NCBI RefSeq assembly: GCF_029227855.1
Contig: NZ_CP074356.1
Source of the DNA: Escherichia coli
Lineage (GTDB): Bacteria > Pseudomonadota > Gammaproteobacteria > Enterobacterales > Enterobacteriaceae
Strand: one strand, 5' to 3'
DNA length: 64,000 bases
Position numbers and translations under genes: made by a program. Below, piece by piece: positions 1-64,000 of the stretch. Within the stretch, counting starts at the first letter, position 1; every line of letters begins with the position of its first letter. The notes beneath the pieces were generated by a model that was given only the letters and a program-made list of their open reading frames with translations, searched no databases and had not been told where the DNA came from.

Positions 1-295
1 TGTCAAGCAAGCGTAAAATGTCGTCAAGTCCGGGTGTATTGTTGTCGTCCAGCAACAAACGGACGCGAACGCCACGCTTTGCTGCGGCTAACAGGGCGGA
101 AAACAGTAACCGACCCGACATATCGTCCTGCCAGATGTAATACTGAACATCCAGCGTATGCTCTGCCATTTCGGCCAGACGATACCGGGCGGCAAACGCA
201 TCCAGACTTTTCTCCAGAGGGAAAAGGCCACACTGACCGGGATGTTGCGAACACAGTGGCAGCACCGCGCTCGCCAGCCGGGGCAAATCATTCAT
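1..295 (-). CDS. clsC: Cardiolipin synthase C, N-terminal part (gene continues beyond window start)
   Basis: Reverse-complement translation from ATG at 295 gives [34 protein letters not shown]..., recognised as ClsC/YmdC N-terminus; start overlaps ymdB stop; not in ORF track because it is truncated by the window edge. Confidence 0.8.
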
Positions 296-821
296 CTCCT
301 TGTTGGGTAAGGAGTCTTTCGTAGAGGTGGGTGTTTTCTTCATCATAACAGACAAAGTATACCTGTTCGGGTAAAGCGTGACGGGTAATAAATTCTGAAA
401 CGGTTTTTACTGCGATTTCAGCCGCTGCCGCACGAGGGTAACCATAAACCCCAGTACTGATTGCAGGAAATGCCACTGACGTATAGCTGTTTGCCGCCAC
501 CAGTCGCAGACTATTGAGATAGGCATCCTGCAAAAGCTGGTCTTCGTTTTGTTCACCACCACGCCAGACTGGCCCGACGGTGTGCACTACGGCTTTAGCG
601 GGAAGATCGCCTGCAAGCGTAATAACGGCATGCCCCGTAGGGCAATCGCCCTGCTGTTGCCTGACTTTTAAACAGGCATCCAGCAGAGCCGGACCCGCTG
701 CGCGATGAATGGCCCCATCGACGCCGCCGCCTCCCATTAATGACGGATTAGCCGCATTCACAATCACATCAACGGCCAGTTTGGTAATATCACCCTGCAC
801 AACATGAATACGCGTTTTCAT
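288..821 (-). CDS. ymdB: O-acetyl-ADP-ribose deacetylase, macro-domain protein
   Basis: 177 aa ORF with macro-domain signature ([23 protein letters not shown]); position upstream of clsC as in E. coli. Confidence 0.9.
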
Positions 822-915
822 AACGCCTCCTTACACCTTCTTGTTTCTTAAGTGTACAGCAGGCTTTTTGGTTAAATCGCATTTTTCTGCTCAGCAAGGT
901 GAGTTGTTCAGAAAC

Positions 916-1295
<380 letters not shown>

Positions 1296-1296
1296 C

Positions 1297-1680
<384 letters not shown>

Positions 1681-1734
1681 ATTCTTCTCCCGAATAAATA
1701 TCCTCCGGCATAGCCGGAGGTTTTTCAAATGCGC

Positions 1735-2445
1735 CTATAAGGCTCTCTTACCAGCCGCGCCCTAACAGGCGCACACGATCTGACATTTGCATCCAACTTC
1801 GTTACTTACGGCCCGTAAACGGGCTGCCCGGATAGGGAATCGATAACTGCTCTCCCATTTTATCCTCTTCAAGCTGGTGCTTTATGTAATCCTGTATCTT
1901 CGCCGTGTTCTTACCCACCGTATCGACGTAGTACCCTCTGCACCAGAACTCCCTGTTCCTGTATTTGAATTTCAAATCACCAAACTGCTCGTAAAGCATC
2001 AGACTGCTTTTCCCTTTCAGATATCCCATAAAGCCGGATACGCTCATTTTGGGCGGGATCTCCACAAGCATATGGATATGATCTGCACAGCATTCAGCTT
2101 CCAGAATCCGTACACTTTTCCACTCACACAGCTTTCTCAAAATACTGCCTATTGCTCTACGCTTCTCTCTGTAGAACACCTGTCTTCGGTATTTTGGCGC
2201 AAAAACTATGTGATATTTACAGTTCCATCGGGTGTGCGCTAAGCTCTTTTCGTTCCCCATTGGGACCCCCTTTTGATTTCTTGTTTGACACTTGCAGTTG
2301 CCAGACCGCAAGGTGTTTTAACAAATCAAAAGGGGTTTTAATAACTGGCTTAAAGCTGAAAGCTTTCCGGAACCCCCAGCCTAGCTGGGGGTTTTCTGTG
2401 CACAAAAAAAACAGGGCTTGCGCCCTGTTTCTTTAATACAGATGT
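1735..2445 (-). mobile_element. IS200-family insertion sequence (about 0.7 kb) inserted between csgA and csgC; boundaries approximate
   Basis: Contains an IS200 TnpA ORF; its upstream leader has an A-run/palindrome/T-run (aaaaaaaacagggcttgcgccctgtttcttt, about 2405-2437) and a second stem-loop overlapping the RBS/ATG (about 2255-2290), as expected for the IS200 left end; the csgA-csgC spacing is about 770 bp versus about 60 bp recalled for K-12. Confidence 0.75.
1802..2260 (-). CDS. tnpA: IS200/IS605-family Y1 (HUH) transposase TnpA
   Basis: Starts MGNEKSLAHTRWNCKYHIVFAPKYRR, contains the HxH motif (ADHIHMLVEIPP) and C-terminal YxxxQ-type region; 152 aa. Confidence 0.9.
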   Translation of the reverse strand: MGNEKSLAHTRWNCKYHIVFAPKYRRQVFYREKRRAIGSILRKLCEWKSVRILEAECCADHIHMLVEIPPKMSVSGFMGYLKGKSSLMLYEQFGDLKFKYRNREFWCRGYYVDTVGKNTAKIQDYIKHQLEEDKMGEQLSIPYPGSPFTGRK

Positions 2446-2448
2446 GAA

Positions 2449-2904
2449 TTAGTACTGATGAGCGGTCGCGTTGTTACCAAAGCCAACCTGAGTGACGTTA
2501 ACGCTGGAGTTAGATGCAGTCTGGTCAACAGCAGCACCGTTACCGCCACCGAACTGTTTAACAGTCATAGTAGAATCTTTACCATTCCACTGATCAAGAG
2601 TAGCGCTGTTGCCGAAACCACGCTGAGTCAGATCGATTGAGCTGTCATCAGAACCTTGGCCAACATCTGCGCCGTTACCGCCGCCGTGCTGGGTAATGGT
2701 CAGATCAGAGTTACGGGCGTCAGCTTGCAGAGCAAGTGCAGAGTTACCGCCACCGTACTGGTAAATGTTCAGCTCTGAATTTGGGCCGCTATTATTACCG
2801 CCACCACCGTGGTTACCGCCGCCGCCGTACTGAGGAACAACACCTGCCAGAGCGCTACCGGAGAATACGATTGCTGCAATTGCTGCTACTTTTAAAAGTT
2901 TCAT
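2449..2904 (-). CDS. csgA: Major curlin subunit CsgA
   Basis: 151 aa, signal peptide, Gly/Asn/Gln-rich imperfect repeats (SxxxxxQxGxGNxA type). Confidence 0.95.
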   Translation of the reverse strand: MKLLKVAAIAAIVFSGSALAGVVPQYGGGGNHGGGGNNSGPNSELNIYQYGGGNSALALQADARNSDLTITQHGGGNGADVGQGSDDSSIDLTQRGFGNSATLDQWNGKDSTMTVKQFGGGNGAAVDQTASNSSVNVTQVGFGNNATAHQY

Positions 2905-2944
2905 GTAAAACCCCCATCGGATTGATTTAAAAGTCGAATAGTAA

Positions 2945-3400
2945 TTAACGTTGTGTCACGCGAATTGCCATTTGCGACTGTCTCTGCACTACAATTGCCG
3001 TTTTTTGAGTACCATACTGTGTAATATTTGCTTTATTACCAGAACCTTTCTGGATAATCATCGCAGTATTACCATAAGCACCTTGCGAAATACTGGCATC
3101 GTTGGCACTGCCCGCCTGATCAATATATGCAAGGTTATAATCTCCTGTCTGATCAATCTTTGCCCGGTTGCTACTACCTTCTTGCGCAACAACCGCCAAA
3201 AGTTTTGAGCCTCCCTGCCGTAACTGAGCACTATTATTAGTCCCAGCTTGACCAATTATGGCTGCCTGATTAAATGAAGACTTACTCAATTCATTTACCG
3301 CGAAGTTATATTCTGAATTAGCTAAATCATAACCTGCTGCGGCTGCAATCCCAGGCGCACCCAGTATTGTTAACATCATAAATAACAATTTGTTTTTCAT
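2945..3400 (-). CDS. csgB: Minor curlin subunit / nucleator CsgB
   Basis: ORF 2945..3427; start at MKNKLLFMMLTILG (151 aa); curlin repeat architecture; upstream of csgA. Confidence 0.93.
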   Translation of the reverse strand: MKNKLLFMMLTILGAPGIAAAAGYDLANSEYNFAVNELSKSSFNQAAIIGQAGTNNSAQLRQGGSKLLAVVAQEGSSNRAKIDQTGDYNLAYIDQAGSANDASISQGAYGNTAMIIQKGSGNKANITQYGTQKTAIVVQRQSQMAIRVTQR

Positions 3401-4155
3401 GTTGTCACCCTGGACCTGGTCGTACATTTAAGAAATTAAATCATTTCAACTTGGTTGTTAACGCAACATGTATTTTGTTAACGCTGCGTTACGATGGAAA
3501 GTATGTCTGCGGAAATATTTTTAATAACTCACCCGCGCGTTGTATTTTTCTTTTTTTGTTCATACCAAAGTATTAAAACCCACGTAAATACGCTGTTATC
3601 TACGCAAAAAAAAATATTTTGTTTTCTTTTAAATCTCCGTTTTCCGCAATCAAAAATCACCAGACAGCCATTCTTCTTGCCCGTCGCTGATTGCTGCGAT
3701 ATGTCTTGCGCACAAGCCGTGACAAACCTCGTCTTTTTGCAGTAAAAAATTGTCCACGGAGGTGTGAAGAAAAAACAACAACGTTTTACATGACGAAAGG
3801 ACTACACCGAAATATTTTTTATATGCATTATTAGTAAGTTAGCACCATTTGTATGATTTTTTAAAATTGTGCAATAAAAACCAAATGTACAACTTTTCTA
3901 TCATTTCTAACTTAACAAAACCTTAAGATTAACATTTTAATATAACGAGTTACATTTAGTTACATGTTTAACACTTGATTTAAGATTTGTAATGGCTAGA
4001 TTGAAATCAGATGTAATCCATTAGTTTTATATTTTACCCATTTAGGGCTGATTTATTACTACACACAGCAGTGCAACATCTGTCAGTACTTCTGGTGCTT
4101 CTATTTTAGAGGCAGCTGTCAGGTGTGCGATCAATAAAAAAAGCGGGGTTTCATC
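3401..4155. promoter_or_regulatory. Divergent csgBAC / csgDEFG intergenic control region (about 755 bp, AT-rich)
   Basis: Long AT-rich spacer between divergent csgB and csgD; known from E. coli to hold sigma-S promoters, multiple transcription-factor sites and the long csgD 5' UTR targeted by sRNAs. Individual sites not mapped here. Confidence 0.7.
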
Positions 4156-4806
<651 letters not shown>

Positions 4807-4810
4807 AGCC

Positions 4811-5200
4811 ATGAAACGTTATTTACGCTGGATTGTGGCGGCAGAATTTCTGTTCGCCGCAGGGAATCTTCACGCCGTTGAGGTAGAAGTCCCGGGATTG
4901 TTAACTGACCATACTGTTTCATCTATTGGCCATGATTTTTACCGAGCCTTTAGTGATAAATGGGAAAGTGACTATACGGGTAACTTAACGATTAATGAAA
5001 GGCCCAGTGCACGATGGGGAAGCTGGATCACTATAACGGTCAATCAGGACGTTATTTTCCAGACTTTTTTATTCCCGTTGAAAAGAGACTTCGAAAAAAC
5101 TGTCGTCTTTGCACTGATTCAAACTGAAGAAGCACTAAATCGTCGCCAGATAAATCAGGCGTTATTAAGTACGGGCGATTTGGCGCATGATGAATTTTAA
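4811..5200 (+). CDS. csgE: Curli secretion specificity factor CsgE
   Basis: 129 aa with signal peptide; gene order csgDEFG. Confidence 0.9.
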
Positions 5201-5224
5201 ATAAAAAATTGTTCGGAGGCTGCA

Positions 5225-5641
5225 ATGCGTGTCAAACATGCAGTAGTTCTACTCATGCTTATTTCGCCTTTAAGTTGGGCTGGAACCATGACTTTCCAGT
5301 TCCGTAATCCAAACTTTGGTGGCAACCCAAATAATGGCGCTTTTTTATTAAATAGCGCCCAGGCACAAAACTCGTATAAAGATCCGAGCTATAACGATGA
5401 CTTTGGTATTGAAACGCCCTCAGCGTTAGATAACTTTACTCAGGCCATCCAGTCACAAATTTTAGGTGGGCTACTGTCGAATATTAATACCGGTAAACCG
5501 GGCCGCATGGTGACCAACGATTATATTGTTGATATTGCTAACCGCGATGGTCAATTGCAGTTGAACGTGACAGATCGTAAAACCGGACAAACCTCGACCA
5601 TCCAGGTTTCGGGTTTACAAAATAACTCAACCGATTTTTAA
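5225..5641 (+). CDS. csgF: Curli assembly component CsgF
   Basis: 138 aa with signal peptide; gene order. Confidence 0.9.
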
Positions 5642-5667
5642 GCCCCAGCTTCATAAGGAAAATAATC

Positions 5668-6501
5668 ATGCAGCGCTTATTTCTTTTGGTTGCCGTCATG
5701 TTACTGAGCGGATGCTTAACCGCCCCGCCTAAAGAAGCCGCCAGACCGACATTAATGCCTCGTGCTCAGAGCTACAAAGATTTGACCCATCTGCCAGCGC
5801 CGACGGGTAAGATCTTTGTTTCGGTATACAACATTCAGGACGAAACCGGGCAATTTAAACCTTACCCGGCAAGTAACTTCTCCACTGCTGTTCCGCAAAG
5901 CGCCACGGCAATGCTGGTCACGGCATTGAAAGATTCTCGCTGGTTTATACCGCTGGAGCGCCAGGGCTTACAAAACCTGCTTAACGAGCGCAAGATTATT
6001 CGTGCGGCACAAGAAAACGGCACGGTTGCCATTAATAACCGAATCCCGCTGCAATCTTTAACGGCGGCAAATATCATGGTTGAAGGTTCGATTATCGGTT
6101 ATGAAAGCAACGTTAAATCGGGCGGTGTTGGGGCAAGATATTTTGGGATCGGTGCAGACACGCAATACCAGCTTGATCAGATTGCCGTGAACCTGCGTGT
6201 CGTCAATGTGAGTACCGGTGAGATCCTCTCCTCGGTGAACACCAGTAAGACGATACTTTCCTATGAAGTTCAGGCGGGGGTCTTCCGCTTTATTGACTAC
6301 CAGCGCTTGCTGGAAGGGGAAGTGGGTTACACCTCGAACGAACCCGTGATGCTGTGCCTGATGTCGGCTATCGAAACAGGCGTCATTTTCCTGATTAATG
6401 ATGGTATCGACCGCGGTCTTTGGGATTTGCAAAATAAAGCAGAACGGCAGAATGACATTCTGGTGAAATACCGCCATATGTCGGTTCCACCGGAATCCTG
6501 A
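5668..6501 (+). CDS. csgG: Curli outer-membrane secretion channel lipoprotein CsgG
   Basis: 277 aa; lipobox (LLSGC) after signal peptide. Confidence 0.93.
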   Translation: MQRLFLLVAVMLLSGCLTAPPKEAARPTLMPRAQSYKDLTHLPAPTGKIFVSVYNIQDETGQFKPYPASNFSTAVPQSATAMLVTALKDSRWFIPLERQGLQNLLNERKIIRAAQENGTVAINNRIPLQSLTAANIMVEGSIIGYESNVKSGGVGARYFGIGADTQYQLDQIAVNLRVVNVSTGEILSSVNTSKTILSYEVQAGVFRFIDYQRLLEGEVGYTSNEPVMLCLMSAIETGVIFLINDGIDRGLWDLQNKAERQNDILVKYRHMSVPPES

Positions 6502-6508
6502 TAGATAA

Positions 6509-6540
6509 AAATGCCGGAATTAATAATCCGGCATTTTACT
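6509..6540 (+). terminator. Intrinsic terminator after csgG
   Basis: Hairpin aaatgccggaattaataatccggcattt followed by T-rich tract. Confidence 0.6.
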
Positions 6541-6565
6541 GTTTAAGCGAAAGCGTGAGTGCCCC

Positions 6566-7057
6566 TCACGCTTTATTTTTGATTTGCTGCTCACGGTGAG
6601 CGGTCTTCGTACTACGCGCCGCCAGCCACAGGCCGCTGTTTTTCATTGCGTAACCAAATATCAACCCGAGCGCCAGCGAAGGTAACACCAGTTTCCAGTC
6701 ACCCTGCCCGGCAAACGTCGCGCATGCGCCTATAAACGTCCCCGGAACAAATGAAAGCAGCAGCTGTTTGGCCTGAATACACATCAGAAACGCGACAATA
6801 CCGGTTATGACATAACCGAGAATTTCCAGATGTGGTGCCAGTGCACTACCGTAAATAATGACCATCGCCCACACCACGCCACTAAGCAGGGTTGCAGCGG
6901 AGATCGCCAGCCCTTTCAGCCCACCTTGCGGGCAGGCAAAGTAGGCCGTACAGCCCAGGAAGCCCGCCCAGCTTAGTAAGCCCAGGGAAACAGCCACCCA
7001 TCCCCAGATACCGGAGAGAATGCCTGTTGTGATTGCAATAGAGAGAAGTATGTTCAT
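6566..7057 (-). CDS. ycdZ: Inner-membrane protein YcdZ
   Basis: ORF 6566..7105; probable start at MNILLSIAIT (163 aa); multiple transmembrane segments. Confidence 0.75.
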   Translation of the reverse strand: MNILLSIAITTGILSGIWGWVAVSLGLLSWAGFLGCTAYFACPQGGLKGLAISAATLLSGVVWAMVIIYGSALAPHLEILGYVITGIVAFLMCIQAKQLLLSFVPGTFIGACATFAGQGDWKLVLPSLALGLIFGYAMKNSGLWLAARSTKTAHREQQIKNKA

Positions 7058-7158
7058 GCCGCGCATGATAGCAGAAAACGCGGCCATGAATGAGATCGAG
7101 CACACATTTTATGCAACAACAAATTATCTGTTGCAGTTATGAGTGATGCAGATCACAT

Positions 7159-7713
7159 TTACTCTTCAGAATCTTCTTCCAGCTCGTCCCACATTGCACT
7201 AATAGCATCGCGGGTTAGCGGTGCCATGGTGCGCCAAAAAGGCGTAGTTGCATGGGCCTCCACTTTACCAAGGAACGCACCACACCAGGGTAACAGATAC
7301 TCACTGAACAGTGTTTCCAGTGCTTCGCTCTCATCTTCCGTTGACTGATCTTCCAGCCAGGAAGCCGCGAGCAGCAATGTGCCGATGTGATCGGCTGGCG
7401 TATCCGCTAATGGCATCCCCCGTTCGGAAAGAAAAGCGCGCACTTCCGCTTCCGTCGCGCCCTCAACCCATGCGCTACGATATGGCGGCACAGCACATTC
7501 ATTGCCGATAAACAACGCATTGTAATCGGCAGAGACTTGCGTCATATCACAGCTTTTCTGCAAACGTGTCAGCAACTCATCCTGCTCCAGTGGCCAGTTC
7601 GCAGCCAGTTTCCCCTCACGAATCAGGGTAAACAGCGGCACCAGTAAAGGATCTTGTGGTTGGCGGTAATAGAGCGAACCCAGCACACGACAGAGGATAG
7701 AAAACTCGTTCAT
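7159..7713 (-). CDS. ycdY: TorD-family redox-enzyme maturation chaperone YcdY
   Basis: 184 aa; position next to ycdX. Confidence 0.8.
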   Translation of the reverse strand: MNEFSILCRVLGSLYYRQPQDPLLVPLFTLIREGKLAANWPLEQDELLTRLQKSCDMTQVSADYNALFIGNECAVPPYRSAWVEGATEAEVRAFLSERGMPLADTPADHIGTLLLAASWLEDQSTEDESEALETLFSEYLLPWCGAFLGKVEAHATTPFWRTMAPLTRDAISAMWDELEEDSEE

Positions 7714-7736
7714 TAATATATTTCCATTACTAGTAA

Positions 7737-8474
7737 TTAAAGGTCTGCAAATTCCGCAATCGGTGCCATACCGCGAGATTCAAGGAAGTTCAGTAAGCGG
7801 CGCGGAGAAACATTCAAAATGCGCTCTGGCGGAAAATCTACCGCGTCGAGGATTTTAAGACACTCTTCAAATTCACCCATGGTAAACGCGGTGTGAGAAT
7901 CCGAGCCTAATGCCACCCAACCTCCAGCGTCACGTACTGCTGCGGCTACCGCACGACAATTGTCTTCACTTCCCTTACGTGAGTGTAAAAAAGAGGAATT
8001 ATTGATTTCCAGCGCCACCTGATGTTTCGCGGCTGCTTCAGCAACGGCTTTAACATCTATTTCATATTTCGGATTTCCGGGATGGCTTATTATATGCACA
8101 TTGCCGCTGGCGATAGTGGCGATCATCGCTTGCGTATTGGTCGCTTTGTCATGCGGCGCAAACACCGGCTCATGAAAACCGGCAATAATCAGATCCAGCG
8201 AATCAAACATTTTGCCACTGCAGTCAATTTCACCGTCAACATTTTTAATGTTAGCTTCGATGCCGCGCAGGATCCCAACCCCATCAACCACTCGCGGCCA
8301 GATACGCATGTTAATGAAGTGCCAGTGATGCGGCGCATCTTCCATATCCGGGCCATGATCGGTGATCGCAAAAAGTTTAATGCCCTTTTGTTTGGCCTGG
8401 GCAATGTAATCACTCAATGTGCTATATGCATGCGTGCTGGCAACGGTATGCATATGAAGGTCGACGGGATACAT
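7737..8474 (-). CDS. ycdX: PHP-domain metal-dependent phosphatase YcdX
   Basis: 245 aa; N-terminal [18 protein letters not shown] (PHP-domain His motif). Confidence 0.85.
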
Positions 8475-8528
8475 AACTCTCTCCTGTATTCAATTCCCGC
8501 CAAGGATAGCAGGAATCCTGATGCTTTA

Positions 8529-9506
<978 letters not shown>

Positions 9507-9700
9507 TTATCGTTATGATCTACAAAAGCCACCAGCATAACAAATCCGTGGTCGGTGGCAAAAAAAGCAGATTTCGCTTATTAAAACTGCATATTGATTG
9601 AAGTTTGAATAAACGCGCGATTTTTTAAAAAAGTTTGTTGACCTCAGGTCATGATTTCCCTAAATTAGCGCCCGTTCCAGCAAGACAGGAACAACAATTT

Positions 9701-9788
9701 GGTGAGGTGTCCGAGTGGCTGAAGGAGCACGCCTGGAAAGTGTGTATACGGCAACGTATCGGGGGTTCGAATCCCCCCCTCACCGCCA
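9701..9788 (+). tRNA. serX: tRNA-Ser (anticodon GGA)
   Basis: 88-nt sequence GGTGAGGTGTCCGAGTGGCTGAAGGAGCACGCCTGGAAAGTGTGTATACGGCAACGTATCGGGGGTTCGAATCCCCCCCTCACCGCCA with long variable arm and CCA end. Confidence 0.93.
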
Positions 9789-9798
9789 TATTTAAAGA

Positions 9799-9830
9799 AG
9801 AGCTCGTACGAAAGTACGAGCTTTTTTTTT
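9799..9830 (+). terminator. Intrinsic terminator after serX
   Basis: Hairpin agctcgtacgaaagtacgagct followed by T9 run. Confidence 0.8.
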
Positions 9831-9893
9831 CGTATATTGCATAGACCGGGGGGATGAGAAGCCCCAGGCGGAGGTCGACAACTAGCGACAGAC

Positions 9894-11261
9894 TCATTCA
9901 TCATCCTTGCGGTTGATAAGAATTTCTGCCTCTTTTACTACCACCTTATTACGCCCGGTCTCTTTCGCCTCGTAAAGTGCGTTATCAGCCAGTTGATAGA
10001 TCTCCTTAGGGTTTAACTCATTTTTCTGCGTTACAACAGCGCCAATACTAATCGTCACTTTTTGTGGTATGGCGTATTCAGGATTATCACCAGTTAAACG
10101 CTCAACATTTTCCCGAATCCTTTCCGCTAAAGCTTTCGCACGTTCAGTATCGATGTCCGTCAGCAAGACGCCAAACTCTTCGCCGCCGACGCGCGCAAAA
10201 AGGTCATCTGGCCGTATGCTTTTCCCAATGATACTCACCACTGTTTTTATCACCTGATCGCCAACCGGATGCCCCCAGGTGTCGTTGACTTTTTTGAAGT
10301 GGTCGATATCCATAATCATGACGCAATAAGGCGTTTTTTTGGCCGATGCTGATTGAACTGTCAGTTCATTAAAAAAATAATTTCTGTTAAATATATTGGT
10401 TAAGGAATCGCGATGTGCAATGTCCTTTGTTACTCGTAGCGCACTGAATATATGGCACATAAATATTACCATAACGGTTAACTTACTGACTACTTCAATA
10501 GTGCGACTAATATACCAAATGGACACGCTATACCTGCTCATAAATAAAAGAGAGACATTGTACAGTACGGCACAAAAAGCAATCACCGTCACTCCATTCC
10601 AGATATCACAGCGTAAACCATTAAAGTATAGATTAACTGAAAGCAAGGTTAACCACATGAAAATCATTATGGTAACATATGATGTTTTCCAAACCACCTG
10701 ATCATTTTCATTGGTTAACTCGGCAATGTGTAAATTGTAGCTCTCATAATGACTAGAAAGTATGTGAGCAACTATCGGCCCCCCAACAACAAAAAACAAA
10801 CTTATGCACAAAGTCATTTTTTTAGAAAATAAATTGCGCTGTTTTGTGTTTTCACTAACTTTATTCACCAATGCCAGAAATATTAATATGCACAAACTCA
10901 TCTGACGAAACAAATAATAGATTGCAATGTCATTTTGAACAACACTGCTTGTCAAACGCCCCTCAATAATTTGCTGAATGATAATGACGGTTTTAACAAA
11001 GTAAATCAAACAACTCAGAAAAGCCAAACTAAGTATACAGTTTGAAAATTGCCTACGGTCATAAATGAAATACAACTGCATAAAAATAAATGCAACAGTA
11101 TCGATAAAAAATAAAGCAATCATTACCATCAGATAGGTTGATCGTGGAACAACTTCCTCAACGCCTGGCTGATTAAACCAACTATTCACCAAAACCAAAG
11201 CAAGCCCAAACAATAAGCTCACTAATACAGTACTACTAATTCTCAAATAGTCTTTTTCCAT
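9894..11261 (-). CDS. dgcT: Membrane-anchored diguanylate cyclase (GGDEF/GGEEF domain)
   Basis: ORF 9894..11384; probable start at MEKDYLRISS (456 aa); N-terminal multi-TM region, C-terminal GGDEF domain with RVGGEEFGVLL; divergent from pgaA (ycdT in K-12). Confidence 0.85.
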   Translation of the reverse strand: MEKDYLRISSTVLVSLLFGLALVLVNSWFNQPGVEEVVPRSTYLMVMIALFFIDTVAFIFMQLYFIYDRRQFSNCILSLAFLSCLIYFVKTVIIIQQIIEGRLTSSVVQNDIAIYYLFRQMSLCILIFLALVNKVSENTKQRNLFSKKMTLCISLFFVVGGPIVAHILSSHYESYNLHIAELTNENDQVVWKTSYVTIMIFMWLTLLSVNLYFNGLRCDIWNGVTVIAFCAVLYNVSLLFMSRYSVSIWYISRTIEVVSKLTVMVIFMCHIFSALRVTKDIAHRDSLTNIFNRNYFFNELTVQSASAKKTPYCVMIMDIDHFKKVNDTWGHPVGDQVIKTVVSIIGKSIRPDDLFARVGGEEFGVLLTDIDTERAKALAERIRENVERLTGDNPEYAIPQKVTISIGAVVTQKNELNPKEIYQLADNALYEAKETGRNKVVVKEAEILINRKDDE

Positions 11262-11616
11262 AAAGCTACACCAATCTGTAGGTTGTAGATCCCTTTCTAT
11301 TATTAATAGATATAAGAACTGTACTGTTGTCAATATGAAATTCCGCCCACAAACAATACCAATGATGATAGTTGCATACCGCAATTATTATTGCCTTAGT
11401 GCTTTATACATTCTTCGCGACAAGACAGGCTTGCAAATACATATAAATGGTTATAAGGAAATCCTTATAAAACATTAATTCATAGATATATTAGGAATAA
11501 CAATTGAATCCGTGAGTACAGTAACGCTGCACTTCATCAGGACTTTCGAAAAATCGATATCATGCATCGGAATTTACTGATTTAATTATTTTAATCCTAA
11601 TTTATTTTGAAAAAGG

Positions 11617-11850
11617 CATTGGGATTTATGCCGTATTCCTGAAGTTCCTCATCATTGGAATGGATTTTCAGGCGAGAAAAGGATTTTATATGGATACTCT
11701 ACTCATCATTTCTTCTTCTCATCATCAACAATTCACGTCTCTCTTCCGCGTTTAATAACGGATTATGATGTGCAAAAAAAATATCTTTCGTTTCAGTTAC
11801 CTGTAATTAGATACAGAGAGAGATTTTGGCAATACATGGAGTAATACAGG
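11617..11850 (+). promoter_or_regulatory. pgaA promoter / long 5' leader with GGA-containing motifs, including one over the Shine-Dalgarno region
   Basis: About 590-bp AT-rich spacer before pgaA; GGA motifs near acatggagtaatacaggATG. CsrA control of the pgaA leader is established knowledge for E. coli, not read directly here. Confidence 0.5.
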
Positions 11851-14274
11851 ATGTATTCAAGTAGCAGAAAAAGGTGCCCGAAAACCAAATGGGCTTTGAA
11901 AATTCTTACTGCCGCATTTTTAGCAGCGAGTCCCGCGGCGAAGAGTGCTGCTAATAATGCCTATGATGCATTGATTATCGAAGCTCGCAAGGGAAATACT
12001 CAGCCAGCTTTGTTATGGTTTGCACAAAAATCAGCACTCAGTAATAACCAAATTGCTGACTGGTTACAGATTGCCTTATGGGCCGGGCAAGATAAACAGG
12101 TTATTACCGTTTACAACCGCTACCGTCATCAGCAATTACCAGCGCGTGGTTATGCAGCTGTCGCCGTCGCTTATCGTAACCTGCAACAATGGCAAAACTC
12201 GCTTACACTGTGGCAAAAGGCACTCTCTCTGGAGTCGCAAAATAAGGATTATCAACGGGGACAAATTTTAACCCTGGCAGATGCGGGTCACTATGATTCT
12301 GCGCTGGTTAAACTTAAGCAGCTTAACTCTGGAGCACCGGACAAAGCTAATTTACTCGCAGAAGCCTATATCTATAAACTGGCGGGGCGGCATGAGGATG
12401 AATTACGGGCGATGACAGGGTCATTACCTGAAAATGCCTTAACGCAACAATATCCCACAGAATACGTGCAGGCATTACGGAATAATCAACTTGCTGCCGC
12501 GATTGACGATGCCAATTTAACGCCAGATATTCGCGCTGATATTCATGCCGAACTGGTCAGACTGTCGTTTATGCCTACGCGCAGTGAAAGTGAACGTTAT
12601 GCCATTGCCGATCGCGCCCTCGCCCAATACGCTGCATTAGAAATTCTGTGGCATGATAACCCTGACCGCACTGCCCAGTACCAGCGTATTCAGGTTGATC
12701 ATCTTGGCGCGTTATTAACTCGCGATCGTTATAAAGACGTTATTTCTCACTATCAGCGTTTAAAAAAGACGGGGCAAATTATTCCGCCCTGGGCGCAATA
12801 TTGGGTTGCGTCGGCTTATCTCAAAGAACATCAGCCAAAAAAAGCACAGTCAATAATGACAGAGCTCTTTTATCACAAGGAGACCATTGCCCCGGATTTA
12901 TCCGATGAAGAACTTGCGGATCTCTTTTACAGCCACCTGGAGAGTGAAAATTATCCCGGCGCGCTAACTGTCACCCAACATACCATTAATACTTCGCCGC
13001 CTTTCCTTCGGTTAATGGGCACGCCTACGAGCATCCCGAATGATACCTGGTTACAGGGGCATTCGTTTCTCTCAACCGTAGCTAAATATAGTAATGATCT
13101 TCCTCAGGCTGAAATGACAGCCAGAGAGCTTGCTTATAACGCACCAGGAAATCAGGGACTGCGCATTGATTACGCGAGTGTGTTACAAGCCCGCGGTTGG
13201 CCTCGTGCGGCAGAAAATGAATTAAAAAAAGCAGAAGTGATCGAGCCACGTAATATTAATCTGGAGGTTGAACAAGCCTGGACAGCATTAACGTTACAAG
13301 AATGGCAGCAGGCAGCGGTCTTAACGCACGATGTTGTCGAACGTGAACCGCAAGATCCCGGCGTTGTACGTTTAAAACGTGCGGTTGATGTACATAATCT
13401 TGCAGAGCTTCGTATCGCTGGCTCAACAGGAATTGATGCCGAAGGTCCGGATAGTGGCAAACATGATGTCGACTTAACCACCATCGTTTATTCACCACCG
13501 CTGAATGATAACTGGCGCGGTTTTGCTGGATTCGGTTATGCCGATGGACAATTTAGCGAAGGAAAAGGGATTATTCGCGACTGGCTTGCGGGTGTTGAGT
13601 GGCGGTCACGTAATATCTGGCTTGAGGCGGAGTACACCGAACGCTTTTTCAATCATGAGCATAAACCCGGCGCGCGCCTGTCTGGCTGGTATGATTTTAA
13701 TGATAACTGGCGTATTGGTTCGCAACTGGAACGCCTCTCTCACCGCGTTCCATTACGGGCAATGAAAAATGGTGTTACAGGCAACAGTGCACAGGCTTAT
13801 GTTCGCTGGTATCAAAATGAGCGGCGTAAGTACGGTGTCTCCTGGGCTTTCACTGATTTTTCTGACAGTAATCAGCGTCATGAAGTCTCACTTGAGGGTC
13901 AGGAACGCATCTGGTCTTCACCATATTTGATTGTCGATTTCCTACCCAATCTGTATTACGAACAAAATACAGAACACGACACTCCATACTACAACCCTAT
14001 AAAAACGTTCGATATTGTTCCGGCATTTGAGGCAAGTCATTTGTTATGGCGTAGCTATGAAAATAGCTGGGAGCAAATCTTCAGCGCAGGTGTTGGTGCC
14101 TCCTGGCAAAAACATTATGGCACGGATGTCGTCACCCAACTCGGCTACGGGCAACGCATTAGCTGGAATGACGTGATTGATGCTGGCGCAACGCTACGCT
14201 GGGAAAAACGACCTTATGACGGTGACAGAGAACACAACTTATACGTTGAATTCGATATGACATTCAGATTTTAA
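11851..14274 (+). CDS. pgaA: Poly-beta-1,6-N-acetylglucosamine (PGA) outer-membrane export porin with TPR domain
   Basis: 807 aa; signal peptide; gene order pgaABCD. Confidence 0.93.
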   Translation: MYSSSRKRCPKTKWALKILTAAFLAASPAAKSAANNAYDALIIEARKGNTQPALLWFAQKSALSNNQIADWLQIALWAGQDKQVITVYNRYRHQQLPARGYAAVAVAYRNLQQWQNSLTLWQKALSLESQNKDYQRGQILTLADAGHYDSALVKLKQLNSGAPDKANLLAEAYIYKLAGRHEDELRAMTGSLPENALTQQYPTEYVQALRNNQLAAAIDDANLTPDIRADIHAELVRLSFMPTRSESERYAIADRALAQYAALEILWHDNPDRTAQYQRIQVDHLGALLTRDRYKDVISHYQRLKKTGQIIPPWAQYWVASAYLKEHQPKKAQSIMTELFYHKETIAPDLSDEELADLFYSHLESENYPGALTVTQHTINTSPPFLRLMGTPTSIPNDTWLQGHSFLSTVAKYSNDLPQAEMTARELAYNAPGNQGLRIDYASVLQARGWPRAAENELKKAEVIEPRNINLEVEQAWTALTLQEWQQAAVLTHDVVEREPQDPGVVRLKRAVDVHNLAELRIAGSTGIDAEGPDSGKHDVDLTTIVYSPPLNDNWRGFAGFGYADGQFSEGKGIIRDWLAGVEWRSRNIWLEAEYTERFFNHEHKPGARLSGWYDFNDNWRIGSQLERLSHRVPLRAMKNGVTGNSAQAYVRWYQNERRKYGVSWAFTDFSDSNQRHEVSLEGQERIWSSPYLIVDFLPNLYYEQNTEHDTPYYNPIKTFDIVPAFEASHLLWRSYENSWEQIFSAGVGASWQKHYGTDVVTQLGYGQRISWNDVIDAGATLRWEKRPYDGDREHNLYVEFDMTFRF

Positions 14275-14282
14275 GGATAAAT

Positions 14283-16301
14283 ATGTTACGTAATGGAAAT
14301 AAATATCTCCTGATGCTGGTGAGTATAATTATGCTCACTGCGTGCATTAGCCAGTCAAGAACATCATTTATACCGCCACAGGATCGCGAATCTTTACTCG
14401 CCGAGCAACCGTGGCCGCATAATGGTTTTGTGGCGATTTCATGGCATAACGTTGAAGACGAAGCTGCCGGCCAGCGTTTTATGTCAGTGCGGACATCAGC
14501 ACTGCGTGAACAATTTGCCTGGCTGCGCGAGAACGGTTATCAACCGGTCAGTATTGCTCAAATTCGTGAAGCACATCAAGGAGGAAAGCCGCTACCGGAA
14601 AAAGCAGTAGTGCTAACTTTTGATGACGGCTACCAGAGTTTTTATACCCGCGTCTTCCCAATTCTTCAGGCCTTCCAGTGGCCTGCTGTATGGGCCCCCG
14701 TCGGCAGTTGGGTCGATACGCCAGCGGATGAACAAGTAAAATTTGGCGATGAGATGGTCGATCGAGAATATTTTGCCACGTGGCAACAAGTGCGAGAAGT
14801 TGCGCGTTCCCGGCTCGTTGAGGTCGCTTCTCATACATGGAATTCTCACTACGGTATTCAGGCTAATGCCACCGGCAGCTTATTGCCTGTATATGTAAAT
14901 CGTGCATATTTTACTGACCACGCACGGTATGAAACCGCAGCAGAATACCGGGAAAGAATTCGTCTGGATGCTGTAAAAATGACGGAATACCTGCGTACAA
15001 AGGCTAAGGTAAATCCACACGTTTTTGTTTGGCCTTATGGCGAAGCGAATGGCATAGCGATAGAGGAATTAAAAAAACTCGGTTATGACATGTTCTTCAC
15101 CCTTGAATCAGGTTTGGCAAATGCGTCACAATTGGATTCCATTCCGCGAGTATTAATCGCCAATAATCCCTCATTAAAAGAGTTTGCCCAGCAAATTATT
15201 ACCGTACAGGAAAAATCACCACAACGGATAATGCATATCGATCTTGATTACGTTTATGACGAAAACCGCCAGCAAATGGATCGCAATATTGATGTGCTAA
15301 TTCAGCGGGTGAAAGATATGCAAATATCAACCGTGTATTTGCAGGCATTTGCTGATCCCGATGGTGATGGGCTGGTCAAAGAGGTCTGGTTTCCAAATCG
15401 TTTGCTACCAATGAAAGCAGATATTTTTAGTCGGGTTGCCTGGCAATTACGTACCCGCTCAGGTGTAAACATCTATGCGTGGATGCCGGTATTAAGCTGG
15501 GATTTAGATCCCACATTAACGCGAGTAAAATACTTACCGACTGGGGAGAAAAAAGCACAAATTCATCCTGAACAATATCGCCGTCTCTCTCCTTTCGATG
15601 ACAGAGTCAGAGCACAAGTTGGCATGTTATATGAAGATCTTGCCGGACATGCTGCTTTTGATGGCATATTGTTCCACGATGATGCTTTGCTTTCAGATTA
15701 TGAAGATGCCAGTGCACCGGCTATCACGGCTTATCAGCAAGCAGGCTTTAGCGGGAGTCTGAGCGAAATTCGACAAAACCCGGAGCAATTTAAACAGTGG
15801 ACCCGCTTTAAAAGTCGTGCGTTAACTGACTTCACTTTAGAACTTAGTGCGCGCGTAAAAGCCATTCGCGGTCCACATGTTAAAACTGCACGAAATATTT
15901 TTGCACTTCCGGTAATACAACCTGAAAGTGAAGCCTGGTTTGCACAGAATTATGCTGATTTCCTAAAAAGCTATGACTGGACCGCTATTATGGCTATGCC
16001 TTATATGGAAGGTGTAGCAGAAAAATCGGCTGACCAATGGTTAATACAATTGACCAATCAAATTAAAAACATCCCTCAGGCTAAAGACAAATCTATTTTA
16101 GAATTACAGGCACAAAACTGGCAGAAAAATGGTCAGCATCAGGCTATTTCTTCGCAACAACTCGCTCACTGGATGAGCCTATTACAACTGAATGGAGTGA
16201 AAAACTATGGTTATTATCCCGACAATTTTCTGCATAACCAACCTGAAATAGACGTTATTCGTCCTGAGTTTTCAACAGCCTGGTATCCGAAAAATGATTA
16301 A
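14283..16301 (+). CDS. pgaB: PGA N-deacetylase lipoprotein PgaB
   Basis: 672 aa; lipobox (LTAC); polysaccharide deacetylase-like N-terminal domain. Confidence 0.93.
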
Positions 16302-17619
16302 TCGCATCGTATCGTTTTTTATATTATGTCTGGTGTTATGCATACCCCTATGCGTAGCGTACTTTCACTCTGGTGAACTGATGATGAGGTTCGTTTTCTT
16401 CTGGCCGTTTTTTATGTCCATCATGTGGATTGTTGGCGGCGTCTATTTCTGGGTCTATCGTGAACGCCACTGGCCGTGGGGAGAAAACGCACCAGCTCCC
16501 CAGTTGAAAGATAATCCGTCTATCTCCATTATCATTCCCTGTTTTAATGAGGAGAAAAACGTTGAGGAAACCATACACGCCGCTTTAGCACAGCGTTATG
16601 AGAACATTGAAGTTATTGCCGTAAATGACGGTTCAACAGACAAAACCCGTGCCATCCTGGATCGCATGGCTGCACAAATTCCCCACCTGCGGGTCATTCA
16701 TCTGGCGCAAAACCAGGGGAAAGCCATTGCGCTTAAAACCGGAGCTGCCGCGGCGAAAAGTGAATATCTGGTGTGCATTGATGGCGATGCGTTATTAGAC
16801 CGCGATGCGGCGGCATATATTGTGGAACCGATGTTGTACAACCCGCGTGTGGGTGCCGTAACCGGTAATCCTCGTATTCGAACACGTTCTACCCTGGTGG
16901 GTAAAATTCAGGTTGGCGAGTATTCCTCAATTATTGGTTTGATCAAGCGAACCCAGCGTATCTATGGAAACGTATTTACCGTTTCCGGTGTTATTGCCGC
17001 ATTTCGTCGCAGCGCCCTGGCAGAAGTGGGTTACTGGAGTGACGATATGATCACCGAAGATATTGATATTAGCTGGAAGCTGCAGTTGAATCAGTGGGCG
17101 ATTTTTTACGAGCCACGGGCGCTGTGCTGGATATTAATGCCTGAAACGTTAAAAGGGCTGTGGAAACAGCGCCTGCGCTGGGCTCAGGGCGGTGCAGAAG
17201 TATTCCTCAAAAATATGACAAGGTTGTGGCGCAAAGAAAACTTTCGAATGTGGCCGCTGTTTTTTGAATACTGCCTGACGACAATATGGGCCTTCACTTG
17301 CCTGGTCGGTTTCATTATTTACGCAGTCCAACTTGCCGGTGTACCGTTAAATATTGAATTGACACATATCGCTGCGACACATACTGCCGGAATATTATTG
17401 TGTACGTTATGTTTACTGCAATTTATTGTCAGCCTGATGATCGAGAATCGCTATGAGCATAATCTGACTTCATCGCTTTTCTGGATTATTTGGTTCCCGG
17501 TTATTTTCTGGATGCTGAGTCTGGCAACGACATTGGTATCATTTACACGAGTCATGTTGATGCCTAAAAAGCAACGCGCCCGTTGGGTAAGTCCCGATCG
17601 CGGGATTCTGAGAGGTTAA
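16294..17619 (+). CDS. pgaC: PGA synthase, family-2 glycosyltransferase PgaC
   Basis: 441 aa; GT2 motifs ([16 protein letters not shown]). Confidence 0.93.
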
Positions 17620-17620
17620 T

Positions 17621-18034
17621 ATGAACAATTTAATTATTACGACCCGACAATCGCCAGTACGTTTAATGGTTGATTATGTTGCCACAACCATCTTATGGAC
17701 ATTATTTGCTTTGTTCATATTCTTATTCGCCATGGATCTGCTGACGGGTTATTACTGGCAAAGCGAGGCCAGAAGCCGACTTCAGTTCTATTTTTTGCTG
17801 GCAGTGGCGAATGCCGTCGTGTTAATTGTCTGGGCGCTGTACAATAAGCTACGTTTTCAAAAACAGCAGCATCATGCAGCCTACCAATATACGCCGCAAG
17901 AATATGCTGAGAGCTTAGCAATACCTGATGAGCTCTATCAGCAACTACAAAAAAGCCACAGGATGAGCGTACACTTCACCAGGCAGGGGCAAATAAAAAT
18001 GGTGGTTTCAGAAAAAGCGCTAGTCCGGGCGTAA
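17621..18034 (+). CDS. pgaD: PGA synthesis accessory membrane protein PgaD
   Basis: 137 aa, two TM segments; immediately follows pgaC. Confidence 0.9.
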
Positions 18035-18045
18035 ACACCCAAAAC

Positions 18046-18070
18046 AAAGCCCGGTTCGCCCGGGCTCTGC
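18046..18070. terminator. Hairpin between convergent pgaD and phoH (likely terminator, stronger for the phoH direction)
   Basis: aaagcccggttcgcccgggctct; T-rich tract on the minus-strand side. Confidence 0.55.
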
Positions 18071-18083
18071 GCCGATAATACAC

Positions 18084-19007
18084 TTAACTGTATGCATGTA
18101 GCGTACGTTGGCAAAGTGCCGAACGTACGCAATCCTCTTTACCGAATCGGACGATCCCGACCATTTCATCTTCTTCGAAACGTTCCAGCGCGTCACTTAA
18201 TCCGGAGCGCACGCCGCGAGGCAAATCGCATTGCGTGATATCACCGTTGACGATAACCGTCACGTTCTCCCCGAGGCGGGTTAAAAACATTTTCATTTGC
18301 GCGGCAGTCACATTCTGCGCCTCGTCAAGAATGACGACTGCATTTTCAAAGGTACGTCCACGCATATAGGCGAACGGCGCAATTTCCACCTTCCCTATTT
18401 CCGGTCGCAGGCAGTACTGCATAAAGGAAGCCCCTAAGCGCCGGACCAGCACGTCGTAGACCGGACGAAAATAGGGAGCAAACTTTTCTGCGATATCTCC
18501 AGGTAAGAAGCCAAGATCTTCATCGGCTTGCAGAACTGGACGGGTGACGATAATCCTGTCGACATCCTTATGTATCAGGGCCTCTGCCGCTTTTGCTGCG
18601 CTGATCCAGGTTTTTCCGCACCCGGCTTCGCCCGTGGCGAATATCAGCTGCTTACTCTCAATAGCCTTCAGATAGTGCAATTGCGCTTCATTTCGCGCGA
18701 GGATGGGCGAGGTATCGCGACTGTCGCGGGCCATACCAATGGCTTCTACGCCGCTCATCTGCACAAGCGAGGTGACCGATTCTTCTTCACGCTGCTTATG
18801 GCTGCGCGAATCCCGTCTCAGCACACGTTTTGCCTCGCGACGAGCTTTGATCACTGCTTTTTGTCTTCCCATGGAGAGCACCTTGAGTTGTTTGTATTCA
18901 TCACACGCGCCGTTGGCAGCGCGATTATGCGCACGAACATCAGAGGGTTGGCTTCCTTGTAAGCCATAGTTTGCTTTTGGATAAAATGCCGAAAAACGGC
19001 TACGCAC
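18084..19007 (-). CDS. phoH: PhoH, phosphate-starvation-inducible ATPase (start codon uncertain; see findings)
   Basis: Walker A GEAGCGKT; longest in-frame ORF starts at GTG 19007 (307 aa); internal ATG gives MGRQKAVIKARR (262-aa form). Confidence 0.85.
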   Translation of the reverse strand: MRSRFSAFYPKANYGLQGSQPSDVRAHNRAANGACDEYKQLKVLSMGRQKAVIKARREAKRVLRRDSRSHKQREEESVTSLVQMSGVEAIGMARDSRDTSPILARNEAQLHYLKAIESKQLIFATGEAGCGKTWISAAKAAEALIHKDVDRIIVTRPVLQADEDLGFLPGDIAEKFAPYFRPVYDVLVRRLGASFMQYCLRPEIGKVEIAPFAYMRGRTFENAVVILDEAQNVTAAQMKMFLTRLGENVTVIVNGDITQCDLPRGVRSGLSDALERFEEDEMVGIVRFGKEDCVRSALCQRTLHAYS

Positions 19008-19296
19008 ACCGTTTGCGGCGTCGGTAACACGAGTAAAGAGAGGAAGTGAGAAAAATACAGAGTGACGAAGTTGCTACCGGAGGAGAAATCTCCGCGAGTG
19101 GTGGAGCCTTGCTTAACAAAACATTGTCCAGAACAGGACGTTACCATACGCGATCTCCATAGTGACTGACTATCACTGCCGGGAACTTCCGCTGCTACTT
19201 AATAAGTACAACAGATCTCGCATTCATTGCAACAATATATTCACTTATATTTAACTACAAAACACCATTTCAGTGACATTAGTTTCTACTGGAAAG

Positions 19297-19314
19297 ATGA
19301 CAGAGTGATGACAG
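19297..19314 (-). promoter_or_regulatory. Pho box (PhoB-binding site) upstream of phoH
   Basis: Minus-strand reading CTGTCATCACTCTGTCAT: two CTGTCAT repeats with 11-bp periodicity. Confidence 0.7.
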
Positions 19315-19334
19315 TGATGAAAAAAGCTGTGTGC

Positions 19335-19488
19335 TTTCAGCAGGATTCGCATCAGGCATCAGCGCACGAACGCCGGATGCGGCGTGAACGCCTGATCCAG
19401 CCTACCAAACCCGCACCGATTGTAGGCATGATAAGACGCGCAAGCGTCGCATCAGGCATCTGCGCACGAACGCCTTATCCGCCTAAAC
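19335..19488. repeat. Cluster of REP (repetitive extragenic palindromic) elements between efeB and phoH
   Basis: Repeated gcatcaggcatc(a/t)gcgcacgaacgcc...gatgcggcgtgaacgcc(t/g)tatcc units typical of E. coli REP/BIME. Confidence 0.8.
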
Positions 19489-19491
19489 ACA

Positions 19492-20763
19492 TTAAACCCG
19501 CAATAACGCGCTTCCGAGATAATCGTTCGCGTCCTTCACTCCCGGCAGCGAAAAAAAATAACCACCGCCGATAGGTTTAACGTATTCCTCCAGCGCTTCG
19601 CCATTGAGCCTTTTTTGTACTGTCAGGAAGCCTTTTTCCAGATCGTGTTGATAGCAGACAAACAGTAGCCCCATATCCAGTTGTCCGGAGTTGGTGACGC
19701 CCAACGAATAACTGTAGCCACGACGCAGCATCAGGCTGGACTCACTCTCTGGCGTGCGGGGATTCGCCAGCCGGATATGGCTGTCCAGCGCAATCACCTT
19801 CCCCTCCGGATCGCTGGCGTAATCGGGAACATCATGCTCATGCTGCATTCCCAGCGGCGCACCGGTTTGTTTGTCGCGACCAAAAATCGTCTGCTGTTCT
19901 TTCAGTGGCGTTCTGTCCCAAAACTCCACCCGAAACTGAATCAACCGCACCGCCTGATAGCTGCCACCGATTGTCCACTCAGGCTCCTGCTGATCTGCCG
20001 TTACCCACACCACTTTTTGCATCAACTTATCATTCTGGCTATCGGGATTGGCAGTGCCGTCTTTGAAACCCAGCAAATTTATCGGCGTCTCTTTGCCTTT
20101 ACTACGCGCCGCGTGATCGGAAATAAACCCTTCCCGCTTCCAGCGCACACTGAGCAAATCCGGCGTGTGTTTGATGATATCGCGCAGCGCATGGATCACC
20201 GTATCCTGGGTGTTGGCGCAAATTTGTAGCAACACATCACCATGACATAACGCCGCATCAAGCGAGTCATTGGGGAAACGCGTCATCTTCTGCAGCTTTT
20301 TCGGCATCTGCGACGCAAGGCCAAAGCGCTCATCAAACAATGAGTGGCCCACCGATAATGTGATGGTGAGATTATCGGGCGCAATGTAGCCGCCAAGAAT
20401 GCCGGAATCGAGTGGTGGCAGGCGCGGATTTGGCGTTTCTGGTGCCGCTCCGCCCTGAGTCAGAAAAGAAAAACGCTGAGTCAACAAGCGAAACAACCGT
20501 TCAAGATCGGCTTTATCGCTGGCAAGCACATCAAACGCCACCAGCATCATTGCGGCCTGTTGTGGCGTCAGGATCCCTGCCTGATGCTCACCATAAAACG
20601 GCTGCTTCTCATTGCGTGCATCCGGTGAAAGCGTCCCCGGTGCACTTTGCGTTTTTTGTGCATGAGCGACCGGACAACTTCCTGCCAGCGCCAGTGCACC
20701 AATCCCTTTCAGTAAACGTCGGCGTGACGGTTCATTCACGCCGTTTTCATCTTCATACTGCAT
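19492..20763 (-). CDS. efeB: Tat-exported DyP-type haem peroxidase / deferrochelatase EfeB
   Basis: 423 aa; twin-arginine signal ([17 protein letters not shown]). Confidence 0.92.
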
Positions 20764-20768
20764 AACGC

Positions 20769-21896
20769 TTAATCCAGCCCCAGCACACCGCGAAGTTGCG
20801 CCAGATCTTCCGCCAGCGCAGTAATCGGCCCTTTCAGCGCATTACGGTCAGCATCGGTCAATTTGTCGTAGGTTTCAAAACCGTCTTTAGTACGGTATTT
20901 CGCCAGAATGGTATCGACCTTTTTGAAGTTGGCATCGACTTTTGCCAGCAGTTCCGGGTTGGCTTTTTGTAGTTGTGGACGCAGCAGATCGACAATTTTC
21001 TGCGAGCCTTCAACGTTAGCCTGGAAATCCCACAGATCGGTGTGGCTGTAGCGATCTTCTTCACCGCTGATTTTGCTGGCTGCCACTTCCTCAATCAGTC
21101 CGGCTGCGCCGCCGACCACTTTTGACGGAGGGAAAGCCAGTTCACTGATGCGTTTTTGCAAATCGACCACATCGGTATAAAGCTGGTCGGCATACTTATC
21201 CATCCCTTTAGTGGTGTTATCGCCAAACAATGCTTTTTCCAGACGGTGGAAACCGGTGAATTTTGGATCGGCGGCTTTTTGCTCGTAATCATCTTCACGG
21301 GCGTCAATGCTACCATCCAGATCGGAGAACAGTTCAGCAATCGGTTCAATGCGCTCATAGTGCTGGCGCGTCGGCGCATACAGTGCTTTCGCTTTTTCGA
21401 TATCGCCTGCTTTAATAGCGTCGGTAAAGGCTTTGGTGTCGGTCACCAGCTGCGTGGTTTCCGCCATGACATACGCTTTATATGCAGTAATTGCACCACC
21501 GAGACTTAACAGCGCATCACTTTGCGCCGCATCCGCCGTTGCTTCACCTTTGACGATCAACTTCCCTTTCGGGTTAGTCAGCAGACCGCAGGTCATATCG
21601 TATTCGCCAGGCTGTAAATTCGCCGTCATTTTCTGGCTAAAGCCAGGGGCGATATTTTCTCGCTCTTCCACCACCATCACGCCTTTGAGGATCTCCCACT
21701 CCAGCGCCTTCTGGCTGTGGTTCTGAATAATGAACTGTGTTTTCCCGGCGTTAACCGTAATGGTCATCGGTTCGCACTGCTTATCCGTCACGGTGACTTT
21801 GACTTGCGGAATATCGGCGGCGTTAGCCATAAAAGCAGAAGAGAACAGCGCAGCCACGCTCAACTGCAATGCGTTACGGCGGAAGTTAATGGTCAT
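20769..21896 (-). CDS. efeO: Periplasmic iron-uptake protein EfeO
   Basis: 375 aa with signal peptide; gene order efeUOB. Confidence 0.92.
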
Positions 21897-21953
21897 GACG
21901 AGACTATCCCTTTAAAGTATGTTGTAACTAAGCAAGAGTTTGCGTCGTATTTG

Positions 21954-22784
21954 TTACGCGGAGCGAGACGCTGTCGCCCCTGCGCGTGGTGGCAGAGCAA
22001 ATGCCACCAGCGCCGGGATGAGATAAATAAACCAGACGGCGACTTCGCTGACACTTGGCGCTTCCTGATAGCCAAAAATCCCTTCCATCAGCGTGCCAAA
22101 CAGCGAGTGAGTTGAGAGCACCGCACTCATATCGAAGGCGATTTCCTGAAAGTGGTTCCACAATCCGGCTTCATGAAATGCGCGAATGGCACCAGCTGCC
22201 AGCCCAGCGGCGACGAAGAGAATAAACAGGCTGGTCCATTTAAAAAATGCACCAAGATTGAGGCGAATACCGCCCCAGTAGAGCAGGAAGCCGAGCACCA
22301 CGGCTGTAGCAAGACCGAGCATTGCACCCAGCGGCGGCCAGATCCCGACATCTTGTTGAAATGCCGCCAGCAGGAAAAAGACCGACTCCAGCCCTTCCCT
22401 TGCAACGGCAAAAAAGACCATCATCACCAGCGCCCAGCCATGATGATTTCCACGCTGCAATGCGCTATCGACTGCCTGCTCCAGTTGTACTTTGACGTTG
22501 CGCGACACTTTGCGCATCCAGAAAACCATCCAGGTAAGGATCACCACGGCGATCACCGCCACGATACCTTCAAACAGTTCCTGTTCTTTTTGCGGAAATT
22601 CGCCGGTGGTTTCGTTAATGAAGATACCCAAGCCCAGGCACAACGCAGCGGCAAGCAACACGCCAATCCACATCACACCAATCCATCGGCCTCGCTGGGT
22701 ACGCTTAAGATAGCTGGCAATCAAACTGACAATCAGCGCGGCTTCAAGTCCTTCGCGCAACATAATGAGAAATGGAACAAACAT
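21954..22784 (-). CDS. efeU: Ferrous iron permease EfeU (Ftr1 family), intact
   Basis: ORF 21954..22793; start at MFVPFLIML (276 aa); two REGLE motifs (MLREGLEAA, VAREGLESV). Confidence 0.9.
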   Translation of the reverse strand: MFVPFLIMLREGLEAALIVSLIASYLKRTQRGRWIGVMWIGVLLAAALCLGLGIFINETTGEFPQKEQELFEGIVAVIAVVILTWMVFWMRKVSRNVKVQLEQAVDSALQRGNHHGWALVMMVFFAVAREGLESVFFLLAAFQQDVGIWPPLGAMLGLATAVVLGFLLYWGGIRLNLGAFFKWTSLFILFVAAGLAAGAIRAFHEAGLWNHFQEIAFDMSAVLSTHSLFGTLMEGIFGYQEAPSVSEVAVWFIYLIPALVAFALPPRAGATASRSA

Positions 22785-22841
22785 GCCACCCACCCTTAAA
22801 CGTTTTTCTGAGTCAATCTATGCAAAGAAAAGTAAATCGCA

Positions 22842-22860
22842 GTGATAGCGATTATCATTA
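22842..22860. promoter_or_regulatory. Candidate Fur box in efeU promoter
   Basis: gtgatagcgattatcatta resembles the GATAATGATAATCATTATC consensus; about 60 bp upstream of efeU start. Confidence 0.6.
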
Positions 22861-23437
22861 CGGCAAAGAAAAATACAAGCGGAATGTTTATAAAATGATG
22901 TTGGAATGTAAACAAAGAGAGGTAATGCCAGGGGATATAAACGATTATTCCAGGTACAAAGATGGGATTGTTTACAACGAGCCATGTGTTCTTGCCAGAT
23001 GCCGCGTAAACGCCTTATCCAGCCGACAAAACTGTCCAGACTCAATGCATCAGAGCTTCCATGTAAAACTGATAAGCGGGTGTATCAAGCAATTTCGTCC
23101 ATCCGCGATTATCAAATCTAACTTTTTGCCCGGAACATAATAACAGCTCGGGTGTTGGTGGCGTCAAAGTCGCTGAAGCGTTCCCCGAAGGCCGGGGCAG
23201 CCCACATGGATGTGGGCTGAGGGCGCGTCTTACAGGACATTACCTCGCGCCCGACCCGGTAGCCGAAGGGGATAAGCTGAAGGTACCGCGCAGCGGCGAT
23301 TTTGTTCGCCAGAGCCCGGGGTGCAGGGGGTGGCGGCGATTGGCCGCCCCCTGCACCATTCAATTTATATGGCGAGGCACATTAAGGGAGCGCAACCCGC
23401 TGCTGAAGCCAAACAAAACCGCCGCAGGCTAAGTCCC

Positions 23438-24946
<1,509 letters not shown>

Positions 24947-25129
24947 CTAAAGTCTCCAAAAAATTATTATCGGCAATGTCGAAACTTGCCGTTATATCTG
25001 CCACCGGAACGGGGTAGCAGAGTTTATGTTTTACCAGGGCGACCGTATCCTGCCGGAAGCGCTGGTTATTCACAATCGATTTAACACACCATTTACATTA
25101 AATTTTAGTGCTCAGCGACACTATTTTTC

Positions 25130-25350
25130 ATCAGGTTGCACTCTCTCACATTTTTTGCGGTTGCACCTTTCAAAAATGTTAACTGCCGCAGAGAAAAAGT
25201 CTGAGTTATTTTTTTAATCCCTGTCATATCGATTTCTTTTATTAACATTTCATTCATTTTTAAGCTTGCTACGCAGGTCACATTTAACATGGTTGCACAA
25301 AGTTGCAACATCATGGATATTTCACGATAACGTTAAGTTGCACCTTTCAG
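25130..25350. promoter_or_regulatory. put control region with multiple GTTGCA PutA operator motifs
   Basis: GTTGCA occurs at least five times (ggttgcactc, ggttgcacctttc, ggttgcacaaagttgcaacatc, agttgcacctttc) between divergent putP and putA. Confidence 0.8.
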
Positions 25351-25368
25351 AACAACAGGAGTAATGGC

Positions 25369-28300
25369 ATGGGAACCACCACCATGGGGGTTAAGCTGGA
25401 CGACGCGACGCGTGAGCGTATTAAGTCTGCCGCGACACGTATCGATCGCACGCCACACTGGTTAATTAAGCAGGCGATTTTTTCTTATCTTGAACAACTG
25501 GAAAACAGCGATACTCTTCCGGAGCTACCTGCGCTGCTTTCTGGCGCTGCCAATGAGAGCGATGAAGCACCCACTCCGGCAGAGGAACCACACCAGCCAT
25601 TCCTCGACTTTGCCGAGCAAATTTTGCCCCAGTCGGTTTCCCGCGCAGCTATCACCGCTGCCTATCGCCGCCCGGAAACCGAAGCGGTTTCTATGCTGCT
25701 GGAACAAGCCCGCCTGCCGCAGCCAGTTGCTGAACAGGCGCATAAACTGGCATATCAACTGGCCGATAAACTGCGTAATCAAAAAAATGCCAGTGGTCGC
25801 GCAGGTATGGTCCAGGGGTTATTGCAGGAGTTTTCGCTGTCATCGCAGGAAGGCGTGGCGCTGATGTGTCTGGCGGAAGCGTTGTTGCGTATTCCCGACA
25901 AAGCCACCCGTGATGCATTAATTCGCGACAAAATCAGCAACGGTAACTGGCAGTCACACATTGGTCGTAGCCCGTCCCTGTTTGTTAATGCCGCTACCTG
26001 GGGGCTGCTGTTTACCGGCAAACTGGTTTCCACCCATAACGAAGCCAGCCTCTCCCGCTCGCTGAACCGCATTATCGGTAAGAGCGGTGAACCGCTGATC
26101 CGCAAAGGTGTGGATATGGCGATGCGCCTGATGGGCGAGCAGTTCGTCACTGGCGAAACCATCGCGGAAGCGTTAGCCAATGCCCGCAAGCTGGAAGAGA
26201 AAGGTTTCCGTTACTCTTACGATATGCTGGGCGAAGCCGCGCTGACTGCCGCAGATGCACAGGCGTATATGGTTTCCTATCAGCAGGCGATTCACGCCAT
26301 TGGTAAAGCGTCCAATGGTCGTGGTATCTATGAAGGTCCGGGCATTTCAATCAAGCTGTCGGCGTTGCATCCGCGTTACAGTCGCGCCCAGTATGACCGG
26401 GTAATGGAAGAGCTTTACCCACGTCTGAAATCACTCACCCTGCTGGCGCGTCAGTACGATATTGGTATTAACATCGATGCCGAAGAGGCCGATCGTCTGG
26501 AGATCTCCCTCGATCTGCTGGAAAAACTCTGTTTCGAGCCGGAACTGGCAGGCTGGAACGGCATCGGTTTTGTTATTCAGGCTTATCAAAAACGCTGTCC
26601 GTTGGTGATTGATTACCTGATTGATCTCGCCACCCGCAGCCGTCGCCGTCTGATGATTCGCCTGGTGAAAGGCGCGTACTGGGATAGTGAAATCAAGCGC
26701 GCGCAGATGGACGGCCTTGAAGGTTATCCGGTTTATACCCGCAAGGTGTATACCGACGTTTCATATCTCGCCTGTGCGAAAAAGCTGCTGGCGGTGCCGA
26801 ATTTAATCTACCCGCAGTTCGCAACGCATAACGCCCATACGCTGGCGGCAATTTATCAACTGGCGGGTCAAAACTACTACCCGGGTCAGTACGAGTTCCA
26901 GTGCCTGCATGGTATGGGCGAGCCACTGTATGAGCAGGTCACCGGGAAAGTTGCCGACGGCAAACTTAACCGTCCATGTCGTATTTATGCTCCGGTCGGT
27001 ACCCATGAAACGCTGCTGGCGTATCTGGTGCGTCGCCTGCTGGAAAACGGTGCTAACACCTCGTTTGTTAACCGTATTGCTGACACCTCTTTGCCACTGG
27101 ATGAACTGGTTGCCGATCCGGTCACTGCTGTAGAAAAACTGGCGCAACAGGAAGGTCAAACTGGATTACCACATCCGAAAATTCCCCTGCCACGCGATCT
27201 TTACGGTCACGGGCGCGACAACTCGGCAGGGCTGGATCTCGCTAACGAACACCGTCTGGCCTCGCTCTCTTCTGCCCTGCTCAATAGTGCACTGCAAAAA
27301 TGGCAGGCCTTGCCAATGCTGGAACAACCGGTCACGGCTGGTGAGATGTCGCCCGTTATTAACCCGGCAGAGCCGAAAGATATTGTGGGCTATGTGCGCG
27401 AAGCCACGCCGAGTGAAGTAGAACAGGCGCTGGAAAGTGCGGTTAATAACGCGCCAATCTGGTTTGCCACGCCTCCGGCTGAACGCGCGGCGATTTTGCA
27501 TCGCGCTGCCGTGCTGATGGAAAGCCAGATGCAGCAACTGATTGGTATTCTGGTGCGTGAAGCCGGAAAAACCTTCAGTAACGCCATTGCCGAAGTGCGC
27601 GAAGCGGTCGATTTTCTCCACTACTACGCCGGACAGGTGCGGGATGATTTCGCTAACGAAACCCACCGTCCATTAGGGCCTGTGGTGTGTATCAGTCCGT
27701 GGAACTTCCCGCTGGCTATTTTCACCGGGCAGATCGCCGCCGCACTGGCGGCAGGTAACAGCGTGCTGGCAAAACCGGCAGAACAAACGCCGCTGATTGC
27801 CGCGCAAGGGATCGCCATTTTGCTGGAAGCGGGTGTACCGCCAGGCGTGGTGCAATTGCTGCCAGGTCGGGGGGAAACCGTGGGCGCGCAACTGACGGGT
27901 GATGATCGCGTGCACGGGGTGATGTTTACCGGATCAACCGAAGTCGCTACGTTACTGCAACGCAATATCGCCAGCCGCCTGGACGCTCAGGGTCGCCCTA
28001 TTCCGCTCATCGCTGAAACCGGCGGCATGAACGCGATGATTGTCGATTCTTCAGCACTGACCGAACAAGTCGTAATAGATGTGCTGGCCTCGGCGTTCGA
28101 CAGTGCAGGTCAGCGTTGTTCGGCACTGCGCGTGCTGTGCCTGCAAGATGAGATTGCCGACCACACGTTGAAAATGCTGCGCGGCGCAATGGCCGAATGC
28201 CGGATGGGTAATCCGGGTCGCCTGACCACCGATATCGGTCCGGTGATTGATAGCGAAGCGAAAGCCAATATCGAGCGTCATATTCAGACCATGCGTAGCA

Positions 28301-29331
28301 AAGGCCGTCCGGTGTTCCAGGCGGTGCGGGAAAACAGCGAAGATGCCCGTGAATGGCAAAGCGGCACCTTTGTCGCCCCGACGCTGATCGAACTGGATGA
28401 CTTTGCCGAATTGCAAAAAGAGGTCTTTGGTCCGGTGCTGCATGTGGTGCGTTACAACCGTAACCAGCTGCCGGAGCTGATCGAGCAGATTAACGCTTCC
28501 GGCTATGGTCTGACGCTTGGCGTTCATACGCGTATTGATGAAACCATCGCCCAGGTCACTGGCTCGGCCCATGTCGGTAACCTGTACGTTAACCGTAATA
28601 TGGTGGGCGCAGTGGTCGGGGTGCAGCCGTTCGGCGGCGAAGGGTTGTCCGGTACCGGGCCGAAAGCAGGCGGTCCGCTCTATCTCTACCGTCTGCTGGC
28701 GAATCGCCCGGAAAGTGCGCTGGCAGTGACGCTCGCGCGTCAGGATGCAGAGTATCCGGTCGATGCGCAGTTGAAAGCCGCATTGACTCAGCCGCTAAAT
28801 GCACTGCGGGAATGGGCGGCAAACCGTCCAGAATTGCAGGCGTTATGTACGCAATATGGCGAGCTGGCGCAGGCAGGAACACAGCGATTGCTGCCAGGGC
28901 CGACGGGTGAACGCAACACCTGGACGCTGCTGCCGCGCGAGCGCGTGTTGTGTATTGCGGATGATGAGCAGGATGCGCTGACTCAGCTCGCCGCCGTGCT
29001 GGCGGTGGGCAGCCAGGTGCTGTGGCCGGATGACGCGCTGCATCGTCAGTTAGTGAAGGCATTGCCATCGGCAGTCAGCGAACGTATTCAACTGGCGAAA
29101 GCGGAAAATATAACCGCTCAACCGTTTGATGCGGTGATCTTCCACGGTGATTCGGATCAGCTTCGCGCATTGTGTGAAGCCGTTGCCGCGCGGGATGGCG
29201 CAATTGTTTCGGTGCAAGGTTTTGCCCGTGGCGAAAACAATATCCTTCTGGAACGGCTGTATATCGAACGCTCGCTGAGTGTGAATACCGCTGCCGCTGG
29301 CGGTAACGCCAGTTTAATGACGATCGGTTAA
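25369..29331 (+). CDS. putA: Bifunctional proline dehydrogenase / P5C dehydrogenase and transcriptional repressor PutA
   Basis: ORF 25303..29331; start at MGTTTMGVKLDDATRERIKSAA (1320 aa); RHH DNA-binding N-terminus, PRODH and aldehyde dehydrogenase domains. Confidence 0.95.
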   Translation: MGTTTMGVKLDDATRERIKSAATRIDRTPHWLIKQAIFSYLEQLENSDTLPELPALLSGAANESDEAPTPAEEPHQPFLDFAEQILPQSVSRAAITAAYRRPETEAVSMLLEQARLPQPVAEQAHKLAYQLADKLRNQKNASGRAGMVQGLLQEFSLSSQEGVALMCLAEALLRIPDKATRDALIRDKISNGNWQSHIGRSPSLFVNAATWGLLFTGKLVSTHNEASLSRSLNRIIGKSGEPLIRKGVDMAMRLMGEQFVTGETIAEALANARKLEEKGFRYSYDMLGEAALTAADAQAYMVSYQQAIHAIGKASNGRGIYEGPGISIKLSALHPRYSRAQYDRVMEELYPRLKSLTLLARQYDIGINIDAEEADRLEISLDLLEKLCFEPELAGWNGIGFVIQAYQKRCPLVIDYLIDLATRSRRRLMIRLVKGAYWDSEIKRAQMDGLEGYPVYTRKVYTDVSYLACAKKLLAVPNLIYPQFATHNAHTLAAIYQLAGQNYYPGQYEFQCLHGMGEPLYEQVTGKVADGKLNRPCRIYAPVGTHETLLAYLVRRLLENGANTSFVNRIADTSLPLDELVADPVTAVEKLAQQEGQTGLPHPKIPLPRDLYGHGRDNSAGLDLANEHRLASLSSALLNSALQKWQALPMLEQPVTAGEMSPVINPAEPKDIVGYVREATPSEVEQALESAVNNAPIWFATPPAERAAILHRAAVLMESQMQQLIGILVREAGKTFSNAIAEVREAVDFLHYYAGQVRDDFANETHRPLGPVVCISPWNFPLAIFTGQIAAALAAGNSVLAKPAEQTPLIAAQGIAILLEAGVPPGVVQLLPGRGETVGAQLTGDDRVHGVMFTGSTEVATLLQRNIASRLDAQGRPIPLIAETGGMNAMIVDSSALTEQVVIDVLASAFDSAGQRCSALRVLCLQDEIADHTLKMLRGAMAECRMGNPGRLTTDIGPVIDSEAKANIERHIQTMRSKGRPVFQAVRENSEDAREWQSGTFVAPTLIELDDFAELQKEVFGPVLHVVRYNRNQLPELIEQINASGYGLTLGVHTRIDETIAQVTGSAHVGNLYVNRNMVGAVVGVQPFGGEGLSGTGPKAGGPLYLYRLLANRPESALAVTLARQDAEYPVDAQLKAALTQPLNALREWAANRPELQALCTQYGELAQAGTQRLLPGPTGERNTWTLLPRERVLCIADDEQDALTQLAAVLAVGSQVLWPDDALHRQLVKALPSAVSERIQLAKAENITAQPFDAVIFHGDSDQLRALCEAVAARDGAIVSVQGFARGENNILLERLYIERSLSVNTAAAGGNASLMTIG

Positions 29332-29335
29332 ACAG

Positions 29336-29370
29336 GTAGCCGGAGGATGTTACAACCTCCTCCGGCATCT
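29336..29370. terminator. Bidirectional hairpin between putA and rutR
   Basis: gtagccggaggatgttacaacctcctccggcatcttt. Confidence 0.65.
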
Positions 29371-30009
29371 TTAACGTGGTCGAATCCCCTCAATAATAAT
29401 CCGCTGCACGTTTTCAACCGTTTGATTGAAAAATACCTCATCGCGCAACGTCGCGCCTGTCACCGCCTCCACCTGAGGGGCGAAATCGGCGTAATGTTGA
29501 GTGGAAGCCCAAATCATAAAAATCAAATGCTGCGGGTCAATCGGCGCGAGTTTGCCGCTTTTTACCCAACCGGCAATCAGCGCCGATTTTTCATCAATTA
29601 ATGCCTTCAAATCGCCCGTCAGTTCATCCATTAACAGCGGCGCGCCTGCCAGCATCTCCATACAGAACAGGCGCGAAGCCTGCGGATAATCGCGTGAGAC
29701 TTCCAGCTTCAGACGGATGTACTCTTTGATCGCCGCCAGCGGGGCGAAATCTTCACGAAACGCTTTTAACGGTGCCAGCCAGATATCGAGAATCTGCCGC
29801 AGCACGGCAATATACAGCGCCTCTTTTGACGGAAAGTAATACAGCAGATTGGTTTTTGAAACACCCGCCAACTCTGCGATCTGCTCCAGCCTTGTGCCGT
29901 GAAAACCGAATTGTGAAAAAGTGTCCAGTGCTGCGCTAAGAATCGCTTTTTTCTTCGCGCTCACTGCGCGCGAACGTTTACCCGTTGTTTTCACTGCGCC
30001 TTGCGTCAT
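29371..30009 (-). CDS. rutR: TetR-family repressor of the rut operon, RutR
   Basis: ORF 29371..30036; start at MTQGAVKTTGKRS (212 aa); TetR-type N-terminal HTH. Confidence 0.9.
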   Translation of the reverse strand: MTQGAVKTTGKRSRAVSAKKKAILSAALDTFSQFGFHGTRLEQIAELAGVSKTNLLYYFPSKEALYIAVLRQILDIWLAPLKAFREDFAPLAAIKEYIRLKLEVSRDYPQASRLFCMEMLAGAPLLMDELTGDLKALIDEKSALIAGWVKSGKLAPIDPQHLIFMIWASTQHYADFAPQVEAVTGATLRDEVFFNQTVENVQRIIIEGIRPR

Positions 30010-30239
30010 GCGCTCTCCCCTCTTGTAGATTGGCAACAGGATAGCAAAACCCCTGCCCGGCCTCGACCTTCTGCACTTTCATCGCGCACGGATGCATGTT
30101 TTATGTGCAACTGTTTTGACCGTTTAGTCCACTTTTTTCCAGATATTTTAGATAACTTAACATTAACACATTAATAACATTCACTTTTTAAAAACTGGCA
30201 TCCGCTTTGCAAACAAACCATTACGCGGCTGAAAAGGAT

Positions 30240-32080
<1,841 letters not shown>

Positions 32081-32091
32081 GGAGTTTAACG

Positions 32092-32478
32092 ATGCCAAAA
32101 TCCGTAATTATTCCCGCTGGCAGCAGCGCACCGCTGGCCCCCTTCGTTCCCGGCACGCTGGCTGATGGCGTGGTGTATGTCTCCGGTACGCTGGCTTTTG
32201 ATCAACATAATAACGTGCTGTTTGCCGATGACCCAAAGGCGCAAACCCGCCACGTTCTGGAAACCATCCGCAAGGTGATCGAGACGGCGGGTGGCACGAT
32301 GGCGGATGTGACCTTCAACAGCATCTTTATTACCGACTGGAAAAATTACGCCGCGATTAACGAAATCTACGCCGAGTTTTTCCCGGGTGACAAACCGGCG
32401 CGATTCTGCATTCAGTGCGGACTGGTAAAACCTGACGCGCTGGTGGAAATCGCCACAATTGCGCATATCGCCAAGTGA
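32092..32478 (+). CDS. rutC: RidA/YjgF-family protein RutC
   Basis: 128 aa; gene order. Confidence 0.9.
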
Positions 32479-32485
32479 GGCCGCG

Positions 32486-33286
32486 ATGAAACTTTCACTC
32501 TCACCTCCCCCTTATGCTGATGCGCCCGTAGTGGTGTTGATTTCGGGTCTTGGCGGTAGCGGCAGTTACTGGTTACCGCAACTGGCGGTACTGGAGCAGG
32601 AGTATCAGGTAATCTGTTACGACCAGCGCGGCACCGGCAATAATCCCGACACGCTGGAAGAAGATTACAGTATCGCCCAGATGGCAGCGGAACTGCATCA
32701 GGCGCTGGTAGCCGCAGGGATTGAGCGTTACGCGGTGGTCGGCCATGCGCTCGGTGCACTGGTGGGAATGCAGCTGGCGCTGGACTATCCCGCGTCGGTA
32801 ACTATGCTGGTCAGCGTTAACGGCTGGCTACGAATAAACGCCCATACGCGCCGCTGTTTTCAGGTTCGCGAACGATTACTGTATAGCGGCGGCGCGCAGG
32901 CATGGGTGGAAGCTCAGCCATTGTTCCTCTATCCCGCCGACTGGATGGCGGCCCGCGCACCTCGCCTGGAAGCTGAAGACGCGCTGGCACTGGCGCATTT
33001 TCAGGGCAAAAATAATTTACTGCGTCGACTTAACGCCCTCAAACGCGCTGACTTTAGTCACCATGCGGATCGCATCCGCTGCCCGGTGCAAATCATCTGC
33101 GCCAGTGATGATCTGCTGGTGCCATCAGCATGTTCTAGTGAACTTCATGCCGCCCTGCCCGATAGCCAGAAAATGGTGATGCGCTATGGCGGACACGCCT
33201 GCAACGTGACCGATCCCGAAACGTTTAATGCTCTGTTACTCAACGGGCTTGCCAGCCTGTTACATCACCGTGAAGCCGCCCTGTAA
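32486..33286 (+). CDS. rutD: Alpha/beta-hydrolase RutD
   Basis: Start [14 protein letters not shown] (266 aa); ORF track start 32459 is an upstream alternative. Confidence 0.88.
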
Positions 33287-33295
33287 GGAATTGCT

Positions 33296-33886
33296 ATGAA
33301 CGAAGCCGTTAGCCCTGGTGCGCTTAGCACCCTGTTCACCGATGCCCGCACTCACAACGGCTGGCGGGAGACACCCGTCAGCGATGAGACATTACGGGAG
33401 ATTTATGCCCTGATGAAATGGGGGCCGACATCAGCTAACTGTTCTCCGGCACGGATCGTGTTTATCCGCACTGCAGAAGGAAAAGAACGTCTGCGCCCGG
33501 CGCTTTCCAGCGGCAATCTGCAAAAAACCCTAACCGCGCCCGTCACCGCTATCGTCGCCTGGGACAGTGAATTTTATGAACGGTTACCACAGCTGTTTCC
33601 TCACGGCGATGCCCGCAGTTGGTTTACCTCCAGCCCACAACTTGCCGAAGAAACAGCGTTTCGCAACAGTTCCATGCAGGCGGCCTATCTGATCGTCGCC
33701 TGCCGGGCGCTGGGGCTGGATACCGGCCCGATGTCCGGCTTTGACCGTCAACACGTGGACGACGCCTTTTTTACGGGCAGCACGCTGAAGAGCAATCTGC
33801 TGATTAATATCGGCTATGGCGATAGCAGCAAGCTTTATGCGCGCCTGCCACGTCTGTCCTTTGAGGAAGCCTGCGGGCTGTTGTAA
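33296..33886 (+). CDS. rutE: Nitroreductase-family malonic semialdehyde reductase RutE
   Basis: 196 aa; gene order. Confidence 0.9.
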
Positions 33887-33896
33887 GGAGCAAACT

Positions 33897-34391
33897 ATGA
33901 ACATTGTCGATCAACAAACTTTTCGCGATGCGATGTCCTGCATGGGCGCGGCGGTCAATATCATCACCACGGACGGTCCAGCCGGGCGCGCCGGGTTCAC
34001 AGCCAGCGCCGTCTGCAGCGTGACCGATACGCCGCCCACATTACTGGTGTGCCTGAATCGTGGGGCGTCCGTCTGGCCGGTATTCAATGAAAATCGAACG
34101 CTGTGTGTAAATACACTTAGCGCCGGGCAGGAGCCGCTTTCAAACCTTTTTGGCGGCAAAACGCCCATGGAACACCGCTTTGCCGCCGCCCGCTGGCAGA
34201 CTGGTGTGACCGGATGCCCGCAACTGGAAGAGGCACTGGTTTCGTTTGACTGCCGTATCAGCCAGGTGGTGAGCGTCGGCACCCACGACATTCTATTTTG
34301 CGCCATCGAAGCGATTCATCGTCACGCCACCCCCTACGGGCTGGTGTGGTTTGATCGCAGTTATCACGCGCTGATGCGCCCTGCTTGTTAA
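33897..34391 (+). CDS. rutF: Flavin reductase RutF
   Basis: Start [14 protein letters not shown] (164 aa) within ORF 33816..34391. Confidence 0.88.
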
Positions 34392-34411
34392 CCTCCTTAA
34401 GGAGACAGCTG

Positions 34412-35740
34412 ATGGCAATGTTCGGTTTTCCTCACTGGCAGTTAAAATCGACCTCTACAGAGAGCGGCGTGGTCGCGCCGGATGAACGATTGCCGTTTGC
34501 TCAGACGGCAGTAATGGGCGTTCAACACGCGGTGGCGATGTTTGGCGCGACGGTGTTAATGCCTATTCTGATGGGGCTGGATCCCAATCTTTCCATTTTG
34601 ATGTCGGGGATCGGCACGTTACTGTTTTTCTTTATTACCGGCGGGCGCGTCCCCAGTTATCTCGGTTCCAGCGCGGCTTTTGTCGGCGTGGTGATTGCCG
34701 CGACGGGCTTTAACGGTCAGGGCATTAACCCGAATATCAGCATCGCGCTGGGCGGGATTATCGCCTGTGGGCTGGTTTATACCGTCATTGGCCTGGTGGT
34801 GATGAAAATCGGTACGCGCTGGATTGAACGACTGATGCCGCCAGTGGTGACGGGTGCGGTGGTGATGGCGATTGGCCTGAACTTAGCGCCTATCGCAGTG
34901 AAAAGTGTATCGGCTTCGGCCTTTGATAGCTGGATGGCGGTAATGACAGTGCTGTGTATTGGGCTAGTGGCGGTGTTTACCCGTGGCATGATCCAGCGAT
35001 TATTGATTCTCGTAGGATTAATTGTCGCCTGTCTGCTGTATGGCGTGATGACCAACGTTTTAGGGCTGGGAAAAGCCGTCGATTTTACTCTCGTCAGCCA
35101 TGCTGCCTGGTTCGGTTTGCCACATTTTTCCACTCCTGCTTTTAATGGTCAGGCAATGATGCTGATTGCGCCCGTGGCGGTGATTCTGGTGGCAGAAAAC
35201 TTAGGTCATCTCAAGGCGGTCGCCGGGATGACCGGACGCAATATGGATCCATATATGGGGCGGGCATTCGTGGGCGATGGGCTGGCAACGATGCTTTCCG
35301 GCTCTGTCGGCGGTAGCGGCGTGACCACCTATGCTGAAAATATCGGTGTGATGGCCGTGACAAAAGTCTACTCGACGCTGGTGTTTGTTGCTGCTGCCGT
35401 CATCGCCATGCTGTTGGGCTTTTCGCCGAAATTTGGCGCGCTGATTCATACCATTCCAGCACCGGTGATTGGTGGTGCATCAATTGTTGTGTTCGGGCTG
35501 ATTGCCGTCGCAGGCGCAAGGATCTGGGTACAAAACCGTGTCGATTTAAGCCAGAACGGTAATTTGATTATGGTCGCAGTAACCTTAGTGCTGGGCGCGG
35601 GTGATTTTGCTCTCACGCTGGGCGGTTTTACGTTGGGAGGGATCGGTACAGCAACCTTTGGCGCGATTTTACTCAATGCGTTGTTAAGCAGAAGGTTGGT
35701 TGACGTTCCACCGCCAGAAGTTGTTCATCAGGAGCCATAA
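34412..35740 (+). CDS. rutG: Pyrimidine permease RutG (NCS2 family)
   Basis: Start MAMFGFPHWQ (442 aa); polytopic membrane protein. Confidence 0.9.
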   Translation: MAMFGFPHWQLKSTSTESGVVAPDERLPFAQTAVMGVQHAVAMFGATVLMPILMGLDPNLSILMSGIGTLLFFFITGGRVPSYLGSSAAFVGVVIAATGFNGQGINPNISIALGGIIACGLVYTVIGLVVMKIGTRWIERLMPPVVTGAVVMAIGLNLAPIAVKSVSASAFDSWMAVMTVLCIGLVAVFTRGMIQRLLILVGLIVACLLYGVMTNVLGLGKAVDFTLVSHAAWFGLPHFSTPAFNGQAMMLIAPVAVILVAENLGHLKAVAGMTGRNMDPYMGRAFVGDGLATMLSGSVGGSGVTTYAENIGVMAVTKVYSTLVFVAAAVIAMLLGFSPKFGALIHTIPAPVIGGASIVVFGLIAVAGARIWVQNRVDLSQNGNLIMVAVTLVLGAGDFALTLGGFTLGGIGTATFGAILLNALLSRRLVDVPPPEVVHQEP

Positions 35741-35747
35741 ATAGAAA

Positions 35748-35780
35748 ACCGCCGGGGTAACCGGCGGTGATGACTTTTTG
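35748..35780 (+). terminator. Intrinsic terminator after rutG
   Basis: accgccggggtaaccggcggt followed by T-rich tract. Confidence 0.6.
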
Positions 35781-35822
35781 ACGAGCTTCAGACAAAAATG
35801 CATGCGTCATTGATTAGCCCGG

Positions 35823-35996
35823 CTAGTTGTCGCTTTTACCGTGACTGCTCTTGCCACCTTTTTTACCTGCTTCTGATGCGCGCTGCGGGTCATTCTTGAA
35901 ATTACCCCCGCTGTGCTGTCCACCTTTTTTACCTGCTTCTGATGCTCTTTCGCGGTCTTCTGCAAAATTGCCGGAACCGCCACGATGGTTTGCCAT
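35823..35996 (-). CDS. ymdF: KGG-repeat stress-induced small protein YmdF
   Basis: 57 aa starting MANHRGGSGNF with duplicated (Q/E)RASEAGKKGG motif. Confidence 0.85.
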   Translation of the reverse strand: MANHRGGSGNFAEDRERASEAGKKGGQHSGGNFKNDPQRASEAGKKGGKSSHGKSDN

Positions 35997-36350
35997 TACT
36001 GACCTCCGTCTGGGTATAGACATCATATTGCATAGAATTAACGCGGCGTATGGCGGCTGCCATATTTTCGCTACGTGGGACTAAGCTTAGTGAACTGACG
36101 CGGGCAGACCCGCATTTAGTAATATCCTGCAACAGCTTCTTAGCGAGAATAGATATCATCTCCAATAATTATCCATAAGCCGCTCTTATGATTAAAAAAA
36201 CGCGATGAGATAAAAATGTGTCATTTTGCGACAAAATTAAGTGCTTGTGAAAGTTGTTATAAATCAAATAAGTGGTTGTGAAATTTGCACTCTGAAAAGG
36301 ACGTCTTATCTTTAAATAAGTGGTAGCGAATCGCTACGGAATAGAGATAA

Positions 36351-36965
<615 letters not shown>

Positions 36966-36985
36966 TCTTCAACAGGAGGATACGC

Positions 36986-37213
36986 ATGCCAACTCAAGAA
37001 GCGAAAGCTCATCACGTCGGTGAATGGGCATCTCTGCGCAATACGTCGCCGGAAATAGCCGAGGCCATTTTCGAAGTCGCCGGGTACGACGAAAAAATGG
37101 CGGAAAAGATTTGGGAAGAAGGTAGCGATGAAGTGTTAGTCAAAGCCTTTGCTAAGACCGATAAAGATTCGCTTTTTTGGGGCGAACAGACCATCGAACG
37201 TAAAAACGTTTAA
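36986..37213 (+). CDS. yccJ: Small protein YccJ
   Basis: 75 aa immediately downstream of wrbA. Confidence 0.85.
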
Positions 37214-37218
37214 TACGC

Positions 37219-37248
37219 GACTCCCCCGCTTCTCGCGGGGGAGTTTTC
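37219..37248. terminator. Bidirectional terminator between yccJ and agp
   Basis: gactcccccgcttctcgcgggggagtttt. Confidence 0.8.
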
Positions 37249-37250
37249 TG

Positions 37251-47898: not shown

Positions 47899-50643
47899 GT
47901 GAATTTAACCCTGACCCGAAGACTCTGGATGGGCTTTGCCCTGATGGCGCTGTTAACCCTGACCAGTACCCTGGTGGGATGGTACAACCTGCGCTTTATC
48001 AGCCAGGTGGAAAAAGACAACACTCAGGCATTGATTCCTACCATGAATATGGCGCGCCAGTTGAGCGAAGCCAGCGCCTGGGAACTTTTCGCCGCGCAGA
48101 ACCTGACCAGTGCCGATAACGAAAAGATGTGGCAGGCGCAGGGGCGAATGCTCACCGCACAAAGCCTGAAGATTAATGCGTTGCTGCAAGCGTTACGGGA
48201 ACAAGGTTTTGATACCACCGCTATTGAACAACAGGAGCAGGAGATTTCCCGTTCGTTACGTCAACAAGGGGAGCTGGTGGGGCAGCGTTTGCAACTGCGC
48301 CAGCAACAACAGCAACTCAGTCAACAGATAGTCGCCGCCGCCGATGAAATCGCACGCCTGGCGCAAGGTCAGGCGAATAATGCGGCAACCTCCGCCGGAG
48401 CGACCCAGGCCGGGATTTACGATTTGATTGAACAACATCAGCGTCAGGCCGCAGAAAGTGCACTCGATCGGCTGATTGATATCGATCTTGAGTATGTTAA
48501 CCAGATGAATGAACTGCGCCTTAGCGCCCTGCGGGTGCAGCAAATGGTGATGAATCTGGGGCTGGAACAGATCCAGAAAAATGCGCCAACGCTGGAAAAG
48601 CAGCTCAATAATGCGGTGAAAATTCTGCAACGTCGGCAAATACGCATTGAAGATCCGGGAGTTCGTGCGCAGGTCGCAACAACGTTAACTACCGTTAGCC
48701 AATATAGCGATCTGCTGGCGCTGTTCCAGCAGGACAGTGAAATCAGCAATCACCTGCAAACTCTCGCCCAAAATAACATCGCCCAGTTCGCGCAGTTTAG
48801 TAGCGAAGTCAGTCAGCTGGTCGATACCATTGAGCTGCGTAATCAGCACGGACTGGCGCATCTGGAAAAAGCCAGTGCACGCGGGCAATACAGCCTGTTA
48901 TTGCTGGGAATAGTTTCTCTTTGCGCACTGATTCTGATCCTCTGGCGCGTGGTTTATCGCTCAGTCACGCGTCCACTTGCCGAACAAACGCAGGCGCTGC
49001 AACGGCTGCTGGACGGTGATATTGACTCCCCTTTCCCGGAAACCGCTGGCGTACGGGAGCTGGACACCATCGGGCGGCTGATGGATGCGTTTCGCAGCAG
49101 TGTTCATGCACTGAATCGCCACCGCGAACAGCTGGCGGCGCAGGTCAAAGCGCGTACAGCTGAATTGCAGGAACTGGTGATAGAACACCGACAGGCACGG
49201 GCGGAAGCAGAAAAAGCCAGCCAGGCAAAATCGGCGTTTCTGGCGGCGATGAGTCATGAGATCCGCACACCGCTGTACGGTATTCTCGGCACCGCACAGC
49301 TGCTGGCAGATAACCCCGCACTTAACGCCCAGCGCGATGATTTGCGCGCAATTACTGACTCTGGTGAATCGTTGCTGACCATCCTCAACGATATTCTCGA
49401 TTATTCGGCTATCGAAGCAGGCGGCAAGAATGTTTCGGTCAGCGATGAACCCTTTGAACCGCGCCCGCTGCTGGAAAGTACCCTGCAATTAATGAGCGGA
49501 CGGGTGAAAGGTCGCCCGATTCACCTGGCAACAGCAATTGCCGACGATGTACCGACTGCGTTAATGGGCGATCCGCGGCGTATTCGTCAGGTCATTACCA
49601 ACCTGTTGAGCAACGCCCTGCGTTTCACCGACGAAGGGCACATTATCCTGCGTAGTCGCACTGATGGCGAACAATGGCTGGTCGAAGTGGAAGACAGCGG
49701 CTGCGGTATTGATCCCACGAAACTGGCTGAAATCTTCCAGCCATTTGTTCAGGTTAGCGGCAAACGCGGCGGCACCGGGCTGGGGCTGACCATCAGTAGC
49801 CGTCTGGCCCAGGCGATGGGCGGCGAACTGAGCGCCACCAGCACGCCGGAAGTTGGAAGCTGTTTTTGTTTACGCTTGCCGTTACGTGTTGCCACTGCTC
49901 CCGTGCCAAAAACAGTCAATCAGGCGGTGCGTCTGGACGGTTTACGTTTGCTGTTAATTGAAGATAACCCGCTAACCCAACGAATTACCGTCGAGATGCT
50001 GAACACCAGTGGGGCGCAGGTCGTTGCGGTAGGAAATGCCGCACACGCGATAGAGACGTTGCAAAATAGCGAACCGTTTGCTGCCGCACTGGTGGATTTT
50101 GATCTGCCCGATATCGACGGCATTACGCTTGCCCGGCAACTGGCACAGCAATATCCGTCGCTGGTTTTGATTGGCTTTAGCGCTCATGTCATCGACGAAA
50201 CGTTGCGCCAGCGTACCAGTTCATTATTTCGCGGGATTATCCCTAAACCGGTGCCGCGTGAAGTGCTCGGTCAGTTACTGGCGCACTATCTCCAACTGCA
50301 AGTCAATAACGATCAACCGCTGGATGTATCGCAACTCAATGAAGATGCTCAGTTGATGGGGACGGAGAAGATCCACGAATGGCTGATATTATTTAAACAA
50401 CATGCCCTGCCGCTTCTCGATGAAATCGACATTGCCCGCGCCAGCCAGAACAGCGAAAAAATAAAGCGTGCCGCACATCAGCTAAAAAGCAGTTGCACGA
50501 GTCTGGGAATGCGTAGCGCCAGCCAGCTTTGCGCACAACTGGAGCAGCAGCCATTATCTGCCCCCCTTCCACACGAAGAAATTACACGCAGTGTTGCCGC
50601 TCTGGAAGCATGGTTGAATAAGAAAGACCTGAACGCGATTTGA
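47899..50643 (+). CDS. torS: Hybrid sensor kinase TorS
   Basis: ORF 47692..50643; probable GTG start at 47899 ([16 protein letters not shown], 914 aa); HisKA (SHEIRTP), HATPase, receiver and HPt domains. Confidence 0.9.
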
Positions 50644-50714
50644 ATCAATATCAGCCAGTTAAGAACAACTAGAATAGTGGCATTTGGTATGCAACTTAAC
50701 AGACTGGCAAAATC

Positions 50715-51788
50715 ATGACAGAGAAAAGAAGAACCCGCTGGCAGCGGCGGCCAGGCACGACGGGCGGCAAATTACCGTGGAATGACTGGCGCAATGCCAC
50801 GACCTGGCGTAAAGCGACGCAATTATTGCTGTTGGCAATGAATATTTATATTGCCATCACGTTCTGGTATTGGGTGCGCTATTACGAAACGGCAGGTAGT
50901 ACAACATTTGTCGCCAGACCGGGAGGTATCGAAGGCTGGCTACCGATTGCCGGTCTGATGAATCTGAAATATAGCCTTGCAACAGGTCAGTTACCGTCCG
51001 TCCACGCCGCCACGATGCTGTTATTGGTCGCTTTTATCGTCATCAGTCTATTACTCAAAAAGGCCTTTTGTTCATGGTTATGCCCGGTTGGTACGCTTTC
51101 TGAATTAATCGGCGATCTCGGTAACAAACTGTTTGGTCGGCAATGTGTCCTTCCCCGCTGGCTGGATATTCCTCTGCGCGGCGTGAAGTATTTGCTGTTG
51201 AGTTTTTTTCTCTATATTGCGTTATTGATGCCCGCTCAGGCGATTCACTATTTTATGTTGTCGCCCTACAGCGTGGTGATGGACGTTAAAATGCTCGATT
51301 TCTTTCGTCATATGGGGACCGCGACATTAATCAGCGTGACCGTTTTGCTGATTGCCAGCCTGTTTATTCGCCATGCCTGGTGTCGTTATCTTTGCCCATA
51401 TGGCGCGCTGATGGGCGTGGTTTCGCTATTATCGCCGTTTAAGATTCGTCGCAATGCCGAAAGTTGTATCGACTGTGGCAAATGCGCAAAAAATTGCCCA
51501 TCACGGATCCCGGTAGATAAATTAATTCAGGTACGAACAGTGGAATGTACCGGCTGTATGACTTGCGTAGAGTCATGTCCGGTAGCCTCAACATTGACCT
51601 TTTCACTGCAAAAACCTGCGGCAAATAAAAAAGCCTTTGCGTTGTCTGGCTGGTTAATGACGCTACTGGTTCTGGGGATTATGTTTGCGGTGATTGGTTA
51701 CGCAATGTATGCGGGAGTATGGCAAAGCCCGGTGCCGCAGGAATTGTACCGACGCTTAATTCCGCAAGCGCCAATGATTGGTCACTAA
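50715..51788 (+). CDS. yccM: Membrane 4Fe-4S ferredoxin-type protein YccM (NapH/MauN-like)
   Basis: 357 aa; CxxCxxCxxxCP clusters (CIDCGKCAKNCP, CTGCMTCVESCP). Confidence 0.88.
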   Translation: MTEKRRTRWQRRPGTTGGKLPWNDWRNATTWRKATQLLLLAMNIYIAITFWYWVRYYETAGSTTFVARPGGIEGWLPIAGLMNLKYSLATGQLPSVHAATMLLLVAFIVISLLLKKAFCSWLCPVGTLSELIGDLGNKLFGRQCVLPRWLDIPLRGVKYLLLSFFLYIALLMPAQAIHYFMLSPYSVVMDVKMLDFFRHMGTATLISVTVLLIASLFIRHAWCRYLCPYGALMGVVSLLSPFKIRRNAESCIDCGKCAKNCPSRIPVDKLIQVRTVECTGCMTCVESCPVASTLTFSLQKPAANKKAFALSGWLMTLLVLGIMFAVIGYAMYAGVWQSPVPQELYRRLIPQAPMIGH

Positions 51789-51800
51789 ATTAGCAACAAG

Positions 51801-51836
51801 CGGAACATCACCTCGCACGGGGTGATGTTCACAAAA
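51801..51836. terminator. Bidirectional hairpin between yccM and gnsA
   Basis: cggaacatcacctcgcacggggtgatgttcac. Confidence 0.6.
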
Positions 51837-52010
51837 TCACATTATTTTGATTTTGACATCATAACTTTCAAGCCCGGTCATTTTTTCCCGTGCGGTGAAG
51901 CGAATTTCAGAGACTTCTTTCCCTGTATTCTTGTTCAGCTCGGCGATTTTTTGCGCGATAAAGTCGGCGATTTCCGTTTCGGCTTGTTTTTTTAACTCTT
52001 CAATATTCAC
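51837..52010 (-). CDS. gnsA: GnsA (57-aa suppressor protein)
   Basis: Minus-strand translation VNIEELKKQAETEIADFIAQKIAELNKNTGKEVSEIRFTAREKMTGLESYDVKIKIM; apparent GTG start preceded by GAGG; below the ORF-track length cut-off. Confidence 0.8.
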   Translation of the reverse strand: MNIEELKKQAETEIADFIAQKIAELNKNTGKEVSEIRFTAREKMTGLESYDVKIKIM

Positions 52011-52230
52011 TGTTAACCTCGTCTGGTCTTGAAAGACAGCAACACGCCAGTAAGGTGTTGGTTCCCGGTACCCTGGTCAGGTAAGAAATGTTATAAGCCA
52101 TCTCCCCGAAAGATTCAATAATCAACAGGTTATCGCTTACTATACATACAGCGTTGAAGAAAAATAAGGCAGATATAAAAAAGGCTCCACGAGGGAGCCT
52201 GATATTATTTTGTGAAATCCAGCGGCGCAT
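52000..52230 (-). CDS. ymcE: Small hydrophobic protein, probable YmcE
   Basis: ORF 52000..52263; 76-aa product from MRRWISQNNIRLPRG with hydrophobic core; position between cspG and gnsA. Confidence 0.55.
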   Translation of the reverse strand: MRRWISQNNIRLPRGAFFISALFFFNAVCIVSDNLLIIESFGEMAYNISYLTRVPGTNTLLACCCLSRPDEVNSEY

Positions 52231-52403
52231 GCTCAGTGCGTATTTGCAGCGCGACGTTATCAAAGGTGATCATCGTCGATTTACAAAAAATACACTTTGC
52301 CCCTAAAGGATTTCGCTCCGTCACATCGAATGCCGATGTGCGGTACTGTGAACCATGACAACATGGACAGCGGAAATGGAGATGTTGAGTAATAACGGCA
52401 ACC

Positions 52404-52616
52404 TTAGAGCGTAACAACGTTCGCTGCCGCGGGACCACGTTGCCCCTGCTCAATAGAAAATTCAACTTTCTGATTTTCGTTCAGCGTGCGGAATTCATTG
52501 CTCTGGATGGCGGTGAAATGGACGAAAACGTCTTTGCTGCCATCATCAGGAGTGATAAAGCCAAAACCTTTATCTGCGTTAAACCATTTTACTAAACCAG
52601 TCATTTTATTAGACAT
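52404..52616 (-). CDS. cspG: Cold-shock protein CspG
   Basis: 70 aa; [21 protein letters not shown] cold-shock domain. Confidence 0.93.
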
Positions 52617-52901
52617 ATTTTACTTCCTTCATTTTGGGCCTTTCGGCAAACAGGGCTTTAATACAGAAACTACTTAGTGTTCAGGAGAGAGACTCAAAAG
52701 AAGGGGATAATGCCTGATAATGAGAACTGCTTTATTAAACTACTTTGTATGCTGTCTGTCTTTCAAACCGACGCAGCTATTAACGCATGATAATTGAGAT
52801 TAAGCAAATTTTATTTTAGCCGTCCGGCGGTCTTAAATATCGCTGGCTTTATTTTATTAACCCCGTATAGTGCAGCGCAGTATTTTCAGTAAGGAATTTG
52901 T

Positions 52902-53114
52902 TTGTCCCGTAAAATGACAGGAATTGTCAAAACCTTTGATCGCAAAAGCGGCAAAGGATTCATTATCCCCTCCGACGGTCGTAAAGAAGTCCAGGTCCAT
53001 ATTTCCGCATTCACTCCCCGCGACGCAGAAGTGCTTATACCAGGATTACGCGTGGAATTTTGCCGCGTAAATGGCCTGCGAGGACCAACAGCGGCAAATG
53101 TTTATTTGTCTTGA
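52902..53114 (+). CDS. cspH: Cold-shock-like protein CspH
   Basis: 70 aa; [21 protein letters not shown]; divergent from cspG. Confidence 0.9.
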
Positions 53115-54412
53115 TGGAGAGCGCACGCCGGTATGCGTGCTTCATTCACGATTTGCGTAAAACCGGCCAACGAACACATGCCCTGCGCGTTTCGCTCTTC
53201 ACATCCTGCCAGGGTCAGTTTCACCTCTCCGGGCGGCGTATTTAATGACAGCGGCGTTTTATCACGCATCTGCTGTAAAGTCTGGAAGACCAGCGAAACC
53301 TGAATCCAATGGCTGTTATCGCTTAGCCGACGCCAGCGTTCAAACACCAGTTCACCACCTGGCGGTGTGTTATCCGGCTGACCTGGAAGCGTCCAGTTGA
53401 GCTCCAGTGCGCCGCCGAGATTTGCCAGATTAGTATCGTGTCCGGCGATAAACAGCACTGAAGTGGGTAATGTCACACCATACACCTGTTTTTGCGGTGG
53501 ATGGGGCATCAACGCTGTCATGATCAAATCCAACAACGGGGTGGCACGACTGCGGGCAACCTCTGGCGTGCGTTGTAGCAAATAAAACTGCGCGTTATGC
53601 AGGCTTAGCAAGGTGTTCCACTGGTGTGAATCGGTGATCCTTCCCCACCCCGGCTCCGGCATTCCCTGTGCTTGTTGCAGGAGAAATATCTCCGTCAGCA
53701 TTGATGCGAGGCTTACCGCACCGGTTAATGAGACATTGTCGGCGCTCACCTTGAGTTCCGATGGTAATGCCTGCGTTAATGAACAGCTTTCGTCCTGTTT
53801 CTCACGGTTAAGGCACAAGTTTGATTGCGGGAAATTAAGCACCCGTTCCAGTTCACGAAACGCCGTTTGCCGATGCCCGGTAAAGTCAGCAATTGACCCT
53901 CCTGCCCTGCTGAGGATCGCGCCAGTCACGTTCGCGTTATCCAGTTGGCAAACGCCAGTTTTTAGAGGATTAAATAACGGATCGGGACTGGAGGTATCTG
54001 CCTGGGTATGTACGCTTATTGCACAGTCAGGTGCCAGCCCGGCGGCGAAGGCTTCGCCTGTTTTACGGGTACGCTCGTCGACATCAGCAATAATCGCGAC
54101 CTGACCAGGCTGCGGGCAGCCCTTTTTCGTCAGCAATCCGTCGGCTACCAGACGCTGGCGTTGGTAATGTCCGAGATAGGCGATCAGCTCACCACCGCGC
54201 GGTGTCAGCCAACCCAGTTTTACCGGCCAGGTTGGCCATGCGTCTGGGGTGACATCCTGCATCAGTTGCGTGGCCTTGGTTGGTGCACGCACACCATGAC
54301 GACTGACAATCACCACACTTTCCAGCTTCAGCTCCGGCTCACTCTGAGCGAATGCAGATTGCGGGGTGAACGGAATCAGAAGAGATAAAAATGGGATCAA
54401 GATCGCTTTCAT
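53102..54412 (-). CDS. appA: Periplasmic phytase / acid phosphatase AppA
   Basis: ORF 53102..54442; start [14 protein letters not shown] (signal peptide); RHGVRAP motif. Confidence 0.93.
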
Positions 54413-54491
54413 CGATATGTTTCCGCTTTTCATATCCGACATTATTGATTGCCTGATACGACGCTAATGCGCCGCATCAGACTTACGTTCG

Positions 54492-54584
54492 TTAACTTTT
54501 CAGACGCGGGTCCAACCATACCAACACAAGGGTGGAGAGCGAACACATCAACAAAATGCCGACGAACCAAAGTAAATACCACAT
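54492..54584 (-). CDS. appX: Small membrane protein AppX (cytochrome bd-II accessory subunit)
   Basis: Minus-strand 30-aa ORF MWYLLWFVGILLMCSLSTLVLVWLDPRLKS between appB and appA; below ORF-track length cut-off. Confidence 0.8.
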   Translation of the reverse strand: MWYLLWFVGILLMCSLSTLVLVWLDPRLKS

Positions 54585-54596
54585 TGTTCCTGCTCC

Positions 54597-55733
54597 TTAG
54601 TACAACTCGTTTTCGTTACGGCGGAGAGTTTCTGTTGTCATGCGCCCCCACATTTTGTAGTAGCTCCAGAGAGTGTAGAGCAACACAATGGGCAAAAATA
54701 TCAGCACGATTACCAACATAATGCTCAGCGTCAGCTGGCTGGAAGTGCTGTCCCACAACGTCAGGCTGGAGATCGGACTCACGCTTGACGGCATGACAAA
54801 GGGGAACAGCGTGATGCCTGCCGTGAAAATCACGCCAAATTGCATCAATGACGCCATCAAAAATCCCCAACCCGGGCGACCACGATAAATCGCCATCACC
54901 GTCAGCAATGGGCAGAAGAACCCCAGCAGCGGGAAGATCCACAGAACGGGCGATTCGACGAAATTATTCATCCAGGCACCAGGTAGCACTGCCACCAGTT
55001 TCATTAACGGATTGGAAGGACCGTTAGCATCCTGGGCGAGCAGTACAAAGCCATCAATACCGACCCACAGCCAGTAACCCGCCAGCAAAAAGCACAGCAT
55101 CACCAACAGTGCAGCCCGTTTAGTCGCCAGCTGTGAACGCAGATGAATCACACCAACAGTTTTCAGTTGTAACCAGACGCCACCTTGCAAAATCACCATT
55201 CCAAGGCTGAGCAATCCGCACAATAAAGGGAATGGCGTCAGCAGTTGCCAAAAGCTGCCGAGATATTCCACGCGTAATTGCGGTGTGAAGGCAAAAGGCA
55301 CGCCGAGCAGCAAGTTGCCGAAGGCAATACCGAAGACTACCGGCGGCACCAGACTGCCGATGACCAGTCCGGCATCCCACATTTTACGCCAGCGTGCATC
55401 GGCGATTTTTCCGCGATAATCAAAGGCCAGCGGGCGGAAGAATAGCGAGCACAGCACCAGAATCATCGCCACATAAAAGCCGGAAAACGCCGCTGCATAA
55501 ACTCTGGGCCAGGCGGCAAATAATGCCCCACCTGCGAGGATTAACCAGACCTGATTGCCTTCCCAGTGCGCGCCAACGCTGTTTATCACTATCCGGCGTT
55601 CATCATCATTACGCGCCACCAGAGGCAGCAGACAGCCGATCCCCATGTCAAATCCGTCGGAGATCATAAAGACCACCAGGATCACGCCAATCAGCAGCCA
55701 CCAGATGAAGCGCAATGTTTCATAATCAAACAT
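54597..55733 (-). CDS. appB: Cytochrome bd-II ubiquinol oxidase subunit II
   Basis: 378 aa polytopic membrane protein downstream of appC. Confidence 0.92.
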
Positions 55734-55744
55734 GATTTTCTCCT

Positions 55745-57289
55745 TTACCCCTGTTGCTGCGTCGGTTGTTCACTCTGCATCGCGCTCGGCCCCAGACGGG
55801 CATATTTCTGCATCAGGTAGACTTCGGCGATTAAGAACAGGGTGTAAAGCCCTACGATCATGATCAGTGAGAAAGCCAGTTGTCCTGTGGTTAAGGCGGA
55901 GTGCGCGGAGTATGTCGGTAAGATGTCCTGTATCGCCCACGGCTGACGACCAAACTCGGTCATAAACCACCCGGCTTCAATCGCAATCCACGGCAGCGGC
56001 AAACTCCAGAGCGCCATTTTCAGCACCCAGCGATGCTGGTCGATTTTGCCACGCAGCGTCTGGACAAGCGCAATAAGCATCACCAGTAGCAGCAGGGAAC
56101 CACAGCCCACCATGATGCGGAAACTCCAGAATACCGGCGCAACCTGAGGTATCGCGCCACGCATCGCCGCCTGGTACTGTGCGGCTGTGACATGATTCAT
56201 ATCCGGCGCATAGCGGGAGAGCAACATGCCGTAACCAAGGTCGCCTTCCAGCTCCCGAAATGCCTGCAACACATGCGGCTCACGATTGCCTTGCGATATT
56301 TCCTGCATTAACAGCCAGGCCATACGTCCGCGTTGCAAGCGTGGGTAGGTTTCAGCCATCAAATTCTTCAGACCCGGCACGGGCTTATCTAATGAGTGAG
56401 TGGCGAGGATCCCTAGCAGCGCGGGAATTTTGATAGCAAAGGCGTTACGCTCTTGATCCTGTTCCGGCCAGGCAACCACATGGAACGGTGCAGGTGCAGG
56501 TTCCGTTTGCCATTCCCCTTCCATCGCCGCCAGTTTTACCGGTTGTACTTGCGCGACTTCATACGCAGAACTGTCTCCGAGTTGCAGCGTGCCGATAATC
56601 GCCAGAGTACCGAAGACGGAACCGATGGCAAACGAGCGTAATGCGACATCGCGCTCCCGTCCGCGCAGTAAATACCAGGCGCTGATCGCCATAATAAACA
56701 TGGCCCCGGTCACGTAGCCCGCCATTACGGTGTGCACAAATTTCACCTGGCTGACCGGGTTAAAGACCAGCTCGCTGAAACTGGTCATCTCCATACGCAG
56801 GGTGTCGATATCAAAATGCGCACCGGTCGGGTATTGCATCCAACCGTTGGCATTCAATATCCACAATGCAGAGAGATTTGAACCGAACGCCACCAGCCAC
56901 GTCACCAGCAGGTGCTGGTATTTATTCAGCCGCTGCCAGCCGAAGAAGAACAGCCCGACAAAGGTGGATTCGAGGAAGAAGGCCATTAATGCTTCCATCG
57001 CCAGCGGTGCGCCAAAAATATCGCCCACATAGTTGGAATAGAATGACCAGTTAGTACCAAACTGAAACTCCATGGTCAGGCCGGTAGCCACGCCAAGAGC
57101 AAAGTTGATACCGAAGAGCTTACCCCAGAAGCGCGTCATATCGCGGTAGATTGTTTTGCCGGTGACCACGTAAATGGTTTCCATGATAGCCAGCAAAAAA
57201 ATCAGCCCCAGGGTAAGGGGTACAAATAAAAAGTGATACAGCGCGGTCAGAGCAAACTGCCAGCGCGATAAATCAATGACATCCCACAT
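55745..57289 (-). CDS. appC: Cytochrome bd-II ubiquinol oxidase subunit I
   Basis: ORF 55745..57295; start [12 protein letters not shown] (514 aa). Confidence 0.92.
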
Positions 57290-57422
57290 GCGCACTCCTG
57301 TAGGCGAAGAGAGAAAAATAACCCGATAATGGTAGATCTCCCTCTTTATCCTGAAACTCTACGACCAGAGGTATTCGCCGATTGCGATATTCATAAGCCT
57401 GAAAGCGATACTTACCGTCTTT

Positions 57423-58280
57423 TTACGACGGTGCCCCTTCCGCCAGCCACTGACATACCTCACTAAGCCGCTGCGCAGAGTCGACCAAATCTTCTGGCGC
57501 TGCCAGAACCACTTCCGGTATCGGGCAGATTTCATAACTTTCCAGTAACGGGCCTTTTAAGGTGTCCGTACAGCGTAAATGCCAGACATGGCGTAACCCC
57601 GTGGCGTTGATATAGCTCTCGCCATAGCCAATGGTACGAATCTGAATATTTCCCGGCCCACAGAGACGTGAGAGAAAAAGCCGATCAGCCTCGCTGATGG
57701 GTAATTGCGTCAGATTAATGCTGTGCGGCTGCGCGTCGGGGTTACGTACATGCGCCAGTAACTCATGCGCCAACGGTAGGCCATTCATCAGGCCATCAAT
57801 GGGCGGCGGTAACAGCGAATCTGTCGGCAAGACGTTTTGCGTTGCCGCCTGCCACAATGCCAGCGGCGCGCAGCCAGCCTCCAGTTTGTCCTCCAGCAAC
57901 TTGTCGCCGCGACGTCTGCGCACCCGCCATAATCCGCAGAAGATCGCCTCCTGTATTTCACTTTCACTGTCGTCAGCCTGCTGCATGCGCACTGACACTT
58001 CCCCTTCCCCGAGAAGCGTATTGATAAAGTGACGATCGTCGGCGTTGAGATTTAACAGATCGACTGCCAGCACCTCGCCCAGCGGCGGCTGGCGCTCGCT
58101 TAGTTGATGTTGTAACTCGTTTAATAGCGCAATCACCTGCGGGCTGTGAGCACATTGCTCCAGGGCCGCCATACTCGGTTCATCATTCACCTGACAGGTG
58201 ATCGGCAGTGGATTCATGCTGAAACTGTCATCGTTCGGTTGCGTTCCTGGCCCCAGCAGATGGAAAAAAGTTTCGCTCAT
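57423..58280 (-). CDS. hyaF: Hydrogenase-1 operon protein HyaF
   Basis: ORF 57423..58340; start [12 protein letters not shown] (285 aa), overlapping hyaE stop. Confidence 0.88.
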
Positions 58281-58675
58281 GAGGCACGCTCCTGCTGCGG
58301 TTCGACAAGTCCGCGCATCAGGTTTATCAGTTCCGCCCACGGGTGAATACCATTCAGCACGCCGCGATAGTTTCCGCCGGTAAATACTAATGTGGCGGGA
58401 AAGCGAAAGACGCCAAAGCGATCGCCGATGGCTTCGCTCTGCTCAAGGTCAGCAATCGCTACCTGCCATGTATAGTCGGGAAACTCGCGCAGTAATTCGC
58501 CAATCATGACCGGGTTATCGCTGACTTCTGGCGTGCGTTTCGGGTCACTGCTTAATAACACCACGCCGTCTGGCGCTTGCGTAAGCCAGTCGTCGAGACG
58601 GGATTCACTGATCGGCGTCCAGCCACGCGCCAGCATTCGTTGCCACAACGCATTAAATGGTGTGTCGTTGCTCAT
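58277..58675 (-). CDS. hyaE: Hydrogenase-1 operon protein HyaE
   Basis: 132 aa; gene order. Confidence 0.88.
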
Positions 58676-59259
58676 CCCTGTTCCTCCAGCCTCATCCTGT
58701 ACTGACGCAAGCGAACGCCTTCGTAATTTTCCATCGACAGACAGTCATAATTGAGACAGCGCGATTCATTAGCCGGTTGCGGCACAATTCCCCACGCAGC
58801 CAGCTGCGCCAGCGCCGATTGTTCCGCAGCGGGCAGTTGCTCCCGCGCCAGTTCGCTCAGGCTACCGCCGTAGTCGTCGAGCATTGCGGGTTGCAGACCG
58901 ACGAGGGCAATATGTGCTGGCAAATGACCACGTATATCCGCCAGCGCCAGCACTTCGGAGAAGCTGTTCTGGTGCAGGCTCATTTTCTTCGCGCTGAGAT
59001 AAGCCGGAATGCGTTCTCCGGCATAGGTTCGTAGCGTTCCGGGTTCCAGCCCGTAATCAATGGCATCGAGGATCAACAAGTGACTGGCGCTTTCGACATA
59101 CCCCAGCAAGTTCAGTCCCTGAGTACCGCCATCTACAATCTCCACATCCTCAGGCCAGTGGTAATGGGCATACAGCCGTTCCGCCACCCGCACGCCGAAG
59201 CCTTCATCGGCCCACAGCAGGTTGCCCAGCCCCATTACCACCACGCGTTGCTCACTCAT
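58672..59259 (-). CDS. hyaD: Hydrogenase-1 maturation endopeptidase HyaD
   Basis: 195 aa; [22 protein letters not shown]. Confidence 0.9.
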
Positions 59260-59963
59260 GAACGCTCCTTGTTACTTATTTTGCCAAATTTGTGGCTACG
59301 GTAGCCGTTGACCATGGTGGAGATCACCGTGTCGTCGGACATGATGTCTTCACGCAGCGCCATGTAGACATGACCTATCACAAACGCGCCAATCAGCCAC
59401 ATCCCCAGCCGATGCCAGCTGTGAATGTCCATTGAGTTGCCACCCGTCCAGTAGAAAAATTCCACCACATAACGGAACGGCGCAAAAATAGCGTACTGAC
59501 TATGTTCGCTGTACAGCGCAAAGCCGGTGACGATCATAAATAACGACATCAGGAAATAGCCGAACATCGCCGCCTGGGCGATGGGGTTATGGCCTATATC
59601 GGCACTCGGGCGTTTTGCCAGAAACAGATACCAGCGGATTTCATACCACACGCCCTGCCACCAGCTTTTGCGCCATACTGGCACGATAAACAGCTCGCGT
59701 GAGTAGCGATTGCCGACAAAAGCCCAGTAGATCCGCATCAGCAAGACCACGGTAAAAATCATCCCGGCGCTGAAGTGAATCAACCTGATATAGCCCATGT
59801 AGAACAGATACGTCGCCTCGCCGCTGACGGAAGGTAGCGGCTTGCCGATAAAGTATCCGGTGACCATCAACACCGCCATGCATAACACCGTCAGCCAGTG
59901 CCAGATACGAACTGGCGCTTCAAAGACATAGTGGCTGACAACGTTGTCGCTTTTCTGTTGCAT
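59256..59963 (-). CDS. hyaC: Hydrogenase-1 b-type cytochrome subunit HyaC
   Basis: 235 aa membrane protein. Confidence 0.9.
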
Positions 59964-59981
59964 GATGATTCTCCTTCGCTG

Positions 59982-64000: not shown

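What the first reader, a model, noticed from the sequence alone, without database searches (positions are those of the whole stretch)
35823..35996. ymdF contains an internal tandem duplication at DNA and protein level
Two nearly identical segments of about 25 bp (ccacctttttt acctgcttctgatgc, at about 35855-35880 and 35923-35948) encode the repeated (Q/E)RASEAGKKGG motif. This marks a KGG-repeat stress protein and is a potential slippage-prone repeat that could vary in copy number between strains.
Basis: seen in the sequence. Interest (0 to 1): 0.15.

Follow-up and report, generated by a model that had tools for sequence, protein, structure and literature searches.

The report
ymdF repeat that loses one unit
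The small stress gene ymdF contains two copies of a 22-codon "KGG" unit that share an exact 26-base stretch, and across Escherichia genomes this repeat has repeatedly lost exactly one unit (all O157:H7-type genomes found here), while no gain was found; it is an ordinary known gene with a real but modest length polymorphism.

Summary
ymdF (35823-35996, minus strand, 57 aa) holds an exact 26-nt direct repeat at 35854-35879 and 35920-35945. The period is 66 nt, or 22 codons, and each copy encodes ASEAGKKGG. Pfam finds two KGG units (PF10685).

Of 5,426 complete E. coli genomes, 350 carry a precise in-frame 66-bp deletion that leaves a 35-aa protein with one KGG unit. Of these, 298 have the O157:H7-type flank and 52 have other flanks. 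No 3-copy allele was found in those genomes, and the exact 3- and 4-unit proteins are absent from a 15-billion-protein collection.

The deletion is recurrent. Four one-copy haplotypes each differ by 0-2 SNPs over 2.4-3.2 kb from a different two-copy genome (O55:H7 DEC5A, UTI89, strain 504838, K-12). The lineages themselves differ by 44-78 SNPs. E. albertii shows two different junctions, and E. fergusonii also has a 35-aa allele. The paralog yciG shows the same deletion in 14 genomes.

The perfect 26-mer of the window is a minority allele (136 genomes). Most strains have 20 nt or fewer.

The best explanation is misalignment between the short direct repeats of an ancient duplication, most likely replication slippage. 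The gene, its family and this kind of mutation are all known, so interest is low to moderate.

The parts
35823..35996 (-). ymdF coding sequence (57 codons plus stop). It encodes a small, Gly-rich, highly hydrophilic KGG-repeat general stress protein.
   Evidence: ORF list and translation. Pfam KGG with two stretches, E=1.6e-18. Annotated as ymdF in 5,000+ RefSeq genomes. The protein is identical to K-12 b4518. Gly 21%, GRAVY -1.71.
35919..35984 (-). KGG unit 1 (codons 5-26, HRGGSGNFAEDRERASEAGKKGG).
   Evidence: Codon-by-codon comparison at an offset of 22 codons. The one-unit protein, which keeps residues 1-26, gives a single Pfam KGG stretch at residues 10-30.
35853..35918 (-). KGG unit 2 (codons 27-48, QHSGGNFKNDPQRASEAGKKGG).
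   Evidence: Pfam best stretch at residues 32-52.
35920..35945 (-). Direct-repeat copy 1 in gene orientation: GCATCAGAAGCAGGTAAAAAAGGTGG (codons 18-25 plus 2 nt).
   Evidence: Exact 26-nt match to 35854-35879. Identical in every Escherichia two-unit allele compared here.
35854..35879 (-). Direct-repeat copy 2 in gene orientation (codons 40-47 plus 2 nt). This is the polymorphic copy: most E. coli have TCT instead of TCA at Ser41, which shortens the exact repeat to 20 nt.
   Evidence: The window-type copy 2 is present in only 136 of 5,426 genomes.
35880..35919 (-). 40-nt spacer between the two repeat copies. Together with one repeat copy it forms the 66-nt segment missing from the one-unit alleles. 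On the + strand it contains a modest hairpin.
   Evidence: Alignment of the window with O157:H7 shows a single 66-nt gap flanked by the repeat. DNA fold gives -10.2 kcal/mol, z=-3.4 on the + strand.
36003..36007 (-). Shine-Dalgarno GGAGG, 6 nt upstream of the ATG at 35996-35994.
   Evidence: Read directly from the sequence. It supports the 57-aa start rather than the in-frame upstream ATG at 36026.
36014..36019 (-). CTATAC hexamer (context TGTCTATACCC). This is a candidate sigma-S-type -10 element and is inferred only.
   Evidence: Sequence. The resemblance to the sigma-S -10 consensus CTATACT comes from general knowledge. RpoS dependence of ymdF is reported in PMC7161692 and PMC5437024. The sigma-70 scan found nothing convincing nearby.
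35748..35768 (.). GC-rich hairpin with T-runs on both strands. It looks like a bidirectional intrinsic terminator shared by the convergent genes rutG and ymdF.
   Evidence: Terminator scan hits on both strands.

Best explanation
ymdF encodes a small KGG-repeat protein built from two tandem 22-residue units. The literature describes it as intrinsically disordered and RpoS-dependent. The duplication that made the two units is ancient: every ortholog and paralog examined in Enterobacteriaceae has both.

In Escherichia the DNA of the two ASEAGKKGG cores has become nearly or fully identical. It is 26/26 in this window, 20 exact nt in most E. coli, and two 8-nt blocks in the E. albertii type strain. 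These short direct repeats lie 66 nt apart and act as a deletion hotspot. Misalignment between them removes exactly one unit in frame and gives a 35-aa protein with a single KGG unit.

Shown here:
- The deletion is precise.
- It is present in 6.5% of complete E. coli genomes.
- It arose independently at least 4 times in E. coli and at least twice in E. albertii. It is also present in E. fergusonii.
- Expansions were not found.

Inferred:
- The misalignment happens by RecA-independent replication slippage. Junctions lie in homologies of 8-20 nt, which by general knowledge is below what RecA-dependent recombination needs to be efficient.
- The one-unit protein keeps at least part of its function, because the frame, the start, the C-terminus and one full KGG unit are all retained.
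For: - Anatomy of the repeat.
- Family assignment.
- Precise 66-bp deletion in O157:H7.
- Count of one-unit alleles: 350 of 5,426 genomes by a junction-specific query. An independent query gave the same 350, split into 298 O157-type and 52 others.
- Independent origins, one-copy versus nearest two-copy genome:
  - O157 vs O55:H7 DEC5A: 1 SNP and a 1-nt indel over 3,208 nt.
  - EC21GDE043 vs UTI89: 1 SNP over 3,077 nt.
  - DETEC-P829 vs strain 504838: 2 SNPs over 3,077 nt.
  - E-ge-1 vs K-12: 0 SNPs over 2,399 nt.
  - The four haplotype groups differ from one another by 46-77 SNPs over 2,630 shared columns.
- Different chimeric junctions: two in E. albertii (crossover in GAAGCAGG versus AAAAAAGG), and a species-specific allele in E. 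fergusonii. Ec1120 has a junction shifted by 6 nt.
- Same process in the paralog: a 37-aa YciG is seen on 301 contigs and in 14 of 5,426 genomes. Its junction lies in the 11-nt exact repeat of yciG.
- No expansion.
- Ancient duplication and lower core identity outside Escherichia: mean 20/27, longest exact repeat 6-15 nt.
- Function and regulation come from the literature: PMC9262955 (a ymdF deletion mutant has defective biofilm and is about 100-fold more sensitive to H2O2), PMC7161692 and PMC5437024 (RpoS-dependent, KGG family, hydrophilin), and bioRxiv 10.64898/2026.04.09.717482 (redundant intrinsically disordered proteins in acid stress).
Against: - No mutation rate was measured, so "hotspot" rests on phylogenetic recurrence only.
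- The higher frequency in ymdF (350 genomes) than in yciG (14) is dominated by one clone, O157:H7. It is therefore only weakly informative about a dependence on repeat length.
- Slippage should in principle also give 3-unit alleles, and none was seen. This needs either a mechanistic bias or selection against them, and neither was tested.
- None of the deletions traced to a parent comes from the window's own 26-nt allele. Each nearest two-copy genome compared has the 20-nt allele.
- The function of the 35-aa protein is untested.
Confidence: 0.8

Rival explanations
1. There was a single ancestral deletion, which then spread between lineages by homologous recombination. On this view the deletion is not recurrent.
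For: The one-unit CDS is identical or nearly identical in several E. coli lineages. E. coli is known to recombine (general knowledge).
Against: - Each one-unit haplotype matches a different two-unit genome at 0-2 SNPs over 2.4-3.2 kb, including SNPs 1 nt and 15 nt from the repeat (GGT/GGC at Gly48 and at Gly53). An imported tract would have to be shorter than about 100 nt each time.
- E. albertii alleles carry two different chimeric junctions and species-specific 3' ends.
- yciG shows the same type of deletion at a different locus.
Confidence: 0.04
2. The misalignment happens by RecA-dependent unequal crossing-over or gene conversion between sister chromosomes, not by replication slippage.
For: The 20-26-nt exact repeats of E. 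coli are close to the minimal length usually quoted for RecA-mediated recombination (general knowledge). The outcome, a precise unit loss, is the same under both mechanisms.
Against: - Junctions in 8-nt blocks in E. albertii and in an 11-nt block in yciG are too short for efficient RecA pairing.
- Reciprocal unequal exchange would be expected to produce 3-unit alleles as well, and none was found.
- This is indirect evidence only.
Confidence: 0.12
3. The one-unit allele is favoured by selection, for example in the O157:H7 niche. On this view its frequency reflects adaptation and not mutation plus hitch-hiking.
For: - All 298 genomes with the O157-type flank and the deletion are 100% or nearly 100% identical across the locus, and the allele appears fixed in that clone.
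- The same change recurs in at least 7 backgrounds.
- ymdF has measurable phenotypes (PMC9262955).
Against: - Fixation in a young clone is expected from descent alone.
- Outside O157 the allele is rare and scattered (52 of about 5,100 genomes).
- Paralogs are reported to be redundant (bioRxiv 10.64898/2026.04.09.717482), so the effect of losing one unit is probably small.
- No phenotype data exist for the 35-aa form.
Confidence: 0.12
4. The one-unit alleles are assembly or sequencing artefacts (collapsed repeats).
For: Repeats can collapse in short-read assemblies (general knowledge).
Against: - The whole repeat region is 92 nt, shorter than a single read.
- The allele is seen in 350 complete genomes from many laboratories and platforms.
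- The allele is lineage-consistent: the O157-type flank carries it, while O55:H7 DEC5A and 61 other genomes with the same upstream sequence have two units.
- The exact 35-aa protein occurs on at least 1,000 contigs.
Confidence: 0.01

Closest known systems
YciG (E. coli b1259), the RpoS-dependent KGG paralog in the yciGFE operon
   Same: - It has the same two-unit KGG architecture and a nearly identical N-terminal 48 residues.
- It hits the same Pfam family.
- It shows the same one-unit in-frame deletion polymorphism.
   Different: - It is at a different locus, with a different C-terminus (QQSGGNKSGKS).
- Its DNA is diverged from ymdF, and its longest exact internal repeat is only 11 nt.
- The deletion allele is much rarer (14 genomes against 350).
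- It is not the donor of the window's repeat sequence.
PA2146 / PA2190 of Pseudomonas aeruginosa and the three ymdF paralogs of Klebsiella pneumoniae (PMC9262955)
   Same: - They are small KGG proteins induced in biofilms.
- E. coli ymdF complements a PA2146 deletion mutant.
[quoted passage not shown]
   Different: Those are differences between genes and species. Here the unit number varies between strains at one orthologous locus.
GsiB of Bacillus subtilis, plant group 1 LEA (Em) proteins and Neurospora con-10, all hydrophilins with repeated 20-22-residue Gly-rich units (from general knowledge; RefSeq names ymdF 'con-10 family general stress protein')
   Same: They are highly hydrophilic, Gly-rich, presumably disordered and stress-induced, and are built from tandem copies of a short unit whose number differs between members.
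   Different: No match to the Pfam group 1 LEA family appeared at E<=1, so only KGG membership is shown here. GsiB and LEA proteins carry more units.
Deletions between short direct repeats by replication slippage, as in the classic lacI deletion hotspots and the RecA-independent tandem-repeat deletion studied in E. coli (general knowledge)
   Same: The event is a precise loss of one repeat copy plus the spacer, with junctions inside short homologies of 8-26 nt and repeats less than 100 nt apart.
   Different: Here it is seen as a natural, recurrent, in-frame polymorphism in a protein repeat. It was not measured as a laboratory mutation rate.
Phase-variable contingency loci (simple-sequence repeats that switch genes on and off)
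   Same: In both, repeat-mediated slippage changes a gene's length.
   Different: - The unit is 66 nt and in frame, and only two copies exist.
- No expansion or reversion was seen.
- The product stays in frame, so this is not a switch.

Membership tests
Pfam KGG (PF10685), stress-induced bacterial acidophilic repeat motif | Match to the 22-residue KGG profile above the gathering score. | tested here: met
   67 bits against a cutoff of 20.4, two stretches covering the full profile. The 35-aa allele keeps one stretch at 39 bits.
YmdF orthologous group (E. coli b4518) | Same protein and same genomic position, between wrbA and rutG and convergent with rutG. | tested here: met
   The protein is identical to K-12 YmdF. 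The neighbours rutG, wrbA and yccJ are as in K-12. The locus is found in 5,417 of 5,426 genomes.
Hydrophilins (Garay-Arroyo et al. 2000, cited in PMC5437024) | Gly content above 6% and very high hydrophilicity. | tested here: met
   Gly 21.1%, GRAVY -1.71, and only 3 hydrophobic residues in 57. The original index was not computed exactly.
Intrinsically disordered KGG stress proteins (YciG / YmdF / STM14_1829) | Lack of stable structure in solution. | not tested
   Disorder is reported for the Salmonella orthologs in the literature (cited in PMC7161692). No relative has a solved structure. The composition is consistent with disorder. No structure prediction was run.
RpoS regulon | Transcription depends on sigma-S. 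| not testable with these tools
   This rests on the literature only (PMC7161692, PMC5437024). A CTATAC hexamer at 36014-36019 is compatible with it but is only a consensus resemblance.
Phase-variable / contingency repeat loci | Reversible gain and loss of repeat units that switch expression or reading frame. | tested here: not met
   Only a 2-to-1 change was seen, and it is in frame. No 3-unit DNA was found in 5,426 genomes, and the exact 3- and 4-unit proteins are absent from the collection. The longer close homologs that were read in full are alternative start calls or frameshifts, except one distant protein with three KGG-like units.
P-loop (Walker A) nucleotide-binding proteins, mentioned in the Pfam KGG description as quoted in PMC9262955 | A GxxxxGK[ST] motif within a P-loop NTPase fold. 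| tested here: inconclusive
   The bare pattern is present (G48-KSSH-G53-K54-S55, read from the sequence). No NTPase family is hit, and a 57-residue protein is too small for the fold. This is most likely a chance match.

The most novel reading that the evidence does not exclude
Loss of one KGG unit in ymdF may be a recurrent adaptive change. On this reading it is fixed in O157:H7 after its split from O55:H7-like ancestors and is repeatedly sampled in other Escherichia lineages. The dosage of KGG units would then tune biofilm formation or stress tolerance. Homogenisation of the two cores in Escherichia (Arg23 CGN changed to Lys AAA, matching unit 2) would be the intragenic conversion that created the mutable site.
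Probability: 0.1. Interest if true: 0.5.

Novelty: already known. Interest (0 to 1): 0.22.

Why it matters
The gene, its KGG repeats and repeat-mediated deletion are all textbook or database knowledge. What this check adds is modest.

- It provides a natural allelic series of one versus two KGG units, in near-isogenic pairs such as O55:H7 versus O157:H7, K-12 versus E-ge-1, and UTI89 versus EC21GDE043. This could be used to ask what a KGG unit contributes, in a family whose molecular function is still unknown.
- The 66-bp deletion is a simple size difference between the O157-type genomes seen here and O55:H7 DEC5A.
- I found no paper describing this polymorphism in the searchable library.

Tried and rejected
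- The repeat finder and Tandem Repeats Finder returned nothing for this region. The repeat was confirmed by direct string matching.
The true offset is 66 nt.
- The first junction-specific BLAST queries were uninformative, because the tool joined overlapping pieces, so two-unit genomes also reached 100% coverage. Repeating them with E-value limits that only a contiguous match can pass gave clean counts.
- Ectopic gene conversion from yciG as the source of the window's perfect repeat was rejected. The yciG DNA differs at many sites in that stretch.
- The longer close homologs (69-91 aa) were inspected as possible 3-unit alleles. All were alternative start calls or C-terminal frameshifts, apart from one distant 91-aa protein with three KGG-like units.
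- NCBIfam gave no hit, and the PDB sequence search gave no hit.
- One-unit forms of Salmonella YmdF (the two exact sequences tried) are not in the protein collection.
- Literature searches for the O157 deletion found nothing relevant. The O157 locus tags used there were guessed.
- Whole-locus alignments of E. albertii loci with different flank lengths were too messy to count SNPs. Only the CDS comparison from that call is used.

Full report
**What is there.** The minus strand of 35823-35996 is a 57-codon ORF encoding MANHRGGSGNFAEDRERASEAGKKGGQHSGGNFKNDPQRASEAGKKGGKSSHGKSDN.
- It lies between rutG (34385-35740, +) and wrbA/yccJ (36369-37213, +). This is the arrangement of ymdF (b4518) in K-12 MG1655, and the K-12 protein is identical.
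- Pfam assigns it to KGG (PF10685), with 67 bits against a cutoff of 20.4 and two full-length stretches. NCBIfam has no model for it, and no relative has a solved structure.
- The protein is 21% Gly, has GRAVY -1.71 and contains three hydrophobic residues. This fits the "hydrophilin" label given to the family in PMC5437024.
- A GGAGG lies 6 nt before the ATG.
- A GC-rich hairpin at 35748-35768 has T-runs on both strands and looks like a shared terminator for the convergent rutG and ymdF.
- A CTATAC hexamer at 36014-36019 resembles a sigma-S -10 element. That is a resemblance only.

**The observation.** The 26-mer CCACCTTTTTTACCTGCTTCTGATGC occurs exactly twice, at 35854-35879 and 35920-35945.
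- The period is 66 nt, or 22 codons, which equals the length of the Pfam KGG unit.
- The shared core encodes ASEAGKKG(G) with identical codons at all eight positions. Given the amino acids and the window's codon usage, this has a probability of about 3e-4.
- Outside the core the two units are only 14/27 identical.
- All 80 related loci fetched from other genomes (mostly Enterobacteriaceae, plus a few unclassified metagenome bins) have both units.
- The protein duplication is therefore ancient. What is unusual in this window is the DNA identity of the cores.
- The repeat finder and TRF missed the repeat.

**The repeat is itself polymorphic.**

| Allele or group | Longest exact repeat at the 66-nt period |
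|---|---|
| Window | 26 nt |
| K-12, UTI89, strain 504838, O55:H7 DEC5A (TCT instead of TCA at Ser41 of unit 2) | 20 nt |
| E. coli SCPM-O-B-8794 | 11 nt |
| E. coli E69 and the E. albertii type strain | 8 nt |
| The 77 non-Escherichia loci (any period) | 6-15 nt; core identity averages 20/27 |

- Only 136 of 5,426 complete E. coli genomes carry the window's perfect copy 2.
- In all 77 non-Escherichia loci codon 23 is Arg (CGN). In the three Escherichia loci fetched with them, and in every other Escherichia ymdF read here, it is Lys AAA, matching codon 45 of unit 2.
- This is compatible with an intragenic conversion in the Escherichia ancestor, but stepwise mutation is not excluded.
- yciG is not the donor of the window's repeat sequence.

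**Does copy number vary?** Yes, but only downward.
- A survey of the locus in 5,426 complete E. coli genomes showed O157:H7 records matching in two pieces over a span about 66 nt short.
- Alignment shows a single precise 66-nt gap bounded by the repeat. The reading frame stays intact and encodes the 35-aa protein MANHRGGSGNFAEDRERASEAGKKGGKSSHGKSDN. This protein has one KGG stretch.
- A junction-specific query (left flank, one repeat, right flank), run at an E-value limit that only a contiguous match can pass, found 350 genomes.
- An independent 318-nt query from the O157 allele again found 350. These split into 298 with the O157-type flank and 52 others. It also found 62 genomes with an O157-type upstream sequence but two units, including O55:H7 DEC5A.
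- A query diagnostic for three units (spacer, repeat, spacer) found nothing.
- The exact 79-aa and 101-aa proteins are absent from a collection of about 15 billion proteins, whereas the 57-aa and 35-aa forms are each on at least 1,000 contigs.
- The longer close homologs that were read in full are start-site or frameshift artefacts, apart from one distant protein with three KGG-like units.

**Is the deletion recurrent?** Yes.
- One-unit loci from O157 and from ten non-O157 strains fall into four flank haplotype groups. The groups differ from one another by 46-77 SNPs over 2,630 shared columns.
- Each group is almost identical to a different two-unit genome:

| One-unit genome | Nearest two-unit genome | Differences besides the 66-nt gap |
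|---|---|---|
| O157 FRIK2069 | O55:H7 DEC5A | 1 SNP and a 1-nt indel over 3,208 nt |
| EC21GDE043 | UTI89 | 1 SNP over 3,077 nt |
| DETEC-P829 | strain 504838 | 2 SNPs over 3,077 nt |
| E-ge-1 | K-12 MG1655 | 0 SNPs over 2,399 nt |

- BLAST ranking confirms that two-unit genomes are the nearest neighbours of the non-O157 one-unit haplotypes.
- Ec1120 keeps TCT, so its junction lies 6 nt further upstream.
- All four of these nearest two-unit alleles carry the 20-nt repeat.
- 35-aa alleles also occur in E. albertii (50 contigs against 643 for the 57-aa form), in E. fergusonii (7 against 288) and in Shigella flexneri.
- Two E. albertii alleles have different chimeric junctions, one with the crossover in GAAGCAGG and one in AAAAAAGG. 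Both have species-specific 3' ends, so they are separate events on 8-nt homologies.
- The paralog yciG has a longest internal exact repeat of 11 nt, AAAGGCGGTCA. It shows the analogous 37-aa allele on 301 contigs and in 14 of 5,426 genomes on at least two haplotypes.
- Strain XYEH3934 carries both short alleles.
- Two exact one-unit forms of Salmonella YmdF were not found.

**Mechanism.**
- Shown: precise, in-frame, recurrent loss of one repeat copy plus the spacer, with junctions inside 8-20-nt homologies that lie 66 nt apart.
- Inferred: RecA-independent slipped misalignment during replication. This is the established route for deletions between short, close direct repeats (general knowledge).
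- The spacer can form a modest hairpin on the + strand (-10.2 kcal/mol, z=-3.4). This might help bring the repeats together, but that is speculative.
- RecA-dependent unequal exchange is less likely, given the 8- and 11-nt junctions and the absence of the reciprocal 3-unit product. It was not tested.
- Spread of a single deletion by recombination is very unlikely, given the flank data and the different junctions.
- An assembly artefact is excluded in practice, because the whole repeat region is 92 nt and the allele is consistent within lineages across hundreds of independent complete genomes.
- Whether the one-unit allele is neutral or selected is open. Its high count is mostly one clone.

**What the gene does (literature, not tested here).**
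- ymdF, yciG and, in Salmonella, STM14_1829 are RpoS-dependent small KGG proteins reported to be intrinsically disordered (PMC7161692, PMC5437024).
- An E. coli ymdF deletion mutant forms only patchy biofilm and is about 100-fold more sensitive to H2O2 in biofilms. ymdF and P. aeruginosa PA2146 cross-complement (PMC9262955).
- In S. Typhimurium the paralogs act redundantly at pH 4.5 (bioRxiv 10.64898/2026.04.09.717482).
- The molecular mechanism of the KGG unit is unknown.
- I found no paper mentioning the O157:H7 one-unit allele.

**Verdict.** ymdF is a known KGG-repeat stress gene, and its internal direct repeat is a real, recurrently used deletion site. This gives a 1-versus-2-unit polymorphism in which every genome with the O157:H7-type allele has one unit. 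No expansion was seen. Everything fits known categories, so novelty is "already known". The added value is a tidy natural allelic series and a lineage marker. Interest is about 0.2.

Noticed in passing
window 35741-35822; L094 2756-3011; L011 and L012 about 1588-1843: The ymdF-rutG spacer is 82 nt in the window. K-12 MG1655, E-ge-1 and Ec1120 carry an extra 174 nt there. The insert contains two REP-like palindromes (GCCTGATGCG...TATCAGGCCTAC and GTAGGCCGGATAAGGCG...CATCCGGC), so this is a BIME/REP insertion polymorphism (the REP identification is from general knowledge).
   Followed up: partly
L002 (E. coli D53-1) 1843-3190: An IS1B element replaces the 3' end of rutF, all of rutG and ymdF. 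This is one of the few genomes that lack ymdF.
   Followed up: no
L095 (UTI89) 1707-2929; L003 1670-2892: rutG is annotated as frameshifted in UTI89/ST95-type genomes and has a 106-nt gap relative to O157. The pyrimidine permease is probably a pseudogene in that lineage.
   Followed up: no
L098-L101 (E. albertii, E. fergusonii) 1820-3108: In these species ymdF is followed by a TetR-family gene (rutR-like), and in E. albertii putA comes next. No rutA-G operon lies in between, so the rut operon is absent from this position.
   Followed up: no
yciG, L093 3857-4036 (K-12); hits H351-H364: The paralog yciG has an analogous one-unit (66-nt) in-frame deletion allele of 37 aa in 14 of 5,426 genomes. 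Strain XYEH3934 carries the short alleles of both ymdF and yciG.
   Followed up: partly
window 35832-35855 (codons 48-55): The C-terminal GKSSHGKS fits the bare Walker A pattern GxxxxGK[ST], although PMC9262955 states that YmdF lacks such a motif. It is retained in the 35-aa allele. In a 57-residue Gly-rich, highly hydrophilic protein this is almost certainly not a P-loop.
   Followed up: no
window 35997-36026 and upstream: In-frame ATGs upstream (36026 and 36023) give a 67-aa ORF. Some pipelines call extended versions of 45, 69 or 89 aa (P0025, P0098, P0064, P0065). The GGAGG at 36003-36007 favours the 57-aa start.
   Followed up: partly
codon 23 of ymdF (window 35928-35930) compared with L016-L092: All 77 non-Escherichia loci fetched have Arg (CGN) at codon 23. 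The Escherichia alleles examined have Lys AAA, identical to codon 45 of unit 2. This multi-base change could be an old intragenic conversion that lengthened the repeat.
   Followed up: partly
summaries: A few ymdF matches are on records labelled as plasmids, for example a 212-kb EDL933 record (NZ_CP124742.1). These are probably chromosome fragments mislabelled in the assemblies.
   Followed up: no

Follow-up and report, generated by a model that had tools for sequence, protein, structure and literature searches.

The near-cognate codon AUU serves as start codon of the E. coli genes infC and pcnB, whose expression is low or regulated. In infC, it is located on a free-standing ribosome-binding site and constitutes an autoregulatory signal read by IF3. 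Another AUU start is annotated for ymcF, a gene reportedly introduced by Zhang et al. in 2018. In contrast to infC, the AUU of ymcF lies 10 nt past the stop codon of another ORF, cspG, and is seemingly tied to this ORF. The 5' UTR of cspG is a cold-activated RNA thermometer, as was shown experimentally (PMC13271884), and transcriptomes show ymcF to be regulated together with cspG (PMC10920338; PMC11728337). In MG1655, ymcF has a paralog, ynfQ (b4724), located downstream of cspI in the Qin prophage; its product is 65% identical to YmcF. Both proteins comprise 62 aa and contain the same cysteines. Both genes start with an ATT 10 nt past a csp stop codon (TGA in the case of ynfQ), are followed by a terminator hairpin and belong to a module with the order csp - ymcF-like gene - small ORF - gnsA/B. 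In contrast to ymcF, ynfQ is prophage-borne and located downstream of a lysis cassette, and the C-terminal tail of its product has diverged. It has been tabulated as 'cold shock induced' (PMC11228462), and a 2026 review presents a rubredoxin-like model of YnfQ with Fe2+ (PMC13348028). The 'YnfQ' of VanOrsdel et al. (2018) is a different, 37-aa ORF and was ruled out as today's ynfQ. In the open-access literature, no description of either YmcF function or the combination of cspG with an AUU start was found, and the Weaver 2019 preprint does not mention ymcF. YmcF and YnfQ are probable members of the E. coli cold-shock response, and their conserved four-Cys core provides concrete targets for mutational analysis.

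We analysed a 64,000-nt stretch of E. coli DNA (the window), in which a preliminary description had pointed to an unannotated Cys-rich ORF immediately downstream of cspG on the minus strand. The best overall explanation is that this ORF is ymcF and encodes a four-Cys protein translated from a cspG-coupled AUU start as part of a cold module; we assign this combination a probability of about 80%, and its individual parts differ in strength. It is practically certain that the Cys-rich frame is ymcF and truly coding. The frame stays open for 65 codons, from 52403 to the TAA at 52207..52205, in agreement with the approximate length reported before. ymcF is an already known gene, which means that the ORF is real but not new. 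The supposition that an existing small-protein annotation might apply was correct: in MG1655, the gene is b4723 ("protein YmcF"). The term 'unannotated' has to be withdrawn, as ymcF is present in the annotation of MG1655 and of every sampled RefSeq E. coli record and has its own Pfam family, PF23641 (YmcF-like). The match to this family reaches 164.4 bits (cutoff 27; E = 6.5e-49) and aligns residues 1-62 with positions 1-62 of the 62-position profile. The RefSeq CDS, taken from a 100%-identical genome, K-12 and MG1655, maps exactly onto the coordinates given in Table 1. The records call its product "cold shock small protein YmcF" or simply "cold-shock protein", and in all sampled E. coli records the gene is found between cspG and ymcE. 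This annotated position between cspG and ymcE/gnsA also bears out the proposal of a small coding ORF within the cold-shock cluster.

Table 1. Features of the cspG-ymcF locus; positions refer to the window.
Feature	Position	Strand	Basis
ymcF CDS, 62 codons + TAA, ATT read as Met	52205..52393	-	RefSeq, Pfam PF23641, translation
ymcF initiation codon ATT (AUU)	52391..52393	-	RefSeq CDS start; ATT/ATC/ATG at same position in homologues
TAAGG: cspG stop TAA (52406..52404) overlapping Shine-Dalgarno AAGG (52405..52402)	52402..52406	-	sequence
First predicted metal-binding knuckle C9-P10-C11-C12	52358..52369	-	conservation, 49 sequences
Second predicted knuckle C34-I-F-C37	52283..52294	-	conservation, 49 sequences
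cspG, upstream cistron	52404..52616	-	ORF list, RefSeq
Rfam cspA thermoregulator (RF01766)	52350..52772	-	157.6 bits vs gathering 78
Terminator-like hairpin AGGCTCC-CTCGT-GGAGCCT, then T run	52176..52200	-	terminator scan
Annotated ymcE ORF, neighbour of ymcF; coding status doubtful	52000..52230	-	annotation
gnsA, last gene of csp-ymcF-(ymcE/ynfN)-gns module	51837..52010	-	Pfam PF08178

The gene is nearly ubiquitous in E. coli. At least 80% of a 901-nt query around ymcF was matched in 5393 of 5426 complete genomes, and ymcF alone (at least 80% of the gene) was found in 5403 of them. The K-12 type YmcF and the product of the window allele are encoded by the same gene, have 62 aa each and are 97% identical. 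From the common E. coli alleles, that of the window differs at one or two residues, for instance E54 versus D54 and R8 versus S8. Since YmcF has a match in neither PADLOC nor PHROGs, a link to defence systems is not indicated.

Translation of ymcF very probably starts at the AUU, which lies at 1051684 in MG1655, as both the annotation and the comparison of homologues indicate. As had been stated before, there is no ATG in frame ahead of the Cys motif. The TTG- or GTG-type start then considered must be abandoned: neither codon is present in frame between the cspG stop and the motif, and the codons from this stop to the start read AAG GTT GCC GTT ATT. For a survey of start codons, the best 80 of 192 genomic and the best 80 of 181 viral matches were used, and the start was located as the codon five positions ahead of the conserved HFRCPCCH motif. 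ATT, ATC or ATG occupies this position in 156 of these 160 loci. Four genomic loci read ACG or TAC there because their ATG is displaced by one to three codons. In 15 genomic loci, an upstream in-frame stop is present and neither ATG nor GTG nor TTG precedes the motif, so that only a non-canonical start is workable there.

The choice of the start codon follows the presence of an upstream csp gene. Among loci with enough upstream sequence, the start codon was compared with the distance to the csp stop. Where a csp stop is located 9-10 nt upstream, genomic loci have 34 ATT, three ATC and no ATG, and viral loci 74 ATT, three ATC and no ATG; in total, all 114 csp-linked copies start with ATT (108) or ATC (6). 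Where no csp stop lies within 12 nt, 33 ATG and five ATT were counted in genomic loci; viral loci of this kind were not encountered. The spacing between stop and start is conserved: it amounts to 10 nt in 110 copies and to 9 nt in seven (Kosakonia, where the start is in frame with the stop), i.e. the start follows a few nt behind the upstream stop as in coupled gene pairs. The sequence T[AG]AGG, in which the stop codon overlaps the Shine-Dalgarno sequence, is conserved in all csp-linked copies. The ATG copies carry a stronger Shine-Dalgarno sequence of the AGGAG type. Their upstream 60-85 nt align to the 3' end of csp but contain in-frame stops (13 aligned loci). Such a decayed csp remnant is found in Klebsiella/Raoultella and, separately, in Enterobacter/Leclercia/Lelliottia. 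ATG is also the start in C. sedlakii, whose damaged csp is joined in frame to ymcF. Exceptions with ATT but no adjacent csp are three Pseudescherichia-like loci (L047, L074, L078) and one from Atlantibacter (L065), where the ATT is followed by ATG as the next codon.

AUU initiation appears to depend on cspG translation, a reading towards which we lean on the basis of these comparisons, which comprise perhaps 4-6 independent csp losses in phylogenetically non-independent sequences. Initiation at the AUU would be carried out mainly by ribosomes that have just completed cspG, either by termination-reinitiation or by translational coupling. YmcF would then be synthesized exclusively when cspG is translated, i.e. 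under cold conditions, and in an amount that is a small fraction of CspG. We give even odds to the stricter proposal that selection has established the AUU/AUC start of ymcF and ynfQ as a device which makes synthesis strictly dependent on ribosomes completing the upstream csp gene. If true, this would be a clean and conserved bacterial case of obligate termination-reinitiation at a near-cognate codon, within a phage-borne csp-ymcF-gns module.

The strongest competitor is that the AUU belongs to an ordinary weak, Shine-Dalgarno-led site which is used independently of cspG and keeps YmcF low, with the association between ATT and csp reflecting shared ancestry instead of mechanism. The AAGG is indeed well spaced, 8 nt ahead of the ATT, the ATT is retained without upstream csp in three or four loci, and the non-independence of the sequences is in line with ancestry as the cause. 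A conserved RNA structure that would occlude the site was not found either. In E. coli, the fold at the ymcF ribosome-binding site pairs GCGGCAGC with GGUUGCCG, but its energy is not below that of shuffled sequences (z = -0.7), and RNAalifold predicted 0 pairs for 25 distinct csp-linked sequences. A conserved hairpin masking the site was rejected on these grounds; within a coupling mechanism, reinitiation consequently fits better than unmasking. Against independent initiation, ATG is found in none of the 114 csp-linked copies, even though a single T-to-G exchange would produce it and synonymous sites are saturated. Moreover, several lineages show ATG and a stronger Shine-Dalgarno sequence precisely at the loci with a decayed csp, and the distance between stop and start is fixed. 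We therefore consider independent initiation possible but unlikely. No open-access paper describing the pattern of ATT in coupled and ATG in stand-alone copies was found; the annotation already uses ATT. The pattern offers a cheap, testable case for the role of near-cognate starts in translational coupling.

The second part of the reading concerns the cysteines. As had been described, a CPCC is followed 21 residues later by a CxxC, here CIFC. In 49 aligned sequences, C9, C12, Q16, G31, A32, I35, F36, C37, K38 and M41 are invariant, P10, G14, Y17, R18, S20, D23, N28, P29 and C34 are at least 90% conserved, and the spacer between the two pairs (C12 to C34) is constantly 21 residues long. In distant members, the first knuckle reads CPKC, CPTC, CPHC, CPRC, CPQC, CPSC or CPNC; K, T, H, R, Q, S, N or A take the place of C11, and H13 varies as well. 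C11 and H13 are hence dispensable, and the ligand set corresponds to the classical four cysteines, CPxC...CxxC. The two conserved pairs approximately 20 residues apart agree with a zinc-ribbon motif and substantiate the zinc-ribbon-like arrangement suggested before.

We regard a four-Cys metal site in YmcF as a likely prediction. Within the core formed by residues 5-41, C9-P-x-C12 and C34-x-x-C37 would most likely bind one metal ion jointly, with Zn as the probable ion, and form a mini-fold of the zinc-ribbon or rubredoxin type. A first AlphaFold run with 31 close homologues reached a pLDDT of 58. With the alignment of 49 sequences, to which 18 divergent members had been added, AlphaFold2 modelled the core (residues 11-40) with a pLDDT of 88-92 and predicted short strands, a C-terminal helix and a subsequent disordered tail. 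The best neighbours in a fold search of the PDB are the zinc ribbons of TFIIE-alpha and TFIIB, with weak, non-significant scores, and the Pfam family Zn_Ribbon_TF matches weakly (E = 0.076). As predicted for YmcF, the zinc ribbons of TFIIE-alpha, TFIIB and TFIIS have two CxxC-type knuckles approximately 20 residues apart on short beta-hairpins.

Alternatively, the cysteines could bind iron, in a rubredoxin-type Fe(Cys)4 or an Fe-S centre, and YmcF could be a small redox protein. This is suggested by the above-mentioned YnfQ model with Fe2+ in a rubredoxin topology (PMC13348028) and by the resemblance of the E. coli sequence CPCCHGSQY to the Rieske box II, CPCHGSQY. We consider it improbable: the Rieske-like C11 and H13 are variable in the YmcF family, matches to Rieske structures in the PDB are non-significant (E 0.05-1), rubredoxin is absent among the structural neighbours, and redox partner genes are not linked at the loci viewed. 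Membership in the Rieske [2Fe-2S] box II group was rejected, as, apart from the variable C11/H13, box I (CxHxGC) is absent and the PDB matches extend over 12-14 residues only. Reading CPCCHGSQY as a UvrA-like finger was discarded, too, since the match is non-significant and the extra Cys and His are lost in distant members. NCBIfam NF047912 (ECs_2282 family putative zinc-binding protein) also comprises small enterobacterial and prophage CxxC proteins; with 17.6 bits (residues 7-51) against a curated cutoff of 37, YmcF is not a member.

A longer protein might be synthesized from one of the nearest in-frame canonical starts, TTG 52417 (70 aa) or TTG 52465 (86 aa), both located within cspG. Products of 70-72 aa are indeed found in some automatic annotations of Citrobacter, Salmonella and Kosakonia. 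However, this extension lacks conservation at the protein level. The TTG that precedes the ATT by 24 nt occurs only where the overlapping csp codons are GTT-GTN, and in E. albertii and several Citrobacter it is lost by the synonymous Val codon GTC. In the 15 loci mentioned above, a stop separates any canonical start from the motif; stand-alone homologues use ATG at the ATT-equivalent codon, and the Pfam model, which is matched from its first to its last position, has 62 positions. A longer product is thus very improbable.

Even less probable is a synthesis of YmcF as C-terminal extension of CspG by programmed +1 frameshifting or stop-codon bypass. The gap of 10 nt is very short, and one natural csp-ymcF fusion exists in C. 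sedlakii. Nevertheless, the variable spacing (mostly 10 nt but 9 nt in Kosakonia), by which the frame relation changes, and the stand-alone ATG genes lacking csp in many species argue against a frameshift or readthrough fusion, and a slippery or structured element is not conserved (RNAalifold). In the fusion (C. sedlakii NBRC 105722, L015 2297..2689 (+)), one ORF of 130 aa joins csp to ymcF (...DQGPRGPHFKVTVMTPHIHFRCPCCHG...). Its csp part has an altered RNP2 (VFVPSSAI) and lacks the normal C-terminus and stop, and the ymcF start is ATG. Either csp is decaying here or the assembly contains an error.

That ymcF is coding is decided by homology and conservation and not by the window sequence itself. 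The window contains 350 stop-to-stop frames of at least 65 codons, compared to approximately 272 in shuffled sequences. Frames with the pattern CxxC-x10-30-CxxC are rare (six versus 0.7 in shuffles), and of the five others in the window, at least two lie within real metalloproteins. In the protein database, 137 homologues were found, which bear the name 'cold shock small protein YmcF' across Enterobacteriaceae; with few exceptions, they come from this family and its phages. A profile search over 1.84 billion representatives yielded only 42 matching clusters, which shows that the family is narrow. Two occurrences look like contamination or mislabelled assemblies and not like true ones: a locus titled Chryseobacterium sp. 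18061 (L067) carries an enterobacterial csp-ymcF whose upstream region is near-identical to that of Citrobacter sp. 18056 (L068), and a 663-nt contig of Aeromonas hydrophila (P0031) encodes a protein 98% identical to E. coli YmcF. All 62 codons are intact in six genomes that represent several Escherichia species, among them E. albertii and E. whittamii. In codons 2-45, dN/dS relative to the window allele is 0-0.06 within Escherichia and 0.03-0.12 in other genera where dS can be estimated; otherwise, synonymous sites are saturated. The checks proposed in the preliminary description thus turned out in favour of its ORF: frame and cysteines are kept across Enterobacteriaceae, synonymous substitutions predominate in the core (dN/dS at most approximately 0.1), and close Escherichia relatives are free of frame-disrupting indels. 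A chance ORF in an untranslated cspG 3' UTR, with which the abundance of open frames of this length and the missing canonical start would agree, is effectively refuted by the conservation across genera at low dN/dS and saturated synonymous sites, the ten invariant columns in 49 sequences, the curated Pfam family and RefSeq annotation and the persistence of independent ATG copies.

In the transcript proposed here, cspG is followed by ymcF as second cistron; the cold-activated thermometer in the cspG 5' UTR would form its beginning, and the hairpin and T run behind ymcF its end. The RF01766 match spans the cspG 5' UTR and CDS and extends into the first ymcF codons. The terminator-like hairpin begins 4 nt past the ymcF stop, its stem is retained in the local fold, and together with the T run it presumably forms the 3' end of the transcript. 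In cold acclimation, YmcF would be present as small zinc-ribbon protein in a fixed low proportion to CspG. What it does there is a matter of guessing: our best guess is that it assists the Csp cold-adaptation module as a small protein which binds nucleic acids or proteins, and an action by binding RNA, the ribosome or a partner in cold adaptation is a tentative proposal with decidedly less than even odds. The stand-alone copies in Enterobacter and Klebsiella have differing neighbour genes, which give no functional hint, and an Rfam search of eight stand-alone loci found neither a cspA-like nor another upstream element.

The module is shared with phages. The lambdoid phages Tritos, HannyBb, mEp460 and 2H10 carry cspI - ymcF-like gene - ynfN - gnsB after their lysis genes, and in 63 of 71 viral loci, a gnsA/B homologue is located at most 1.5 kb downstream. 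Since lambdoid phages possess the same module, the chromosomal cspG-ymcF-ymcE-gnsA block is regarded as a copy of this phage-borne cold module. In five of nine phage records (among HannyBb, H72-H75, H77 and H79), the ymcF-like ORF is not annotated. In HannyBb (L163), where this ORF occupies 2501..2677, the annotation instead has a hypothetical CDS on the other strand (2545..2745). The ATT start, which is probably ignored by gene callers, can explain why the phage ORF is missed, mis-called or absent from PHROGs.

YnfR, a protein of 21 aa described by VanOrsdel et al., is strongly cold-induced when SPA-tagged (PMC6001520). Its ORF (MG1655 b4749; L165 1689..1754 (-)) is the terminator hairpin behind ynfQ read as protein, with the codons ATG AAG GCT CCT TCG GGA GCT TTT TTG... 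The detection of YnfR implies that in the cold, ribosomes as well as transcripts get as far as this terminator or beyond it. Passing the terminator behind ynfQ or ymcF could bear on read-through into gnsA/gnsB.

At the cspG locus, the equivalent of YnfR is the N-terminal part of ymcE. This ORF starts within the last 26 nt of ymcF and crosses the terminator hairpin (52200..52182). Of seven Escherichia relatives, five either have AGG or ATA in place of its ATG or carry stops or frameshifts that disrupt its frame; ymcF and gnsA are intact in them. Beyond Escherichia, ymcE is essentially absent. Judged from these comparisons, it is doubtful that ymcE is a conserved protein-coding gene, despite its Pfam label 'YmcE_antitoxin'.

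Further observations concern other parts of the window. The genes cspH (52902..53114 (+)) and appA (53102..54442 (-)) are convergent, and their 3' ends overlap by 13 nt. In K-12, gfc/etp/etk genes and an IS1 adjoin cspH instead of appA; the extreme end of appA may thus mark a junction left by a deletion or rearrangement. Rfam matches at gathering level are Ysr251 at 18089..18282 (+) with 192.8 bits, STnc490 at 2270..2393 (-), ES056 at 4009..4100 (+) and naRNA4/CssrE at 41589..41667 (+). Two tRNAs are located at 9701..9785 and 63317..63401.
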